This document shows positions 1 through 64,000 of a DNA stretch of 64,000 bases, one piece after another (within the stretch, counting starts at the first letter, position 1; each line of letters begins with the position of its first letter). A model generated the notes under the pieces. It was not told where the DNA came from. It worked only from the letters and a program-made list of their open reading frames with translations, and searched no databases. Source of the stretch: Okamejei kenojei (Eukaryota); the NCBI GenBank assembly GCA_035221665.1, contig CM069135.1, positions 68,696,001 to 68,760,000 of the forward strand, read 5' to 3'. A program made the translations under genes and the position numbers.

Positions 1-1625
1 ATACAAAAATCAGCTCGACAAATCAAAAACTAAGGGCGGGTTTGCTCTTCCAAATTTCAGATATTACTGGGCCTCCGCCATCAAGTCCTTTGCTTTCTGG
101 CTTGACACATTAAACATCCCTCTGAATTTGCTAAAAATAGAACAAGAAGATTGTCACCCATACTCAATAGGTACCATCCTACTAGCTCCTACTTCAATTG
201 ATAAATCTTATTATGGATTAAATCCTGTTATACACAATTTGATATGTATATGGAAGCAAATCAGAACCCATTTTGAACTTAAACCTATATCTCTCGCTTT
301 GCCATAGCAAACAACCACACATTCAAGCCAGCATCTGCAGTTCCTTCTTTAACACATTCAAACCATCTATTTTAGATAAGACTTTCTCTACATGGAGTGA
401 ATTAGGAATCCAGTGTCAGAGACCTATATATCGATGGTACGTTTGCCACCTTTACACAGCTACGAAAGAAATTTGAACTGCCAAATAGTAACTTCTTCAG
501 ATATTTGCAAATCAGGGATTATATATGAAAGCATCTGTCAGGATTTGAAGTTGAGAGGCAGTCTCAAATAGATGACTGCCTTAAAACATCACCATATAAA
601 GACAAATTCATCTCCTATATGTATGATGTCCTTCTATCAATAACCTCTCCATCCTCTAGAAAGTATAAGATCAAATGGGAAAAAGACATAAATGTGCAAA
701 TACCAGATGAAATATGGGAGGAAAGCCTCAAACGTATACATAGGTGCTCAAACAATGCTAGACACTGCCTCATACAGTTCAAAATTATACATAGACTACA
801 AGGCAAAAATACACAGTATATATCCGAATGTTTCTCCTACTTGTGATAAACGTCACTCCTCAGATGCTACTCTTCTTCATAACTTTGTATCGTGCCCTAA
901 ATTCACATCTTTCTGGTCCGATATATTTAAGAATATCTCAGACATTCTTAACATCCCATTAAACCCAGTGCCCTTACTAATCATCTTTGGGGTATCTGAA
1001 ACATCAAGACAACTCGCAACTGCTCGACGACAATTCCTTTCCTACTGTCTCACTACGGCAAATAAATTACTGCTCATGTCATGGAAAAAAACAACAGCTC
1101 CCAATTCCAGAATGTGGCTTCATGACTTGACCAGTACATTCATTACATTTAGAAAGCATAAGATATGTTCTAAAGGATAGAGCCAACCAATTGAATAAAA
1201 TCAGGCAACCATTTATGTAATTTCTTGCACAGAAGAATATTGACACATAACACAATTCTACCTACGCTCTAAACCATCCATTTTAATGAAATTATGAGTA
1301 AGGGATAGAAGACGAGTTAGAAGCTTAAGAAACAAGTCTTCACAAAGAATCATTGCACTGAACTGCTCCCGATGTATTGTAGTCACCTTCTGCACTTTAC
1401 TTATGTATTTATTTATTTTTATGTTTATTATTCACCCCCCCTTCACTATTTATTTATTTATTTATTTATGTGTGCTGTTTTTATAAACATGCCTGTCCAT
1501 ATTGTTTGTATAATACTCAAAAGTTCTGTTTTGATATGTACATTTGGAAAAAATGAGCTTGGATATGGCAACATAATCTGTACCCATTTTTTGATGGCTT
1601 AATAAAATGTATTAAAGAATAAAAT
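1..1625 (+). mobile_element. L1-clade LINE, degraded 3' part of ORF2 and 3' UTR (runs off the left edge)
   Basis: Frameshifted ORFs 619-846 and 692-1180 carry L1 ORF2 C-terminal motifs: KGGFALPNF near the start, WEKDINVQIPDEIW, LIQFKIIHRL, and a degenerate CCHC-type region (PTCDKRHSSDATLLHNFVSCPKFTSFW). AATAAA at 1601. Confidence 0.85.
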
Positions 1626-2491
1626 CACTAACAGATGAACAGACATTAAGTACAATTATTGTAATTGAAACATAATAAATTGTCGAAAACCAATTTGTGA
1701 AAATGCAGACAATGGACTGGATTTTGTTTTGAGTGAAATGATGTATAGACCAACGTTCAGCCGCCTACCATATTGGCCATGCAACTGTGGACAACTGCCT
1801 AACAACACTCTTTGCTTTAACTGTTGTACTGGAGTTTGATGTGAGTACTTTTGTTTAGTATTGTCTGATATGATAGGATAGCATGCAAAAAGGCTTCTCA
1901 CTGCATCTCAGTACATGTGACAATATTACTTAAGCCCATCTCAACATGTTCCTTCATCTAATCAAACTGAAATTCTATAGAATCAAGGAAACCAAAAGCA
2001 CAAAATGGAATATTTAAAACAATGAAAAGGCATGTACAGAAAATGAAATGAAAATATTGTTAGTGTTAAGAGGGAAAGAAGGGAAAAAAAAATCAAATCT
2101 TCAATGAAAATGAAAAACTGAAGGAATGCAATCCCACCACTAGTTAAAGCGTTCGTGTCAAGGAAATTGTCTGGCACTAATTAGGTCATATCAAACCATT
2201 TAAGATGCACTTGGATGAAGAAATTGATGGTGTGTATAAGTAGTATATCCTTCATACCATGTTTTGAACGTCAAATTTCTTAGAAATTTCCAGGAGCAAA
2301 TTGCACAACTATTTTCAGAATACCATGTGTTACTGCATGTATGGTTGCTTCTGAATTTGCAGCCCAATTTTCTCAATGAAGCCAAGAACATCTGATAGCC
2401 ACGCTCATAGTGTTAGTGTAAATTCTATGCTGTTCACTTTAAAAAAAATCACAGAAAGATGCTCTACAACGTTACAAATTACAAAACTTAC

Positions 2492-2647
2492 ATCCATATT
2501 CTTCCCTGATCTTTGCGCCCGGAAATGGGAGCTCTGCAAGAAGACTATGGACTTCTTTCTCTGCAGCAGATCGGGTTTTCTTCCTCTTTCGCACTTTTGG
2601 TCTCTTCCTTTTAGCATTTGCTGCCTCTTCTGGCCCTTCAAGAACAT
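2492..2647 (-). CDS. Putative internal coding exon of an unidentified host gene (156 nt, symmetric)
   Basis: Acceptor gtttctattttgtatAG and donor GTAAGT. Non-repetitive and open. The phase-1 frame reads (D)VLEGPEEAANAKRKRPKVRKRKKTRSAAEKEVHSLLAELPFPGAKIREEYG and is compatible with the phase-1 donor at 24161. The phase-0 frame is also open. Confidence 0.7.
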
Positions 2648-2754
2648 CTATACAAAATAGAAACAATTAGAAAATAAATTGAGGAAAACCATATTATTTG
2701 GTAAGATTCATGTCATAAGCAATCTGATTAAGTGAGAACATGGGGCAAAATGAA

Positions 2755-2885
2755 AAATGTACAGGTGTCAGAGGTTATGGGGAGGAGGCAGGAGAATGGG
2801 GTTAGGAGGGAGAGATAAATCAGCCATGATTGAATGGCGGAGTAGACTTGATGGGCCAAATGGCCTAATTCTACTTCTATTCCTG
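2755..2885 (+). mobile_element. CR1/HER1 LINE 3' UTR fragment
   Basis: Matches the 3' ends of the longer CR1 copies in this window (ggagaaggcagg...cagccatgattgaatggcgg...gggccaaatggcct). Confidence 0.7.
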
Positions 2886-3194
2886 ATTACCTTATTCTTA
2901 CCCAACATAACTAACCAATTTTAATGAGGTAATTTATATTGTAATAGACTTTTCAGACTTCTATGCCCATGCTGATCTTTATATCTTTCCACTCTAATCC
3001 TATTTTTACAGCATTAGGTCAATATACTTCTAAGCCTTACCTAGTTAATTGCCTGCCTAAATGTTTTTTTTTAATGTAACTGATTCCACCATGTCCTCTG
3101 TCAACGTGTTCCAGATATCAACCACATCATTATAAAAAATGTTCTCCTCAAATCCCATTTTAAAATCTGTCCTCTCAATTTAAACCCATGCCGA

Positions 3195-3530
3195 GACACA
3201 AAATGCTGGAGCAACTCTGCGGGCCTGGCACCACCTTTGGAGAGAAGGAATGGGCGACGTTTCGGGTCCAGACCCTTGCGTTCTCCAACTTTAGATAACT
3301 AACCAAACCCCTCCTCCCCACCCCCTTCTCTTCCACCCCCTCTCCAGTACGCCACCTGGACTTGCACCAATTTCTCTCCTACCCCACCACCTAGATTCTT
3401 TCTTCTAGCTTCACAATTCGTAAATCCTCAAATCTATATTTTCATCTCTGGCCTTCGTTCCATCTGCTGCCTAGCAAAACCTCCTCACCTATATCCACCT
3501 ATGACTTGCCAGGCTTTGCCCTGCCCCATC
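3195..3530. mobile_element. Degraded Penelope pseudo-LTR-derived repeat
   Basis: Contains gacacaaaatgctggagcaact...gacgtttcgggtccagaccctt, homologous to the Penelope terminal repeats at 13295-13390 and 54010-54110. Confidence 0.6.
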
Positions 3531-3758
3531 TGTCTTAATATTACGGAAGTCAAAATCTCCCGTCAATATAGCCCTATTGTTCTTACACCTTTTCTGCCCT
3601 TTGTTTACACATCTGTTGGTATGTTCTTACACCTTTTCTGCCCTTGTTTACACATCCAGGGTATCCGAAGTACTGCCATGATGTACAGGCTCCAGCTAGC
3701 AATGCAGGGCAGGTTCTTTCTACTTTTGGAAATAATAACATTGTTTCTTTGACAATGC

Positions 3759-4537
3759 GTTGAGTTGAGTTTCCTTTATTGTCAAACAAGTTTGAACGAA
3801 ATTGCGTACCTTGCAGCCATGACAGAAAATAAAGTAACAAAACACACAATGAACAGTTTAACATCCATCACAGTGACTTCAGGCACCTCCTCACTGTGAT
3901 GGAAGGCAAAAACTCTTAAAGTCTTATCTCTTCTTGCTAGTTCTCCCTCTGCATTGAGGCGATCCAGGCTTTCGAAGTTGGGCCCCCCTCCAGGTGATGG
4001 TAAGTCCCGCGGCCGGATCCAAGTTCCACGAACGGGCAGATTCAAACTCCGCGGCCCGGGGCGGATGAAGCGGCCACCCTCCAGTCCAGCGGACGAAGCT
4101 GTTGTTGCGGGAGCTCCGGAGAATCGGTCACCCACCTGGGACCTGCGAGCCCCCGATGTTGTCGTCCACTGGGCCCGCGGCTGAAGCCTCCGAGGCTCCG
4201 AAGACGTGGCGCAGCGTTACCACAGCCCCGAAGTCGGCCAGCTTCGCGATGGTGAGACCACAGGCTCTGCCTCCGGAGCCTCGGGGTCGGTTCCAGTTGG
4301 AGGCCGCCAGCTCCATGGCTAGGCCTCAGCGCAGACGGAGACGGAAACGGAGACGGAGACACGACAAAGAAAAGGTTGCATCCCCTTGAAGGAAGAGGTT
4401 AAAACAAGTTTCCCCACCCCCAACACATACACAACTAAAAATAAACTAAAACATACATCTAACAAGACAAAAGAAAACAAAAAAAGGAAAAGACTACAGG
4501 CGAGCCGCAGCTGCTTGGGCAGCGCCGTTACTTCCGC
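3759..4537 (-). mobile_element. Non-autonomous GC-rich retroelement with (AACTC)n tail
   Basis: Flanked by direct repeat caatgc (3753-3758 and 4538-4543). The minus-strand end is aataaaggaaactcaactcaac. The interior is GC/CpG-rich with no credible ORF. Confidence 0.55.
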
Positions 4538-5878
4538 CAATGCACAGATTTTGTGGCTGAAGATGAAACAATGGTACTTCCCACTGACCCCAAAGAAACT
4601 GAGTTTGAACAATATTTCACGAATTAGCTCTGGAGGATCTCAGATGTCAAGCAACTGCATGTCATCAGGCAACCCGAATCACCATTTATCATCAATAAAA
4701 AGTTAAATTAGTTCAAATATGTGAAATGCTGTTAAGGTTACTCTTTTCTGAAGATTAGATTGCAGAACGTTGGTAAGCAGAACACCTTGTGTAGGATCAA
4801 GGAATTATTGGTTACATTTTCTGTGATTCATGTTTAAATGACACACAACAGCAAATGCATAGCTTTGCCACCATTTATGCATCAATATTTAAGTCATAAT
4901 CGTTCTTAGTTGAATGAAAAGAGTCAAGCATTAGACTCGTTTTACATTGTGTGTTTACTTAGTCATGCTGATCTGAATTCAAATGTACCGCTTCTGAATA
5001 GAATAATTTTACAGATCATACATCACAACAAATAAATGCTTATTTGGTAAAGTCAAAGCATGAATTTCACTGCATCATGGGTTGTGTGTTGGTCAAATTC
5101 CTGTTTTCTGTGAAATTCCTGTTCAGCTGTGAAATGCATCAGTGATGATGTCCAACTTCCAGTCTCTGGTAGATTTAGAAGATCTCATGATGTTATAATG
5201 AAATAAAAGTAGAAAATAACTTAACTCATTGTTCTCCCAATATCCAAGTCAACATTTATCCTTTCACCAAAATCAGTAAAACATGTAATTTATCTTAATC
5301 TTGTTAGTGAGGTCTTGCTCTCACAATCTAGTAGCCAAATATGCGTGCAGCAAAATAATATCATTGGCTGTTGAAATATTTGAGATTTGGCAAATTCGAG
5401 AAGACAAGCTAGCTTAATATCTATTGTAAATTGAAGGATTATATCTGGGTTTCTACTGGTTACAGAACTCTATACCATCAAAATAACGGATTGGTTTCTT
5501 GCAGATCTTAAATAAAAAGAGTTTTTTTTAAAAATGTAGTTGAAAGTTTATATAAATCTTGTAAACGTGTTAAAATCCATCTAGACAGATTTGCAGCATA
5601 AAATGGGCTATTAGCAAAACTATGTTACAGAGATCTTACAGAAATGATAAAGTGTTTAAGAAAGAACTGCAGATGCTGGAAAAATTGAAGGTAGACAAAA
5701 ATGCTGGAAAACTCAGTGGGTGAGGCAGCATCTACGAAGCAAAGGAATAGGTGACGTTTCAGGTCCAGACCCTTCTTCAAACTGTTGTGGGGGTGGGGAT
5801 GGGGGTGGGGGTGGGGGTGGGTGGCAGGAAGAAGAAAGGAAGCTTGGCGATCGCTTCGCCCAACACCTGCACTCAGTT

Positions 5879-8341
5879 CTTTTTTTTTAAATTTCAAAAT
5901 AGACTTTATTCAGGTAATAAATATATACAATACATGAACCATGCGAAAAATTCACCAACATTTTCGGAAGCTGTACAAATTGTTCAATACAGTCTATATA
6001 CATTGCTCAAATTTCACAAATCTGTCCCCCACCCATGCCACTCATATGGCCCCCGGCGTGGGAAACCTTCCCTTATTTTGAGAGGTATCTCCACCATACC
6101 GTGCCCCCCATGTCCAGCAGCAGAAGGACCCTAGACTGTGGTCCTCCCCCACCGAGCCTTGGCGTTGGCTGCACCGAGCTTCAGTGCGTCCCTCAGCACG
6201 TACTCCTGCAGTCTGCAGCGGGCCAGTCGGCAACATTCCCTGATGGACATCTCGCACTGCTGGGTGGTGAACAACGCTCGGGCAGACCAAAGAGCGTCTT
6301 TTACCGAGTTGATGACCTTCCAGCAGAACTCGATGTCAGTCTCTGAATGTGTCCCTGGGAACAGTCCGTAAATCACAGAGTCCTCTGTGACGGAGCTGTT
6401 CGGGATAAAGCTTGCCAGGGACCTTGCATACTTCACCAGACTCTCTTTGCAAATCCACGCTCTGCAAAGAGGTGGGGAACCGTCTCCTCTCCATAGCAGC
6501 CGTCCCGAGGGCAGCGTGCGCTGGTAGTGAAGTTCCGGACGTGGAGGAAGGATCTGACTGGGGTGGGGGGGGGGGGGCTCCCCTCACCGCCAGCCAAGCC
6601 AGGTCTTGGTGGTTGTTGGTGAGCTCTGGCGATGAGGCATTTTGCCAGACGAGCTGGGCAGTCTGCTCTGGGAACCACGCCACCAGATCCATTGAGTCCT
6701 TTCCCTGCAGTGCCTGCAGGACGTTCCGTGCTGACCACTGCCCGATGGACTTGTGGTCAACGGTGTTGGTCCAGAAGAACCTTTCCACGAACGACAAATG
6801 GGGCGGCAATGTCCAGCTGACTGGCACATTGCGTGGCACCTGCGGCAGTCCCATCCTTCGCAATACCGGGGACAGGTAGAACCTCAGCAGGTAAAGATAC
6901 TTGGTGCCCACGTGCCTTGGCTCTACACTCTGCCTGATGCAGCCACACACAAAAATGGCCATCAGGGTGAGGGCGACGTTGGGCACGCATTTACCCCCAT
7001 TGTCTGCAGACTTGTGCATTTTGGTCCGTCGCACCCGGTCTATCCTCAATCCCCAGATGAACTGGAAGACGGTGATCCCTATGGCGTAGGTGGGATAGGC
7101 CACACTTGCCCCAAGTACAGCAGCCCCAAGAGCACCTCACACCTGATGACCAAATTCTTTGATGACCAAATCCCGAACCAGATCCCCAGCACCTTCAAGA
7201 AATCAGGCTTAATGGTGAAGGGGACGGAAGATCGGTCAGGCCAGTTGCCAAAGAGCATGACCTCGCTCTTCCTGCGGTTCACCCTGGCTCCAGTGGCCGA
7301 CTCAAACTGGTCGCAATCAATCTGCGGACCGACGCTGGATCCGAGCAGAAGATGGCGACATCCTCCATGTACAGGAGGTTTTGACTTGAGTGCCCCCACT
7401 GCCTGGCAATGCCACTCCTCTTATGCTCGCATCCTTCCTGATGAACTCGGCAAAAGGTTCAATACTGCAGACGAACAAGACAGGAGAGATAGGGCAACCC
7501 TGCCTGACTCCAGACCTGATGGGGAAGCTGCCTGATCCCCACCCATTGATTTGGACTGCACTACAGATATCGGTGTAGAGCAGTTTGATCCAATTTCGGA
7601 TTCCCTCCCCAAAGCCCATTTTGGATAACATGTCCCTCATGTACGTGTGTGATATCCTATCGAAGGCCTTCACTTGGTCCAAGCAGGATGACTAGGCAGG
7701 CATCCACCCGTCTGTCCTGCACGTAGGCAATGGTATCTCTCAGCAGCGCTAGACTGAGATTTTCCTGCCAGGTACAGCACAGGTTTGGTCCGGGTGTATT
7801 ACCCGTCCCAGAACAGACTTGACCCGGTTGGCGATGGCCTTCGACAGGATCTTGTAGTCTACATTCAACAATGTGATGGGTCTCCAATTTTTATATCCTT
7901 CATCTCCCCCTTCTGCTTGTAGATTAGGGTGATGTTGCCCTTCCTCATGGAGTCTGACATGCTGCCGGCTAGAAGCGTGTCGTTGTACACTTCCAGCAGG
8001 TCGGGGCCCATCCAGTCCCACAGAGCCGAACACAACTCGGCTGGTAAGCCATCACTTCCAGGAGTTTTACTCGAGTCAAAGGAACGGATGGAGCCAGTCA
8101 GCTCCTCTTGGGTCAGTGGTTGGTCCAGACTCTCCCACTTGCTGGCCTCCAAGACCTCCGTGATTGAGGACAGGAAGTTCTGGGACGCAGTGCTGTCTGT
8201 GGCCTTTTTGTCATACAAATCCGTGTAAAAGGATTTGCAGATCCTCAGCATGTCCGCCTGCGAGGGTGCTACCGAGCCGTCCTCCTCCCCAAGGCTGTTC
8301 ATCACAGAGCTCCCCCCGTAAACCTTATGGAAGAAGAAACG
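5879..8341 (-). mobile_element. Tx1-clade LINE copy A (5'-truncated; frameshifted RT and C-terminal region)
   Basis: ORF pieces KTPGSDGLPAE, NWRPITLLNVDYKILSK, DQVKAFDRISH, SGVRQGCPISPVLF, ending LGAANAKARWGRTTV. A-rich tail at 5880-5888. TSD cacct(g/c)cactcagtt at 5864-5878 and 8342-8356. Confidence 0.9.
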
Positions 8342-8359
8342 CACCTCCACTCAGTTTGT

Positions 8360-9718
8360 TTTTTTTTATTTCAAAATATACTTTATTCAAATGATAAATA
8401 TATACAATACATTAACCTTGCGGAAAATCTATCCGACATTTTCGGAGGCTGTACAATAGATCAATACAGGTTAGACATTTCTTTCCCCCAAATTTCCACA
8501 AATCAGTCCCCCACTCGTGCCACAATGGCGTGGGATACCTTCCCTTATATTGAGGGGCGTCTCCACAATACTGTACCCCCCATGTCCAGCAGCGGAAGGG
8601 CCTTAGACTGTGGCCCTCCCCCACCGAGCCTTGGCGTTGGCTGCACCGGGCTTCAGTGCGTCCCTCAGCACATACTCCTGCAGTCTGCAGCGGGCCAGTC
8701 GGCAACATTCCCTGACGGACATCTCGCTCTGCTGGGTGGTGAACAATGCTCGGGCAGACCAAAGGGCGTCTTTTACCGAGTTGATGACCCTCCAGCAGCA
8801 CTCGATGTCAGCCTCTGAATGTGTCCCTGGGAACAGTCCGTAAATCACCGAGTCCTCTGTGACGGAGCTGTTTGGGATAAAGCGTACCAGGGACCCTTGC
8901 ATTTTTCTCCAGACTCTTTTAGCAAACCCACACTCTGTGAAGAGGTGGGCAACCGTCTCCTCGCCATAGCAGCCGTCCCGAGGGCAGCGTGCGCTGGCAG
9001 TGAGGTTCCGACGGTGCAGGAAGGATCTGACTGGGAGGGCTCCCCTCACCGCCAGCCAAGCCAGGTCTTGGTGCTTGTTGGTGAGTTCTGGCGATGAGGC
9101 ATTTTGCCAGACAAGCTGGGCAGTCTGCTCAGGGAACCACGCCACCGGGCCCATAGAGTCCTTTCCTTGCAGTGCCTGCAGGACATTCTGTGCTGACCAC
9201 TGCCCGATGGACATGTGGTCAAAGGTGTTGGTCCGGAAGAACCCTTCCACCGACGACAGATGGGGCGGCAATGTCCAGCTGACTGGCACATTGCGTGGCA
9301 CCTGCGCCAGGCCCATCCTTCTCAACACCGGGGACAGGTAGAACCTCAGCAGGTAGTGACACTTGGTGCCCACGTGCCTTGGCTCTACATTCCGCCTGAT
9401 GCAGCCACACACGAAGGTGGCCATCAGAATGAGGGCGACGTTGGGCACGCTTTTACCCCCGTTGTCTGCCGACTTGTACATTGTGGCCCGTCGCACCCGA
9501 TCCATCCTTGACCCCCAGATGAACTGGAAGATGGCCCGGGTGATCCCTGTGGCGTATGAGGGAGGGACAGGCCACACTTGTGCCAAGTACAGCAGCCCCG
9601 AGAGCACCTCACACCTGATGACCAAATTCTTTCCCGTTATGGAGAGGGAGCGTTGCCTCCACAGCTCCAGCTTCCTCCCCACCCTGGCTATCCGCTCCAG
9701 CCAAATTTTGTTACATGC
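8360..9718 (-). mobile_element. Tx1-clade LINE copy B (5'-truncated; ORF2 C-terminus intact, ORF 8603-9682)
   Basis: 359-aa uninterrupted frame with LSITGKNLVIRCEV and zinc knuckle CPRDGCYGEETVAHLFTEC. Closely similar to copy A. A-rich tail at 8360-8367. TSD ctcagtttgt at 8350-8359 and 9719-9728. Confidence 0.9.
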
Positions 9719-12700
9719 CTCAGTTTGTAATAACCAACTTGATCTCCCGGTGGCTCAGCACTTCAACTCCCCATCCCATTCCGAATCCGACCTCTCTGTC
9801 CTGGGCCTCCTCCATGGCCAGAGTGAGTCCCACCGCATATTGGAGGAGCAGCACCTCATATTTCGCTTGGGTAATTTACACCCCAGCGGTATGAACATGG
9901 ACTTCTCAAATTTCAGGAAGTCCTTGGTTTCTCCCTCCTTCCTCTCACCTTCCCAGCTCTCCCACCGCCTACTGTCTCTGCCTCCTTTCTTTTTTCCCGC
10001 CCCCCCACCCCACATTAGTCTGAAGAAGGGTCTCGACCCGAAACATCGCCTATTTCCTTCGCTCCATAGATGCTGCCTCACCCGCTGAGTTTCTCCAGTA
10101 TGTTTGTCTACCTTTTACAGAAATGATAGATCATTCCATTTTTAAGCTTTGATAATTTCTGCAGATAAAATCAATTGTTTCGTTGAGGCATGTATGTTTG
10201 ATTTTTATGGATTTTAATTGTCAAAACAGCAAATATTACATGTATAATTTATCAAAACCTTTAATAGCTTTACAAAATCATGTCAAGTGTAAACAGTAAA
10301 TCAGCATTATCCAAAAAGCTTTATCTATTTTAAATCAGTGTGTTCATTTGGCAGGAACAAAATTGATAAATACAAATACAACATCCTCAGCCATCTGCTT
10401 TGTTTTAAAGTGTTAATGTCATTGTCGACAAGTTAATGAACTCTGTTAACTAAAACTTAATCACATATTAAATGTTAATTGCATCCTGCCAAGACTAACC
10501 ACTGCATATAATAATCTAATGGTTTCTACCAGTCAGATTTCTGCTGTTGAATTTGAGTGCTTTTTTTAAAAAAACAAGCAATTTATTTCTCTCCACAAAT
10601 CAAAAATGGTCTTTAGTGTTAAAGGTCCAAGAGTCCCAGTTTGAATAATGCATGAAGTTTACACAGAGTTGCACTGAAATGCTTCTTCCACTGGGATTTA
10701 TTAAAATACAGTGGAGTACACTAAAAGCAAAGTCGTAATATGTCAACTTGAACAATGGAGAAACATTGTAATATATGACATATTTGTTTTTAAAAAAAGC
10801 ACTTTTGTGCTTAAAAAGCACACTTTGTACTTTACATCATTTAGAAGCATGGCTGCTCATTACAACACAGTTATGGGTAGCTGAGTTTTGAGGTTTTGAG
10901 AAATATCACGCATGAAGTACATCACATATCAAAGTGAAGTATAAGAAATAAAGTGGATGAGCTTGAGGCCCAGTTAGAAATTGGTAAGTATGATGTTGTG
11001 GGAATTACAGAGACATGGCTGAAGAGGATCAGAGCTGGGAACTGAATATTCAGGGGTATACGTCCTATCGAAAAGACAGACATGTGGGCAGAGGGGGTTG
11101 GGTGGCTCTGTTAGGAAGGAATGAAATTCAGTCCCTTGCTAGGAGTGACATAGAATCAGACGATGTAGAGTCATCGTGGATAGAACTGAGAAATTGTAAG
11201 GGTAAAAGGACCCTAATGGGAGTTATCTACAGGCACCCAAACAGTAGCCTGGAGATAGGATGCAAGTTGCATCAGGAGTTAAAATTAGCATGTAACAAAG
11301 GTAATGCTACGGTGGTTATGAGAGATTTTAACATGCAGGTAGACTGGGAAAATCAAGTTGGTACTGGACCCCAAGAAAGGGAGATTGTAGAGTGCATCCG
11401 AGATGGATTCTTAGAGCAGCTTGTACTGGAACGTACCAGGGAGAAGGCAATTCTGGATTTAGTGTTGTGTAATGAACCGAATTTGATAAGGGAACTCAAG
11501 GTAAAGGAATCATTAGGAGGTAGTGAACATAACATGATAAGTTTTAATCTGCAATTTGAGAGGGAGAAGGTAAAATCGGAAGTGTCAGTATTGCAGTTGA
11601 CAAAGGGGACTATGTTGGCATGAGGGAGGAACTGGACAAAGTTGACTGGAAAGGGACCTAAGCAGTGATGACGGTAGAACAGCAATGGCAGGTGTTTCTG
11701 GGAATAATCCAGAAGATGCTGGGTAATTTCATTCCAAAGAGGAAGAAAGATTCTAAGGGGAGTAAGAGGCAATAGTGGCTGACAAGGGAAGGACAGTATA
11801 AAAATAAAAGCGAAGACATATAACATAGCAAAGATGAGCGGGAAGCCAGAGGATTGGGAAACTTTTAAAGATCAACAGAAGGCAACTAAAAATGCAATAC
11901 AGGGAGAAAAGATGAAGTATGAAGGTAAGCTATCCAAGGATATAAAGCAGGATAGTAAAAGCTTCTTTAGGTTTGTGAAGAGGAAAACATTAGTTAAAAC
12001 CAAAGTTGGACCATTGATGACTGAAAAAGGTTAATTTATTATGGGTAACAAGGAAATGGCAGATGAGTTGAACAGATAATTTGGTTCTGTCTTCACTAAG
12101 GAAGACACAAACAATCTCCCAGATGTACTAGGGGACAGAGGTCCTAGGGTGACGGATGAACTGAAGGAAATTAACATTAGTTAGGAAATGGTGTTGGGTA
12201 GACTGATGGGACTGAAGGCTGATAAATCCCCAGGGCCTGATGGTCTGCATCCCAGGGTACTCGAGGAGGTGGCTCTAGATATTGTGGACGCATTGGTGAT
12301 CATCTTTCAATGTTCTATAGATTCTGGATCTGCTCCTGTGGATTGGAGGGTAGCTAATGTTATCCCACTTTTCAAGAAAGGAGGGAGAGAGAAAGCAGGG
12401 AATTATAGACCAGTTAACCTGACCACGGTAGTGGGGAAGATGCTGGCGTCGATTATCAAAGATGTAATTACGGCGCATTTGGAAAGCAGTAACAGGATCG
12501 TTCTGAGTCAGCATGGATTTACGAAGGGGAAATCATGCATGACAAATCTGCTGGAATTTTTTGAGGACGTAAGAAGTAAAATGGACAAGGGAGAGCCAGT
12601 TGATGTAGTGTACCTGGACTTTCAGAAAGCCTTTGATAAGGTCCCACACAGGCGATTAGTGGTCAAAAGTGGAGCACATGGTATTGGGGGTAGAGTGTTG

Positions 12701-13293
12701 ACATGGATAGAAAATTGGTTGACAGACATGAAACAAAGAGTAAGGATTAACTGGTCCCTTTCAGAATGGCAGGCAGTGACTATTGGGGTGTCACAAGGCT
12801 CGGTGCTGGGACCGCAGCTATTTACAATATACATTAATGATTTAGATGAAGGAATTAGAAGTTACATTAACAAATTTGCAGATGACACAAAGCTGGGAGG
12901 CGGTGTGAACTGTGAAGAGCATGCTGTGAGGATGCAGAGTGACTTGGACAGGTTGGGTGAGTGGGCAGATGCATGGCAGATGCAGTATAATGTGGATAAA
13001 TGCGAGGTTACTGGAGGCAAGAAAGATAATGCAGATTATTATCTGAATGGTGTCAGGTTAGGAAAAAGGGAAGTACAATGAGATCTGGATGACCTAGTAC
13101 ATCAGTCACTGAAAGTAAGCATACAGGTACAACAGGCAGTGAAGAAAGCTAATGGCATGTTGGCCTTCATAAGGAGAGGAGGTTCACGAGGCTGGGAAGG
13201 CAGTACTGTCATATGATGAAAGAATCGAGTGACTGGTCTCACTGGAATTTAGGATGAGAGGGGATCTTATAGAAACACAAAAATTATTAAGGG

Positions 13294-14883
13294 TTACACA
13301 AAAAGCTGGAGAAACTCAGCGGGTGCAGCAGCATCTAAGGAGCGAAGGAGATAGGCGACGTTTCGGGTCGAGACCCTTCTTCAGACTGGTCAGGGATCAG
13401 GGAAACGAGAGACATAGACGGTGATGTGGAGAGATAAAGAACAATGAATGAAAGATATGCAAAAAAGTATCGATGATAAAGGGAACAAGCCATTGTAAGC
13501 TGTTTGTGGTGTGAAAATGAGAAGCTAGTGCGACTAGGGTGGGGGAGGGAGATAGAGATAGAGGGAATGCCAGGGCCCGAGGGCTGAGGGAGAGGTGGGA
13601 AGGGGAGGAGACAGCAAGGGTTAACAGAATTGAGAAAATTCAATGTATAATGTGGATAAATGTGAGGTTACTGGAGGCAAGAAAGATAATGCAGATTATT
13701 ATCTGAATGGTGTCAGGTTAGGAAAATCCATCCCCTATTCCCAATTCCTCCATCTACGCCACATCTGCTCCCAGGATGAGGTGTTCCACACCAGGTCATC
13801 ACAAATGGCCTCATTCTTCAGAGAACGGGGATTCCCCTCCCCCACTATTGATGAGGCTCGCACCAGGGTCTCCTCCATACCCCGCAACACTGCCCTCTCT
13901 CCCCATTCCCCCACTCGCAAACAGGGCAGAGTCCCCCTGGTCCTCACCTTTCACCCCACCAGCCGGCAAATACAACACATAGTCCTCCGCCAGTTTCGCC
14001 ACCTCCAACGTGACCCCTCCACATCTTCCCATCTCCCCCCCGTCTGCCTTCCGCAAAGACCGCTCCCTCCGCAACTCCCTTGTCAATTCTTCCCTCCCCT
14101 CCCGCTCTACCCCTTCCCCGGGCACTTTCCCTTGCAACCGCAAGAAATGCAACACTTGTCCCTTCACCTCCCCCCTCCACTCTTTTCAGGGACCCAAGCA
14201 GTCCTTCCAGGTCCGACAGAGGTTCACCTGCACCTCCTCCAACATCATCTACTGCATCCGCTGCTCCAGATTGCCAGATGATCTATATCGGTGAGACCAA
14301 GCAGAGGCTGGCGATCGTTTCGCCGAACACCTCCGCTCGGTCCGCAAAAAACCAACCCGACCTCCCGGTGGCTCAGCACTTCAACTCCCCCTCCCATTCC
14401 GTATCCGACCTCTCAGTCCTGGGCCTCCTCCACGGCCAGAGTGAGCAACACAGCAAGTTGGAGGAACAGCACCTCATATTCCGCTTGGGGAGTCTGCATC
14501 TTTTGGGCTTGAACATTGAATTTTCTCAATTCTGTTAACCCTTGCTGTCTCCTCCCCTTCCCACTACTCCCTCAACCCTCGGGCCCTGGCATTCCCTCTA
14601 TCTCTATCTCCCTCCCCCACCCTAATCGCACTAGCTTCTCATTTTCACACCACAAACAGCTTACAATAGCTTGTTCCCTTTATCATCGATACTTTTTTGC
14701 ATATCTTTCATTCATTGTTCTTTATCTCTCCACATCACCGTCTATATCTCTGACCAGTCTGAAGAAGGGTCTCGACCCGAAACGTCGCCTATCTCCTTCG
14801 CTCCTTAGATGCTGCTGCACCCGCTGAGTTTCTCCAGCTTTTTGTGCAACCCTCGATTCTCCAGCATCTACAGTTCCTTCTTT
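13294..14883. mobile_element. Penelope-like element (Neptune-type): inverted pLTR, RT-thumb/Zn-finger/GIY-YIG fragment (+) and pLTR
   Basis: Motifs SIPYSQFLHLRHICS, RVPLVLTFHP, CNRKKCNTC, FTCTSSNIIYCIRC, IYIGET, VAQHFNSPSH, EEQHLIFRL. Terminal repeat in inverted (13294-13644) and direct (14538-14883) orientation. 14-bp TSD aaaattattaaggg at 13280-13293 and 14884-14897. Confidence 0.92.
14759..14786 (+). ncRNA. Minimal type I hammerhead ribozyme-like core in a Penelope pLTR
   Basis: CUGAAGA-a-GGGUC-uc-GACCC-GAAACGUC: conserved CUGANGA and GAAA boxes, 5-bp helix II, palindromic ACGU at helix III, GUC triplet. Helix I is only ~2 bp. Identical cores at 54461-54488(+), 13357-13384(-) and 54075-54102(-). 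Confidence 0.6.
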
Positions 14884-15175
14884 AAAATTATTAAGGGATT
14901 GGCCATGCTAGATGCCGGAAACATGTTCCCGATGTTGGGGAGTCGAGAACCAGGGGCCACAGTTTAAGAATAAGGGGTTCATTTAGAACCAAGATGAGGA
15001 AAAGCTTTTTCACAAAGAGAGTTGTGAATTCGTGGAACTCTCTGCCTCAGAAGGCAGTGGAGGCCGTTTCACTGGATGCATTCAAAAGTAAGAGTTATAT
15101 AGAGCTCTTAGGGCTAGCGAAATCAAGAGGTATAGGGAGAAGGCAGGAACAGGGGTACTGGTTGTGAATGATCAG

Positions 15176-16888
15176 TAGAGCCAGGATTTTGCCATCAATG
15201 CCCTGTGCCTTTTCATGCTTTTTTGATCATTTCGCCAGGATAATGCCTTTTTTCACGATCGATTGCCTAAATCAGCCTTTTTTTTTGCCATTTTGCTAAA
15301 AGGTCGTGCTATTTTCTTTAGTTGTACCGTGATTACAATGACGTTTTTCCATGTTATTATTATAGTGTTAACATAGTATAACTTACAAGAAAATGTCCAC
15401 AACTGGGGCGAAACTGGGAACGCCACGTCGGTCGTTCATTCATTCGTGCCGCTGCCTGCTGGTTCAGTCTTCTCCAAGATATATTTAAGAAAAAACTGCA
15501 GATGCTGGAAAAATCGAAGACAAAAAATGCTAGAGAAACTCAGCGAGTGAGGCAGCATCAATGGAGAGAAGGAATAGGCGACATTTCGAGTCGAGACCCT
15601 TCTTCAGACTGTCGGGGGTGGCAGGAAAAGAAAGGAAGAGGCAGAGACAGTAGGACTAGAAGGAGAGCTAGAAAGGGGGAGGAGGAGGAGAAGACAAGGG
15701 TTATCTAATATTAGTGAAGTCAATGTTGATACACTGGGTGTAGACTATCCAAGCGAAATAGCCAAGCTTGTCTCCTCTCTACATTTACTGCTGGCTCCAG
15801 TCGCGAATCTGAGTTTGACTAATCTGCGCGGGCATTCCTTGATGCTGGAACTCCACTGTGGAAATTGGAAAACAAATCTCTCAGAAGTTTTTTGTCAAGA
15901 AAATCTTCCATAAAGCACCGTCACGTGTGCAGTTGTTCAAAGGAAATGGCACCCGAGATTCCGCGACCTCCTCAGCCCACTTTGACTAGGTGGGGAACAT
16001 GGCTCTATGCTGTACTCTACTATGCTGCAATTTTTGAAAAAGATAAACAATATCGTCAACTGTTTTGAAGAATAATCTGCTGCAGTCAGGATCGTCAGTG
16101 AAATCATGCAGACACAGTCCCTCCACCGCGGATCTTGTGTTTATTGCTTCCAAATTTGCAAACTTCCCACAAAGCTATCACTTGCCTTGAGAAACGTGGC
16201 AAAACATTAGTGGATAACTTGCAGGTTTTCAACAAAGTAACTGAGATGTTGGTAAAATTCCTGGCAATGTAGGTAAAGACATACAAGGAAAATGTGAGAG
16301 AGTGATTTTAGCTAACAAAGATCTTGAAGAAACACAAATAGCTAAGGTTCTCAAGGTAGTCGTAATGCACAAGATATGGACATGAATATAGAGTCTGTGG
16401 GTACACAAAAAGCTGGAGAAACTCAGCGGGTGCAGCAGCATCTAAGGAGCGAAGGAGATAGGCGACGTTTCGGGCCGAGACCCTTCTTCAGACTGGTCAG
16501 GGATCAGGGAAACGAGAGATATAGACAGTGATGTGGAGAGATAATGAACAATGAGTGAAAGATATGCAAAAAAGTATCGGTGATAAAAGGGAGATATAGA
16601 GTCTGTAGCTTGTTTCGAGTATGCACCAGTGTCCTCAGCTGAGGTAGAAAGACGTTTTTAACAACTGAAGCATATTCTGTCTGACAGATGGCAGTTTAAA
16701 ACCAGTTAACAACAATTTTGGTCATTTAATGTAGTATACCTTTATATCATCATTTGTAACCATATTTTGGTGGTGGAAATATATGCCTTTTTTGGTAATA
16801 AATGCATTTTTTGTGCCTTTTTTGTAATTTTATTATGTCTTTTTGCTGCCTTTTCAGAGTTTTTTAGTGCCTAAACATCCTGGCTCTA
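15176..16888 (+). mobile_element. Internally deleted hAT DNA transposon
   Basis: TIR tagagccaggat / atcctggctcta. ~8-bp TSD atgatcag / atgattcag. Transposase remnants [24 protein letters not shown] (15950-16025) and dimerisation-domain-like YAPVSSAEVERRF (~16620-16660). Contains two Penelope pLTR pieces. Confidence 0.85.
16399..16593 (-). mobile_element. Solo Penelope pLTR fragment with hammerhead-like core
   Basis: 13-bp TSD atatagagtctgt at 16386-16398 and 16594-16606. Core at 16464-16491. Confidence 0.8.
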
Positions 16889-18171
16889 ATGATTCAGCCA
16901 TGATCACATTGAATGGTGCTGGCTTGGACGGAATGCAACTATTGACTAAGTATCTATGTATATATGACAAGACTATAAAAAGTTGGAAAATCAATACTGT
17001 GGTTTATCTTGGAGTTTTGGCATTTTCAAGATCATAATCCATCAGTGCCACATTCCTTTTCAAAGCAGGCAGCAGATTATTTTAGTTGCCCTTAAGGTTC
17101 TGTCTTACATTAAAAACTAGAAGTAATATATTTTCAAATAAAATAAATGAAGTGACGAATCTCACCATAGGTAACCAGGATGTATTCCCCTTAGCCAATT
17201 GCATCGTACTGAAGCTGCTATTTTAAACTCGCCAGCCATCATTTAGGTTAGGAAATAACAGTGTGTGCATATTTAATTTGCTTTTGTCTTGAATGGATAA
17301 AGCTTTGAGCCATAATTCATATGACATCTCTTTGTTTTGCTTGTAACCCTGATTGATAAAATGTGACAGATTCCCAGATAGGACTGTTTACTAACAATCA
17401 TTTAACCAAATTATATTTACATGAGCATTTGTTTGGAACCCCATGGTTTCTTTATTTGCTGGGTCAGCCCTGGGTATTAAACATTGCGTTGTTACCAGCA
17501 GTTAGCATTTGCTGCAGTTTACTAAAGGGTAAGAGTCACACCAACAAGCACACAGACAACTGGCAATAGTCCAGGAAATGAACATGACGTGTAAGCAACA
17601 GCGGACTGGAAGATAACATGTGACACAGAGGATTGTATACTGCCGAGTGATTCCACTACATACTGGCTTAATCTCCAAAAAAAAAAGAAATGAAGAACTT
17701 GTAAGTGACCTCAATTTGGAAGTGCTTTACAGACAATGATATACTTTTAAAATGTGGTCACTTTTGTAACGTAGAAAGCACAACAACAATTTGTATACAG
17801 CAAGCTCCCACAAACAATAACATTATTAATATCAAATATTCCATATGATTATCTACTTATTATCCTGCCACAACTGAATTATGCATGCGAAATATCTGTA
17901 GTTCAGTCCAGAATCTTTTACCTGGCTTTGGCTTCCGCAATGCAACACAACAGCCCTGCTACTCAAAATTCAAAGCAATTAGCTTTTGTATATGCAGGTA
18001 TATCTGTCAGTTACCATTTAGTCCTAAAAATTTTGGGCCACTATGTCGATCAGCTGAGGACCAAATCTACGCTCCTTCGCTTGTTCAAATAGCCATACAG
18101 AAATGCCAACACATCCTGAGTCTTGCTTTTGCCATATGGCATAGTTAGAGTCTTTCAGGGAACAAAAAAAC

Positions 18172-18301
18172 AATTCTGTTAACCCTTGCTGTCTCCTCCC
18201 CTTCCCACTTCTCCCTCAACCCTCGGGCCCTGGTATTCCCTCTATCTCCATCTCCCTCCCCCACCCTAGTCGCACTAGCTTCTCATTTTCACACCACAAA
18301 C
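18172..18301 (+). mobile_element. Penelope pLTR fragment
   Basis: Nearly identical to ~14528-14657. Confidence 0.75.
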
Positions 18302-20254
18302 ATGAACGAATTCCTTCGAGCAGCTTTCGTGTATTTATCAAGCTCCCTTGATTACGTCTGATATGTCTGCAGTTTAAATCAACTCCGAATTAAAGTACTG
18401 GGTAACAAAAATGCAAACCTGTGTTTGTCCACGCGAATGAGAATTGTAAATGTTTACAACAGCAGGTTAGTGGCTTATGGATAAACAAGATAGGGCATGA
18501 ATGGAAGAATTCTTGATGAGCTGAATTTCAAGAATGTTGGTATAATAATTTCATTGCTCAGAAGACACTAATGGAGCTATTCCTATAATAACAGATCAGA
18601 TTAGGTTGAAATGGAATGTCAAAATACTATTTGATGAATTGTTTTAAAATTGAGCAAGGAAAGTAAGTATACCACACTGTTAACCAGAGCATTGATGATA
18701 ATTTTGATTAGGGCAGTTTAAAACATTTGGGAAGAATACAGGACACTGCAACATTGCAGCTAATTTACTGGACTTGCATCTCAAGGACTGAACCCTTGAT
18801 CCAGCGATACCAGATTGATTATTGCCAAAACAATGAGGACATTTCAAAATGATGAAATTTAAAAAATGGAATGAAGAACTGGTTCAGTAAATTGAAATTT
18901 ACTAAGTTGCTTCAAGCCAACTTTTCAAAAAGAAAACTTGCCATCATATAGGCAAGAACTGCAGATGATAGTTTATACCGAAGATAGACACAAAATGCTG
19001 GAGCAACTCAGTGGGTCAGGCAGCATTTCTGGAGAAAAGGCATAGGTGACGTTTTGGGTCACAACCCTGCTACAGAACCCCTCTCTAGTATTTAGTGTCT
19101 AACTTACCATCATAACCTGGTCATGATGTTTTATTGTTATACCAAATGAAGCATAATTAGCAAGGCCAGTGTTTATTGTCTTCTAACTGCCTTTGTGAGA
19201 ATGGTGGTGAACCAACCTCTTGCACTGCTGTATTCCATAGGCAAAGGTCTACCACGATGATGTTAAGTAACAAGTTCCAGGATTTTGACCCACCAACAAT
19301 GCATTTCATAACCAGAATGATTTATGATGAAGGGAAACTTAGAAGAGTGGAATGGCCAGGTGCCTACAAGTGAGGATTTAGTGGTGATAATTAATACAGT
19401 GATGATACTGAAGCTGATTGTCTGGCACTTGTGTGATATGAACATTATTTGCTACTTATTGGCCCATGCCTGAATGTTAGAAACAGAATTGCAGATGCTG
19501 GTTTATACCAATGGTCTGAAAAAGGATCCCAACCCAAAATATCACCCATCATTTTTCTCCAGAGATGCTACCTGACCCTCGAAGTTACTTCAGCACTTTG
19601 TGTAATGCCTGATTGCTGTTCAGCTTTTGCTGCTTGCACAAAATGAATGGAACAGACATAGTCCAATTATCACAGATCTTCTCCCACTCTTAATTAATGT
19701 TGGCATTGACAACGCAGTGTCTGTGGAAGTCCTGAAGCAAGGTCCAATGGTGGAGATGATTTGTCTCCTAACATTGACAATCACCTTATTTTGCTCTGTG
19801 TATTATACTGGTTAGTATAACGTTATCTTCTTAATCTGTATTGGATCAATTTAACAAGAACTCCTTGATACAAAACCTGGTTAAATATACACTTACAAGG
19901 CACTTTCACTTCACCTTGGATATTTATGTCTAGGTAGAACATGCTACAACAAAATGCCCCTGATGGAACCCAAACTGAGTTCTGGTGAGTAGGTTCTTAG
20001 CATTGTCAATGACAACATAATTTACTTTAATGAGTGAGAGGGATTCCTCATGGGTTGAAAATCGACAAGATAGGAGCAGACACAAGGAACTGTGGATACT
20101 GGTTTACATGCTTGTCTGAAGAGTCCTAACCTGAAACATTGCTTATCCATGCTCTCCATACATGCTGCCTGACCCACTGGGTTACCCCAGCAAGTTGTGT
20201 CATTTATAACTAGCAATGGTAGTGCTCTGGGAGTGTTGTAAAACAGAAGGATCT

Positions 20255-21205
20255 AATACAGGTACATAGTTCCTTGAAAGTGGTGTCACAGGTAAATAGG
20301 TGGTCAAAAAGGCTTCGGCACATTGGCCTTCATCTGTCAAGAGTATTGAGTATAGAAGTTGGGAAGTCATGTTATAGTTAGATGTGATAGATGTTGGTGA
20401 GGCCATATTTTGAGAATTGTGATCAGTTTTGGTCACCATGTTACAGGAAAGATGTTGTCAAGCTAGAAAGGGTGCCGAGAAGATTTATAAGGATGTCACC
20501 AGGACTCGAAGACCTGAGATAAAGGGAGAGGATGAGCAGGCTAGGACGAGCTCAGCAGGATGAGAAGAGGTGCACTAAATCATGAGAGGAATAGACCAGG
20601 TAAATAACAATAGGTGCAGGAGAAGGCCATTCGGCCCTTTGAGCCAGCACGGCCATTCAATGTGATCATGGCTGATCATCCCTAATCAGTACCCCGTTCC
20701 TGTCTTCTCCCCATATCCCCTGACTCCGCTATCTTTAAGAGCCCTATCTAGCTCTCTCTTGAAAGTATCCAGAGAACCGGCCTCCACTGCCCTCTGAGGC
20801 AGAGAATTCCAGACTCACAACTCTCTGTGAGAAAAAGTGTTTCCTCGTCTCCGTTCTAAATGGCTTACCCCTTATTCTTAAACTGTGGCCCCTGATTCTG
20901 GATCTTTTGCCCAGAGAAGGGGAAACAAGAACCAGAGGACATAGGATTAAGATGAGGGGGGGAAGATTTACTAGGAGCCTGAGGGGTAACTTTTTTTTAC
21001 ACAAATGTTGGTGGGTGTATGGAACAAGCTGCCAGAGGAGGTAGTTGAGGCAGGTAATATTGCAATGTTTAAGAAAAATTTAGACAGGCACCTGGATAAG
21101 ATAGAATTAGAGGGTTGTAGGCCAAACGCAGACAGGTTGGACTAGTGCAGATGGGACACAATGGTCAGCATGGTCAAGTTGGGCCACGTTTCCACTCTGT
21201 ATGAC
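20255..21205 (+). mobile_element. Old CR1 3' fragment with a younger CR1 3' end inserted in opposite orientation (~20605-20900)
   Basis: Degenerate CR1 C-terminal/3' UTR sequence. The inner segment is the reverse complement of the CR1 3' ends seen at 23570-23860 and 62420-62710. Confidence 0.65.
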
Positions 21206-21619
21206 TCTAAAGAATAGATAGATCTCTGTGGAATACGTCAGGATGCCATTAGGTCCCATTGTTTTTGCTGTACGTAATACAAGCAGAGTTAATATTGCTT
21301 CTGCCAAATTAAATTGATGGTAAATTAGCTAGTGAGAGTAACAGCAGGAGATGGCCCAGTCCGCTCATCTCCTTGCCAGCTCTGACTGAAGCTGGTTGCA
21401 TGTTCTCGGTTCCACTATTGTTGTGGGAGACTATGCATGTTTCTTTCAACCAGAAACTAGGAGCAGTAATCCACTCATCCCCTCAAGACTATGCCACCAT
21501 TTAATGAAATCATGAGTGGTGTACCCCCTCTCCACTTCCCCAGAGCCTTCAATTCCCCAGTCTTTCAAAAACATATCTACTTCATCTTTAAATACTGCCA
21601 ATGATCTAGCCCTATCAGA

Positions 21620-21850
21620 CGCCCTACCATTGACTCAATGTACACTTCATCCTTCCTCAGGAAAGCAGTCAACATAATCAAACACCCTTTTCACCCTGGT
21701 CACTCCCTCTTCCCCCCGATCTCATTGGGCAAAAGAGATAAAAGCTTGAAAACACATACAACCAGACCCAGAATTGTTTCTTACTCTTTGTTATCTGATT
21801 TCTGAGACTCCTTCCATATGCGAGGGTAAAGTCCCAATCTTCCAACCTAC
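21620..21850 (+). mobile_element. Rex1/Babar LINE 3' remnant
   Basis: Reads LRKAVNIIKHPFHPGHSLF...KSLKTHTTRP, homologous to the C-terminus of the copy at 63650-63800. Confidence 0.55.
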
Positions 21851-23231
21851 CTCTTATCGGACTGTGGGCTTTTTCTTTGGAACTGATACACTACAATGCT
21901 GAAGAATTATATTCTGCACTTTGGTAGTTTTCTCTTCACTTTACATGATGTACCGGTAAGTGAGTGTGGCTTGATTGTATTATATAGTATTATCGGAATT
22001 GATTGGGTAGCACGCAAACAAATATGTTTCACTTTATTTCGTACACATGACAATAATAAACCAATACCCAGATTTTAAATAACACCTGCTATTATAACGA
22101 TGTGACATCTTTCAAGATTCTTCCTCTGTGTAAACGTCTAACTTCTCAAGTCTCCAGGGGTTTTTACTTTCTCCCCTCGACTTGAGAGTGCCAGAAATAT
22201 CATAGTCATAACAGTCATGCCTTTGGGGATATTTCATAAGGTTATATTTTAAACTCCAAAGAAAATGTACACATTTTTTTTTGGCCAGTGATAAGACAAC
22301 CCTCTCATTGGTCTAACGGGTTTCTTTTGGACAAATGCCAATATATCCTTTCTTAAATTAGGGGACCAAAAACTCTGTACATTACTCCAGGTGTGGCTTC
22401 ACAGGTATCCAGTAAAATTATAACAATCTTCATTTCCCTATTTCTACATTCCAACCTTCTTTCAAGAAAGGGCAAAATGCCCTTGGCCTTCATAACCACT
22501 TACAGCACCTGCCTACTATCTTTCTGTATATTATGCACAAGAACACTTAGATCCTCTGTAATCTTTCTCTATAGTCTTTCATTAGATTCCCATACCGAAG
22601 TGTAAAACCTCACATTTCCAGTGAACTCCATTTATTTGCCAGGTTTTCACCCACTCATTCACCAGGTTTTCACCCACTCATTTAACTTGACATTGCTGGA
22701 AATACTCAGATCAGGCAGCATCTGTTGATAAGAGAAACAGTTAACTGTTTTGGGTTGATGAAAGCTTCACTGTTTCATTCTCCTTTGATGTTGCCTCACA
22801 CGCTGATCATTTCCAGCATTTTGTTTTTTAATTTAGGATTTTCAGTAACTGCAGGGGTTTATGCTTCAGATTGCAGGAATATTTTTTAGCAATTGATGTC
22901 ATTGTTCTGGGTAAAAACAATGAGCCAGAGATCTTTCAGTAAAAATGTCAATGTACACATTAAAATGACGCATTCACCTGGTGAGTATATTATTATGAAA
23001 GTTATTAAAGTTAGGCATATTTTTCAAGAGGCAGTTTGGATTGTAGAACAATACAACAATAGGAATGACATTTTTCAAATGGAGATGGTTGCCAAAATAC
23101 ATATTTACACAGGAATTTTCCACAGTAAACATTCATGGGTGAAGTATTTGAAGTAAGATTTGTGGGAAAGTAAATGTCACTATGTCTGTTTTTTATATTA
23201 AAAAAAAACTTTAGATACAATCTACGGGGTC

Positions 23232-23862
23232 CTTGTGCATCAGTCACTGAAAGTAAGCATGCAGGTACAGCAGGCAGTGAAGAAAGTGAATGGCATGTTG
23301 GCCTTCATAACAAGAGGAGCAAAGAGGTCCTTCTGCAGTTGTACAGGGCCAAATTTGAGGAAGGGCATTCTTGCTATTGAGGGAGTGCAGCATAGGTTCA
23401 TGAGGTTAATTCCCGGGATGGCAGGGCTGCCATATGTTGATAGAATGAAGCGGCTGGACTTGTATACTCTGGAATTTAGAAGGATGAGATGGACTGAGAG
23501 GGGATCTTATTAAGGATTTGGTCACGCTAGCGGCAGGAAACATGTTCCCGGTGTTGGGGGAGTCCAGAACCAGGAACCACAGTTTAAGAATAAGGGATAA
23601 GCCATTTAGACGGAGATGAGGAAAAACTTTTTCACAAAGAGGGTTGTGAATCTGTGGAATTCTCTGCCTCAGAAGGCAGTGGAGGCCAATTCTCTGGATG
23701 TTTTCAAGAGAGAGTTGGATAGAGCTCTTAAAGATAGCAGTCAAGGGATGTGGGGAGAAGACAGGAACAGGGTACTGATTGTGGATGATCAGCCATGATC
23801 ACAGTAAATGGATGTGCTGGCTCGAAGGGCCAAATGGCCTACACCGGCACCTATTGTCTATT
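23232..23862 (+). mobile_element. CR1 LINE 3' fragment
   Basis: VHQSLKVSMQVQQAVKKVNGMLAFI...RKNFFTKRVVNLWNSLP followed by the CR1 3' UTR. Confidence 0.85.
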
Positions 23863-24161
23863 GATATATTAAATCTATTTAGCTTGTACAACAGTACAAC
23901 AACTAACTCATCAGGAATTACATGATAGATTATGTGATATTTATACAAACTTTGGGTATAATATATTCTGAATTTAAGGGGGGGGCAGAGAGTTTTACAA
24001 CATTACTTTTACTAAGATAAAATATAATGACATGAGTCTCCGCACGTGATATTCTAAGATTATAAAATATTAAAATTTAAAAAACTTTCATGTTAGGAAC
24101 AACCGATATATAGCTATATATATCGATATATATAGATATATAAACTCCGTGGGGTTCTCAC

Positions 24162-24855
24162 CATTTCTCAGAAGCTCAGCAGTATTTTCATTCGATAAGA
24201 AGCTTTCCGTGTTAGCTGGTGAATCCTTTCCGCAGGCGACATTTGAGTAAGGGGTTATCACTGACAAAAGTTTCTCAATACTTTGTTGATTGCATTCCAT
24301 GTTCATGCTACAGTTACCTTCTTCCAAAGTCTCTGCTCGCACTGCTTCCATGCTCCCAACAGAAAGTGAATGCAAGTCTGTTGCAGAGCTCCCAACCTTT
24401 GTTTCACGCAGTTTAAAAACAAGTGCTAAAAACTCCCTTTCAAGTAGAACAGAATTGTGTCCTAAAAAGTATAAATAATCAAAATGAATGGTAATTTCTA
24501 AATATTTCGTGGATTTGAAACGCTTGCATTTACTGAGGGATTCCGTTCTTGTGACACGATGAGATAATGCACCCTCAGAGTGCAAGTTTTCACCACAACG
24601 TTTGGCTGTGGGTTCCAAGTGTGCTGACCTTTCACCTTCTAAATCTGGCAAATTTATTGCAGAGCGTCCGGGAGTCAGCTGCAAACTCCAGCAGCCGGGA
24701 GCTATGAGTGCAGTGGAACACGTACAACCCGGCCCCTCTCTCCAGCTGTCCCCCAGCAGCAACGAGTTGGAAAAGCGCTTCGGTGTTCTGCTGGCGGCCA
24801 AGTCCACCCTCCGGCATTTTCCAAAGAGACGGGCTAAGTAGGAGCGGGCGAGCAT
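24162..24855 (-). CDS. Putative first coding exon of an unidentified host gene (231 codons + 1 nt)
   Basis: Long non-repetitive ORF (24088-24855) starting MLARSYLARLFGKCRR directly downstream of a CpG-rich region. Donor AATG|GTGAGA at 24162/24161, after which the frame runs into an AT repeat. Confidence 0.7.
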
Positions 24856-24859
24856 CTAG

Positions 24860-25180
24860 GAGGCAGAGCCTTTTTTGTTTTACTCCCCCCACGCTGGGGC
24901 CGCGCAGCTCCAGCCCGCGGACGTCGCCCCGGCCCACGTTCCACTCTGGGGTTCCCCGGCCAGAGCCCAGCAGTGACGTCAGCCGGCCCCCGGCCCGACT
25001 CCAGTGACGTCGGCCGCCGCCCCCCCCCCCCGGCTCCAGCCCTGTGACGTCCCCCGGCCCACGTTCCACTCTGGGGTTCCCCGGCCAGAGCCCAGCAGTG
25101 ACGTCGGCCGCCCCCCCTCGGCTCGAGCCCTGTGACGTCGGCCCGGTTCGGTGACGCGCGCCGGGCTCGGGTGACGCACT
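24860..25180 (-). promoter_or_regulatory. CpG-rich promoter with an array of CRE/ATF motifs
   Basis: Full TGACGTCA at 24974-24981. TGACGTC at 25005, 25045, 25099 and 25133. TGACG at 25152 and 25172. GC-box-like ccgccc tracts. A ~73-bp unit is duplicated at a 125-bp offset (24908-24980 / 25033-25105). Confidence 0.7.
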
Positions 25181-25937
25181 GAGCAAGGTTTTGGGTTTAT
25201 TGTGATTGTTCATGTGTACCGAGGTACTGTGAACAGCATGCGATCCAATTGGATCCGATGATGCCAGATATAAATGCAATCGAGATAACCTCAAACAACA
25301 GTTAGATGCAAAGGGTGCAGATAGGTATTGCCCAAAATTCTCACACAATAAAAGGACACAGGTTCAAATTAAGGGACAAATTTCCCGAGGCATTCGTTGA
25401 CCGACTCTGCGGTTACTGGGTGATGATGCGTTGGCCCAGGTGCTGGGATGCAACAAAGCCAGACACAAAGCAGCCAGGGGCAGTGAGGAGTTTAGGCCCG
25501 GGTGCGGCCGTCGGGAAGGGTGAAGGTGGGGCCCCGGCCGCAGCACTCTGACTGACATCCCTCGACCCGAGTAGTTGCTGTCACATAAGAACAAGGCGGT
25601 CCCCTATGGGACAAACCAATTTAGCCAATAACGAGATTTGTCCGGCTAATACGGGACAGTTGTCAACCAAGTGCGCAAAAATGACGTGCACAGTTTCCAT
25701 AGAGGAAAGAAGGACGGATCCTTAGCTAGGCAGGACCATTCAGGAGTCTAATAACAGAGGGGCAGTGGTTCCTGAATATATGGTGAGTGTGCGCTTCGAA
25801 ATGTATCTTTAGATGACGGCAGAGGGAGAGAAGGAATGACCTGGGTAAAGCCAAGTCTTTGAAAGGTTCGCCACCTATTAGGCTGCTTGGGAGATGACAG
25901 GCAAGGTATAAACGGGACAGATCCTATCATGGATAGT

Positions 25938-26520
25938 AGTTGTAGGATGGTTACAACCCTTAAAGAGGCTACGCGGGAGAGGATAGTAGAATATCAACAG
26001 AAGTCAAATTTATTGCAAATCGGAGGCTTGGAACATCAAAGAGTAGTTCACTCAAACCAAGGGGGGGGGGAAGGGGGGGGGTGGGGGGCCCCTTCTAATG
26101 GAAGATTAATCTGTATGTCACCGGTACATTTCTACCAATCACTTGCAGAATTCCTTATCGATAACCCCCATCACTTGCAAAATTTCCTAAGCATAACCAA
26201 TTAAATTGATTACTATTCCACTTCCAGTAATTTTCCATTCGTAATCCCTTATTTAAAAAATGACTTAATCTTGGGCCCTTATTTAATTGCTAGGCCTTGA
26301 TAAGTTACAAAGGTATATAAATGCACAATGATTTACGCTAAGTGTTAACCTAGCCACAAACCCCAATGTTTATTCTGTCTTAGGTCGTTATCTTTTAGTC
26401 ATCTTGTATAGGGGTGTTAAAGTTACATAGGTTAACTTTGTTACACCCTAGATACATTTAGTATTCTCATAGTATTACCAAACCCAGAATATCAAATCTA
26501 ACCTAGTACTCCTATATATT
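25938..26520 (-). mobile_element. ERV 3' LTR (degraded or error-rich copy of the LTR at 42140-45132)
   Basis: Colinear homology with 42140-42603 plus 44942 onward (e.g. atttacgctaagtgttaacctagc). Purine tract gcaagggggaa on the minus strand at ~26519-26529, as expected for a PPT. Confidence 0.75.
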
Positions 26521-26859
26521 CCCCCTTGCGCCTAATCGGTCCCACAGAAAATCCACCCAGTCACTGTCTGTTACCGAAATCAAATCGAATAACCAAAATA
26601 AGGTTCTATATTTTAATGAACGCCTCATGTGTTCTTTAATCTGGAATCTGGGTAAACTGGTGCCAAAACGCACCTTTTGTGGGGAGGGATATTAGGTCTT
26701 CCCCCCCTCTTCTGGTGAATGTTATGTATTAACATTCTGTTTCTTTCTGAGTGCGTGGAAAGGATCAAGGGGTTATGGGATCTGTAACCGATTGGCATGC
26801 GGTGCCGGGTGACTCATCGGAGCTTACTAAGAATCTCCAGAATTTCTCTTCTCTCTCTT

Positions 26860-28483
26860 GGTGGAAGGTTTAAAGGTTTTTATGTTTTTGGGTGGTTTGG
26901 TTAAGAAGAGACTATAGATTGGGTGTTGGCATGTATGGTAAATTGCGTGGAAATGTGCAAAAAGTTTGATGTTATGCGCAGAGGTTGGGTGTGAGTGGGG
27001 GGCGAAACAGGGAGAATGTGCTAATTTATCAGGCCATGATCAGATTTCTCTTGGTACTAGGGTGTTTTGATAATGGGTCTGGTCTAAAAACTTTGCTAGG
27101 CTAGATGTGATAGTCAGGAAAAGGCTATGAGGCAAAGCGGTGGATAGCTTTCAGAACTTCCCAGACCTGCCTGATTGTTGAACTTTTGAGCCAAAGAACA
27201 TGCCCCTTATGGTTATGGACATTACTAGGGTTACATTAGGGGAATAAAACTTGTGGGTTGTAATGATATTCCAAAGGTTGTTGGTTGCAAGAGGTTGATG
27301 ATGGTACACAAATATAAACATGATTTGTCATTATAAATCAGTGGGCAGGAAGCTGGGTTTGGATCAAGGGGGTATTTTAGAGCATACAATATGTTATTTG
27401 TGCTATGGGTATTCTTCCTGAATGTTTATTGAACTTGCATTTCTACAGGAAAGTTAAGTGCGAGGGACTCAAGAATAGGGATTATCTTAATTCATTCAGT
27501 GAGCAGCATTTGCGCTTGTTTTTTACCAATTGGATCTAAAGATCCAGTTTTAGTGGGAAAGCTGGGTTTGGTATGTCTGTGGAGCAGCTTGGTCGACGAT
27601 TTGGCCGAGCGTTTGATGGAAGCTTGTTCTAAGTCACTTAATGCAAAATTCCACATGGGCCATATGGAGTTGTCATTGGAGGGAAGCCATGTTTTAGAGA
27701 AGTAATTATTGTTTTGATATATGCAGCTGCTCTTGACACTTTAAAGAGGGACATCTAACGACGGCTGACATTCTAAAATGAATTTGAGTGGTTTTCTAGT
27801 ATTGAAAATTCTAGTGAACATGAATATTGCAGTGGTTAAATCGGACTAGTGTAGTCACATCAAATTTGTTGGGTTCCTGGGCATGCTGGGATAGAGGGGA
27901 GAAGAGCCGTTGGGACATCATAGCACTGTGGCGGTTTCAGATATCAAATAGATCCATGTTGTATACCTAGGGGAGAGTGGAATGGCTAGACATATAAAAT
28001 CACGAGGGTTAACAACGCATGGCCGAATCGGAGGGGAAAAGGAATCGGGGACGACCTACATTTGTCCAAGTGACGTTACGAAAATATGTTTCTGTACATC
28101 TTAGTTCCATAGGGAACTCGTTCAGGACTGTTGTTGTAGATTGAGGTTGGGACATTGTGGGTTAAATTACTGTTTGTGCATTGTAGGGAACATGTTTCTG
28201 GTTGGTGTGAATGTGGGAGCTCCGGAGACAGTTACGATGTTTCTAACATGTAAAAGTATAGGGTACAGAAGCAAGGGCATTGTTTGCTAGACTGAGGATT
28301 GGAGTTGGAGGCTTTTTCTGTTATTTTTTGAAAAGGAACAGTGAGAAATCCAGTGATATAGGGCTGTTTTTTTCAATTCCTGCATTGTTACGGACTGTAT
28401 GTCAGAATTTAGATCAAATTGGATGTGGAGGGCAGTATACGCTTAGCAGCATATTTAACTGCCGGACTCCTTTAAGAAGAAGA
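26860..28483 (+). mobile_element. I-group (Nimb-like) LINE 3' fragment with RNase H
   Basis: RNase H motifs GSKDP (27532-27546) and WVPGHAG (27870-27890). C-terminal CRLRLGHCG (28135-28161) followed by CECG. (AAG)n tail. Duplicated target agaat(t)tctct(t)ctctctt at ~26839-26859 and 28481-28497. The empty site is visible in the Gypsy 3' LTR at ~34026-34041. Confidence 0.75.
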
Positions 28484-29099
28484 ATTCTCTCTCTCTTCCG
28501 TCGATGGACGTGGATGAGGAAGTGGTTGAGTGCAGGAGAACCTGGCAACTGGCTCAGACATATGTGTATTATTACTAAATTTGTAATTAATATTGATAGG
28601 GGACAGTTAAGGTTGACTGATGGTATATTGTGTCATTTGCATAGGGTTCTTACCCTTTCCTTCATTAAATTCCAAACTTTAAGTCATTGCCGATAAAAGT
28701 GCCACTTAGGAGGTTAGAGGACTTAGTCTCGAGGGCCATTGCGAGGTGGCATGGAGCACTGTTGTCCTTTGTTTATTAGTTAATATTGTTCCTTGTCTGG
28801 GTTGTTGATCAGGTTAGAGTTTATTATTAAAAAGATATTTTCTTGAACATGAGCCATGTTTTTGACTTGTTACGGGCTCTGAAGTACTGCATTGGGAGTC
28901 CTAACCAAAATGGGGGCTCGTCTTAAGCTTTGAGGGACCAAGACAGTTTTGGGTTTTTTTTTTTGATAGGCTTTGGTGCAAGTTGTGTTATGAGGTGACT
29001 GAGGACTTCTGTGTTGGTGAGGAGATTTGTTTTTTTTTCTTCGTTGTGGTGACCATTGAGTGCAGGGTTAGGTGGTGGTTGATTCCTCATTTGAAATGG

Positions 29100-29232
29100 A
29101 GTATTTTTATTTTTTTTTTATTTAACACCAAAACACAAATTACTTTCACAAAAAAACAAAAAACCACACCCCACCACCCACCAAATCCACAACACAAACA
29201 ACAAAAAACACAACAAAAAAAACAAAAAAACA

Positions 29233-29271
<39 letters not shown>

Positions 29272-29275
29272 AAAT
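29100..29275. repeat. A/AC-rich low-complexity tract
   Basis: Long A runs interspersed with C. It is the source of the poly-Lys and poly-Phe pseudo-ORFs. Confidence 0.85.
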
Positions 29276-30754
29276 AAAGTTAAGGAATTTTAAGAGGCTC
29301 TTGTCGGGAGTTTGATAAATGTACCAAGGCGCCATTGGTGTATGAACTGAGATGACAAAACGGTTTGCACTTGATACGCAATTAGCCTTCAAGAGGCTAT
29401 AGATGTGTTGGTTGCGTTGGTGAGGGTGGGGCTATTGCTGCTGGTGCCAGACAGTCATCTATCTTTACAAAAGCCTAGTCAGGAACATGGGGGACATTCG
29501 ATTGAAGGAGTTAGAGCATGAAATGAAAACGGAGGAGAGGGCCTTAGAGCGAAAGTAGAGCAATTTGGCTTCATAGGAAAGGTAGGAGAGGCCTTCCCGG
29601 AAAAGCTCATGGTAATCAAAGCTTGAAATGGAACAAAGGAGGAGAGGGGCTTAAAGAGAAAGAGCTTGTGTCCATAGCGCTTGCAAGGGAAAAAGAGGAG
29701 AGGGCGTTAAAGAGAGAACGGGCTCATGTTGAAATTGGCGGCAGGCGAAGGAATGAATGTTCCCGAGTTTTTTTTGGGAACGGTGAGGTGTTAAGGGCGG
29801 TGTGGATAGTAGATGAGTGTGTGGTTGACTCATAAAAACCCAGGAGTTTGTTGGGATCCTTAGATTTGGTGCACGGCGTTTCAGTATGTGGTGTCACTGG
29901 TGGCCGTCCGAAAGTGTTTCTTGTGCTGAAAGGTCAGTCTTCACAACAGGGGGAGGCAGAGTGCTAAGGTTGACGGCGATTTAGACTAGGCCAATGCTGT
30001 GTGTTACTATTGAAAGGGAGGGGCACATATTAAAGTGTTTTTGTCCGTCCTGCAAGGAAAAAATGCCAAAGCCTGTGGATAGGTGGGTCCCACAAAGAGC
30101 CTGAGATGATCTGGGATTGCTGGTTGATGAGTGTAGGAATTATTCTGCGTTAGCCGAAGGTAGTGTTTTCCTAGAGGAGGGGGTATGAGAGTTCCAGTCT
30201 CCAGTTGACATGATACTGGTGCTATCCGTCTCACTTGTATAGAAGTACTAGGTATTCTGGGGAGTCTTCGGTTGGGAGTGTCTGAGGGTAGATTCCTTGT
30301 TGGGTTACTGAAATATACTTAGCACCGAGCGTCTCTGTATTGAGTTGGTTTCAGGGGGGTAATTGATGGGTTACGCAGTTTTCCCGTTGGGGCGTTTCTT
30401 GTGTTTTGGGGAAGAGATTGCCAGGAGGTAGATAGAATTTTAATTACTTGAGGTGAGGCTGTTTCGATGTTGCGGAGTGCTGATGTCTTGGCTATGCAGC
30501 ATCGACGGTGTTCACAGCTTGTGCTGTCCACGAGGGGATGGCTCGAGCAGGCAAGTTTGAAGATGTAGTGGACTGAGTGAAGAGATTTTGGGGGTCAGGT
30601 TGATGGATTAGTGTTGTGAAGGGTTGTTTCTAATCTCTCGATGGGGTCCTGTCTGAAATGTGTCGCTTTTATGTACCGGCTGGTAGAGGCTAAACGAGAG
30701 GCTAGGTTTATGGAAAAAATAGTTGGACTGAAGGTACTTGCGGGGGATTGGATT

Positions 30755-32086
30755 CATAGAACATAGAAACATAGAAATTAGGTGCGGAGTAGGCCATTCA
30801 GCCTTCCGAGCCCTGCACCGATTCAATATGATCATGGCTTATCATCCAACTCAGTACTCCGTACCGCCTTCTTCATACCTCTGATCCCTTAGCACACAAG
30901 GGCCACAACCAACTCACTCTTAAATATTAGCAATGAACTGGCTTCACTAACCCTTGGGCAGGAGAGATCCCGAGACTCACCATCCTGAGTGAAAACGTCT
31001 TTCTCATCTCGGTATAAAGGATTTCCCCTTTTCTAAGCTGGTGATCCCCTTGTCTGGACGTCCCCTACATGGGGAACAATCTTCCGGCTTTAGACTAGTC
31101 CAACTTAAGTCTATTGTTAGTTTCTATAGGATCCCCTCTAATTCCTAAACTTCCAGAGAGTATAACGAGTCAATCCAGTCTTTCTGTCATAAGACCCAGT
31201 CTGACTCCCAGGAAATCAGTCTGGAGAACTCTAGCAACTCCTTATTGCACTACAGTCTTCTTCAGATTTGGCGACCAACACTGTAGCACTACTCAGAGTG
31301 TGGTTCCCCCAAAGGACCCTGTACCAATGCAGAGCACACTGCTCTGTACTCAAAATCCTTTTGCGATGAAAGCTAACATACCATTCGCTTTTTTCAACTG
31401 CCTGCTGCACCTGCATGCCTGCTTCAATGACTGGGTACCATGACACCCAGGTCTCGCTGCATCTCCCCTTTTCCCTAATCGCCACCATTTAAATAATAGT
31501 CTGCTTTCCTGTTTTTACCACCAAAGTGGATAACCTCACATTTATCCACATTATACTGCAAAAAAATTAAAAAAAATTCATCTGCCAAACATTTGCCCAT
31601 CACCCAGCCTATCCAAGTCACATTGCAGTCTCCTAGCATCCTCCTCACAGGAACACTGCCCCCCAGCTTAGTGTCATCCGCAAACTTGGAGATATTGCAA
31701 CCTTCAATTCCCTCATCCAGATCATTAATAATATTGTAAAATAGCTGGGGTCCCCAGCACTGAGCCCTTGCGTACCCCCACTAGTTACTGCCTGCCATTT
31801 GTGAAAAAGGACCCGTTTACCTCCTACTCTTTTGCTTCCTGTTTGCCAGCCAGTTTCTCTATCCACATCAATACTGAACCCCTAATACCGTATGCTTTAA
31901 GTTTGTATACTAATCTCTTATGTGGGACCTTGTCGAAAGCCTTCTGGAAGTCCAGATATACCACATCCACTGGTGCTCCCTTATCCACGCTACTAGTTAC
32001 ATCCTCGAAAAATTCCACAAGATTCGTCAGACATGATTTACCTTTTGTAAATCCATGCTGACTTTGTCCAATGATTTCACCACTTT
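30755..32086 (-). mobile_element. CR1 LINE, 5'-truncated, inserted in the Gypsy internal region
   Basis: [36 protein letters not shown]. Tail (tttctatg)n seen as catagaaacatagaaa at 30755-30778. Confidence 0.9.
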
Positions 32087-34439
32087 TCACAGCAAATTCC
32101 ACAGCAAAGGTGTATTTTCTGAGGAATGGCTTGCTGATGCGAAAGTGGTCTCCCTTGGTTATGTCAGGGCATGATGATTGGAGCGTGGTTGATCAGATTG
32201 TGATACCTCATCGGTATAGGGACGAGATACTCTGTTTGGCTCATGATGGACCTCTGGGTGGACATTTGGGGGTCAATAAGACGTATGACCGTATCTTACG
32301 GAATTATTTTTGTACAGGGTTGAAAAAAGACATGAAGCAGCACTACAGGTTTATTGTCACATTGCCAGGTGGGGCAGGACAACTGAACCCAATATCATTG
32401 TTCCTGTGAGCCCGATTTATATCCAATCCCTGTTGTCGGGGAGCCGTTTGAACGGATTCTAGTTGATTGTGTGGGTTCTACCTCGGACGAGGGTGGGCAA
32501 CAAGTTTTTATTGACAATTATGTGTGCGTCTACCCGCTTTCCGGAGGTGGTCCCTTTGCGTAACATTACTGCCCCTCCCATTGTGAAGTCTCTCTTAAGT
32601 TTTTTTCATGGTTCGGTTTGTCCAAGGTGGTGCAGAGTGACCAAGGTTCCAACTTCATGTCAAAGGTTTTTGGTCAGCTAATGAAGTTGTTGGATATTGA
32701 GCATTGTTATCTTTACACCATTGTTATCATAACAACCTTGTTAGCCAGGGAGCTCTCGAGCGGTTTCACCAGACTTTGATTTCCATGTTGAGGACTATAC
32801 TGCCGGAGTTTGACAAGAGACTGGGATGAGGGGGTTCATCTCGTTATGTTTGCGGGTGCGTGAGGTCGTGCAGGAGTCTTTAAGGGTTTCAGTCCCTGCT
32901 GACCTGTGTTTCGCGCATACTGTTTGTGGTCCGTTGAGGGTCCTGAAGGAGAAATGGTTTGCAGGAAATCAAAAAAACGTAGTATTTTAGACCACATCTG
33001 TACTTTTAGGTCTAGACTGTTGAGGGCATGCAACTGGCAATGGATAACCAATGCTTCTGCTCAGTTCTAGGATGAAATGGCTGGTTCGACAGAAGGCTCT
33101 AGTAGGAATTTTTCTCCAGATGACAAAGTCATTCCTGGTTCCAGTCTGCAGGCACTCGTTATAGTGGAGTCCCTATCAGGTGGTTAAGAAGGTTGGTGCA
33201 AGGGATTACGTTATTGGTAACCCTGATCGGAGGCGTAAGACTCAGCTCTGTCAAATCCATCAACATGCTGAAGCAGTACTCATGATCAGACATGTACGAT
33301 GTTGATGGGGAGGAGCATGTCCTTCGGTTTTGTCTAAGCCGGTTTTGGCTGAGTAGTAGACTGCCCCCTGACACCTGGTGGTGATGTGGGAGAGGCGGAA
33401 TGTTCTGTGGCAGTGACGCAGGGAAAGCTGTACAACTTTGAAGATTTGAAGTCACTTCCCCTTGCAGTTGTCTCATTTGTCTGAAAGTCAGCTGGATGAT
33501 CTGCTATGCTTTGGTGGGTCAAATGGGTCACTGTTCTCGTATGTGCTTTCTCAGACACCTAAGGCTGCAATGGAATTTTGCTGAACCTAGTTGTAGTCCG
33601 TGGAGTTCTCCGGGTCTACTGCTACGAAGGCTAATGGGGAGGACAGGTTTTTGCATCGACTTTCGGAAGGTGAATGGTGTAACTAAGCCTGATTGCTATC
33701 CTCCTTCCATGATGGATGATTGCGGTGATCATGTGGGAAGTGCATCTTTTGTGTCTAAGTTGGACTCGATAAAAGGGTATAGGCAAGTTCCTTTGTCACT
33801 GAATAGTTTCTTCCGAAGCTTATTCAGTATTTTTGGGTGGGGGTGTTGGGTACTTTCCCCCCCCCCCCCCCCACTGGTGAATGCTATGTACTTCATCTTT
33901 CTGTTTCTCTCCTGAGTGCAGGCCCCGTGGCTGGGAGTCAGGAATTGAGGGGTTAAGGGCTCCTGTACCCGATTGGCCAAACTGCGTCAGGTGACTGGTG
34001 ACTCATCGGAAGCTTAAATCTCCCAAAATTCTCTCTCTCTTCGTCGACCCTGGCTCGTGCGCAGGTTGCTGGTTTGAGCTGCAGGAGGCCTGGCCACATG
34101 GCGTAGAACTTTGTATTATTACCTACATTTGTTAATTAATATTGAATTGGGACAGATAAGGGCTGACCTGAGGGTTTTCGTGTATTTTGTTTCAGGGTTA
34201 TTTCCATTTAGGTAGGTTAGAGACTCTAGTTCGACGGCCCATTGCGAGGCTGGCTGGAGCACTGTTATCTTTGTTTATTAGTTTATTCTTGTCCTTGTCT
34301 GGGTTGTTTGAATCGGGTTTGAGTTTTAATTAAATAAAAGTATTTTCTTGAACTTGAGGCCTGGTTTTTGACTATGTTACGCAGCTCTGAAGTACCTGCA
34401 TTCGGGAGTCGTAACATGGGGAAAGAAAGACCCAGCTAT

Positions 34440-34865
34440 CCTTACAGACTATTGTTCAATATTCCTCTGGTGTGTTTTGCACATCATCGTGGTATTCTAT
34501 CAGCGGGATCTGCTTTTTTAGGAGACCAGATTTGCCTTTTTCCTGGAGCAACAAAAGCTGTTTTGCAGTGGCACTTACTAGGAGAAACTTAATACAGGGT
34601 AAAACACTACATAGCTCAACAGTAACCACCAGCAGCGCAGCTCCAATAGTCACCCCCAACTTAGCCAACCATGCTCCCCAACCTCCTACATATTTTCTAG
34701 CCAATCAAAGAATTGATGTCCAAAACCCACATTCTGCTTAAGCTCTTTTCTCAGATTCTTAAACTTATCCATTGCTTTAGTGAAAGACCCCTCCAGGCTT
34801 GTGTTGTTAGGTACGAAGGTGCAGCAGTGTTCCCCAAACAGGACACACATACCCCCTTTTTCTGA
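34440..34865 (-). pseudogene. Retroviral env TM subunit remnant (gamma-type)
   Basis: EKGGMCVLFGEHCC (end of the immunosuppressive domain plus CX6CC), sequon NNTS and a heptad region. After a frameshift comes a hydrophobic anchor WLAKLGVTIGAALLVVTVELCSVLPC. Confidence 0.85.
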
Positions 34866-35019
34866 ACTCATTTACAACAGCCTCAGAGTCACTAGTGTCT
34901 CCAAAAACCTCACTTACTATCTGGTTAAAGCTCTGCTCTCCCCTTGCGTCTTTGTCGTCCTGTTCACTTACCTCAGGGTTATTATCGAGCCGTAACATAA
35001 CCGCTCGCAGATCATGTAC

Positions 35020-36312
35020 CAGTCTCCACTTTTTCAGCTGGTTCTCCAGATAGGCTGCTGGATTCTCTGCCTCCCCCAGCGGATCTCCCCTTAATGCCTT
35101 GGGGTCCACCTTAAGTGGGTAACAGCATCTGAGGGCCTGCCATACCCACTGTCTGACTGGGTCAAATGGCTTGTCATTGACCATTGTGTTAAACACTGCA
35201 TTTTTTTTATACCAGCCATCTTCAGGAGTTCTGTCAGTTTAGTGGTTCCTATCACTTTCACCCACAGTGCCTTCAAATCTACCATAACCAACAACTGTCC
35301 TGTGTTCTCCTCCTCAAGGGCCCTAATCCATTTTCCTGCCCCATCATGAATATTGGGCACGGTATTTTTAGCCCTTCCAGGCCCTGGGTCCCCCAAGGGA
35401 TATACTGTGTCTGTCCCATTCTTTTTAAAAGCAACAGCATCATTTATCCCTCCGTTCCTGTTCCTCTTCTTCTACCTGTATGTCTTCCCATTCCAATCCT
35501 TCTTGGAGTGCCTTTATCATTCTAATCTTTATTTCTTGCTTCTCAGATATTCTAGACTTCCTTTGTGATTCCTTCAGCTTTCTTTTAAAATCTTCCAGTA
35601 AATCCTCAACCCTAGTTTCCCTTGCATCACCCCCTATTGCTACCCGATTCTGTTTCCTCCTCACTACCTTGCCCTCCTTTCAGTGAACACTTGTCCATCA
35701 GTTTCCAGTCCTGTCTATCACTTTCCTCGATCCCCCCTTCTGCTGAATAGGATGCCTCAAAATCCCTCTGGTTCCTCAGGTCCTGCAGCCTCCTGCTATC
35801 CACTTCTAATTCCCTTATTTCTTTCTCAACATCCCAACTTGCAACCTCTCATTCTATCTCCACTAATCCCTTTACTTAGGGACACTGCTTGTATCGTCCG
35901 GGCCTGGATAGGGATGGGGATGCCCAGGGTGTCTCAAGCTTGGAAAAAAGATCGACTTTTTCCCTTGGAGTTCCTGGCTTTCATGCTGCATTTCAGTTCT
36001 CGCACGCTCTTCCTTTGTCATATTTTCCACCTGGTATATTTTCCTCAACCTCTCTCCTTCGCTCTAAACGGCTTAAGTATGTCTAACTCCTTTTCTCTCT
36101 TCTTTTTTAGTGTTTCCAACTTACCTTTGGACCTATAATTCTTAATTAACACTTCCATCTCGTCACACATATTTATATCAAAAGTGCTTTCCTTGGGCCA
36201 CTTCGTCATCAGTTTTTCTGTTATTTTTCCCCATTTCTCAGTGTTTCATAATGTCCTCTTTAAATACAGGGAACTTTTTACTTAGTAGTTCAACTGCAGT
36301 TGCCTTACTCAT
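35020..36312 (-). pseudogene. Degraded gag-like gene (second unit)
   Basis: ATG at 36312 (MSKATAVELLSKKFP...KWPKESTFD...), a charged coiled-coil segment, then capsid-like helical pieces PNIHDGAGKWIRALEEE and WQALRCCYPLKVDPKALRGDPLGEAENPAAYL. It lies downstream of a PBS-like site. Confidence 0.65.
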
Positions 36313-36591
36313 TGTATTATCTTGTTCAGTGCACTTTATCAATCAGTCCAGTCATAGTTCTTATTCCTTCCCGTTCCTGTAGTTACTATACTATCCTATA
36401 CACTGTCTGTTTGTAAGAATTTCAGCAGGGAACCAGATCAACCTACTACGAAGGACCTCAGTGTTCCCGGGAGCTTCTTCGGGGGGTCAGTCTCAAAGGG
36501 TCTGACTAGTGCACTTTTCTCCCCCCATCCGATCACGGTGAACCCGCAGCCACTTACTCAGTTGTTGGTTGATGGTCCCAGCGAAATCACA

Positions 36592-37452
36592 GCTGGCTTG
36601 CCAAATGATAATGTTTGCATCTTAAAAAACAGACAAAATACAACAAATTAAAGAAAACCACACAAGCTGTTACTTTTTACGTCAAATGAGGGTGGCCGGA
36701 TATGTTACAGTCCAGAAGAATCCAGTGATAGTTTTCAACCAGAAAGCTTGTCTGAAAAAGCCATAAAAAAAGACATAAAATCTGGTTGTGTTCCAGCTAG
36801 CAATGCAATAGCAATTAAATTATTTCCAATTGTTCTAAAAAAAAATACAAAAATCACAATCTCCCCCCCAATATTCACAATTTCAAATTCTAGCTAGTAT
36901 AAATACATACTAATAGCAATTTCCCAAATTAACACTTTTTAAAAAAATATTAGCTTATCCATCTCATCTAACACATGGCCAGTGTGGCATCCGTCTCCTT
37001 TTGAACTCAATTCAAAAGATAAATAGGAAGAAAACAAACTTAAAATATCACTAAACAAAGCAATCTACATTTTTTCCATCTTTCTTCTGTTGAAAGTTAA
37101 GAGAAAATAAAGAATGAACAGTTAATTTTCATAGATTGCTAACACATTTGCAAAGAACAAAGGAGCAGAAAATAGCTGTGTATGGCTCCGCCCCCAAACA
37201 AATGCAGTTTCTTAAAGAGACACACACTACATCTTAAAACACATGAGGATCTACAAAGATTTATCACGTAAAAGAGCAAGCTCATTCAATTATATCCTAT
37301 TTCATCTGAAGTGTAGGATTAAATCAGCATTCATCCGAAAACCGGTTCCACAAACAAATAACAGTCATCTCATTCTCACTTCAAATAAAGCATGTAACTC
37401 TTAATACTTTGATACACCCAAATACATTCATACATTGTTCATAAATTCAACA
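36592..37452 (-). mobile_element. Possible second LTR (36606-37452) with tRNA-Arg-like PBS (36592-36603)
   Basis: Minus strand ...atCA tt TGGCAAGCCAGC (11/12 match to the tRNA-Arg 3' complement TGGCGAGCCAGC), followed by splice donor gaGTAAGT at ~36555. The segment is bounded by TG...CA. No partner copy was found. Confidence 0.45.
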
Positions 37453-37699
37453 CATACTGAAGAACAGTCATGATCCAAAACACACATTTAGACATTCCTA
37501 TATCCCTCTCGACCCTCTCTCTCCCTCTTAGACACTGCTCAAAGTTTTTCAATTGTAAGCTACATTCCCCCATTCCCTTTCATACTCTTTCCCACATACA
37601 AAAAAACAAATTTTATCCGAGAGCAGTGCTGCCAGAGCCCTCGTCAAAGCATCATGGTGGAGCCCCTTTGTTTTCATAGTTATTTTTCCATATACAAAG

Positions 37700-38740
37700 G
37701 TGTCTCTTTGTAATTTCTAAACATTCCTGTCTGACAAGATTGTTTTGTTTACTAGAATCTTTGGTTCTGTGGGGACCAGTATCAAGAAATTTGCAATCTG
37801 CCTTGCAGGCAGTAATTGTTTAGCTACGGCAATCCTTTCCCTCTTGGAGACTGCTTTGTCGGGGCCCACTCATATCGGATTGCACTTAATAATGGCCAGG
37901 TGGAGTAACAAGACTGAGCCTGCAGTGTGGCTATCGTTTCTTTAGTTGTGAAAGTCTTTTGTTGGAATGAAGAGTCAAGATGAGACGATTTCAATCTGCT
38001 AGGAAAGGGCGAGCATAATTCCACAGTGGATGGTCCAATTTTCCTGTCAGCCAGGATCCAGGGCGTTGTGAATTGGACATTGACCAGAATGTGATTAGTT
38101 AAAACTCCCCTGTCTTTCAGGTCTTGCACATACCCATCAATGCTCCACAAATAAAGACAACACACTCTCCTCTTTGTTTGTTAAAAGAAGGAACTCGCAG
38201 ATGCTGGAGAATCGAGGTACAACAAAAAGCTGGAGAAACTCAGGCGGGTGCAGCAGCAACTAAGAGCGAAGGAGATCGCGACGTTTCCGGGTCGAGAACC
38301 CTTCTTCAACTGAAGAAGGGTCTCGACTCGAAACGTCGCCTATCTCCATTCGCTCCTTAATGCTGCTGCACCCGCTGAGCTTACTCCAGCTTTTGAGTAC
38401 CCCTCTCCTCTTTGTTACACTTCAGCAGAAAGCTATTCAAATTTGAAGGCAAGTTTGTTTTAAAACAAAAAAAGTGACAGGCTGCTGGCTGGGATTTAAA
38501 TATCTTGAGCAGCCTCGAATTCTCATGCTATTTTTCCCTTCTTTATTTTTTGTTGTGTTTGTTTTTTCTTCTGGTGGCTCTGTTGTATAACCTCCTCACT
38601 CTGCTGAATTCAATACTGCTCTTCCCTCTTCTGCCCTCAGCACTTTCCCTCTTTCTCATCTCCTTTCCATTTTTTCCCCAAGTCGCTATCAGTATCATTT
38701 TTGTTTGGGGTTCCCTTCACTGTAGGGCTGGAGCTTTCCC

Positions 38741-38778
<38 letters not shown>

Positions 38779-39050
38779 GGATGTTATATGGGGGAGGTAG
38801 TCATACACAACTATTCCAACTTTGTTATCATTCCCCACGAATTTGTTCCTTTTATCTCCCCTCTTCTATAAACGGGGTTGTCATGTCAGACAAGGGGTCT
38901 CCAGAGAAATTACTAGTACTGGGTTAGTTCTTAACTACTAATTGCTTGTTTTCTGAACTCTTCTTATCAGCATTTTCTTTCTCTGTCTTGGCCCTTAACA
39001 ATTTGCAATTTTATGTTACCTAATTAGTCCCTATTCTCCCTGACTTTACC
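37700..39050 (-). pseudogene. Degraded ERV gag remnant (first unit)
   Basis: Lies just downstream of the leader. PPPY late-domain motif (LPPPYN) at 38783-38800. Degenerate zinc-knuckle-like CYS...GH at ~37890-37912. Many stops. Confidence 0.5.
38179..38402. mobile_element. Palindromic Penelope pLTR-derived mini-element with two back-to-back hammerhead-like cores
   Basis: 14-bp TSD ctctcctctttgtt at 38165-38178 and 38403-38416. Inverted repeat centred at ~38309. Cores at 38280-38309(-) and 38310-38337(+). Confidence 0.85.
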
Positions 39051-39270
39051 TGTTCTGTCCATACAGACCCCTACTTATCTAGGGCGGTAGCCACCGATGG
39101 CCTTGTCCATTTAGTCCCCTTTCTCTTCTCAGGGCGGTATCCACAAGGTCTCATTATTATCCTGCCTGTTCAGACCCCTTACTCTTCTTAAGGGCGGCAG
39201 CCACAGGATGCCTTGTCCGTTCAGACCCTTTCTCTTCTCAGGGCGGTAGCCACAAGGTCTTATTCTTATC
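39050..39270. repeat. Tandem repeats in the ERV leader
   Basis: Four copies of a ~55-bp unit containing agggcgg(t/c)a(g/t)ccac, arranged as two ~110-bp dimers. Confidence 0.8.
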
Positions 39271-39566
39271 ACACAGAATCTACTTTCTCAGATTAATTAT
39301 TTCCTACTGTGCAGTCTTTTCGAGTAATCCTCCGGGTCTCCTTTTAAAATAATTTAGTGACAGATTCTTTGGGTCGGAGAGGCCCTCTGACTGCCTAGAC
39401 GCTTCTGTGTCCCCAGTGGCTTCCCGTTTTCAACAGGTTATTAGTCCAAATGAAGTGGAAAACTGCCTATCTTTTTGAAGGTGGTCACTCTTGTCCTATG
39501 GTCACCGGGAGCCCCTGAGGGGCTGGAAAGCGCCATGGGCTGGTTGTCTTTATTGAGCGGGCTTCT

Positions 39567-42095
39567 TTTTTTTTTTTTTTAAAAAATATATTTTTTATTA
39601 TAGAAAACCAAATAATAACAAAGTACATTATTTTACAATGATGAAAATACATGATATTAATGATATATTCGTACTGTTAATATTATTTGTATTATTATTG
39701 ATTATAAATTTTAAGATTATATATTTTATATAATTGAGAATACATGGTACTAGTAATACATTCATAATATTAGTAATATACTCATATGTTGATAATATTT
39801 ATATTGTCTCTGATTTTGACTGTAGGACCAATTTTATGTAATTAAAAATACGTAATACTAGTAAATTTTATAATATTCAATTATATTTTTCATACTGTTA
39901 ATAATTATTTGTATTATCATTGATTTTAAATTATAATTATATATTTTTATAATTGAAAATACATGATACTAATAATACTTTCATAAAGTTAGTGATATTT
40001 ATATTCGTACTGATATTAAAAAATTTAAGATTATGTGTTTCTATACTTTTTTCTAATTTTTTATAAAAGTATGAAAAATAGAGAGAAAGAGTGTGTGAAA
40101 AGTTTGATGGAGAAATGGAATATTAATCATTAATCGTCCTTGGAGATATATTCATGATTTATTATATATATTTCTTCATCTATTCAAATATTCAGGTCTC
40201 AGTCAAGTCCTCGCGCGACGAACCATTATGACCCTGTAAATATTTAATATATGGAGACCAAATCCCTCTGAAGAGAGATCTAACCTATCTATTAGGACAA
40301 GCCTCAATCTCTCCAGATGAAGTGTCTCCCGACATTTCTATGTTCCACATTTTGATTGTTGGGGATGTAGGGCCTTTCCAAAATTTTAATATTAATTTTT
40401 TCCCAATTATTAAACAATAGTCGATTCTAAAAGTTCTTTGGTTCATTGTTATTAGTTGGTCAGTTTCAAGTATTCCAAGTATTATTAACTTTGGTCAGGA
40501 GTCAAAGTTTATATTGACAACATTCGAAATTATCTTAAATATTTTTTTTTTTCATTCCAGTATTTTAATTTTTATACAATTAGTGAATGAGTTGTGACAA
40601 ATTTGCTTCTGAGATTGACATTTATCATATAGAGGATATTTTTGGGGAAAATATTATGTAATTTAGATTTGGAATAATGTAATCTATGTAGTATTTTTCA
40701 AACTGTATAAGGGAATGTTTAGCATTTAAACGAACAATAATGTATATGTTGTAAACTTTCCTCCCATATTTTGGTCTTATAATTTGGCTATATTCATTTT
40801 CCCAAGACTGTTATGTATTTCTGTTGATGGGCATCACATTCCAATAAAATATTGTATATATATGATATCATTTTTTCCGTATTTGGATTGTTTATTCAAG
40901 CATTCATCTAAATTTCTGTCTTTCTATTTCTAAGTTCTTGTGTATTTTCAGAAACATAATTTCTGATTTGTAAATATCTAAAATATTCTTTATTGTGTAG
41001 TCCATAAGTTGTTGTAACTCTTGAAATGAGAGAAAAGAGTTTTCCTTATAAAGATCACCCTCTTAGAAATTCCTTTATTTTTCCATTGTAAAAAAGCCTT
41101 ACGCGTATCCATCATTGAAGGTTTTTTAGAACGTAAGATTATTGGCGATGGTAAGACTAATCACCAGGTATAAATTTTAGTTTTTAATGTTTTTCTTTAT
41201 TTGTTTCCAGATGCGGATTTCCGTTTTCTTATTTCATCGGATTTTCACTATAATCATTTTCTTAGCTACGTTAGTGTTAGCAAATATTATAGAGCTAATT
41301 TCAAATGGAGAACAATCTTCTTTTTCCATATTTAACCAATTTGGTTTTATTACTATTTTTCTAGTAGCCAAAAAATTCATATTTTTTAATATTGACTGCC
41401 CAGTAATAAAAACATAAGATTTGGTAATGCTAATCCTCCATTTATTTTAGGTTTACATAAATGTTTTTTATTATTCTATGGCTCTTGTAATCCAGATAAA
41501 GTTAGTAATTAGAGAATCTACTTTTTTGAAAAATTTTTAGGGAGATAATACGGAATTAATTGAAATAGATATAATAATTGTGGGAGAAAAATCATTTTAT
41601 TGCATTAATTTTACCTAACATTGAAATAGGTAAGCTTTTCCAGTATAAAATATTCTTATTTAATTTATTCAATAATGGAGGGAAATTAAATTTAAATAAA
41701 GTCAAATTTTTTGTAACGAAAAATCCCAAGATATTTAATATTTTCGTTTGTTATCTTAAAAGGGGAATTGTTGTAATATATGTAAATTATTCACCGTTAT
41801 TGGCACGAGTTCACTTTTATTCCAATTGATACTGTATCCTGAGAGAGATCCGAATTCCGTTATTAGTTTTAACAAATTTCGGATACTTGTTTCTGGTTTA
41901 GTGATATAAAGTAATACATCATCCGCATATAAGGAGATTTTATTTTTAGTATCTCTAGTATCATATCCATGTATTTCCGGGTGTAATCTTACCCTCTGGG
42001 CGAGAGGTTCTATTGCGAGCGCAAACAATAAAGGTGATAAAGGACAACCTTGTCTGCAACCTCGAGATAAACTGAATTTAGTTGATAACATTCGG
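39567..42095 (-). mobile_element. L1 LINE, 5'-truncated, inserted just downstream of the ERV PBS
   Basis: RT motifs RGCRQGCPLSPLLFALAIEPLA, KISLYADDVLLY, FGSLSGYSINWNKSE. Poly(A) tail at 39567-39580. 17-bp TSD ttattga(g/a)cgggcttct at 39550-39566 and 42096-42112. Confidence 0.92.
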
Positions 42096-42117
42096 TTATT
42101 GAACGGGCTTCTATCTG

Positions 42118-42135
42118 ACCCTGCTCGCAGCGCCA
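42118..42135 (-). promoter_or_regulatory. ERV primer-binding site, tRNA-Ser-like
   Basis: TGGCGCTGCGAGCAGGGT, 4 nt after the LTR terminal CA. Closest to the tRNA-Ser(CGA) 3' complement TGGCGCTGTGAGCAGGAT as I recall it. Confidence 0.7.
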
Positions 42136-42603
42136 ATTTTGTTGTGGTTGCCAATACTCAAAATTAACTCAGGCGACGCTGAGAATTCTTCAAGAAGTTC
42201 AAACCTTTATTTGCAAATCGAGGCTGGAACACTCAAAGAGTAAATCACTTGAGAGTTCACTCCAAACCAAGAGCTGCCCCTTCTTATGGCATGTTTAACT
42301 CTGTATGTCCCACCCCCGGTACATTTCCATACCCAATCACTTGCAGACATTCCCTTATCGATAACCAATCACTTGCAAACATTCCGTTAGCACTAACCAA
42401 TCACGTGCATTACTTTTCTCCTCCTTCCCCAGTAATTTTCCATTCCGTAATCCACCCTTATTTAAATCACATGACTTCCCCTTCTTGGGCCCCTTATTTC
42501 TATTAGCTAGGGCTTGATACAGTTACAAAGGTTATATAAATGCCACGACTGATTTACGCTAAGTGTTAACCTAGCAGAACCCAATGTTTACTTTCCTGTC
42601 TTA

Positions 42604-44443
42604 AACCCCTGTCTCACTGTGCGAGTTGGCCCACGAGTGACCCGAGTTTTCACTCGTGGTGATCACGTAGCGGGAACGTCGGAACTCGCACGAGCAACTT
42701 ATCGACTCGTGGCGCTAACGGCAGGTACTCGGGAAATTGTTAACTCGTGAAAAAAATCAAACTGTTTGATTTTTTCCACGAGTCAAATTAAATGTTCAAG
42801 TGTAAAATGGAAACATTTTAAACTCGTTGTAATACGTAGTGGCCCCGTGCGTTTATTTCTTAGTGTCTCGTGAGTGTCCGTGGGAACTTTAATAATCTGT
42901 TCTTTTGCTCGTAAGGACTGAACCAAAGATAGACACAAAATGCTGGAGTTTATAACTCAGCGGACCAGGCAGCATCTCCGGAGAGAAGGAATAGAGTCGA
43001 GACCCTTCTTCAGACTTTCCTTCGCTCCAGAGATGCAGCCTGTCCCGCAGAGTTACTCCAGCATTTCGTGTCTATCTTCGGCCTTTCTGCACTTGTCCCG
43101 TGGCTTCACTCTGTCTCAATGAACGCTTAAAGACTGCCGTAGGGGCAAGTCTGGGGTGGTGGGTGGGATTAGTGTCCACGTTGTGATGTCCATCCACCCC
43201 CGGGGCCGAGAGTGTGGGATTGGGAAGGAACTGCAGATGCTGGTTACACCGAGATAGACACACACAATGCTGGAGTAAACTCGGCGGGACAGGCTGCATC
43301 TCTGGAGCGAAGGAATGGGTGGCATTTCGGGTAAAGTCTGAAGAAGGGTCTCGACTCTATTATCCTTCTCTCCAGAGATGCTGCCTGGTCCGCTGAGTTG
43401 TGTGTGTGTGTCTCTCTCCCTCTCTGTCTATCTGTGTGTATCTGTGTGTGTGTCTGCTGTCGGGGTCCCGGTGGCCGCTCAAAGGTCACCGAGCTGCCTC
43501 CTTCCTTCTGANNNNNNNNNNNNNNNNNNNNNNNNNNNNNNNNNNNNNNNNNNNNNNNNNNNNNNNNNNNNNNNNNNNNNNNNNNNNNNNNNNNNNNNNN
43601 NNNNNNNNNNNNNNNNNNNNNNNNNNNNNNNNNNNNNNNNNNNNNNNNNNNNNNNNNNNNNNNNNNNNGGGCCCCCCTGCAAGTCACCCGAGCTGCTTTA
43701 ATTCCTCTGAAGTGGTGGNNNNNNNNNNNNNNNNNNNNNNNNNNNNNNNNNNNNNNNNNNNNNNNNNNNNNNNNNNNNNNNNNNNNNNNNNNNNNNNNNN
43801 NNNNNNNNNNNNNNNNNNNNNNNNNNNNNNNNNNNNNNNNNNNNNNNNNNNNNNNNNNNNNNNNNNGGGCCCGCTCAAAAGTCATCCGAGCGGCTCATTC
43901 CTCTGAAGTGGTGACCAGCTGCTGTCTGTGTGTATCTTGTGTGTGTGTGTGTGGGTGTGACTGTGTGTGTGTGTGTGTGTGTAGTGTGTGTGTCTCTCTC
44001 TCCTCTCTCCCTTCTGTCTATCTGTGTGTATTCTGTGTGTGTGTCCTATGTCGGGTCGGTGCGCTCCAAAGTCATCCTGCTGTCCTCATTCCTCTAAGTG
44101 GAGACCAGCTGCTGTCGTGTGTGTCTGGTGTCTGTGTGTGGGTGTGTGTCTCAGTGTGTGTGTGTGTGTGTGTGTGTCAGTCACACGAGATCTTGTTAAT
44201 TCCTCTGATGTGGTGGCAGCTGCTGTCTGTGTGTTATCTCTCTGGTGTGTGTGTGTGTGTGTGTCTCTCTCTCTCTCCCTCTCTGTCTATCTGGGTGTGA
44301 TCTGTGTGTGTGTTCTGATGTCGGGGTCTCCCGGTGGCCGCTCAAAGTCATCCGAGCTGCCTCCTCTGAAATGGTGACCAGCTTGCTTGTCTGTGTGAGT
44401 CTGTGTCTGTGTGTGTCTGTGTTGTGTGTGTGTGGTGGGCTGT

Positions 44444-44475
<32 letters not shown>

Positions 44476-44941
44476 GCGGTCTGCATGTCCGGGTCTGGAA
44501 AGGGCTCAAGGTCAGTCCACCTGGACTGTTCCTTTTTTAAAATTATTTAAAAATAGAGATCCATTGCAAAAAAAAAGTATTTAAAAACATAAAAAACAAG
44601 AAATGCTTGGTAGAATGCGCATTTTCCCATTGTAGGTCATATCAATAGATGCGGCGCGCTGAAATAACTCAAAACCACAGGATGGAGATGTATTTTAACA
44701 TTGTTGCTTTATTAAACCATACCTTCATTCACGGTTGGCTCAAGAGTAACGGAGAGGAAAACTTGCTAACTCGGGAGAGGAACTTGCTAACTCGGAGAGG
44801 AACTTGCAACATCGCAGCAATTACATCCCGTGGGATACTCGGCCCACACACTTGATCATACACTTGCACGTCTCGGTTGCGCAGCCACGAGTCTATCACG
44901 CGGGGTACCTCGTGGGTCAATCGCACACTGAGACAGGGGCA
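42604..44941. mobile_element. Non-autonomous PIF/Harbinger-like DNA transposon containing a TG-rich minisatellite, Penelope pLTR pieces and N gaps
   Basis: ~30-bp TIRs cccctgtctcactgtgcgagttggcccacgag / ctcgtgggtcaatcgcacactgagacagggg. TTA TSD at 42601-42603 and 44942-44944. The empty site ctgtcttag is present in the other LTR at ~26376-26384. Confidence 0.85.
43395..44480. repeat. Complex minisatellite with (TG)n/(TC)n tracts, including assembly gaps
   Basis: Recurring unit ggccgctcaaagtcatccgagctg...cctctgaagtggtgaccagctg separated by TG runs. N runs at 43512-43668 and 43719-43866. Confidence 0.85.
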
Positions 44942-45280
44942 TTAGTGCCTCCTTCTATCTCTCTTTAGTTCATCTCAGCTTAGGGGGTGCTACAAAGTTA
45001 CAAAGGTCATATAACTGCCACAGTGTTGAGCTAGCTTTGAGGGGAGACCCCAAACGCCTTCCCCCCCCAATTTATATAAACAAAACGCACAAAGGCGAGC
45101 ACAAATGTCTTGTATAATGTCTTATCTCAACATAAACAAGCTAATCCAAACATGCAGAGCACAGCTAAATCCAAACATGCAGAGCAAAGCTAATACAAAG
45201 GATAATAGATAAAGGATAATATTTAAGTATCTCAAGTATTTACAAAACACCAAGAATATAAAATTTAATAATAATATTTA

Positions 45281-46469
45281 TCTATTTAATTAAAGTCTCA
45301 TCTTGGACCTCTCTGTTGCGCTGTGTATTGATTTTAGAAAAAGAAAAAACCGTTTCCCGGCATCGCTGTGATTTTTGGCCATCGTACTCACAGTCACCTC
45401 CGCTGAGCCAGACAGAGGATTTTTCCCATCGAGAAAATAACGTTAGAGATCAGCTGATTGGTCCTCTTGCCTGTCAATCACTGTGATGAAGGTAACGCCC
45501 CTTCTGGGGGGTGGGGGGGTGGCAGGACTATAAAACCCCGTATGCCTGGACGCGAGTCAGTCACTCTGCAAGATCACTAGGGAGAGGCCACGACTGTCCT
45601 TCTGTTGTGAATCAAATGAACTATGAGTCTGCAATGTACTTGCAATAAATGATTTGTTAGCCCTTAATGACAATGCCATTAGTTGTTTGGCCTGCTGCCC
45701 TGCCTGTGCTTGAAAGTGCAATGCTTAATTGGAAATGAAATGAAATGAAAAGAAAATGGCACAAGTTGTTTGGCCTGCTGCCCTGCCTGTGCTTGAAAGT
45801 GCAATGCCTAATTGGAAACGAAATGAAATGAAATGAAATGAAATGACAATGCCATGAGTTGTTTGGCCTGCTGCCCTGCCTGTGCTTGAAACTGCAATGC
45901 TTTATTAGGTCTGACTGTGTTTGGAAGGAATAAATGCTTTATTGGGTCCGACTCTGTTCGGAAGGAATAAATGCTTTATTAGGTCCGACTGTGTTTAGTC
46001 CAAAAGTCCCGCTCATTTTGTGACTTCCACTTAATGGAGAGGTCGCGCTTTAATGCATAATTACAGGTCGGTCTGCTTGTGTAATTTCCAGTAAATGCAG
46101 AGGTCACGCTGATTGTGAGAGTGCCGCTGACTGCCCCACAGTGCAGAGGCCGCACTCAGCCGTGTGAGTAGATTCAAGAAAATTTTACTGTCTATATATA
46201 TATGTGTGTGTGAGAGTCTGTGAGTCTTTGTGAGTTTGTGTGTATGTGAGTGTGTGGTGTCTCTGTGTGATTGGAGTATCAGTGTGTGATTTGGGTGTAT
46301 GTGTATGTGTGAGTGTATGTGTGAGTGAGTGTCTGTGTATGTATGAGTCTGTGTTGAGTGTTGCGTGGTGTTTTTTGGTGTATATTGGAATTGGTGCAGA
46401 GGTGGAATATTGTGTTGGGGAACCAGCCCTCCCATGGGAAGCTTGGATCCAACCGGTCCCACAGTCTAG
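45281..46469 (+). mobile_element. Non-autonomous Helitron
   Basis: 5' end A|TC at 45281 and 3' end CTAG|T at 46469, preceded by the imperfect hairpin ggatccaaccggtcc. No TSD. Internal tandem repeats: ~95-bp x3 with (GAAAT)n and ~39-bp x3. Confidence 0.75.
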
Positions 46470-46477
46470 TGTTTCTT

Positions 46478-46956
46478 TAGGATCCCCTCTCATCCTTCTA
46501 AATTCCGGTGAATACAAGCCCAGTCGACCCATCATTTCATCATTTGTCAGTCACACCATCCCTGGAATTAACCTGGTGAACCTACGCTGCACTCCCTCAG
46601 TACCAAGAATGTCCTTCCTCAAATTAGGAGACCAAAACTGCACACAATACCCCAGCTGTGATCTCACCAGGGCCCTGTACAACTGCAGTAGGACCTCCTT
46701 GCCCCTATACTCAAATCCTCTCGCTATGAAGGCCAATATGCCATTTGCTTTCTTCACTGCCTGCTGTACCTGCATGCTTAATTTCAGTGATTGATGTACA
46801 AGAACACTCAGGCCTCCCCTTTTCCTAATCTGACACCATTCAGATAATAATATGCCTTTTTGTTCTTGCCACCTAAGTGGATAAACTCACATTATCACAT
46901 TTATCCACATTATACTGCATCTGCATACATCTGCCCACTCACCCAACCTATCCAAG
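46478..46956 (-). mobile_element. CR1 LINE internal fragment
   Basis: [50 protein letters not shown]. Confidence 0.9.
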
Positions 46957-47446
46957 ATTTGAAAGTTTACATTGCCGAGAAGTAAACTGAGAGGACAAAG
47001 AAAATTGGATGCAAGGGAAATGCCGCCAGCTGAAAGATGGTAAAGATTTTGCCAAAATGTAGGCACAAGGAATTGTAAATGCCAAAATCTTGAGCAGAAA
47101 AGAAAAAGTGCTGCAGTAACTCAGCAGGTCATGCAGCATCTATGGAGAGCATGGATAGGCAATATTTTCGCTTGGGATCATTCTTTAAACTCTCGACCTC
47201 AAATTTAGCCTAAAGATGCTTTCCAGATATGCTGCCTGACCTGCTGAGTTCCTCCAGCACTTTGAGTTTTTGCCAAAGGTTATGGCTGGGGAAGTATAAA
47301 CCAGAGGAAACAAATGAAAAATTAAATGACTAGAAACGAGAACATTTGAGGTAAATTGCTGATTATCTGAAATTGTTGAATTTATTGTTCAGTCTAAAAG
47401 GAAGTTATACAACTATTTGGAAGATAATTTATTTGGAAGATATTTA

Positions 47447-47672
47447 GGGTGGCAAAGTGGCATAGAGCTGGAGTTGTTGCCTTACAACTCCAGAGACCCA
47501 GGTCCGATTAGACTATTTGGAGTTTGTACAATCTCCCAGTGACCACGTGGGTTTCCTCTGGGTGCTCCGGTTTCCTCCCACATTCCAAAGATTTGCAGGT
47601 TTGTAGTTTAATTGGCTTCTGTAAATTGTCCCTAGTGTGTAGGATGGAACTAGTGTACAGGTTATCACTGGT
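47447..47672 (+). mobile_element. tRNA-derived V-SINE (HE1-like)
   Basis: tRNA-like head followed by the V-domain core gtgggtttcctctgggtgctccggtttcctcccacattccaaaga and gtaaattgtccctagtgtgt. Confidence 0.75.
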
Positions 47673-49449
47673 CAAGTAGTGCAATGCAAAGCCTTTACTT
47701 AATATGTCTACCCCTCCTTCAACATCCTCAAGTGGCTGTTTCCACTTAGATGCTCCTTTATCTCCACTTTCATTCGCCTTTTCATGGAAACTTCCCAGGT
47801 CACTGTCAATTTAACAACCAATATTTTCCTCCTCCCTTACCACACCTTATATCCCAAGCACATCAGAAATTTACTTCTACTTCATCTGTTCTAATATACT
47901 TCATGATGTGGTCACATTCATATTGGGGAAACCAAGCAGTTTGGTTGCAGAATATCTCTGTACCACTTCCGTTGTCTGCATTTTAATTCATCCCACACTG
48001 AACTCTGTTTTTGGCCTCCTACACTGTTACCGTAAATTGTAAATTAAGTTGAAAGAATATCTCATTTAGAGATACAGTGTGGAAACAGATGCTGCCTGAT
48101 CTGCTGGGCTTTCCCAGCAACTTTTTCTGATCCAAGAGAATGTGATCTTGGTGAGATCATTGAAATAGTACATAACAGAGTAAATTAACAGACCAAAGCT
48201 GCCTGTTTTTTCAAGCAAGTAACTTGTCTAAAGAATGGAGAGATTTGAAAAAAATTCTCACACCATTTGTTCAACACTCTATGGTATACAAATCCTAGCA
48301 GATATTATTATATCTCTTTAGTCGCAAAGAAAGGAAATTGTTCGAAATGAGACCCTGGAATATGTAATACCAGCTAGAAATAAAGCAGACTCTCTGCTGG
48401 TTATTTGCACGTAACCACAGGGAGAAATATTGGATACTTTCTTGACGGTGTATAAGATGGAAATTCCAGATTTGCAGATTGGAATATTTGTGGAATCCAG
48501 GAATGCACCCTGAGGGAATGGCCACAGCAGGAGAGAGTTAGTTCTGGAAAAGTGCAGGCAAACATGTACAGCTGAAGTGATATCCAAAGCCTTGCCAGAA
48601 ATATCAGAAGTTCAACAAGGAAGTTCATGCTGTGAAGTATGTAACAAAATGCATCGTAGGCAAACTACAGTTTCAGAGTACCATTTGAAAACAATGAGCT
48701 TGTTGTAACTTATGAACTAAGCCACTCGAAGGCTGAAGCTGGTTGATGTAAAAGTCTTTATTCATCCAGAAGCAAAGACATTCTTTTGGAGATCCTTGGT
48801 AGAATCTCAAATCTCACAATTCATTAAAATTTTATAATCTTAAGATCAAAGCTAACAGCAGGTGATTCAGTATGATTTCAATTGCAACAATTATATTGTT
48901 TACTTTGATATATTGAGTATGACAAAAGGACCCAGTGAATTACACATTCGCAATGTAGCTGAAAAAAACCCTCTGAATGTTCCAACACCTTTGCTGGTTC
49001 AGGATAATTCATATGGATGGTCCAAAGGTTTCTGAGGACAGGGAACCTAGATGCGCAAAAATAATACCACAAAGGACGGCAGATGTTGGTTTACAAAAAA
49101 AAGACACAAAGTGCTGAAGTAACTCAGCGGGTCAGGCAGAATCTACAGAGAAAATGAATAGGTGATGTTTTGGGTAGGGACCCTTCTTCCTGACCCAAAA
49201 CATCGCCTATCCATGCCTTCCAGAGATGCTGCATGACCTGCTCAGTTACTCCACCACCTTGTGTCTTTCTTTGCTCAAAAATAGTGTCGAGGGCTGACTC
49301 TCTTAAATGCACAAATACTCCAATTATTGATGGACAAATTTGCAGGAGGGCATTGCTTTCTCAGCTCTCCAAACTGTGTGAGTCACTCTCACAGATGTAA
49401 TAAGGGTTTGGCTGGATACTCATTAGCAAATGGTCAAACAACTCAAGGA

Positions 49450-49850
49450 GGTAAATACCTCAGAATGCAGAAGGGAGAGGTTAAGGTTGTCCTTGAATAC
49501 TCCACCAGTTGGTCTGCACAGGTCTTTAGCTCTTGGCCAGGTACATCATCTGAGCCATAAGGGAGAACCCATGCTTTGGGTGGATTCACCATTATACAAG
49601 GATGCTCTGATGTTGGTCTCAGAGAGTGAGATCATAGGGCTGTCAGGAGCTATAAGGGCTTGTGTAAATCTGTTGTTGTTCTCCCTGTCAAAGCATGCAT
49701 GAAATATATTGAGCTCATCTGGAAGTGATGCATCATTGTCTCTCATGCTTCCAGGTTTTGCCCTGCTGCAGATAATGCGCATCCATCTCTGACTCCAGCT
49801 TGGTCGGTTATCATCTTTCATGGTCACAATGGCCTTCTGAAGGTCATGTC
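49450..49850 (-). mobile_element. Rex1/Babar LINE degraded internal fragment
   Basis: DASLPDELNIFHACFDREN and downstream degenerate RT N-terminal sequence. Confidence 0.6.
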
Positions 49851-50983
49851 TGAACTCCTTGCATCACTCTGGATTGAGAGTCCAAAATGCCACATATTTA
49901 ACAAACAGATAATGAACAACCTTAGGCAGTTTGATTGGGAACATTTGGAATATGATCCAAAACTCACCCGTGCATTTCCTTATGAAGTCACTGGTGACTG
50001 TGGCATATTCATTCATGTCCATGGAATTGAAGCACAGCTAGGTCAGATTTAACAAAATGCAGGCAAGGGATGGAGCGGTTGGTGTTCCTGAGGGTGATAT
50101 AGCAGTGATTGAATGTGTTTGGTTCGGTCCTCTGGTATCGAAGGTAATGTGCTGATAGTTAGGCAAAGACTATTTCAAACTGGCCTGGTCACAGTCCCCA
50201 GCAATGCTGGGGAGGGATTGGGATATGTCATTTCATTCTTGCTGACTGTGGAGCTCAACTCTTCATGTGCCAGATTAACATTTGCCTGATATAGGATGTA
50301 GACAAACTTGGTTGATAGAGCGGCTGACAATTAACCACCTGTAAATAAGATTTTGTGCTCTTCATCCATGTGTTTCTGATAGCGCTGTTACACGGCATTG
50401 TGTTTGTTTAAAAATTTTTGCGCGCCAAGTCTGTGGCTGGTAGCGTTTTGTTTCCAAGGGGGGGGGGGGGGGGGGGGGGGTGAGATTCGCTGGGATGCAG
50501 GCCCCTGCCATTGGGTGCAGTTTGAATTTGGAAATGGCTCTATTGACCAGGATTTAATGGTGGTTATTTCAACGGCTAATTTCTGCCTGTATAAAGGCAG
50601 GCGGAAGTTGTTTTGTTAGTTCTTGAGTTGGTTGTTTTTACATGAGGGGTTCACCGATGGGCTGGGTCTCGATCAGGGCCGTGGATGGAGGCAGAGACAG
50701 AGAGAAAGAGAGAGGTGAGCTGCTGTAAAACAGGCACCGTGCATATCGAGCAAGTATTGTTTTTGTTCTCCCTCTTGCCAATAAATCTGATTTGTAACTA
50801 TATGGACGGGTGAGCCTTTTTCTGTTTACTAGGCAGATCTTTGAATTTGTTCCCTTGTAACAATTGGCATAGTCGACAGGATCTGACGAACAGAATAGAA
50901 AATGTTTGATAAAAAGAAATAGCAAACGAGATGGCGCTGGTGCAGGCCATCGCCCCCGCAACGAGCTGCTGGGGAGCTGACCA

Positions 50984-51255
50984 TGGGGGGGGGGGGGGGG
51001 GTGGGAGAGGGGGAGGGAGGGAGAGGGGGAAGGAGGGGAGGGAGAGAGAGAGGGAGAGGGAGAGAGGGGAGGGGGAGGGAGGGGGAGAGGGAGGGGGGAG
51101 AGGGAGGGGTGAGAGGGAGAGGGGGGGGGGGAGGGATAGGGAGGGAGGGAGGGGGAGGGGCAGGGGAGGGGGACCACCAATGGGATGGGGGCTTTCGGGA
51201 GGGGAGGGGGGGAGCGGGAGGGGGGAGGGAGTGGGAGGGAAGGGGAGGGAAGGGC
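50984..51255. repeat. G/A polypurine low-complexity tract
   Basis: Almost uninterrupted GGGA/GAGG runs. It is the source of the poly-Pro and Gly-Arg pseudo-ORFs. Confidence 0.9.
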
Positions 51256-51599
51256 CTTTAGGTAGAGTGGAGGCGGTAGAGAGGTGTAAAAACGGGCCCC
51301 ACGCATTCTGAGACAAGTATTGTTTTTGTTCTCTCTTGCCAATAAATCTGATTTGTAACTGTACGGATGGTGAGCCTTTCCCTGTTCTACTAATCAGATC
51401 CTTGAACCTGTTCCCTTGTAAAAGCACCAAATGTTCCAGGTGTGGAGATCAGGAGTGTGACAAGACTGCAACATCTGTGTACCATGCAGAGTTTATCATG
51501 AAGCAGGCATTCCCATTCCTGATACCACCGTCATCCATGTGGTGGATAGAAAATGCCTTGGGCTGAAAATATGGGGGTGAGCCGTGACACCCACACCCA

Positions 51600-52190
51600 C
51601 GTGTGCTGTCTGAAATTCACACGGTACAAAGCCAAGGTGATACAGACACACACTGTGATGAACAGGAAGATTAACACGGCTAGCACAGTGTACGGTAAGT
51701 CCTTTAAAAGAGGGGGAGGAGAAGGAGTGGAGACACTTTTAAGAAGCCAGACAACTTTTAATAAACCAGTGATCCACAGCTGTGAAGTTTGGCGGGCATT
51801 TAAGATTACCGGTCGGTTATCCTTAGTTCTGAAAACTCGTGCTTACATTTTTTTTTCCCCAATTAGCCAATGAAAATGTCCGGTCAGCAAAGGCAATTAA
51901 CTAAAACTACCTACGACTACCTTGACCACCCATAACTACATGGCGACCCCACTACAACTGCACCTACGACTACAGGATTATTGATTTTCTCCCTGGTGAC
52001 CAATTTTTGGTCGCAGAAAAACTTTCAACATGTTGAAAAATTTGTGGCGACCATACTGAAACTAGTTCCCAGAATGCGGGAACTCCTCGTGACCATGAAG
52101 GAGACTCACCAGAGACCACCAGCGACCATGTGGCGAGCGCAGAGTTTCCTGCACTAGCATAAAAAGTCGCCTTAGTGGGACAGGCCCTTA
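51600..52190. mobile_element. Harbinger-like MITE, right end only
   Basis: Terminus agtgggacaggccc-tta resembles the TIR/TTA end of the element at 42604-44941. The left TIR was not found. Confidence 0.45.
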
Positions 52191-53524
52191 AGTCTTCTAT
52201 CGTGGTCAGAAGGATGATCATGAGGGGGTTGAGGGATTACATGCCAGACTCTTCAGTCTTTCTAAAAACCTTCCTGGAAACTAGGTTTTCAAGCACAAAG
52301 CCTCTATGTGCTGTGCCTGCAATGTGGGGGGCCGGGTCCACTAACATCGCAAGATCTGTTTTTCAATCAACCCCCTTTTGCCTGCAGATGTCAGCTTTGA
52401 AAGGTCAAAAGGTATGTATACATACGTTCTCCAGCATGCTGTGGTTGCCACTCTCCGGCAAACTTTCCACCTCTCACCTTAAACCTACAACTGTTAGGAA
52501 TTGACATTTCCACCTTAATGCTCTTTGAGGGCCCCAACTCCTCTTGTTCTTAATACTTATCAGCATCATGTTCTTCTCCTTGGTGAATACTGATGCAAAG
52601 TACATATTTATGATCTTGTCCAAGTCCTCTGGCTCCATGCATAAATCCCTATTTTGGACTTGAGTCTGCCTGCCCTTTCACTTGCTATCCTCTTGGTCCT
52701 AAAATGTAGAGAGTATCTTGGGATCTCCTCAATCCTACTTCCCAAGGACATTCTATAGACCATGGCAGCCCCCCTAACTCCTCGTTTAAGTTATTTCCTT
52801 ATTCCATTATATTCCTATATTTCTGCTCCCTAACCTCACTCAAGCTTCCATATTCTTTTTGACTAAATTTACAGTATTCTTTGCATTCCAAGTTCCCTAA
52901 TCTTGCTGACCTTATTGTTCATCCACAGGAACATGCCGATCATACAGCACAAAAACTGAAAGTCATGCATAGAGTCATGCAGTACGAAAACAGACTCTTA
53001 CTGTGCATGTATCCCTTTAAAGGCTGACTGCAGAAGTTGCAGCAGCAAATGTAGATGCTGGAAACTGAGGTATTGCATAGAACAATATTGTAGTGCATGC
53101 AGAAAACTGCATAACCTAAAGTTATGCAGTGATGTCCAACGACTACAGGATTAGGACTATTGGAAGATTGCAATAGCTATTTAGCTTTGAAGAATTATCT
53201 ATGGGTGATCACAACATTGTTTCAAAGTTCTTTAATATCACGTGTACCAATTAAGGTACACAGATATTCGAATTTAACATTACTAAGACATATTAAACCA
53301 ATTTCTAGAGTACAGTAGTGTTGCAGAGGAATGCCAAAATGAAGTACACAAAACAAGGTTAAGAATTTTGCACGCCTTTGGAATAGTTAAAGCAATTTCA
53401 AGGTTGTATTTTGTCTGCAGTCACCAGAGCTAATCCTGTGTCTTATCTACACTCACCAGTACTGGCAGGGTTTATGTCTGCATGCTGCAGTGATAGCACT
53501 ATGTGTTGCAGACCTCCTGGGTAT

Positions 53525-53675
53525 TTACATTTTGTTGCCTGAAGTCCAGCATGCTGTGTGTTCTTTGATCTCAGCAGTGATTGTGCTCAATGTCAGATGA
53601 ACCCTTGTTTGCATGGAGCTGTGGCTGAATTCGGGAATGTAGTGCTGGGTGTTTCTGATCTTGGGAGCTTTGGTA
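53525..53675 (-). CDS. Putative last coding exon of an unidentified upstream gene
   Basis: Acceptor ttttattttatggacatAG. Phase-2 junction with the exon at 54891 gives ...KTTSTKAPKIRNTQHYIPEFSHSSMQTRVHLTLSTITAEIKEHTACWTSGNKM*. Confidence 0.5.
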
Positions 53676-54011
53676 CTATGTCCATAAAATAAAACATGTA
53701 TCTTCTTTTTGATTGCTAACTGTGAAATCTCACAGACAGAGTGAAGCTCCTCCCCAACGTCCCGACCCTTCATACACAGAGTGAAGCTGCCTCCACGTCC
53801 TGTCCCGTCGCACATATAGAATGGTCTCTCACCTTGGCATTTAATTAAATTATACACTTTAATTATTATCATAGATTTTAATCATTAAGTGGTTGTGAAG
53901 AAAATATAATCACATTATCTTTCCTGACTCATCACAAATTGTACTTTTTCGATAATGTTAAAATTCTTGTTTTGATCCTCGACTTTCTGACCCAAAGACC
54001 TGTCAGTGAGG

Positions 54012-54589
54012 GTACACAAAAGGCTGGAGAAACTCAGCGGGTGCAGCAGCATCTAAGGAGCGAAGGAGATAGGCGACGTTTCGGGTCGAGACCCTTCTTC
54101 AGACTGGTCAGGGATCAGGGAAACGAGAGATATAGACGGTGATGTGGAGAGATAAGGAACAATGAATGAAAGATATGCAAAAAAGTATCGATGATAAAGG
54201 GAACAAGCCATTGTAAGCTGTTTGTGGTGTGAAAATGAGAAGCTGGTGCGACTGGGGTGGGGGAGGGAGATAGAGATAGAGGGAATGCCAGGGCCCGAGG
54301 GCTGAGGGAGAGGTGGGAAGGGGAGGAGACAGCAAGGGTTAACAGAATTGAGAAAATTCAATGTTCAAGCCCAGAGGATGCAGACTCCCCAAGCGGAATA
54401 TGAGGTGCTGTTCCTCCAGATCACCGTCTATATCTCTCGTTTCCCTGATTCCTGACCAGTCTGAAGAAGGGTCTCGACCCGAAACGTCGCCTATCTCCTT
54501 CGCTCCTTAGATGCTGCTGCACCCGCTGAGTTTCTCCAGCCTTTTGTGTACCCTCGATTCTCCAGCATCTGCAGTTCCTTCTTTAACAC
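54012..54589. mobile_element. Penelope pLTR inverted-repeat mini-element with two intact hammerhead-like cores
   Basis: 15-bp TSD gacctgtc(a/g)gtgagg at 53997-54011 and 54590-54604. Inverted arm 54012-54418 and direct arm 54419-54589. Near-identical to the arms at 13294 and 14740. Confidence 0.9.
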
Positions 54590-54890
54590 GACCTGTCGGT
54601 GAGGATAGATGACAACAGCTCCTCCACATTACCTCACAACAGCAATGTCCTGGGATGTATCCTCTGTTCCCTATCATACTCGTTTTACAAATTCACAGAT
54701 GACACCACCATGGTGCTCTGAATCACGAATAAAAAAGAGACAGCAAAAATGGGGTTAGGATAGAATGACAGATCAGCCATGATTGAATGGGGGAGCAGAC
54801 TTGTTGGGCCAAATCTGCTCATATCAATTATGATCTCATGAAAGCTCAATAATCTCCTCTGTTCATATACTCTTAAGCATCATTTGTTAC

Positions 54891-55045
54891 CTGGTGGTTT
54901 TGCCACTTTTGAACGGTTGCTGCTGCCCGTTTTCATGCATCCTTAAATGCAATGGTTTGTGATAATTTTCTCTTCTTTTATGATCTTCATCTTCTCTTGA
55001 GTTCTTCTTAGCAATTAGTTGTGAACATGATTTAATTTCCAGAAT
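54891..55045 (-). CDS. Putative internal coding exon of an unidentified upstream gene
   Basis: Acceptor ctttgttttagcatAG and donor CAG|GTAACA. Only one frame is open: ILEIKSCSQLIAKKNSREDEDHKRRENYHKPLHLRMHENGQQQPFKSGKTT. Confidence 0.6.
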
Positions 55046-55325
55046 CTATGCTAAAACAAAGGTAATATCTTACTACTGTAGATATTTAAAGTAAAATCTT
55101 GGTTATGCTGATCATGATCCCAGCAGAAATGTATTTCTGATATTTTCAGATTCTATGCCTTCAGGGAAGGTAGAACATTTTCATTAGGCTCAGTTGTTGA
55201 AACAGATGTCTATATAATACTCTTTTATTTGCAGGCATCCGTGACATTTCTATAGTATAATCTGCAATAATGTGCTTTTACAAAGTTGTAGATCTTTAGC
55301 TGGTTTTAGCCTTTTCAAAATGATG

Positions 55326-56449
55326 CTAGACCAAATGGGACCCGTTGGGTCCTGTCCCCTCAGGTTGCAGGAAGGGGGGGGGGGTGGCCGTTGGCGNNNN
55401 NNNNNNNNNNNNNNNNNNNNNNNNNNNNNNNNNNNNNNNNNNNNNNNNNNNNNNNNNNNNNNNNNNNNNNNNNNNNNNNNNNNNNNNNNNNNNNNNNNNN
55501 NNNNNNNNNNNNNNNNNNNNNNNNNNNNNNNNNNNNNNNNNNNNNNNNNNNNNNNNNNNNNNNNNNNNNNNNNNNNNNNNNNNNNNNNNNNNNNNNNNNN
55601 NNNNNNNNNNNNNNNNNNNNNNNNNNNNNNNNNNNNNNNNNNNNNNNNNNNNNNNNNNNNNNNNNNNNNNNNCTAACCACCCCCTTGATATTATATTAAC
55701 ATTATTAATTCGCTCCTTTTACCCCATCCCCGCCTTATCCACTCACACATAGCCCCCAACTCGCAGGCGCGGCTAGAGGGGGAGAGGGAGAGAGGGCAGG
55801 GGCAGAGAGAGGGCAGAGGGTGCGCAGGGGCAGAGGGGAGGCAGGGGCAGAGGGCAGAGACAGGGCAGGGACAGAGGGCAGAGGCAGAGAGGGAGTGGGG
55901 GAGGGGGCAGAGCTGGGGGGGGGCAGAGAGGGAGCGGGAGTGGGAGGGGGCAGAGAGGGAGCGGGGGGCAGAGAGGGAGGGGGGTAGAGTTTGATGGGTG
56001 GCTGGTTCCTGAACGCAATACTCCCTCGCTGCAGGCTCTGCTTCTGCCCAGGTCCAGGTCCAGTCACTGGGCTCGGCCTGCGGCAGCAACCTACCAACCA
56101 TGCGCCGACCCAGGGCGCGTGACTTCCTTGTTCTTTCTGCCTCTTTTGAATAGGGGTGATGTCACTTTCAGCGCGAAGAAGATGGCACGCGGAGCAGACC
56201 CATTGTGACGTCATCTGCGAAAGACAATTGTTTTTAAATTCAAAGTTTTGTCAGATTTTTGAACATTTTCAGTAATAACTCGAGAAATAAAGTATGACAT
56301 TTTCAGATAAGGCGATTTTGGAATCCGCAGGAGAAATGTCTATTGAAATATGTAAATTTTTTATCGTCACCACGTCGTTTTTTCGCGAAGATGTGATTAC
56401 ACACAAACAAATAAATACACATCCAAGATCAGAGTATTATAAGTATAGA
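55326..56449 (-). mobile_element. Non-autonomous Helitron (contains an N gap and a GA-rich tract)
   Basis: Minus-strand 5' end TCtatacttataatactctgatcttgg resembles the start of 45281. 3' hairpin ggacccaacgggtcc is followed by CTAG. The flanking A/T rule is not met. Confidence 0.65.
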
Positions 56450-59400
56450 ATGGCTCCTGTGGAACATTATTAGCACATAGAATGCAACTTCAGATGGTAA
56501 ATCTGAATTAATATAATTTATTTAATTTGTTTTCTTTTAACTCAACTGTCTAATTTATAGCATAGCTACAAGGTTTGGTTTCCTAAATGCAGTAGCAGTT
56601 ATGTTGGAAATCCATGTGGCACAATCTCAGAAATATTAAAGGGCCGTTCAAAAGATGGAATTTGGACGATCTGCCTCAATTTACCTATGGCCACAACTCT
56701 TTGACCTTCTAAGAATATAGAGGCATGATTACATCTATCTGTGAGGACAGATCATCTGAGATGTGAACACCAGGAATTTGAAACTGCTAACTCTCTCCAC
56801 CATCGTCCCACCAACTATAAATGAGACACTTTGGCTCACTTTCAGATCAATACCAAGGAAAATAAAGTGGTTGGTAGCTAAGAATGGTGCCTATGATGGC
56901 TTTTGAAAGCAAAGGCCTTGGTCTTCCCAATGTTTAGTTAGGGGGATCCACTGTTGAATCTTAGACAAATAATTTGACCGGGCAGGGTGTCGGTGAGATG
57001 GGCTGGCACCATTATTGTAGATGCAGAAATGGATGCAGATATTGTTTTGATGATATTGCTGAGGGGTATCTTTGATGATAGATAGGAATGGACTGAACAT
57101 AAGTCCTGAAGAGACAACAGAGATAATAATGTGGGTTAGGGAACCGAGCTATTGCTGCTGAGACAGTTTAAATGAGAAAGGGTCAAACATGTTCCACCCA
57201 GCTGGATGATTCTGAAGAACCTTTGGAGGAGAACTGTGTTGTCAAGTGTATCAAACACTGGATTCAGATCAAGAAAGCCAGCATAGGATTTTTCATGCGA
57301 AACCATAAATTAGTGAAAGTCCCAGAGCTGCTTTTTGTTTGGCAGTGAAGGATGACTATTTCCCTGTTATCACAACAGCAAAACTATCTGATCATAATCA
57401 CTTTTCAATTTTGGGGACCTATTGTGTGTAAATTGTACTGTGGACTTTGCTTACATTCTAACAGTAATTAGATTTCATCAGTACTCCATCACTACAAATA
57501 TCTTGGGATATTTTCAGCTGTTATATATAGACTGATTTATTATCATGATAGGAAATGGAGCATGGGTCTCAAGGACGATTTTTTGTTTAATTCTCAAAAA
57601 TAGCGTTTAAAAGAAAAGTACAGTGTTCGTTCCTAATGGGCTTAAAATGTGTTAGGAGTGCTGTGAGACCCATACAGGACATATGGAAACAAAACATTGA
57701 ATTGAGAATCTGGATTATGGCCAGGTTAATAGCATAGGATTTGCTTAGACTGAAGATCTGATGACAAATAGACACTATCGAAGGGATTTGAAAAAATCAT
57801 AATCTCTTGTGTAATTTGTTTACAGACAAAATTCCAACAAATCTTTAAGCCACACAACTGCACTGCTCCCAAATTATTTGCTTTGCTGGAGATGAATGTG
57901 AATGAAATGGAATCTTGTTTTTTGATCGCTGATTAATGTCTTATGCCCTTGCCATTTTATTTACTTTTAAAAATTGTTTTGATTGAATAAATGAACCGCA
58001 GAAACTGCCATGTTAACCGTTCAGCATAAAGAGGTTCAACCTCGTTAGTGTAAACAGCTTTAATATTCTAGGGTACTGATTATATTCTGGTTTGAACCAA
58101 CGAAACGTAAACAAATCAGTTCGGCATCCTAACGTTCAAATTTTTTTTAAATTGCATTTGTTTTTTTATTGGGAAGACCTCTGGGAAATTCTGGAGTTTT
58201 GCTCTGATGCCCCTGGACATAGTATCTCTAATGTCAACATAAATCAACAGCCATGTCTACTATCAGGTTCAACTGTCTGCTCAATGGTTAAATTGTGGCG
58301 ATTGTAATGTGGTATTATTTTGGATTTATTAACACTGATTCAAATTAAAACGTTAAATGGAAAATTTACGAATAAATTGGCTTTCTAATTTAGTACCAGT
58401 GATAGGTGTACCCAGTGCAATTTTAATTATCCGGTATCCCTTTATTGCCTGTTGCTAAACAAGATTTTCTTTGTAAATACAATGTTTTATGTACAGATTA
58501 TTCTGCAGGTTAAATTCTCCTCATTGGTAAACAAAATTGGTAAGGAGCCAACCACTCTAAAGATAATGTTTTTGGGGGAAAAAAAGCAAGAAGAAATGTT
58601 ACGATAGCAAGAAGTAATAAAACAACTAAACACCTTAAAATAAATTGAGCATCGAGATAATGCGAAATGATCAGCTGTAACTGGGGTGCAAATGCAATGG
58701 GATTAAATAGCTACATTAATTGTGGCATTATGATGTTTAAATAAATTGGTTTAATTCTTAGATATCATTGTTTTGGATCTCTAACCGCAATAACAATCTT
58801 TCAGGTTACAGACTCCCAACAAACTGTCCTCTTTAATGTTGTCCTGGTGTATTGATATATATTCTTCACTGTCTGGCCAGTTACAGTTTCACAATCCACC
58901 AGGTGTGCCACACAATTGGCAGCCCCGCCAACAGTCTGTCTGTTTTTTTCGTCTTTTTAATTTTTTTAAATTGTGTGTTAAAAGTCCGTGTAAATGTTCT
59001 CCGGTTATGTGGGGGTAGGGGGTAACTTTTTTTCAGTTTCTTACCTTGCCGGAGATGCGATTATTTTCTGGATCGCATCTCTGGTCGCTCTGCGGCCAAC
59101 CATCGATGGAGCTGGAGGCCTCCTCAGACTGACCTTGAGCTTAATTGCGGGGTTTGGACTTAACATCAGAGCCGAACACTTGCCTGGGATCGCTCCAACC
59201 ACGGCCTGTGGACTTTACCATCGTGACTTGCAGTCTCTCGAGAGGAAAGTAGGGATCTCCAGCGACGCAGAGGCTCGACCGGCCTCGACGTGAGGTCCGA
59301 TCGCTGGCGGGTGGGAACTGACATCTCCCCGATGTAGGAGCTGATCATCCCGACATGGAGGGCCCAAACACAGCTGGCTGTGGGAGTCAAGAACACAGAA

Positions 59401-59763
59401 TGTAGGATGAATTTCCCCACCCAACATCCCCCACCCCCCCTCACCCACCATGGACTCCATGTGTAGCAAAAACAAGTTTTTCTTCAATTGACAGGGACAT
59501 GGGCCAATCAGAAGGTGCAAAGTTGACAATAGACTAAAGGTAGATAAAAATGCTGGAGAAACTCAGTGGGTGAGGCAGCATCTATGGAGCGAAGGAATAG
59601 GTGACATTTCGGTTCGAGACCCTTCAACAGACTATGATGGCAGTGAGAAGGGAGCCAATAATCATCGGGCCAGGAGCCGTGGGACGATGCAGCTTTTACC
59701 AAGGAGCACCCAGCCATTTAGCAAATAACAGGGTGCGACAGGGCTGAATGGAGATGCTTTGAA

Positions 59764-62700
59764 TAGGTATGTTACAAAACTTCTGTCACTGGCCGTGTGT
59801 GCGACTTTGGCGCCTTTGAGGGGGGGGGGGGGGGGTGCAGTTAAAATGCAGTTTTCCCCTGCCTTCCAGAGTTTTATTTTCTTGGGGTGCGAGCTTTTGC
59901 TGAAGATTCGTTCCGACTGCCGATTTGTGAATTTTTTTTTTTTTTTAATCGCCCAACTATTTCAGTGCTGGAGTAAATTAAAAATTAGCTTCTAATGCCA
60001 TGAACGTAGGGGACAAGGTAAAGGAAAGCCGTTTATTTTTACATATAAACGTGCTTCTTAAGATGACCTTAATCCAAATTTTATGTTGCGAAATGGTGAT
60101 TTATTCCCCATACGAGCCGGCAGTATTTTTCCTGCCGATATGGGTTTTAAATTCACTGCACCCACAACGTTCCAATAGATCATGTTCCATAAAATCCCAC
60201 TCGCTTGCTGATTTATGCGAATTAAACACTAAATTCCTTCAATTTGGCCTAAAAATTCATGACAATGAGATTTAAAAATCATGTTATATTGTGAATTCTT
60301 GTGTGAATGTTATTTGGACACTTAGGCTATTTAAAAATATTTATATTTTCTTAAGAAATGGATAGATGTTTAGATCTAGTAATTGAATTTTGTAATTAGC
60401 TACAATTGGGTAACTAATTAATTATATGCTTTAATTTCAGGTCATCCAAGTAAGATTGTTTCATATTTGTTTCAGAATGCTTAAATCTATAATAACTGAA
60501 AATGTCTTTCAGTTCTCTTAATATTTAAGAAAGTTATGGGCTTTGAACTGTCCTCGATCACAGCTTTTGTGTTGTGTTGTGTTTGTGTTGTGGATATGCA
60601 ATGGAAGGCATTTAAAGACTGCATGGATGAACTACAACAATTGTTCATCCCAGTATGGCAAAAGAATAAATCGGGGAAGGTAGCGCATCCGTGGATAACA
60701 AGTGAAATCAGGGATAGTATCAAAGCAAAAGATGAAGCGTACAAATTAGCCAGAAAAAGCAGCCTACCAGGAGACTGGGAGAAATTCAGAGACCAACAGA
60801 GGAGGACAAAGGGCATAATTAGGAAAGGGAAAATGGATTATGAAAGAAAACTGACAGGAAACATAAAAACTGACTGCAAAAGTTTTTATCGATATGTGAA
60901 GCGAAAAAGATTAGTAAAAACAAATGTAGGTCCCTTGCAGTCAGAAACGGGTGAATTGATCATGGGGAACAAGGACATGGCAGACCAATTGAATAACTAC
61001 TTTGGTTCTGTCTTCACTAAGGAAAACATAAATAATTTGCCGGAAATAGCAGTGGATCGCGGGTCAAATGAGATGGAGGAACTGAATGAAATCCAGGTTA
61101 GCCGGAAAGTGGTGTTAGGTAAATTGAATGGATTAACGGCCAATAAATCCCCAGGGCCAGATAGGCTGCATCCCAGGGTACTTAAGGAAGTAGCCCCAGA
61201 AATAGCAGATGCCTTAATGATAATTTTTCAAAACTCTTTAGATTCTGGAGTAGTTCCTGAGGATTGGAGGGTAGCTAATGTAACCCCACTTTTTAAAAAG
61301 GGAGGGAGAGAGAAAACGGGGAATTACAGACCAGTTAGTCTAACATTGGTAGTGGGGAAACTGCTAGAGTCGGTTATTAAAGATGGGATAGTAGCGAATT
61401 TGGAAAGTGGTGAAATCATTGGACAAAGTCAGCATGGATTTACGAAAGGTAAATCATGTCTGACGAATCTTATTGAATTTTTTGAGGATGTAACTAGTAG
61501 AGTGGATAAGGGAGAAGCAGTGGATGTGTTATATCTGGACTTTCAGAAGGCTTTCAACAAAGTCCCACACAAGAGATAGGTATACAAACTTAAAGCACAC
61601 GGTATTGGTGGTTCAGTATTGATGTGGATAGAGAACTGGCTGGCAGACAGGAAGCAACGAGTAGGAGTGAACGGGTCCTTTTCAGGATGGCAGGCAGTGA
61701 CTAGTGGGGTGCCGTAAGGCTCAGTGCTGGGACCCCAGCTATTTACAATATACATTAATGATTTGGACGAGGGAATTAAATGCAACATCTCGAAGTTTGC
61801 GGATGACACGAAGCTGGGGGGCAGTGTTAGCTGTGAGGAGGATGCTAGGATGCTGCAGGATGACTTGGATAGTCTGGGTGAGTGGGCAAATGCATGGCAG
61901 ATGCAGTATATTGTGGATAAATGTGAGGTTATCCACTTTGGTGGCAAAAACAGGAAAGTATACTATTATTTGAATGGTGACCGATTAGGAAAAGAGGCGA
62001 TGCAACGAGACCTGGGTGTCATGGTCCACCAGTCATTGAAAATAGGCATGCAGGTGCAGCAGGCTGTGAAGAAAGTGAATGGTATGTTGGCATTCATAGC
62101 AAAAGGATTTGAGTACAAGAGCAGGGAGGTTCTACTGCAGTTGTAAGGGTCTTGGTGAGGCCACACCTGGAGTATTGCGTACAGTTTTGGTCTCCTAATC
62201 TGAGGAAAGACATTCTTGCCATAGAGGGAGTACAGAGAAGGTTCACCAGACTGATTCCTGGGATGGCACGACTTCCATATGAAGAAAGATTGGATGGACT
62301 TCGGCTTGTATTCGCTGGAATTTAGAAGATTGAGGGGTGATCTCATGGAGACTTACAAAATTCTTAAGGAGTTGGACAGGCTAGATGCAGGAAAAGATTG
62401 TTCCCCGATGTTTGGGGAAGTCCAGGACAAGGGGTCACAGTTTAAGGATAAGGGGGAAGTCTTTTAGGACCGAGATGAGAAAATCGTTTTTCACACAGAG
62501 TGGTGAATCTGTGGAATTCTCTGCCACAGAAGGTAGTTGAGGCCAGTTCGTTGGCCATATTTAAGAGGGAGTTGGATGTGGCCCTAGTGGCTGAAGGGAT
62601 CAGGGGGTATGGAGAGAAGGCAGGTACAGGATACTGAGTTGGATGATCAGCCATGATCATATTGAATGGCGGTGCAGGCCCGATGGGCGGAATGGCCTGC

Positions 62701-62917
62701 TCCTGTACCTAATTTCTATGTTTCTATGTTTCTAGGTGTTAAGTCAATGGAAAAGCAATAGGGAACAAGATGCTAATTTCCGAGTATGAAAATGGCCATA
62801 ACTTTTTTAATACTGAAGATATGAAAGTGAATTAGGTGTCAAATTAAACTTTATGCTTTATCTGATGGGATAAATTGCAGACTTGATTTTTAAAATCTCA
62901 AAATTGTAATATTGCTA
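59764..62917. mobile_element. Probable non-autonomous DNA transposon hosting a CR1 insertion
   Basis: Imperfect TIR taggtatgttacaa / ttgtaatattgcta. Flanks ctttgaa / ctttaaa may be a TSD. Confidence 0.45.
60590..62734 (+). mobile_element. CR1 (HER1-like) LINE, 5'-truncated, RT region largely intact
   Basis: ORFs 60536-61579 and 61724-62146 with [37 protein letters not shown]. Tail (tttctatg)n at 62713-62734. Confidence 0.95.
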
Positions 62918-62939
62918 CTTTAAAGAGCAAGGGGGGGGG

Positions 62940-63990
62940 AGATCACTGATATGCGATTGGATCCTGAACTTTCTGACGGAGCGACCGCAGGCAGTGAGAC
63001 TGGGCCCGCACCTGTCCTCCACTATCACCCTGAGCACTGGCACACCACAGGGCTGTGTACTGAGCCCCATGCTCTACTCCCTCTTCACTCACGACTGTGT
63101 CCCTGCATTTGACGACGACACCATTGTCAAGTTTGCAGACGACACAACGGTGATCGGGCTGATCACCAACGGTGATGAAACAAACTATAGAGCGGAGGTG
63201 CAGAACCTGGCGGACTGGTGCGCACGGAACAACTTGTCGCTAAACACCTCCAAGACCAAGGAGGTGATTATCGACTTCAGGAGGTCGCAGAATGGGGAAT
63301 ACGCCCCAATCTCCATCTAAGGAGACAGTGTGGAGAGAGTGTCCAGCTTCAAGTTTCTGGGCACTCACATCTCAGAGGACCTCACATGGTCCACTAGCAC
63401 CGCTGCGCTGGTCAAAAAGGCACAGCAACGACTGTTCTTCCTAAGAACATTGAAACGGACTCGTCTGCCCCAACAGCTGTTGACGACCTTCTACCGCTGC
63501 ACCACAGAGAGCATACTAACGTTTGGCATCTCTGTGTGGTATCTCAGCTGCACGGAGGCGGAGAGGAGAGCTCTTCAGAGCGTTGTCCACAGAGCGCAAC
63601 AGATTATTAGGACACCGCTACCAACCTTGGAGGGCATCTACCACACACGGTGCCTCAGGAAGGCCGTCAGCATACATAAAGACTCCTCTCACCCTTGTAA
63701 TGGACTGTTCGAACTACTCCCTTCCGGCAGACGTTACAAGACCTTCTACGACCGCACCTCCAGACTCAGGAACAGCTTCATTCCCAGAGCTATAGCGGCT
63801 CTGAACCGGCCCCGCTGAGTACCCTCCCCCCCCCCCCCCCCCCCCCACCACCCCCACCCAGCCCCATGGACTGTCTCCCCCGGCCTCGCACTTTAGTCTG
63901 TGTTGAATCTACTGGTCTAATGTTCATTTTTACAAACCTTGTTCTCAAGATATTTAAACCTAAATTTTATTTGTCGATTAAGTTATGACA
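62940..63990 (+). mobile_element. Rex1/Babar LINE, 5'-truncated
   Basis: [79 protein letters not shown]. One in-frame stop at ~63320. Confidence 0.93.
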
Positions 63991-64000
63991 TCGGATGGAA

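What the first reader, a model, noticed from the sequence alone, without database searches (positions are those of the whole stretch)
5844..9760. Two independent Tx1 LINEs inserted at the same site in a Penelope GIY-YIG gene: candidate Penelope-targeting retrotransposon
Seen: the Penelope endonuclease sequence ...caacacctccactcagtttgtaataacc... (QHLHSVCNN) is interrupted by two same-orientation Tx1 copies. They have different 5' truncations and separate, overlapping TSDs: 15 bp (5864-5878/8342-8356) and 10 bp (8350-8359/9719-9728), with 3' junctions about 3 nt apart. Separate TSDs and truncation points argue against a simple tandem duplication. Established: many Tx1-clade families are sequence-specific (Tx1L into Tx1D transposons, Keno into U2 snRNA, Dewa into tRNA arrays, Kibi/Koshi into microsatellites). 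Inference: this family may target Penelope elements, a target I do not know to be described.
Basis: partly seen in the sequence, partly recalled or inferred. Interest (0 to 1): 0.7.

Follow-up and report, generated by a model that had tools for sequence, protein, structure and literature searches.

The report
U2-targeting retrotransposon with Penelope hotspot
A jumping gene that inserts into U2 splicing-RNA genes has also put about one in seven of its copies at one narrow spot inside another jumping gene (Penelope), likely because it recognises a loose DNA signature shared by these sites, which gives a snapshot of how such elements may change targets.

Summary
Observation confirmed: two independent Tx1 copies (about 88% alike, separate target-site duplications) sit at one site of a Penelope GIY-YIG fragment. 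The site is a real genome-wide hotspot. 27 of 176 sampled 3' ends (15%) lie there, about 1% of Penelope copies are hit (about 1,000-fold over chance), 97 of 100 listed junctions fall in 14 nt, and use is one-directional. All 32 poly(T) insertions examined there are this family. But it is not a dedicated Penelope-targeting family. It is Keno-type: full-length copies have U2 (some U1+U2) heads, and 17 junctions lie in U2 genes within 3 nt of the published Keno site (about 6% of U2 matches). A site in another LINE's RT gene is hit at an estimated 2% per copy. Most copies are dispersed at plain Y|R nicks. The strong sites share a degenerate motif 3' of the nick; support for it is moderate. Transposon-preferring Tx1 families are known (Tx1-Mar); my paper searches found no Penelope target. 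The scan noted similar Tx1 stacking and snRNA heads on other DNA before. New variant of a known kind.

The parts
5709..5843 (-). Inverted piece of the Penelope tail; the host Penelope copy is 5'-truncated and lacks the outer arm of the hairpin upstream of the site
   Evidence: inverted arms 5709-5843 vs 9980-10092
5843..5879 (+). Penelope GIY-YIG fragment left of the insertions (catalytic-core region, ...QHLHSV)
   Evidence: uninterrupted relative L178 hits GIY-YIG
5864..5878 (+). TSD of copy A, left copy (probably 16 nt with C5879; inferred)
5880..8341 (-). Copy A: older, 5'-truncated, frameshifted Keno-type Tx1 copy (91% to intact copy L108)
8342..8359 (+). Regenerated target between the copies: right TSD of A (8342-8356) overlapping left TSD of B (8350-8359)
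8360..9718 (-). Copy B: younger, 5'-truncated Keno-type Tx1 copy (98% to L108), open ORF2 C-terminal frame
9719..9728 (+). TSD of copy B, right copy
9729..9745 (+). Candidate recognition motif 3' of the nick (12 of 17 positions match the U2 target read on the nicked strand; counted by eye)
   Evidence: motif model
9719..10092 (+). Rest of the Penelope GIY-YIG end and tail

Best explanation
These are two sequential insertions of a U2-headed, Keno-type Tx1 family that inserts into U2 snRNA genes, into one strand-specific site of the Penelope GIY-YIG gene, into a site in another LINE's RT gene and at dispersed Y|R sites, and it likely chooses its strong sites because its ORF2 protein reads a degenerate motif (about RATAMY-N1-2-ACYYGAY) 3' of the nick. 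Shown: the hotspot, its strand, its family specificity, the U2 niche and the independence of the copies. Inferred: copies in U2 (and U1) genes are the transcribed masters, which explains the snRNA heads. Also inferred: Penelope is a sink that leads in numbers because it offers more than 19,000 good sites; each insertion leaves the motif on the 5'-end side, so the next copy stacks there (A first, then B).
For: Penelope site: 27 of 176 ends in two positional samples; 198 matches on 19,121 anchors; 97 of the first 100 listed junctions within -6..+8 (hand tally); 32 of 32 poly(T) junctions examined are this family; none of 10 opposite-strand matches lies at the mirror site. Independence: lengths, TSDs (7-19 nt) and identities (74-98%) differ, and target classes are interleaved in a 141-sequence tree. 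Keno: Rfam U2/U1 heads; 17 of 22 matches are true U2 genes, against 280 U2 22-mers. Motif: a model trained on the U2 and two Penelope sites ranks the RT-gene hotspot (L116) in the top 0.1% and a third recurrent site (L087/L292) in the top 1% of control windows, and scores 64 dispersed sites above controls, p=2e-4. Polarity: in 7 of 7 Penelope-site tandems the copy on the motif side is closer to the intact element. In the window a C kept at 5879 reads T in both TSDs of B.
Against: The motif was found after the fact. I saw its likeness to the RT-gene and L087 sites by eye before building the model, so those ranks are not blind. With the nick context implanted in the controls p rises to 0.01, and a U2-only model gives p=0.12. 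Three of four simple motif versions show no excess. The second Penelope subfamily matches U2 at only 7 of 15 positions yet is hit often. Nicks lie from about -11 to +8 of the motif start, not at a fixed distance. All 17 U2 junctions are on three contigs (15 on C37), though U2 matches are spread over many chromosomes, so context or array amplification also matters. Tandem polarity over all sites is only 14 vs 5, p=0.06, and most differences are 1.5-3 points.
Confidence: 0.62

Rival explanations
1. DNA structure: the nick sits at the 3' foot of an imperfect inverted repeat in Penelope, and the endonuclease cuts the extruded hairpin or cruciform.
For: The 60 nt 5' of the nick are the most stable (or tied most stable) of 82 windows in 2 of 3 Penelope copies and 4th in the third; z = -3.4 and -3.6 in two copies of one subfamily. 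12 of 128 dispersed left flanks have z<-2, against 4-5 in control windows.
Against: No overall shift at dispersed sites (p=0.33). z is only -1.1 to -2.0 in four copies of the other subfamily. The mirror site on the other strand is unused. Copies lacking the outer arm are hit: the window (twice), L097, L110, L252, L253, L345, though some arms may have been lost later.
Confidence: 0.13
2. A dedicated Penelope-targeting family or subfamily, selected to use Penelope as a safe haven.
For: Penelope is the largest single target (27 of 176), with a sharp, one-directional, family-specific site used by old and young copies.
Against: About 85% of ends are elsewhere; U2 genes (17 of 280) and the RT-gene site (5 of 176 ends, 3,933 sites, about 2%, range 0.6-4.4%) are hit as often or more per copy; no Penelope-specific clade is seen (resolution among young copies is low).
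Confidence: 0.1
3. RNA-assisted targeting: the U2-derived head of the element's RNA pairs with the nicked strand 3' of the nick and helps pick U2-like sites.
For: The head contains the U2 stretch complementary to the motif, and the motif lies on the nicked strand 3' of the nick.
Against: Similarity to U2 alone predicts sites poorly (p=0.12; 11 of 18 matches occurs in three registers near the site). PMC4494074 (passage) states that target choice is mainly set by the endonuclease.
Confidence: 0.07
4. Hitch-hiking or artefact: one Penelope-Tx1 chimera was amplified, or the tandem is an assembly duplication.
For: A few junctions are duplicated (L002/L012, L112/L113, L254/L255, L348-L352).
Against: Penelope-site copies differ in length, TSD, nick position and subfamily, and sit in two Penelope subfamilies; A and B are 12% diverged.
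Confidence: 0.02

Closest known systems
Keno (Tx1 clade, U2 snRNA gene-specific; PMC4640811 section 6 and passages, PMC6136364 passages)
   Same: AP-type endonuclease-RT ORF2; same-sense insertion in U2 genes near nt 36-39; 3' flank is U2 sequence.
   Different: The main junction is 3 nt upstream of the published 3' target start. Under 1% of copies are in U2 genes; most are dispersed or in retroelement hotspots.
Crocodilian Tx1-Mar / SINEU (PMC4494074, passages and section 15)
   Same: That group clusters with Keno, has U1/U2 heads, prefers fixed positions in abundant transposons, makes sequential tandems that sandwich a TSD, and shows weak to strong preference (SINEU-2 13%, SINEU-1 23%).
   Different: Their targets are Mariner-N4 or LTR elements, and Harbinger for Tx1-9_AMi. 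Here the targets are a Penelope endonuclease gene and a LINE RT gene, with the U2 niche still in use.
Tx1L of Xenopus (inserts in Tx1D; passage in PMC4494074; the primary paper was not held)
   Same: A Tx1 element using another transposon as target.
   Different: Its target is a non-autonomous piggyBac DNA transposon.

Membership tests
Keno | Tx1-type ORF2 with AP endonuclease and RT | tested here: met
   L108 ORF2: Exo_endo_phos, RVT_1, zf-RVT; ORF1 with CCHC knuckles seen in the translation
Keno | Insertion at the conserved U2 site, same sense | tested here: met
   17 U2-gene junctions, within 3 nt of the published site for 14 and 6 nt for 3; L210 has both U2 halves and a 10-nt TSD
Keno | Most copies confined to U2 genes | tested here: not met
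   17 U2 junctions against 2,685 3' ends; 0 of 176 sampled ends in a U2 gene, 1 in another copy's U2 head. Hence 'Keno-type', not filed as Keno proper
Keno | RT groups with named Keno families in a tree | not testable with these tools
   Two protein searches returned no sequence labelled Keno, Dewa, Kibi, Koshi or Tx1-Mar; nearest named hits are unnamed amphibian proteins (56-57% in RT)
Tx1-Mar group | U1- or U2-derived 5' head | tested here: met
   Rfam U2 above cut-off in 6 of 9 loci scanned, weak U1 in 3; heads printed
Tx1-Mar group | Preference for Mariner-N4-like transposons | tested here: inconclusive
   No repeat library to label flanks; the two largest flank clusters are Penelope and a LINE RT
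Target-specific family (PMC4494074 criterion) | More than 20% of flanks in one sequence type | tested here: inconclusive
   15% at the site, CI 10-22%; below the line but the interval touches it, and further ends lie elsewhere in Penelope or its tail
Penelope-like element (host) | GIY-YIG endonuclease and inverted terminal piece | tested here: met
   the Penelope RT was not examined

The most novel reading that the evidence does not exclude
A Keno-type LINE caught in a target switch, in which the U2 snRNA head of its own RNA helps select U2-mimicking DNA, so that the catalytic core of Penelope's endonuclease gene has become its main landing site: RNA-assisted targeting by an AP-endonuclease LINE.
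Probability: 0.07. Interest if true: 0.85.

Novelty: new variant of a known kind. Interest (0 to 1): 0.42.

Why it matters
How site-specific LINEs change target, for example from U2 genes to transposons as in the Keno and Tx1-Mar group, is usually read from end points. Here one still-intact family uses the U2 site, two retroelement hotspots and background sites side by side, with hundreds of natural insertions and an intact ORF2 (L108). That makes the determinants of Tx1 endonuclease specificity directly testable and adds Penelope to the list of targets. As biology it extends a known theme rather than opening a new one.

Tried and rejected
Generic T-rich preference or attraction to the first copy's tail: rejected. 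Strong consensus at dispersed sites: only Y|R (Y at -1 in 60 of 73, R at +1 in 60 of 73) and a weak A at -4. A strict TGATCT motif: rejected, since Penelope copies without it are hit and it is not enriched. General fragile site used by many poly(A) elements: 32 of 32 are this family; elements without a poly(A) tail were not tested. Hairpin as general determinant: p=0.33. Tree with named Tx1 families: no labelled references. Other species: the family's 3' end is held by runs of several coded organisms (no RNA holder listed), but laying two contig sets and two read sets on a Penelope stretch gave no usable junction data, so conservation of the hotspot in relatives is open. The window locus was not checked against reads. 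Rfam finds nothing in the window. Literature: 7 full-text searches showed no Tx1 family with a Penelope target; Repbase Reports and most subscription papers, including Kojima and Fujiwara 2004, are not searchable, and the supplements of PMC4494074 (target tables) were not read, so a prior description cannot be excluded.

Full report
Observation. The window (G000:C5, a 2.76-Gb genome; 'skate' comes from an earlier scan note and my recall of the repeats, not from a test) holds a 5'-truncated Penelope copy with an inverted tail piece. Its GIY-YIG core is split by two minus-strand Tx1 copies, A (5880-8341) and B (8360-9718), 87.8% alike, with TSDs of 15 nt (one mismatch) and 10 nt. An uninterrupted relative of the host matches Pfam GIY-YIG. 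A is 91% and B 98% identical to an intact full-length copy, L108. A C kept at 5879 reads T in both TSD copies of B, so A came first and B inserted beyond A's 5' end, in the regenerated target (inferred).

How much of the family is at this site. A 20-nt tag of the 3' end occurs 2,685 times. Sample 1: 90 regions covering 97 of the first 100 listed matches; 3 were not this family, leaving 94. The script placed 10 at the site and I added L110 and L146 by eye (12 of 94; L082 is borderline at -12 and L089/L090 may be a local duplicate). Sample 2: rows 11-92 of the 100 listed, 15 of 82. Together 27 of 176, 15% (CI 10-22%); 17 of the 176 are inner copies of tandems. In the 30 best-identity loci, 4 of 33 ends were at the site, the window's own included.

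How sharp and specific. A Penelope anchor 42 nt upstream occurs 19,121 times and is followed by the 3' tag within 200 nt 198 times, about 1% per copy against 0.13-0.2 expected in total. By hand, 97 of the 100 listed junctions lie from -6 to +8 of the main nick (one with an unusual 3' end). A stricter pattern gave 33 of 1,413. On the other strand there are 10 matches: 1 independent insertion about 95 nt away, 5 near-identical junctions on small contigs, 1 ordinary hotspot insertion in an inverted Penelope piece, and 3 not of this family; the count of that anchor alone was not measured. All 32 distinct poly(T) junctions examined at the site, a subset of those listed, belong to this family. Lengths, TSDs and identities vary, and Penelope, U2, RT-gene and dispersed copies are interleaved in a 141-sequence tree of 450-nt 3' ends (support values not examined).

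What the family is. Full-length copies begin with the U2 snRNA 5' part, some with a U1 piece in front. A search for the U2 site next to the 3' tag gave 22 matches, 17 in true U2 genes (15 on C37; two of the 17 look like duplicates) and 5 in or beside the heads of other copies. The main junction is 3 nt upstream of the Keno 3' target quoted in PMC6136364 (passages) and of nt 39 given in PMC4640811 (section 6). With 280 U2 22-mers this is about 6% per match. So the element works like Keno but is not confined to U2. I could not place it in a tree with named families.

Penelope is not the only hotspot. Five of 176 ends fall within 13 nt in an RT gene of another LINE (RVT_1; 'Rex1-like' is my recalled label). 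Its 15-mer occurs 3,933 times, which gives about 2% per copy (0.6-4.4%). Smaller recurrent sites exist (L087/L292, L290/L342; L002/L021/L297). The 73 TSD-defined sites outside the hotspot show only Y|R (that set still holds a few tandem-derived and Penelope-derived sites, removed in later tests).

Mechanism. The Penelope, RT-gene and U2 sites share a degenerate motif on the nicked strand at or just 3' of the nick. A model trained on U2 and the two Penelope subfamilies scores 64 dispersed sites above controls (p=2e-4; 7e-4 without the two RT-gene sites), p=0.01 with the nick context implanted in the controls, and p=0.12 for U2 alone. One of four simple motif versions was enriched (16 of 61 vs mean 7.5). 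In 7 of 7 Penelope tandems the copy on the motif side is the younger-looking one; over all 22 tandem pairs it is 14 vs 5 with 3 ties, p=0.06. A hairpin ends at the nick, but it is not general (p=0.33), the mirror site is unused and arm-less copies are hit. I therefore favour protein recognition of a loose motif (0.62). This step is inferred, not shown.

Known and new. PMC4494074 (passages and section 15 read; supplements not read) already describes Keno-related, snRNA-headed Tx1 families that prefer fixed positions in Mariner and LTR elements, another that prefers Harbinger, weak preferences of 13-23% for SINEU-1 and -2, and sequential tandems around a TSD. Seven searches showed no Penelope target, but Repbase Reports are not covered; PMC13269885 (passages) held nothing on it. 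Earlier scan notes report similar stacking and snRNA heads on other DNA. New here: the Penelope endonuclease gene as the main sink, and one family using U2 and two retroelement sites together. Verdict: real, new variant of a known kind, interest 0.42.

Noticed in passing
L196-L210 (G000:C37, 15.7-20.5 Mb): A cluster of U2 snRNA genes carrying at least 15 insertions of this family; candidate master locus. How many are independent and how many were amplified with the array is open.
   Followed up: partly
L105, L114, L131, L156, L257 (5' ends): Full-length copies with a U1-like piece added in front of the U2 head (Rfam weak U1 in L114, L131, L156; the others by eye), and repeated U2 target fragments inside the head.
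   Followed up: partly
L116, L139, L268, L277, L279: Second hotspot, antisense in the RT gene of another LINE; L085 lies in the same RT region of a related copy in the opposite orientation (by eye).
   Followed up: partly
L002, L012, L021, L297: Recurrent insertion at one nucleotide near the 3' end of a further repeat (Rex1-like by recall); the motif is not obvious there.
   Followed up: no
L348-L352 (small contigs C309, C527, C692, C1050): One opposite-orientation insertion in Penelope present in five near-identical copies; probably an amplified segment or unplaced repeat array.
   Followed up: no
L169:1508-1557 and other Penelope copies: A roughly 50-nt imperfect inverted repeat inside the GIY-YIG coding sequence (z about -3.5 in one subfamily); it may matter for Penelope RNA or DNA.
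   Followed up: partly
G000 C1-C8 (listing): Many dispersed U2 22-mer matches (100 listed on C1-C8), probably pseudogenes; none carried this element at the Keno site, unlike the clustered genes.
   Followed up: partly
window 10994-13081 and 13634-14294: A decayed endonuclease-RT LINE of another type (Pfam hits) and further Penelope pieces close by.
   Followed up: no
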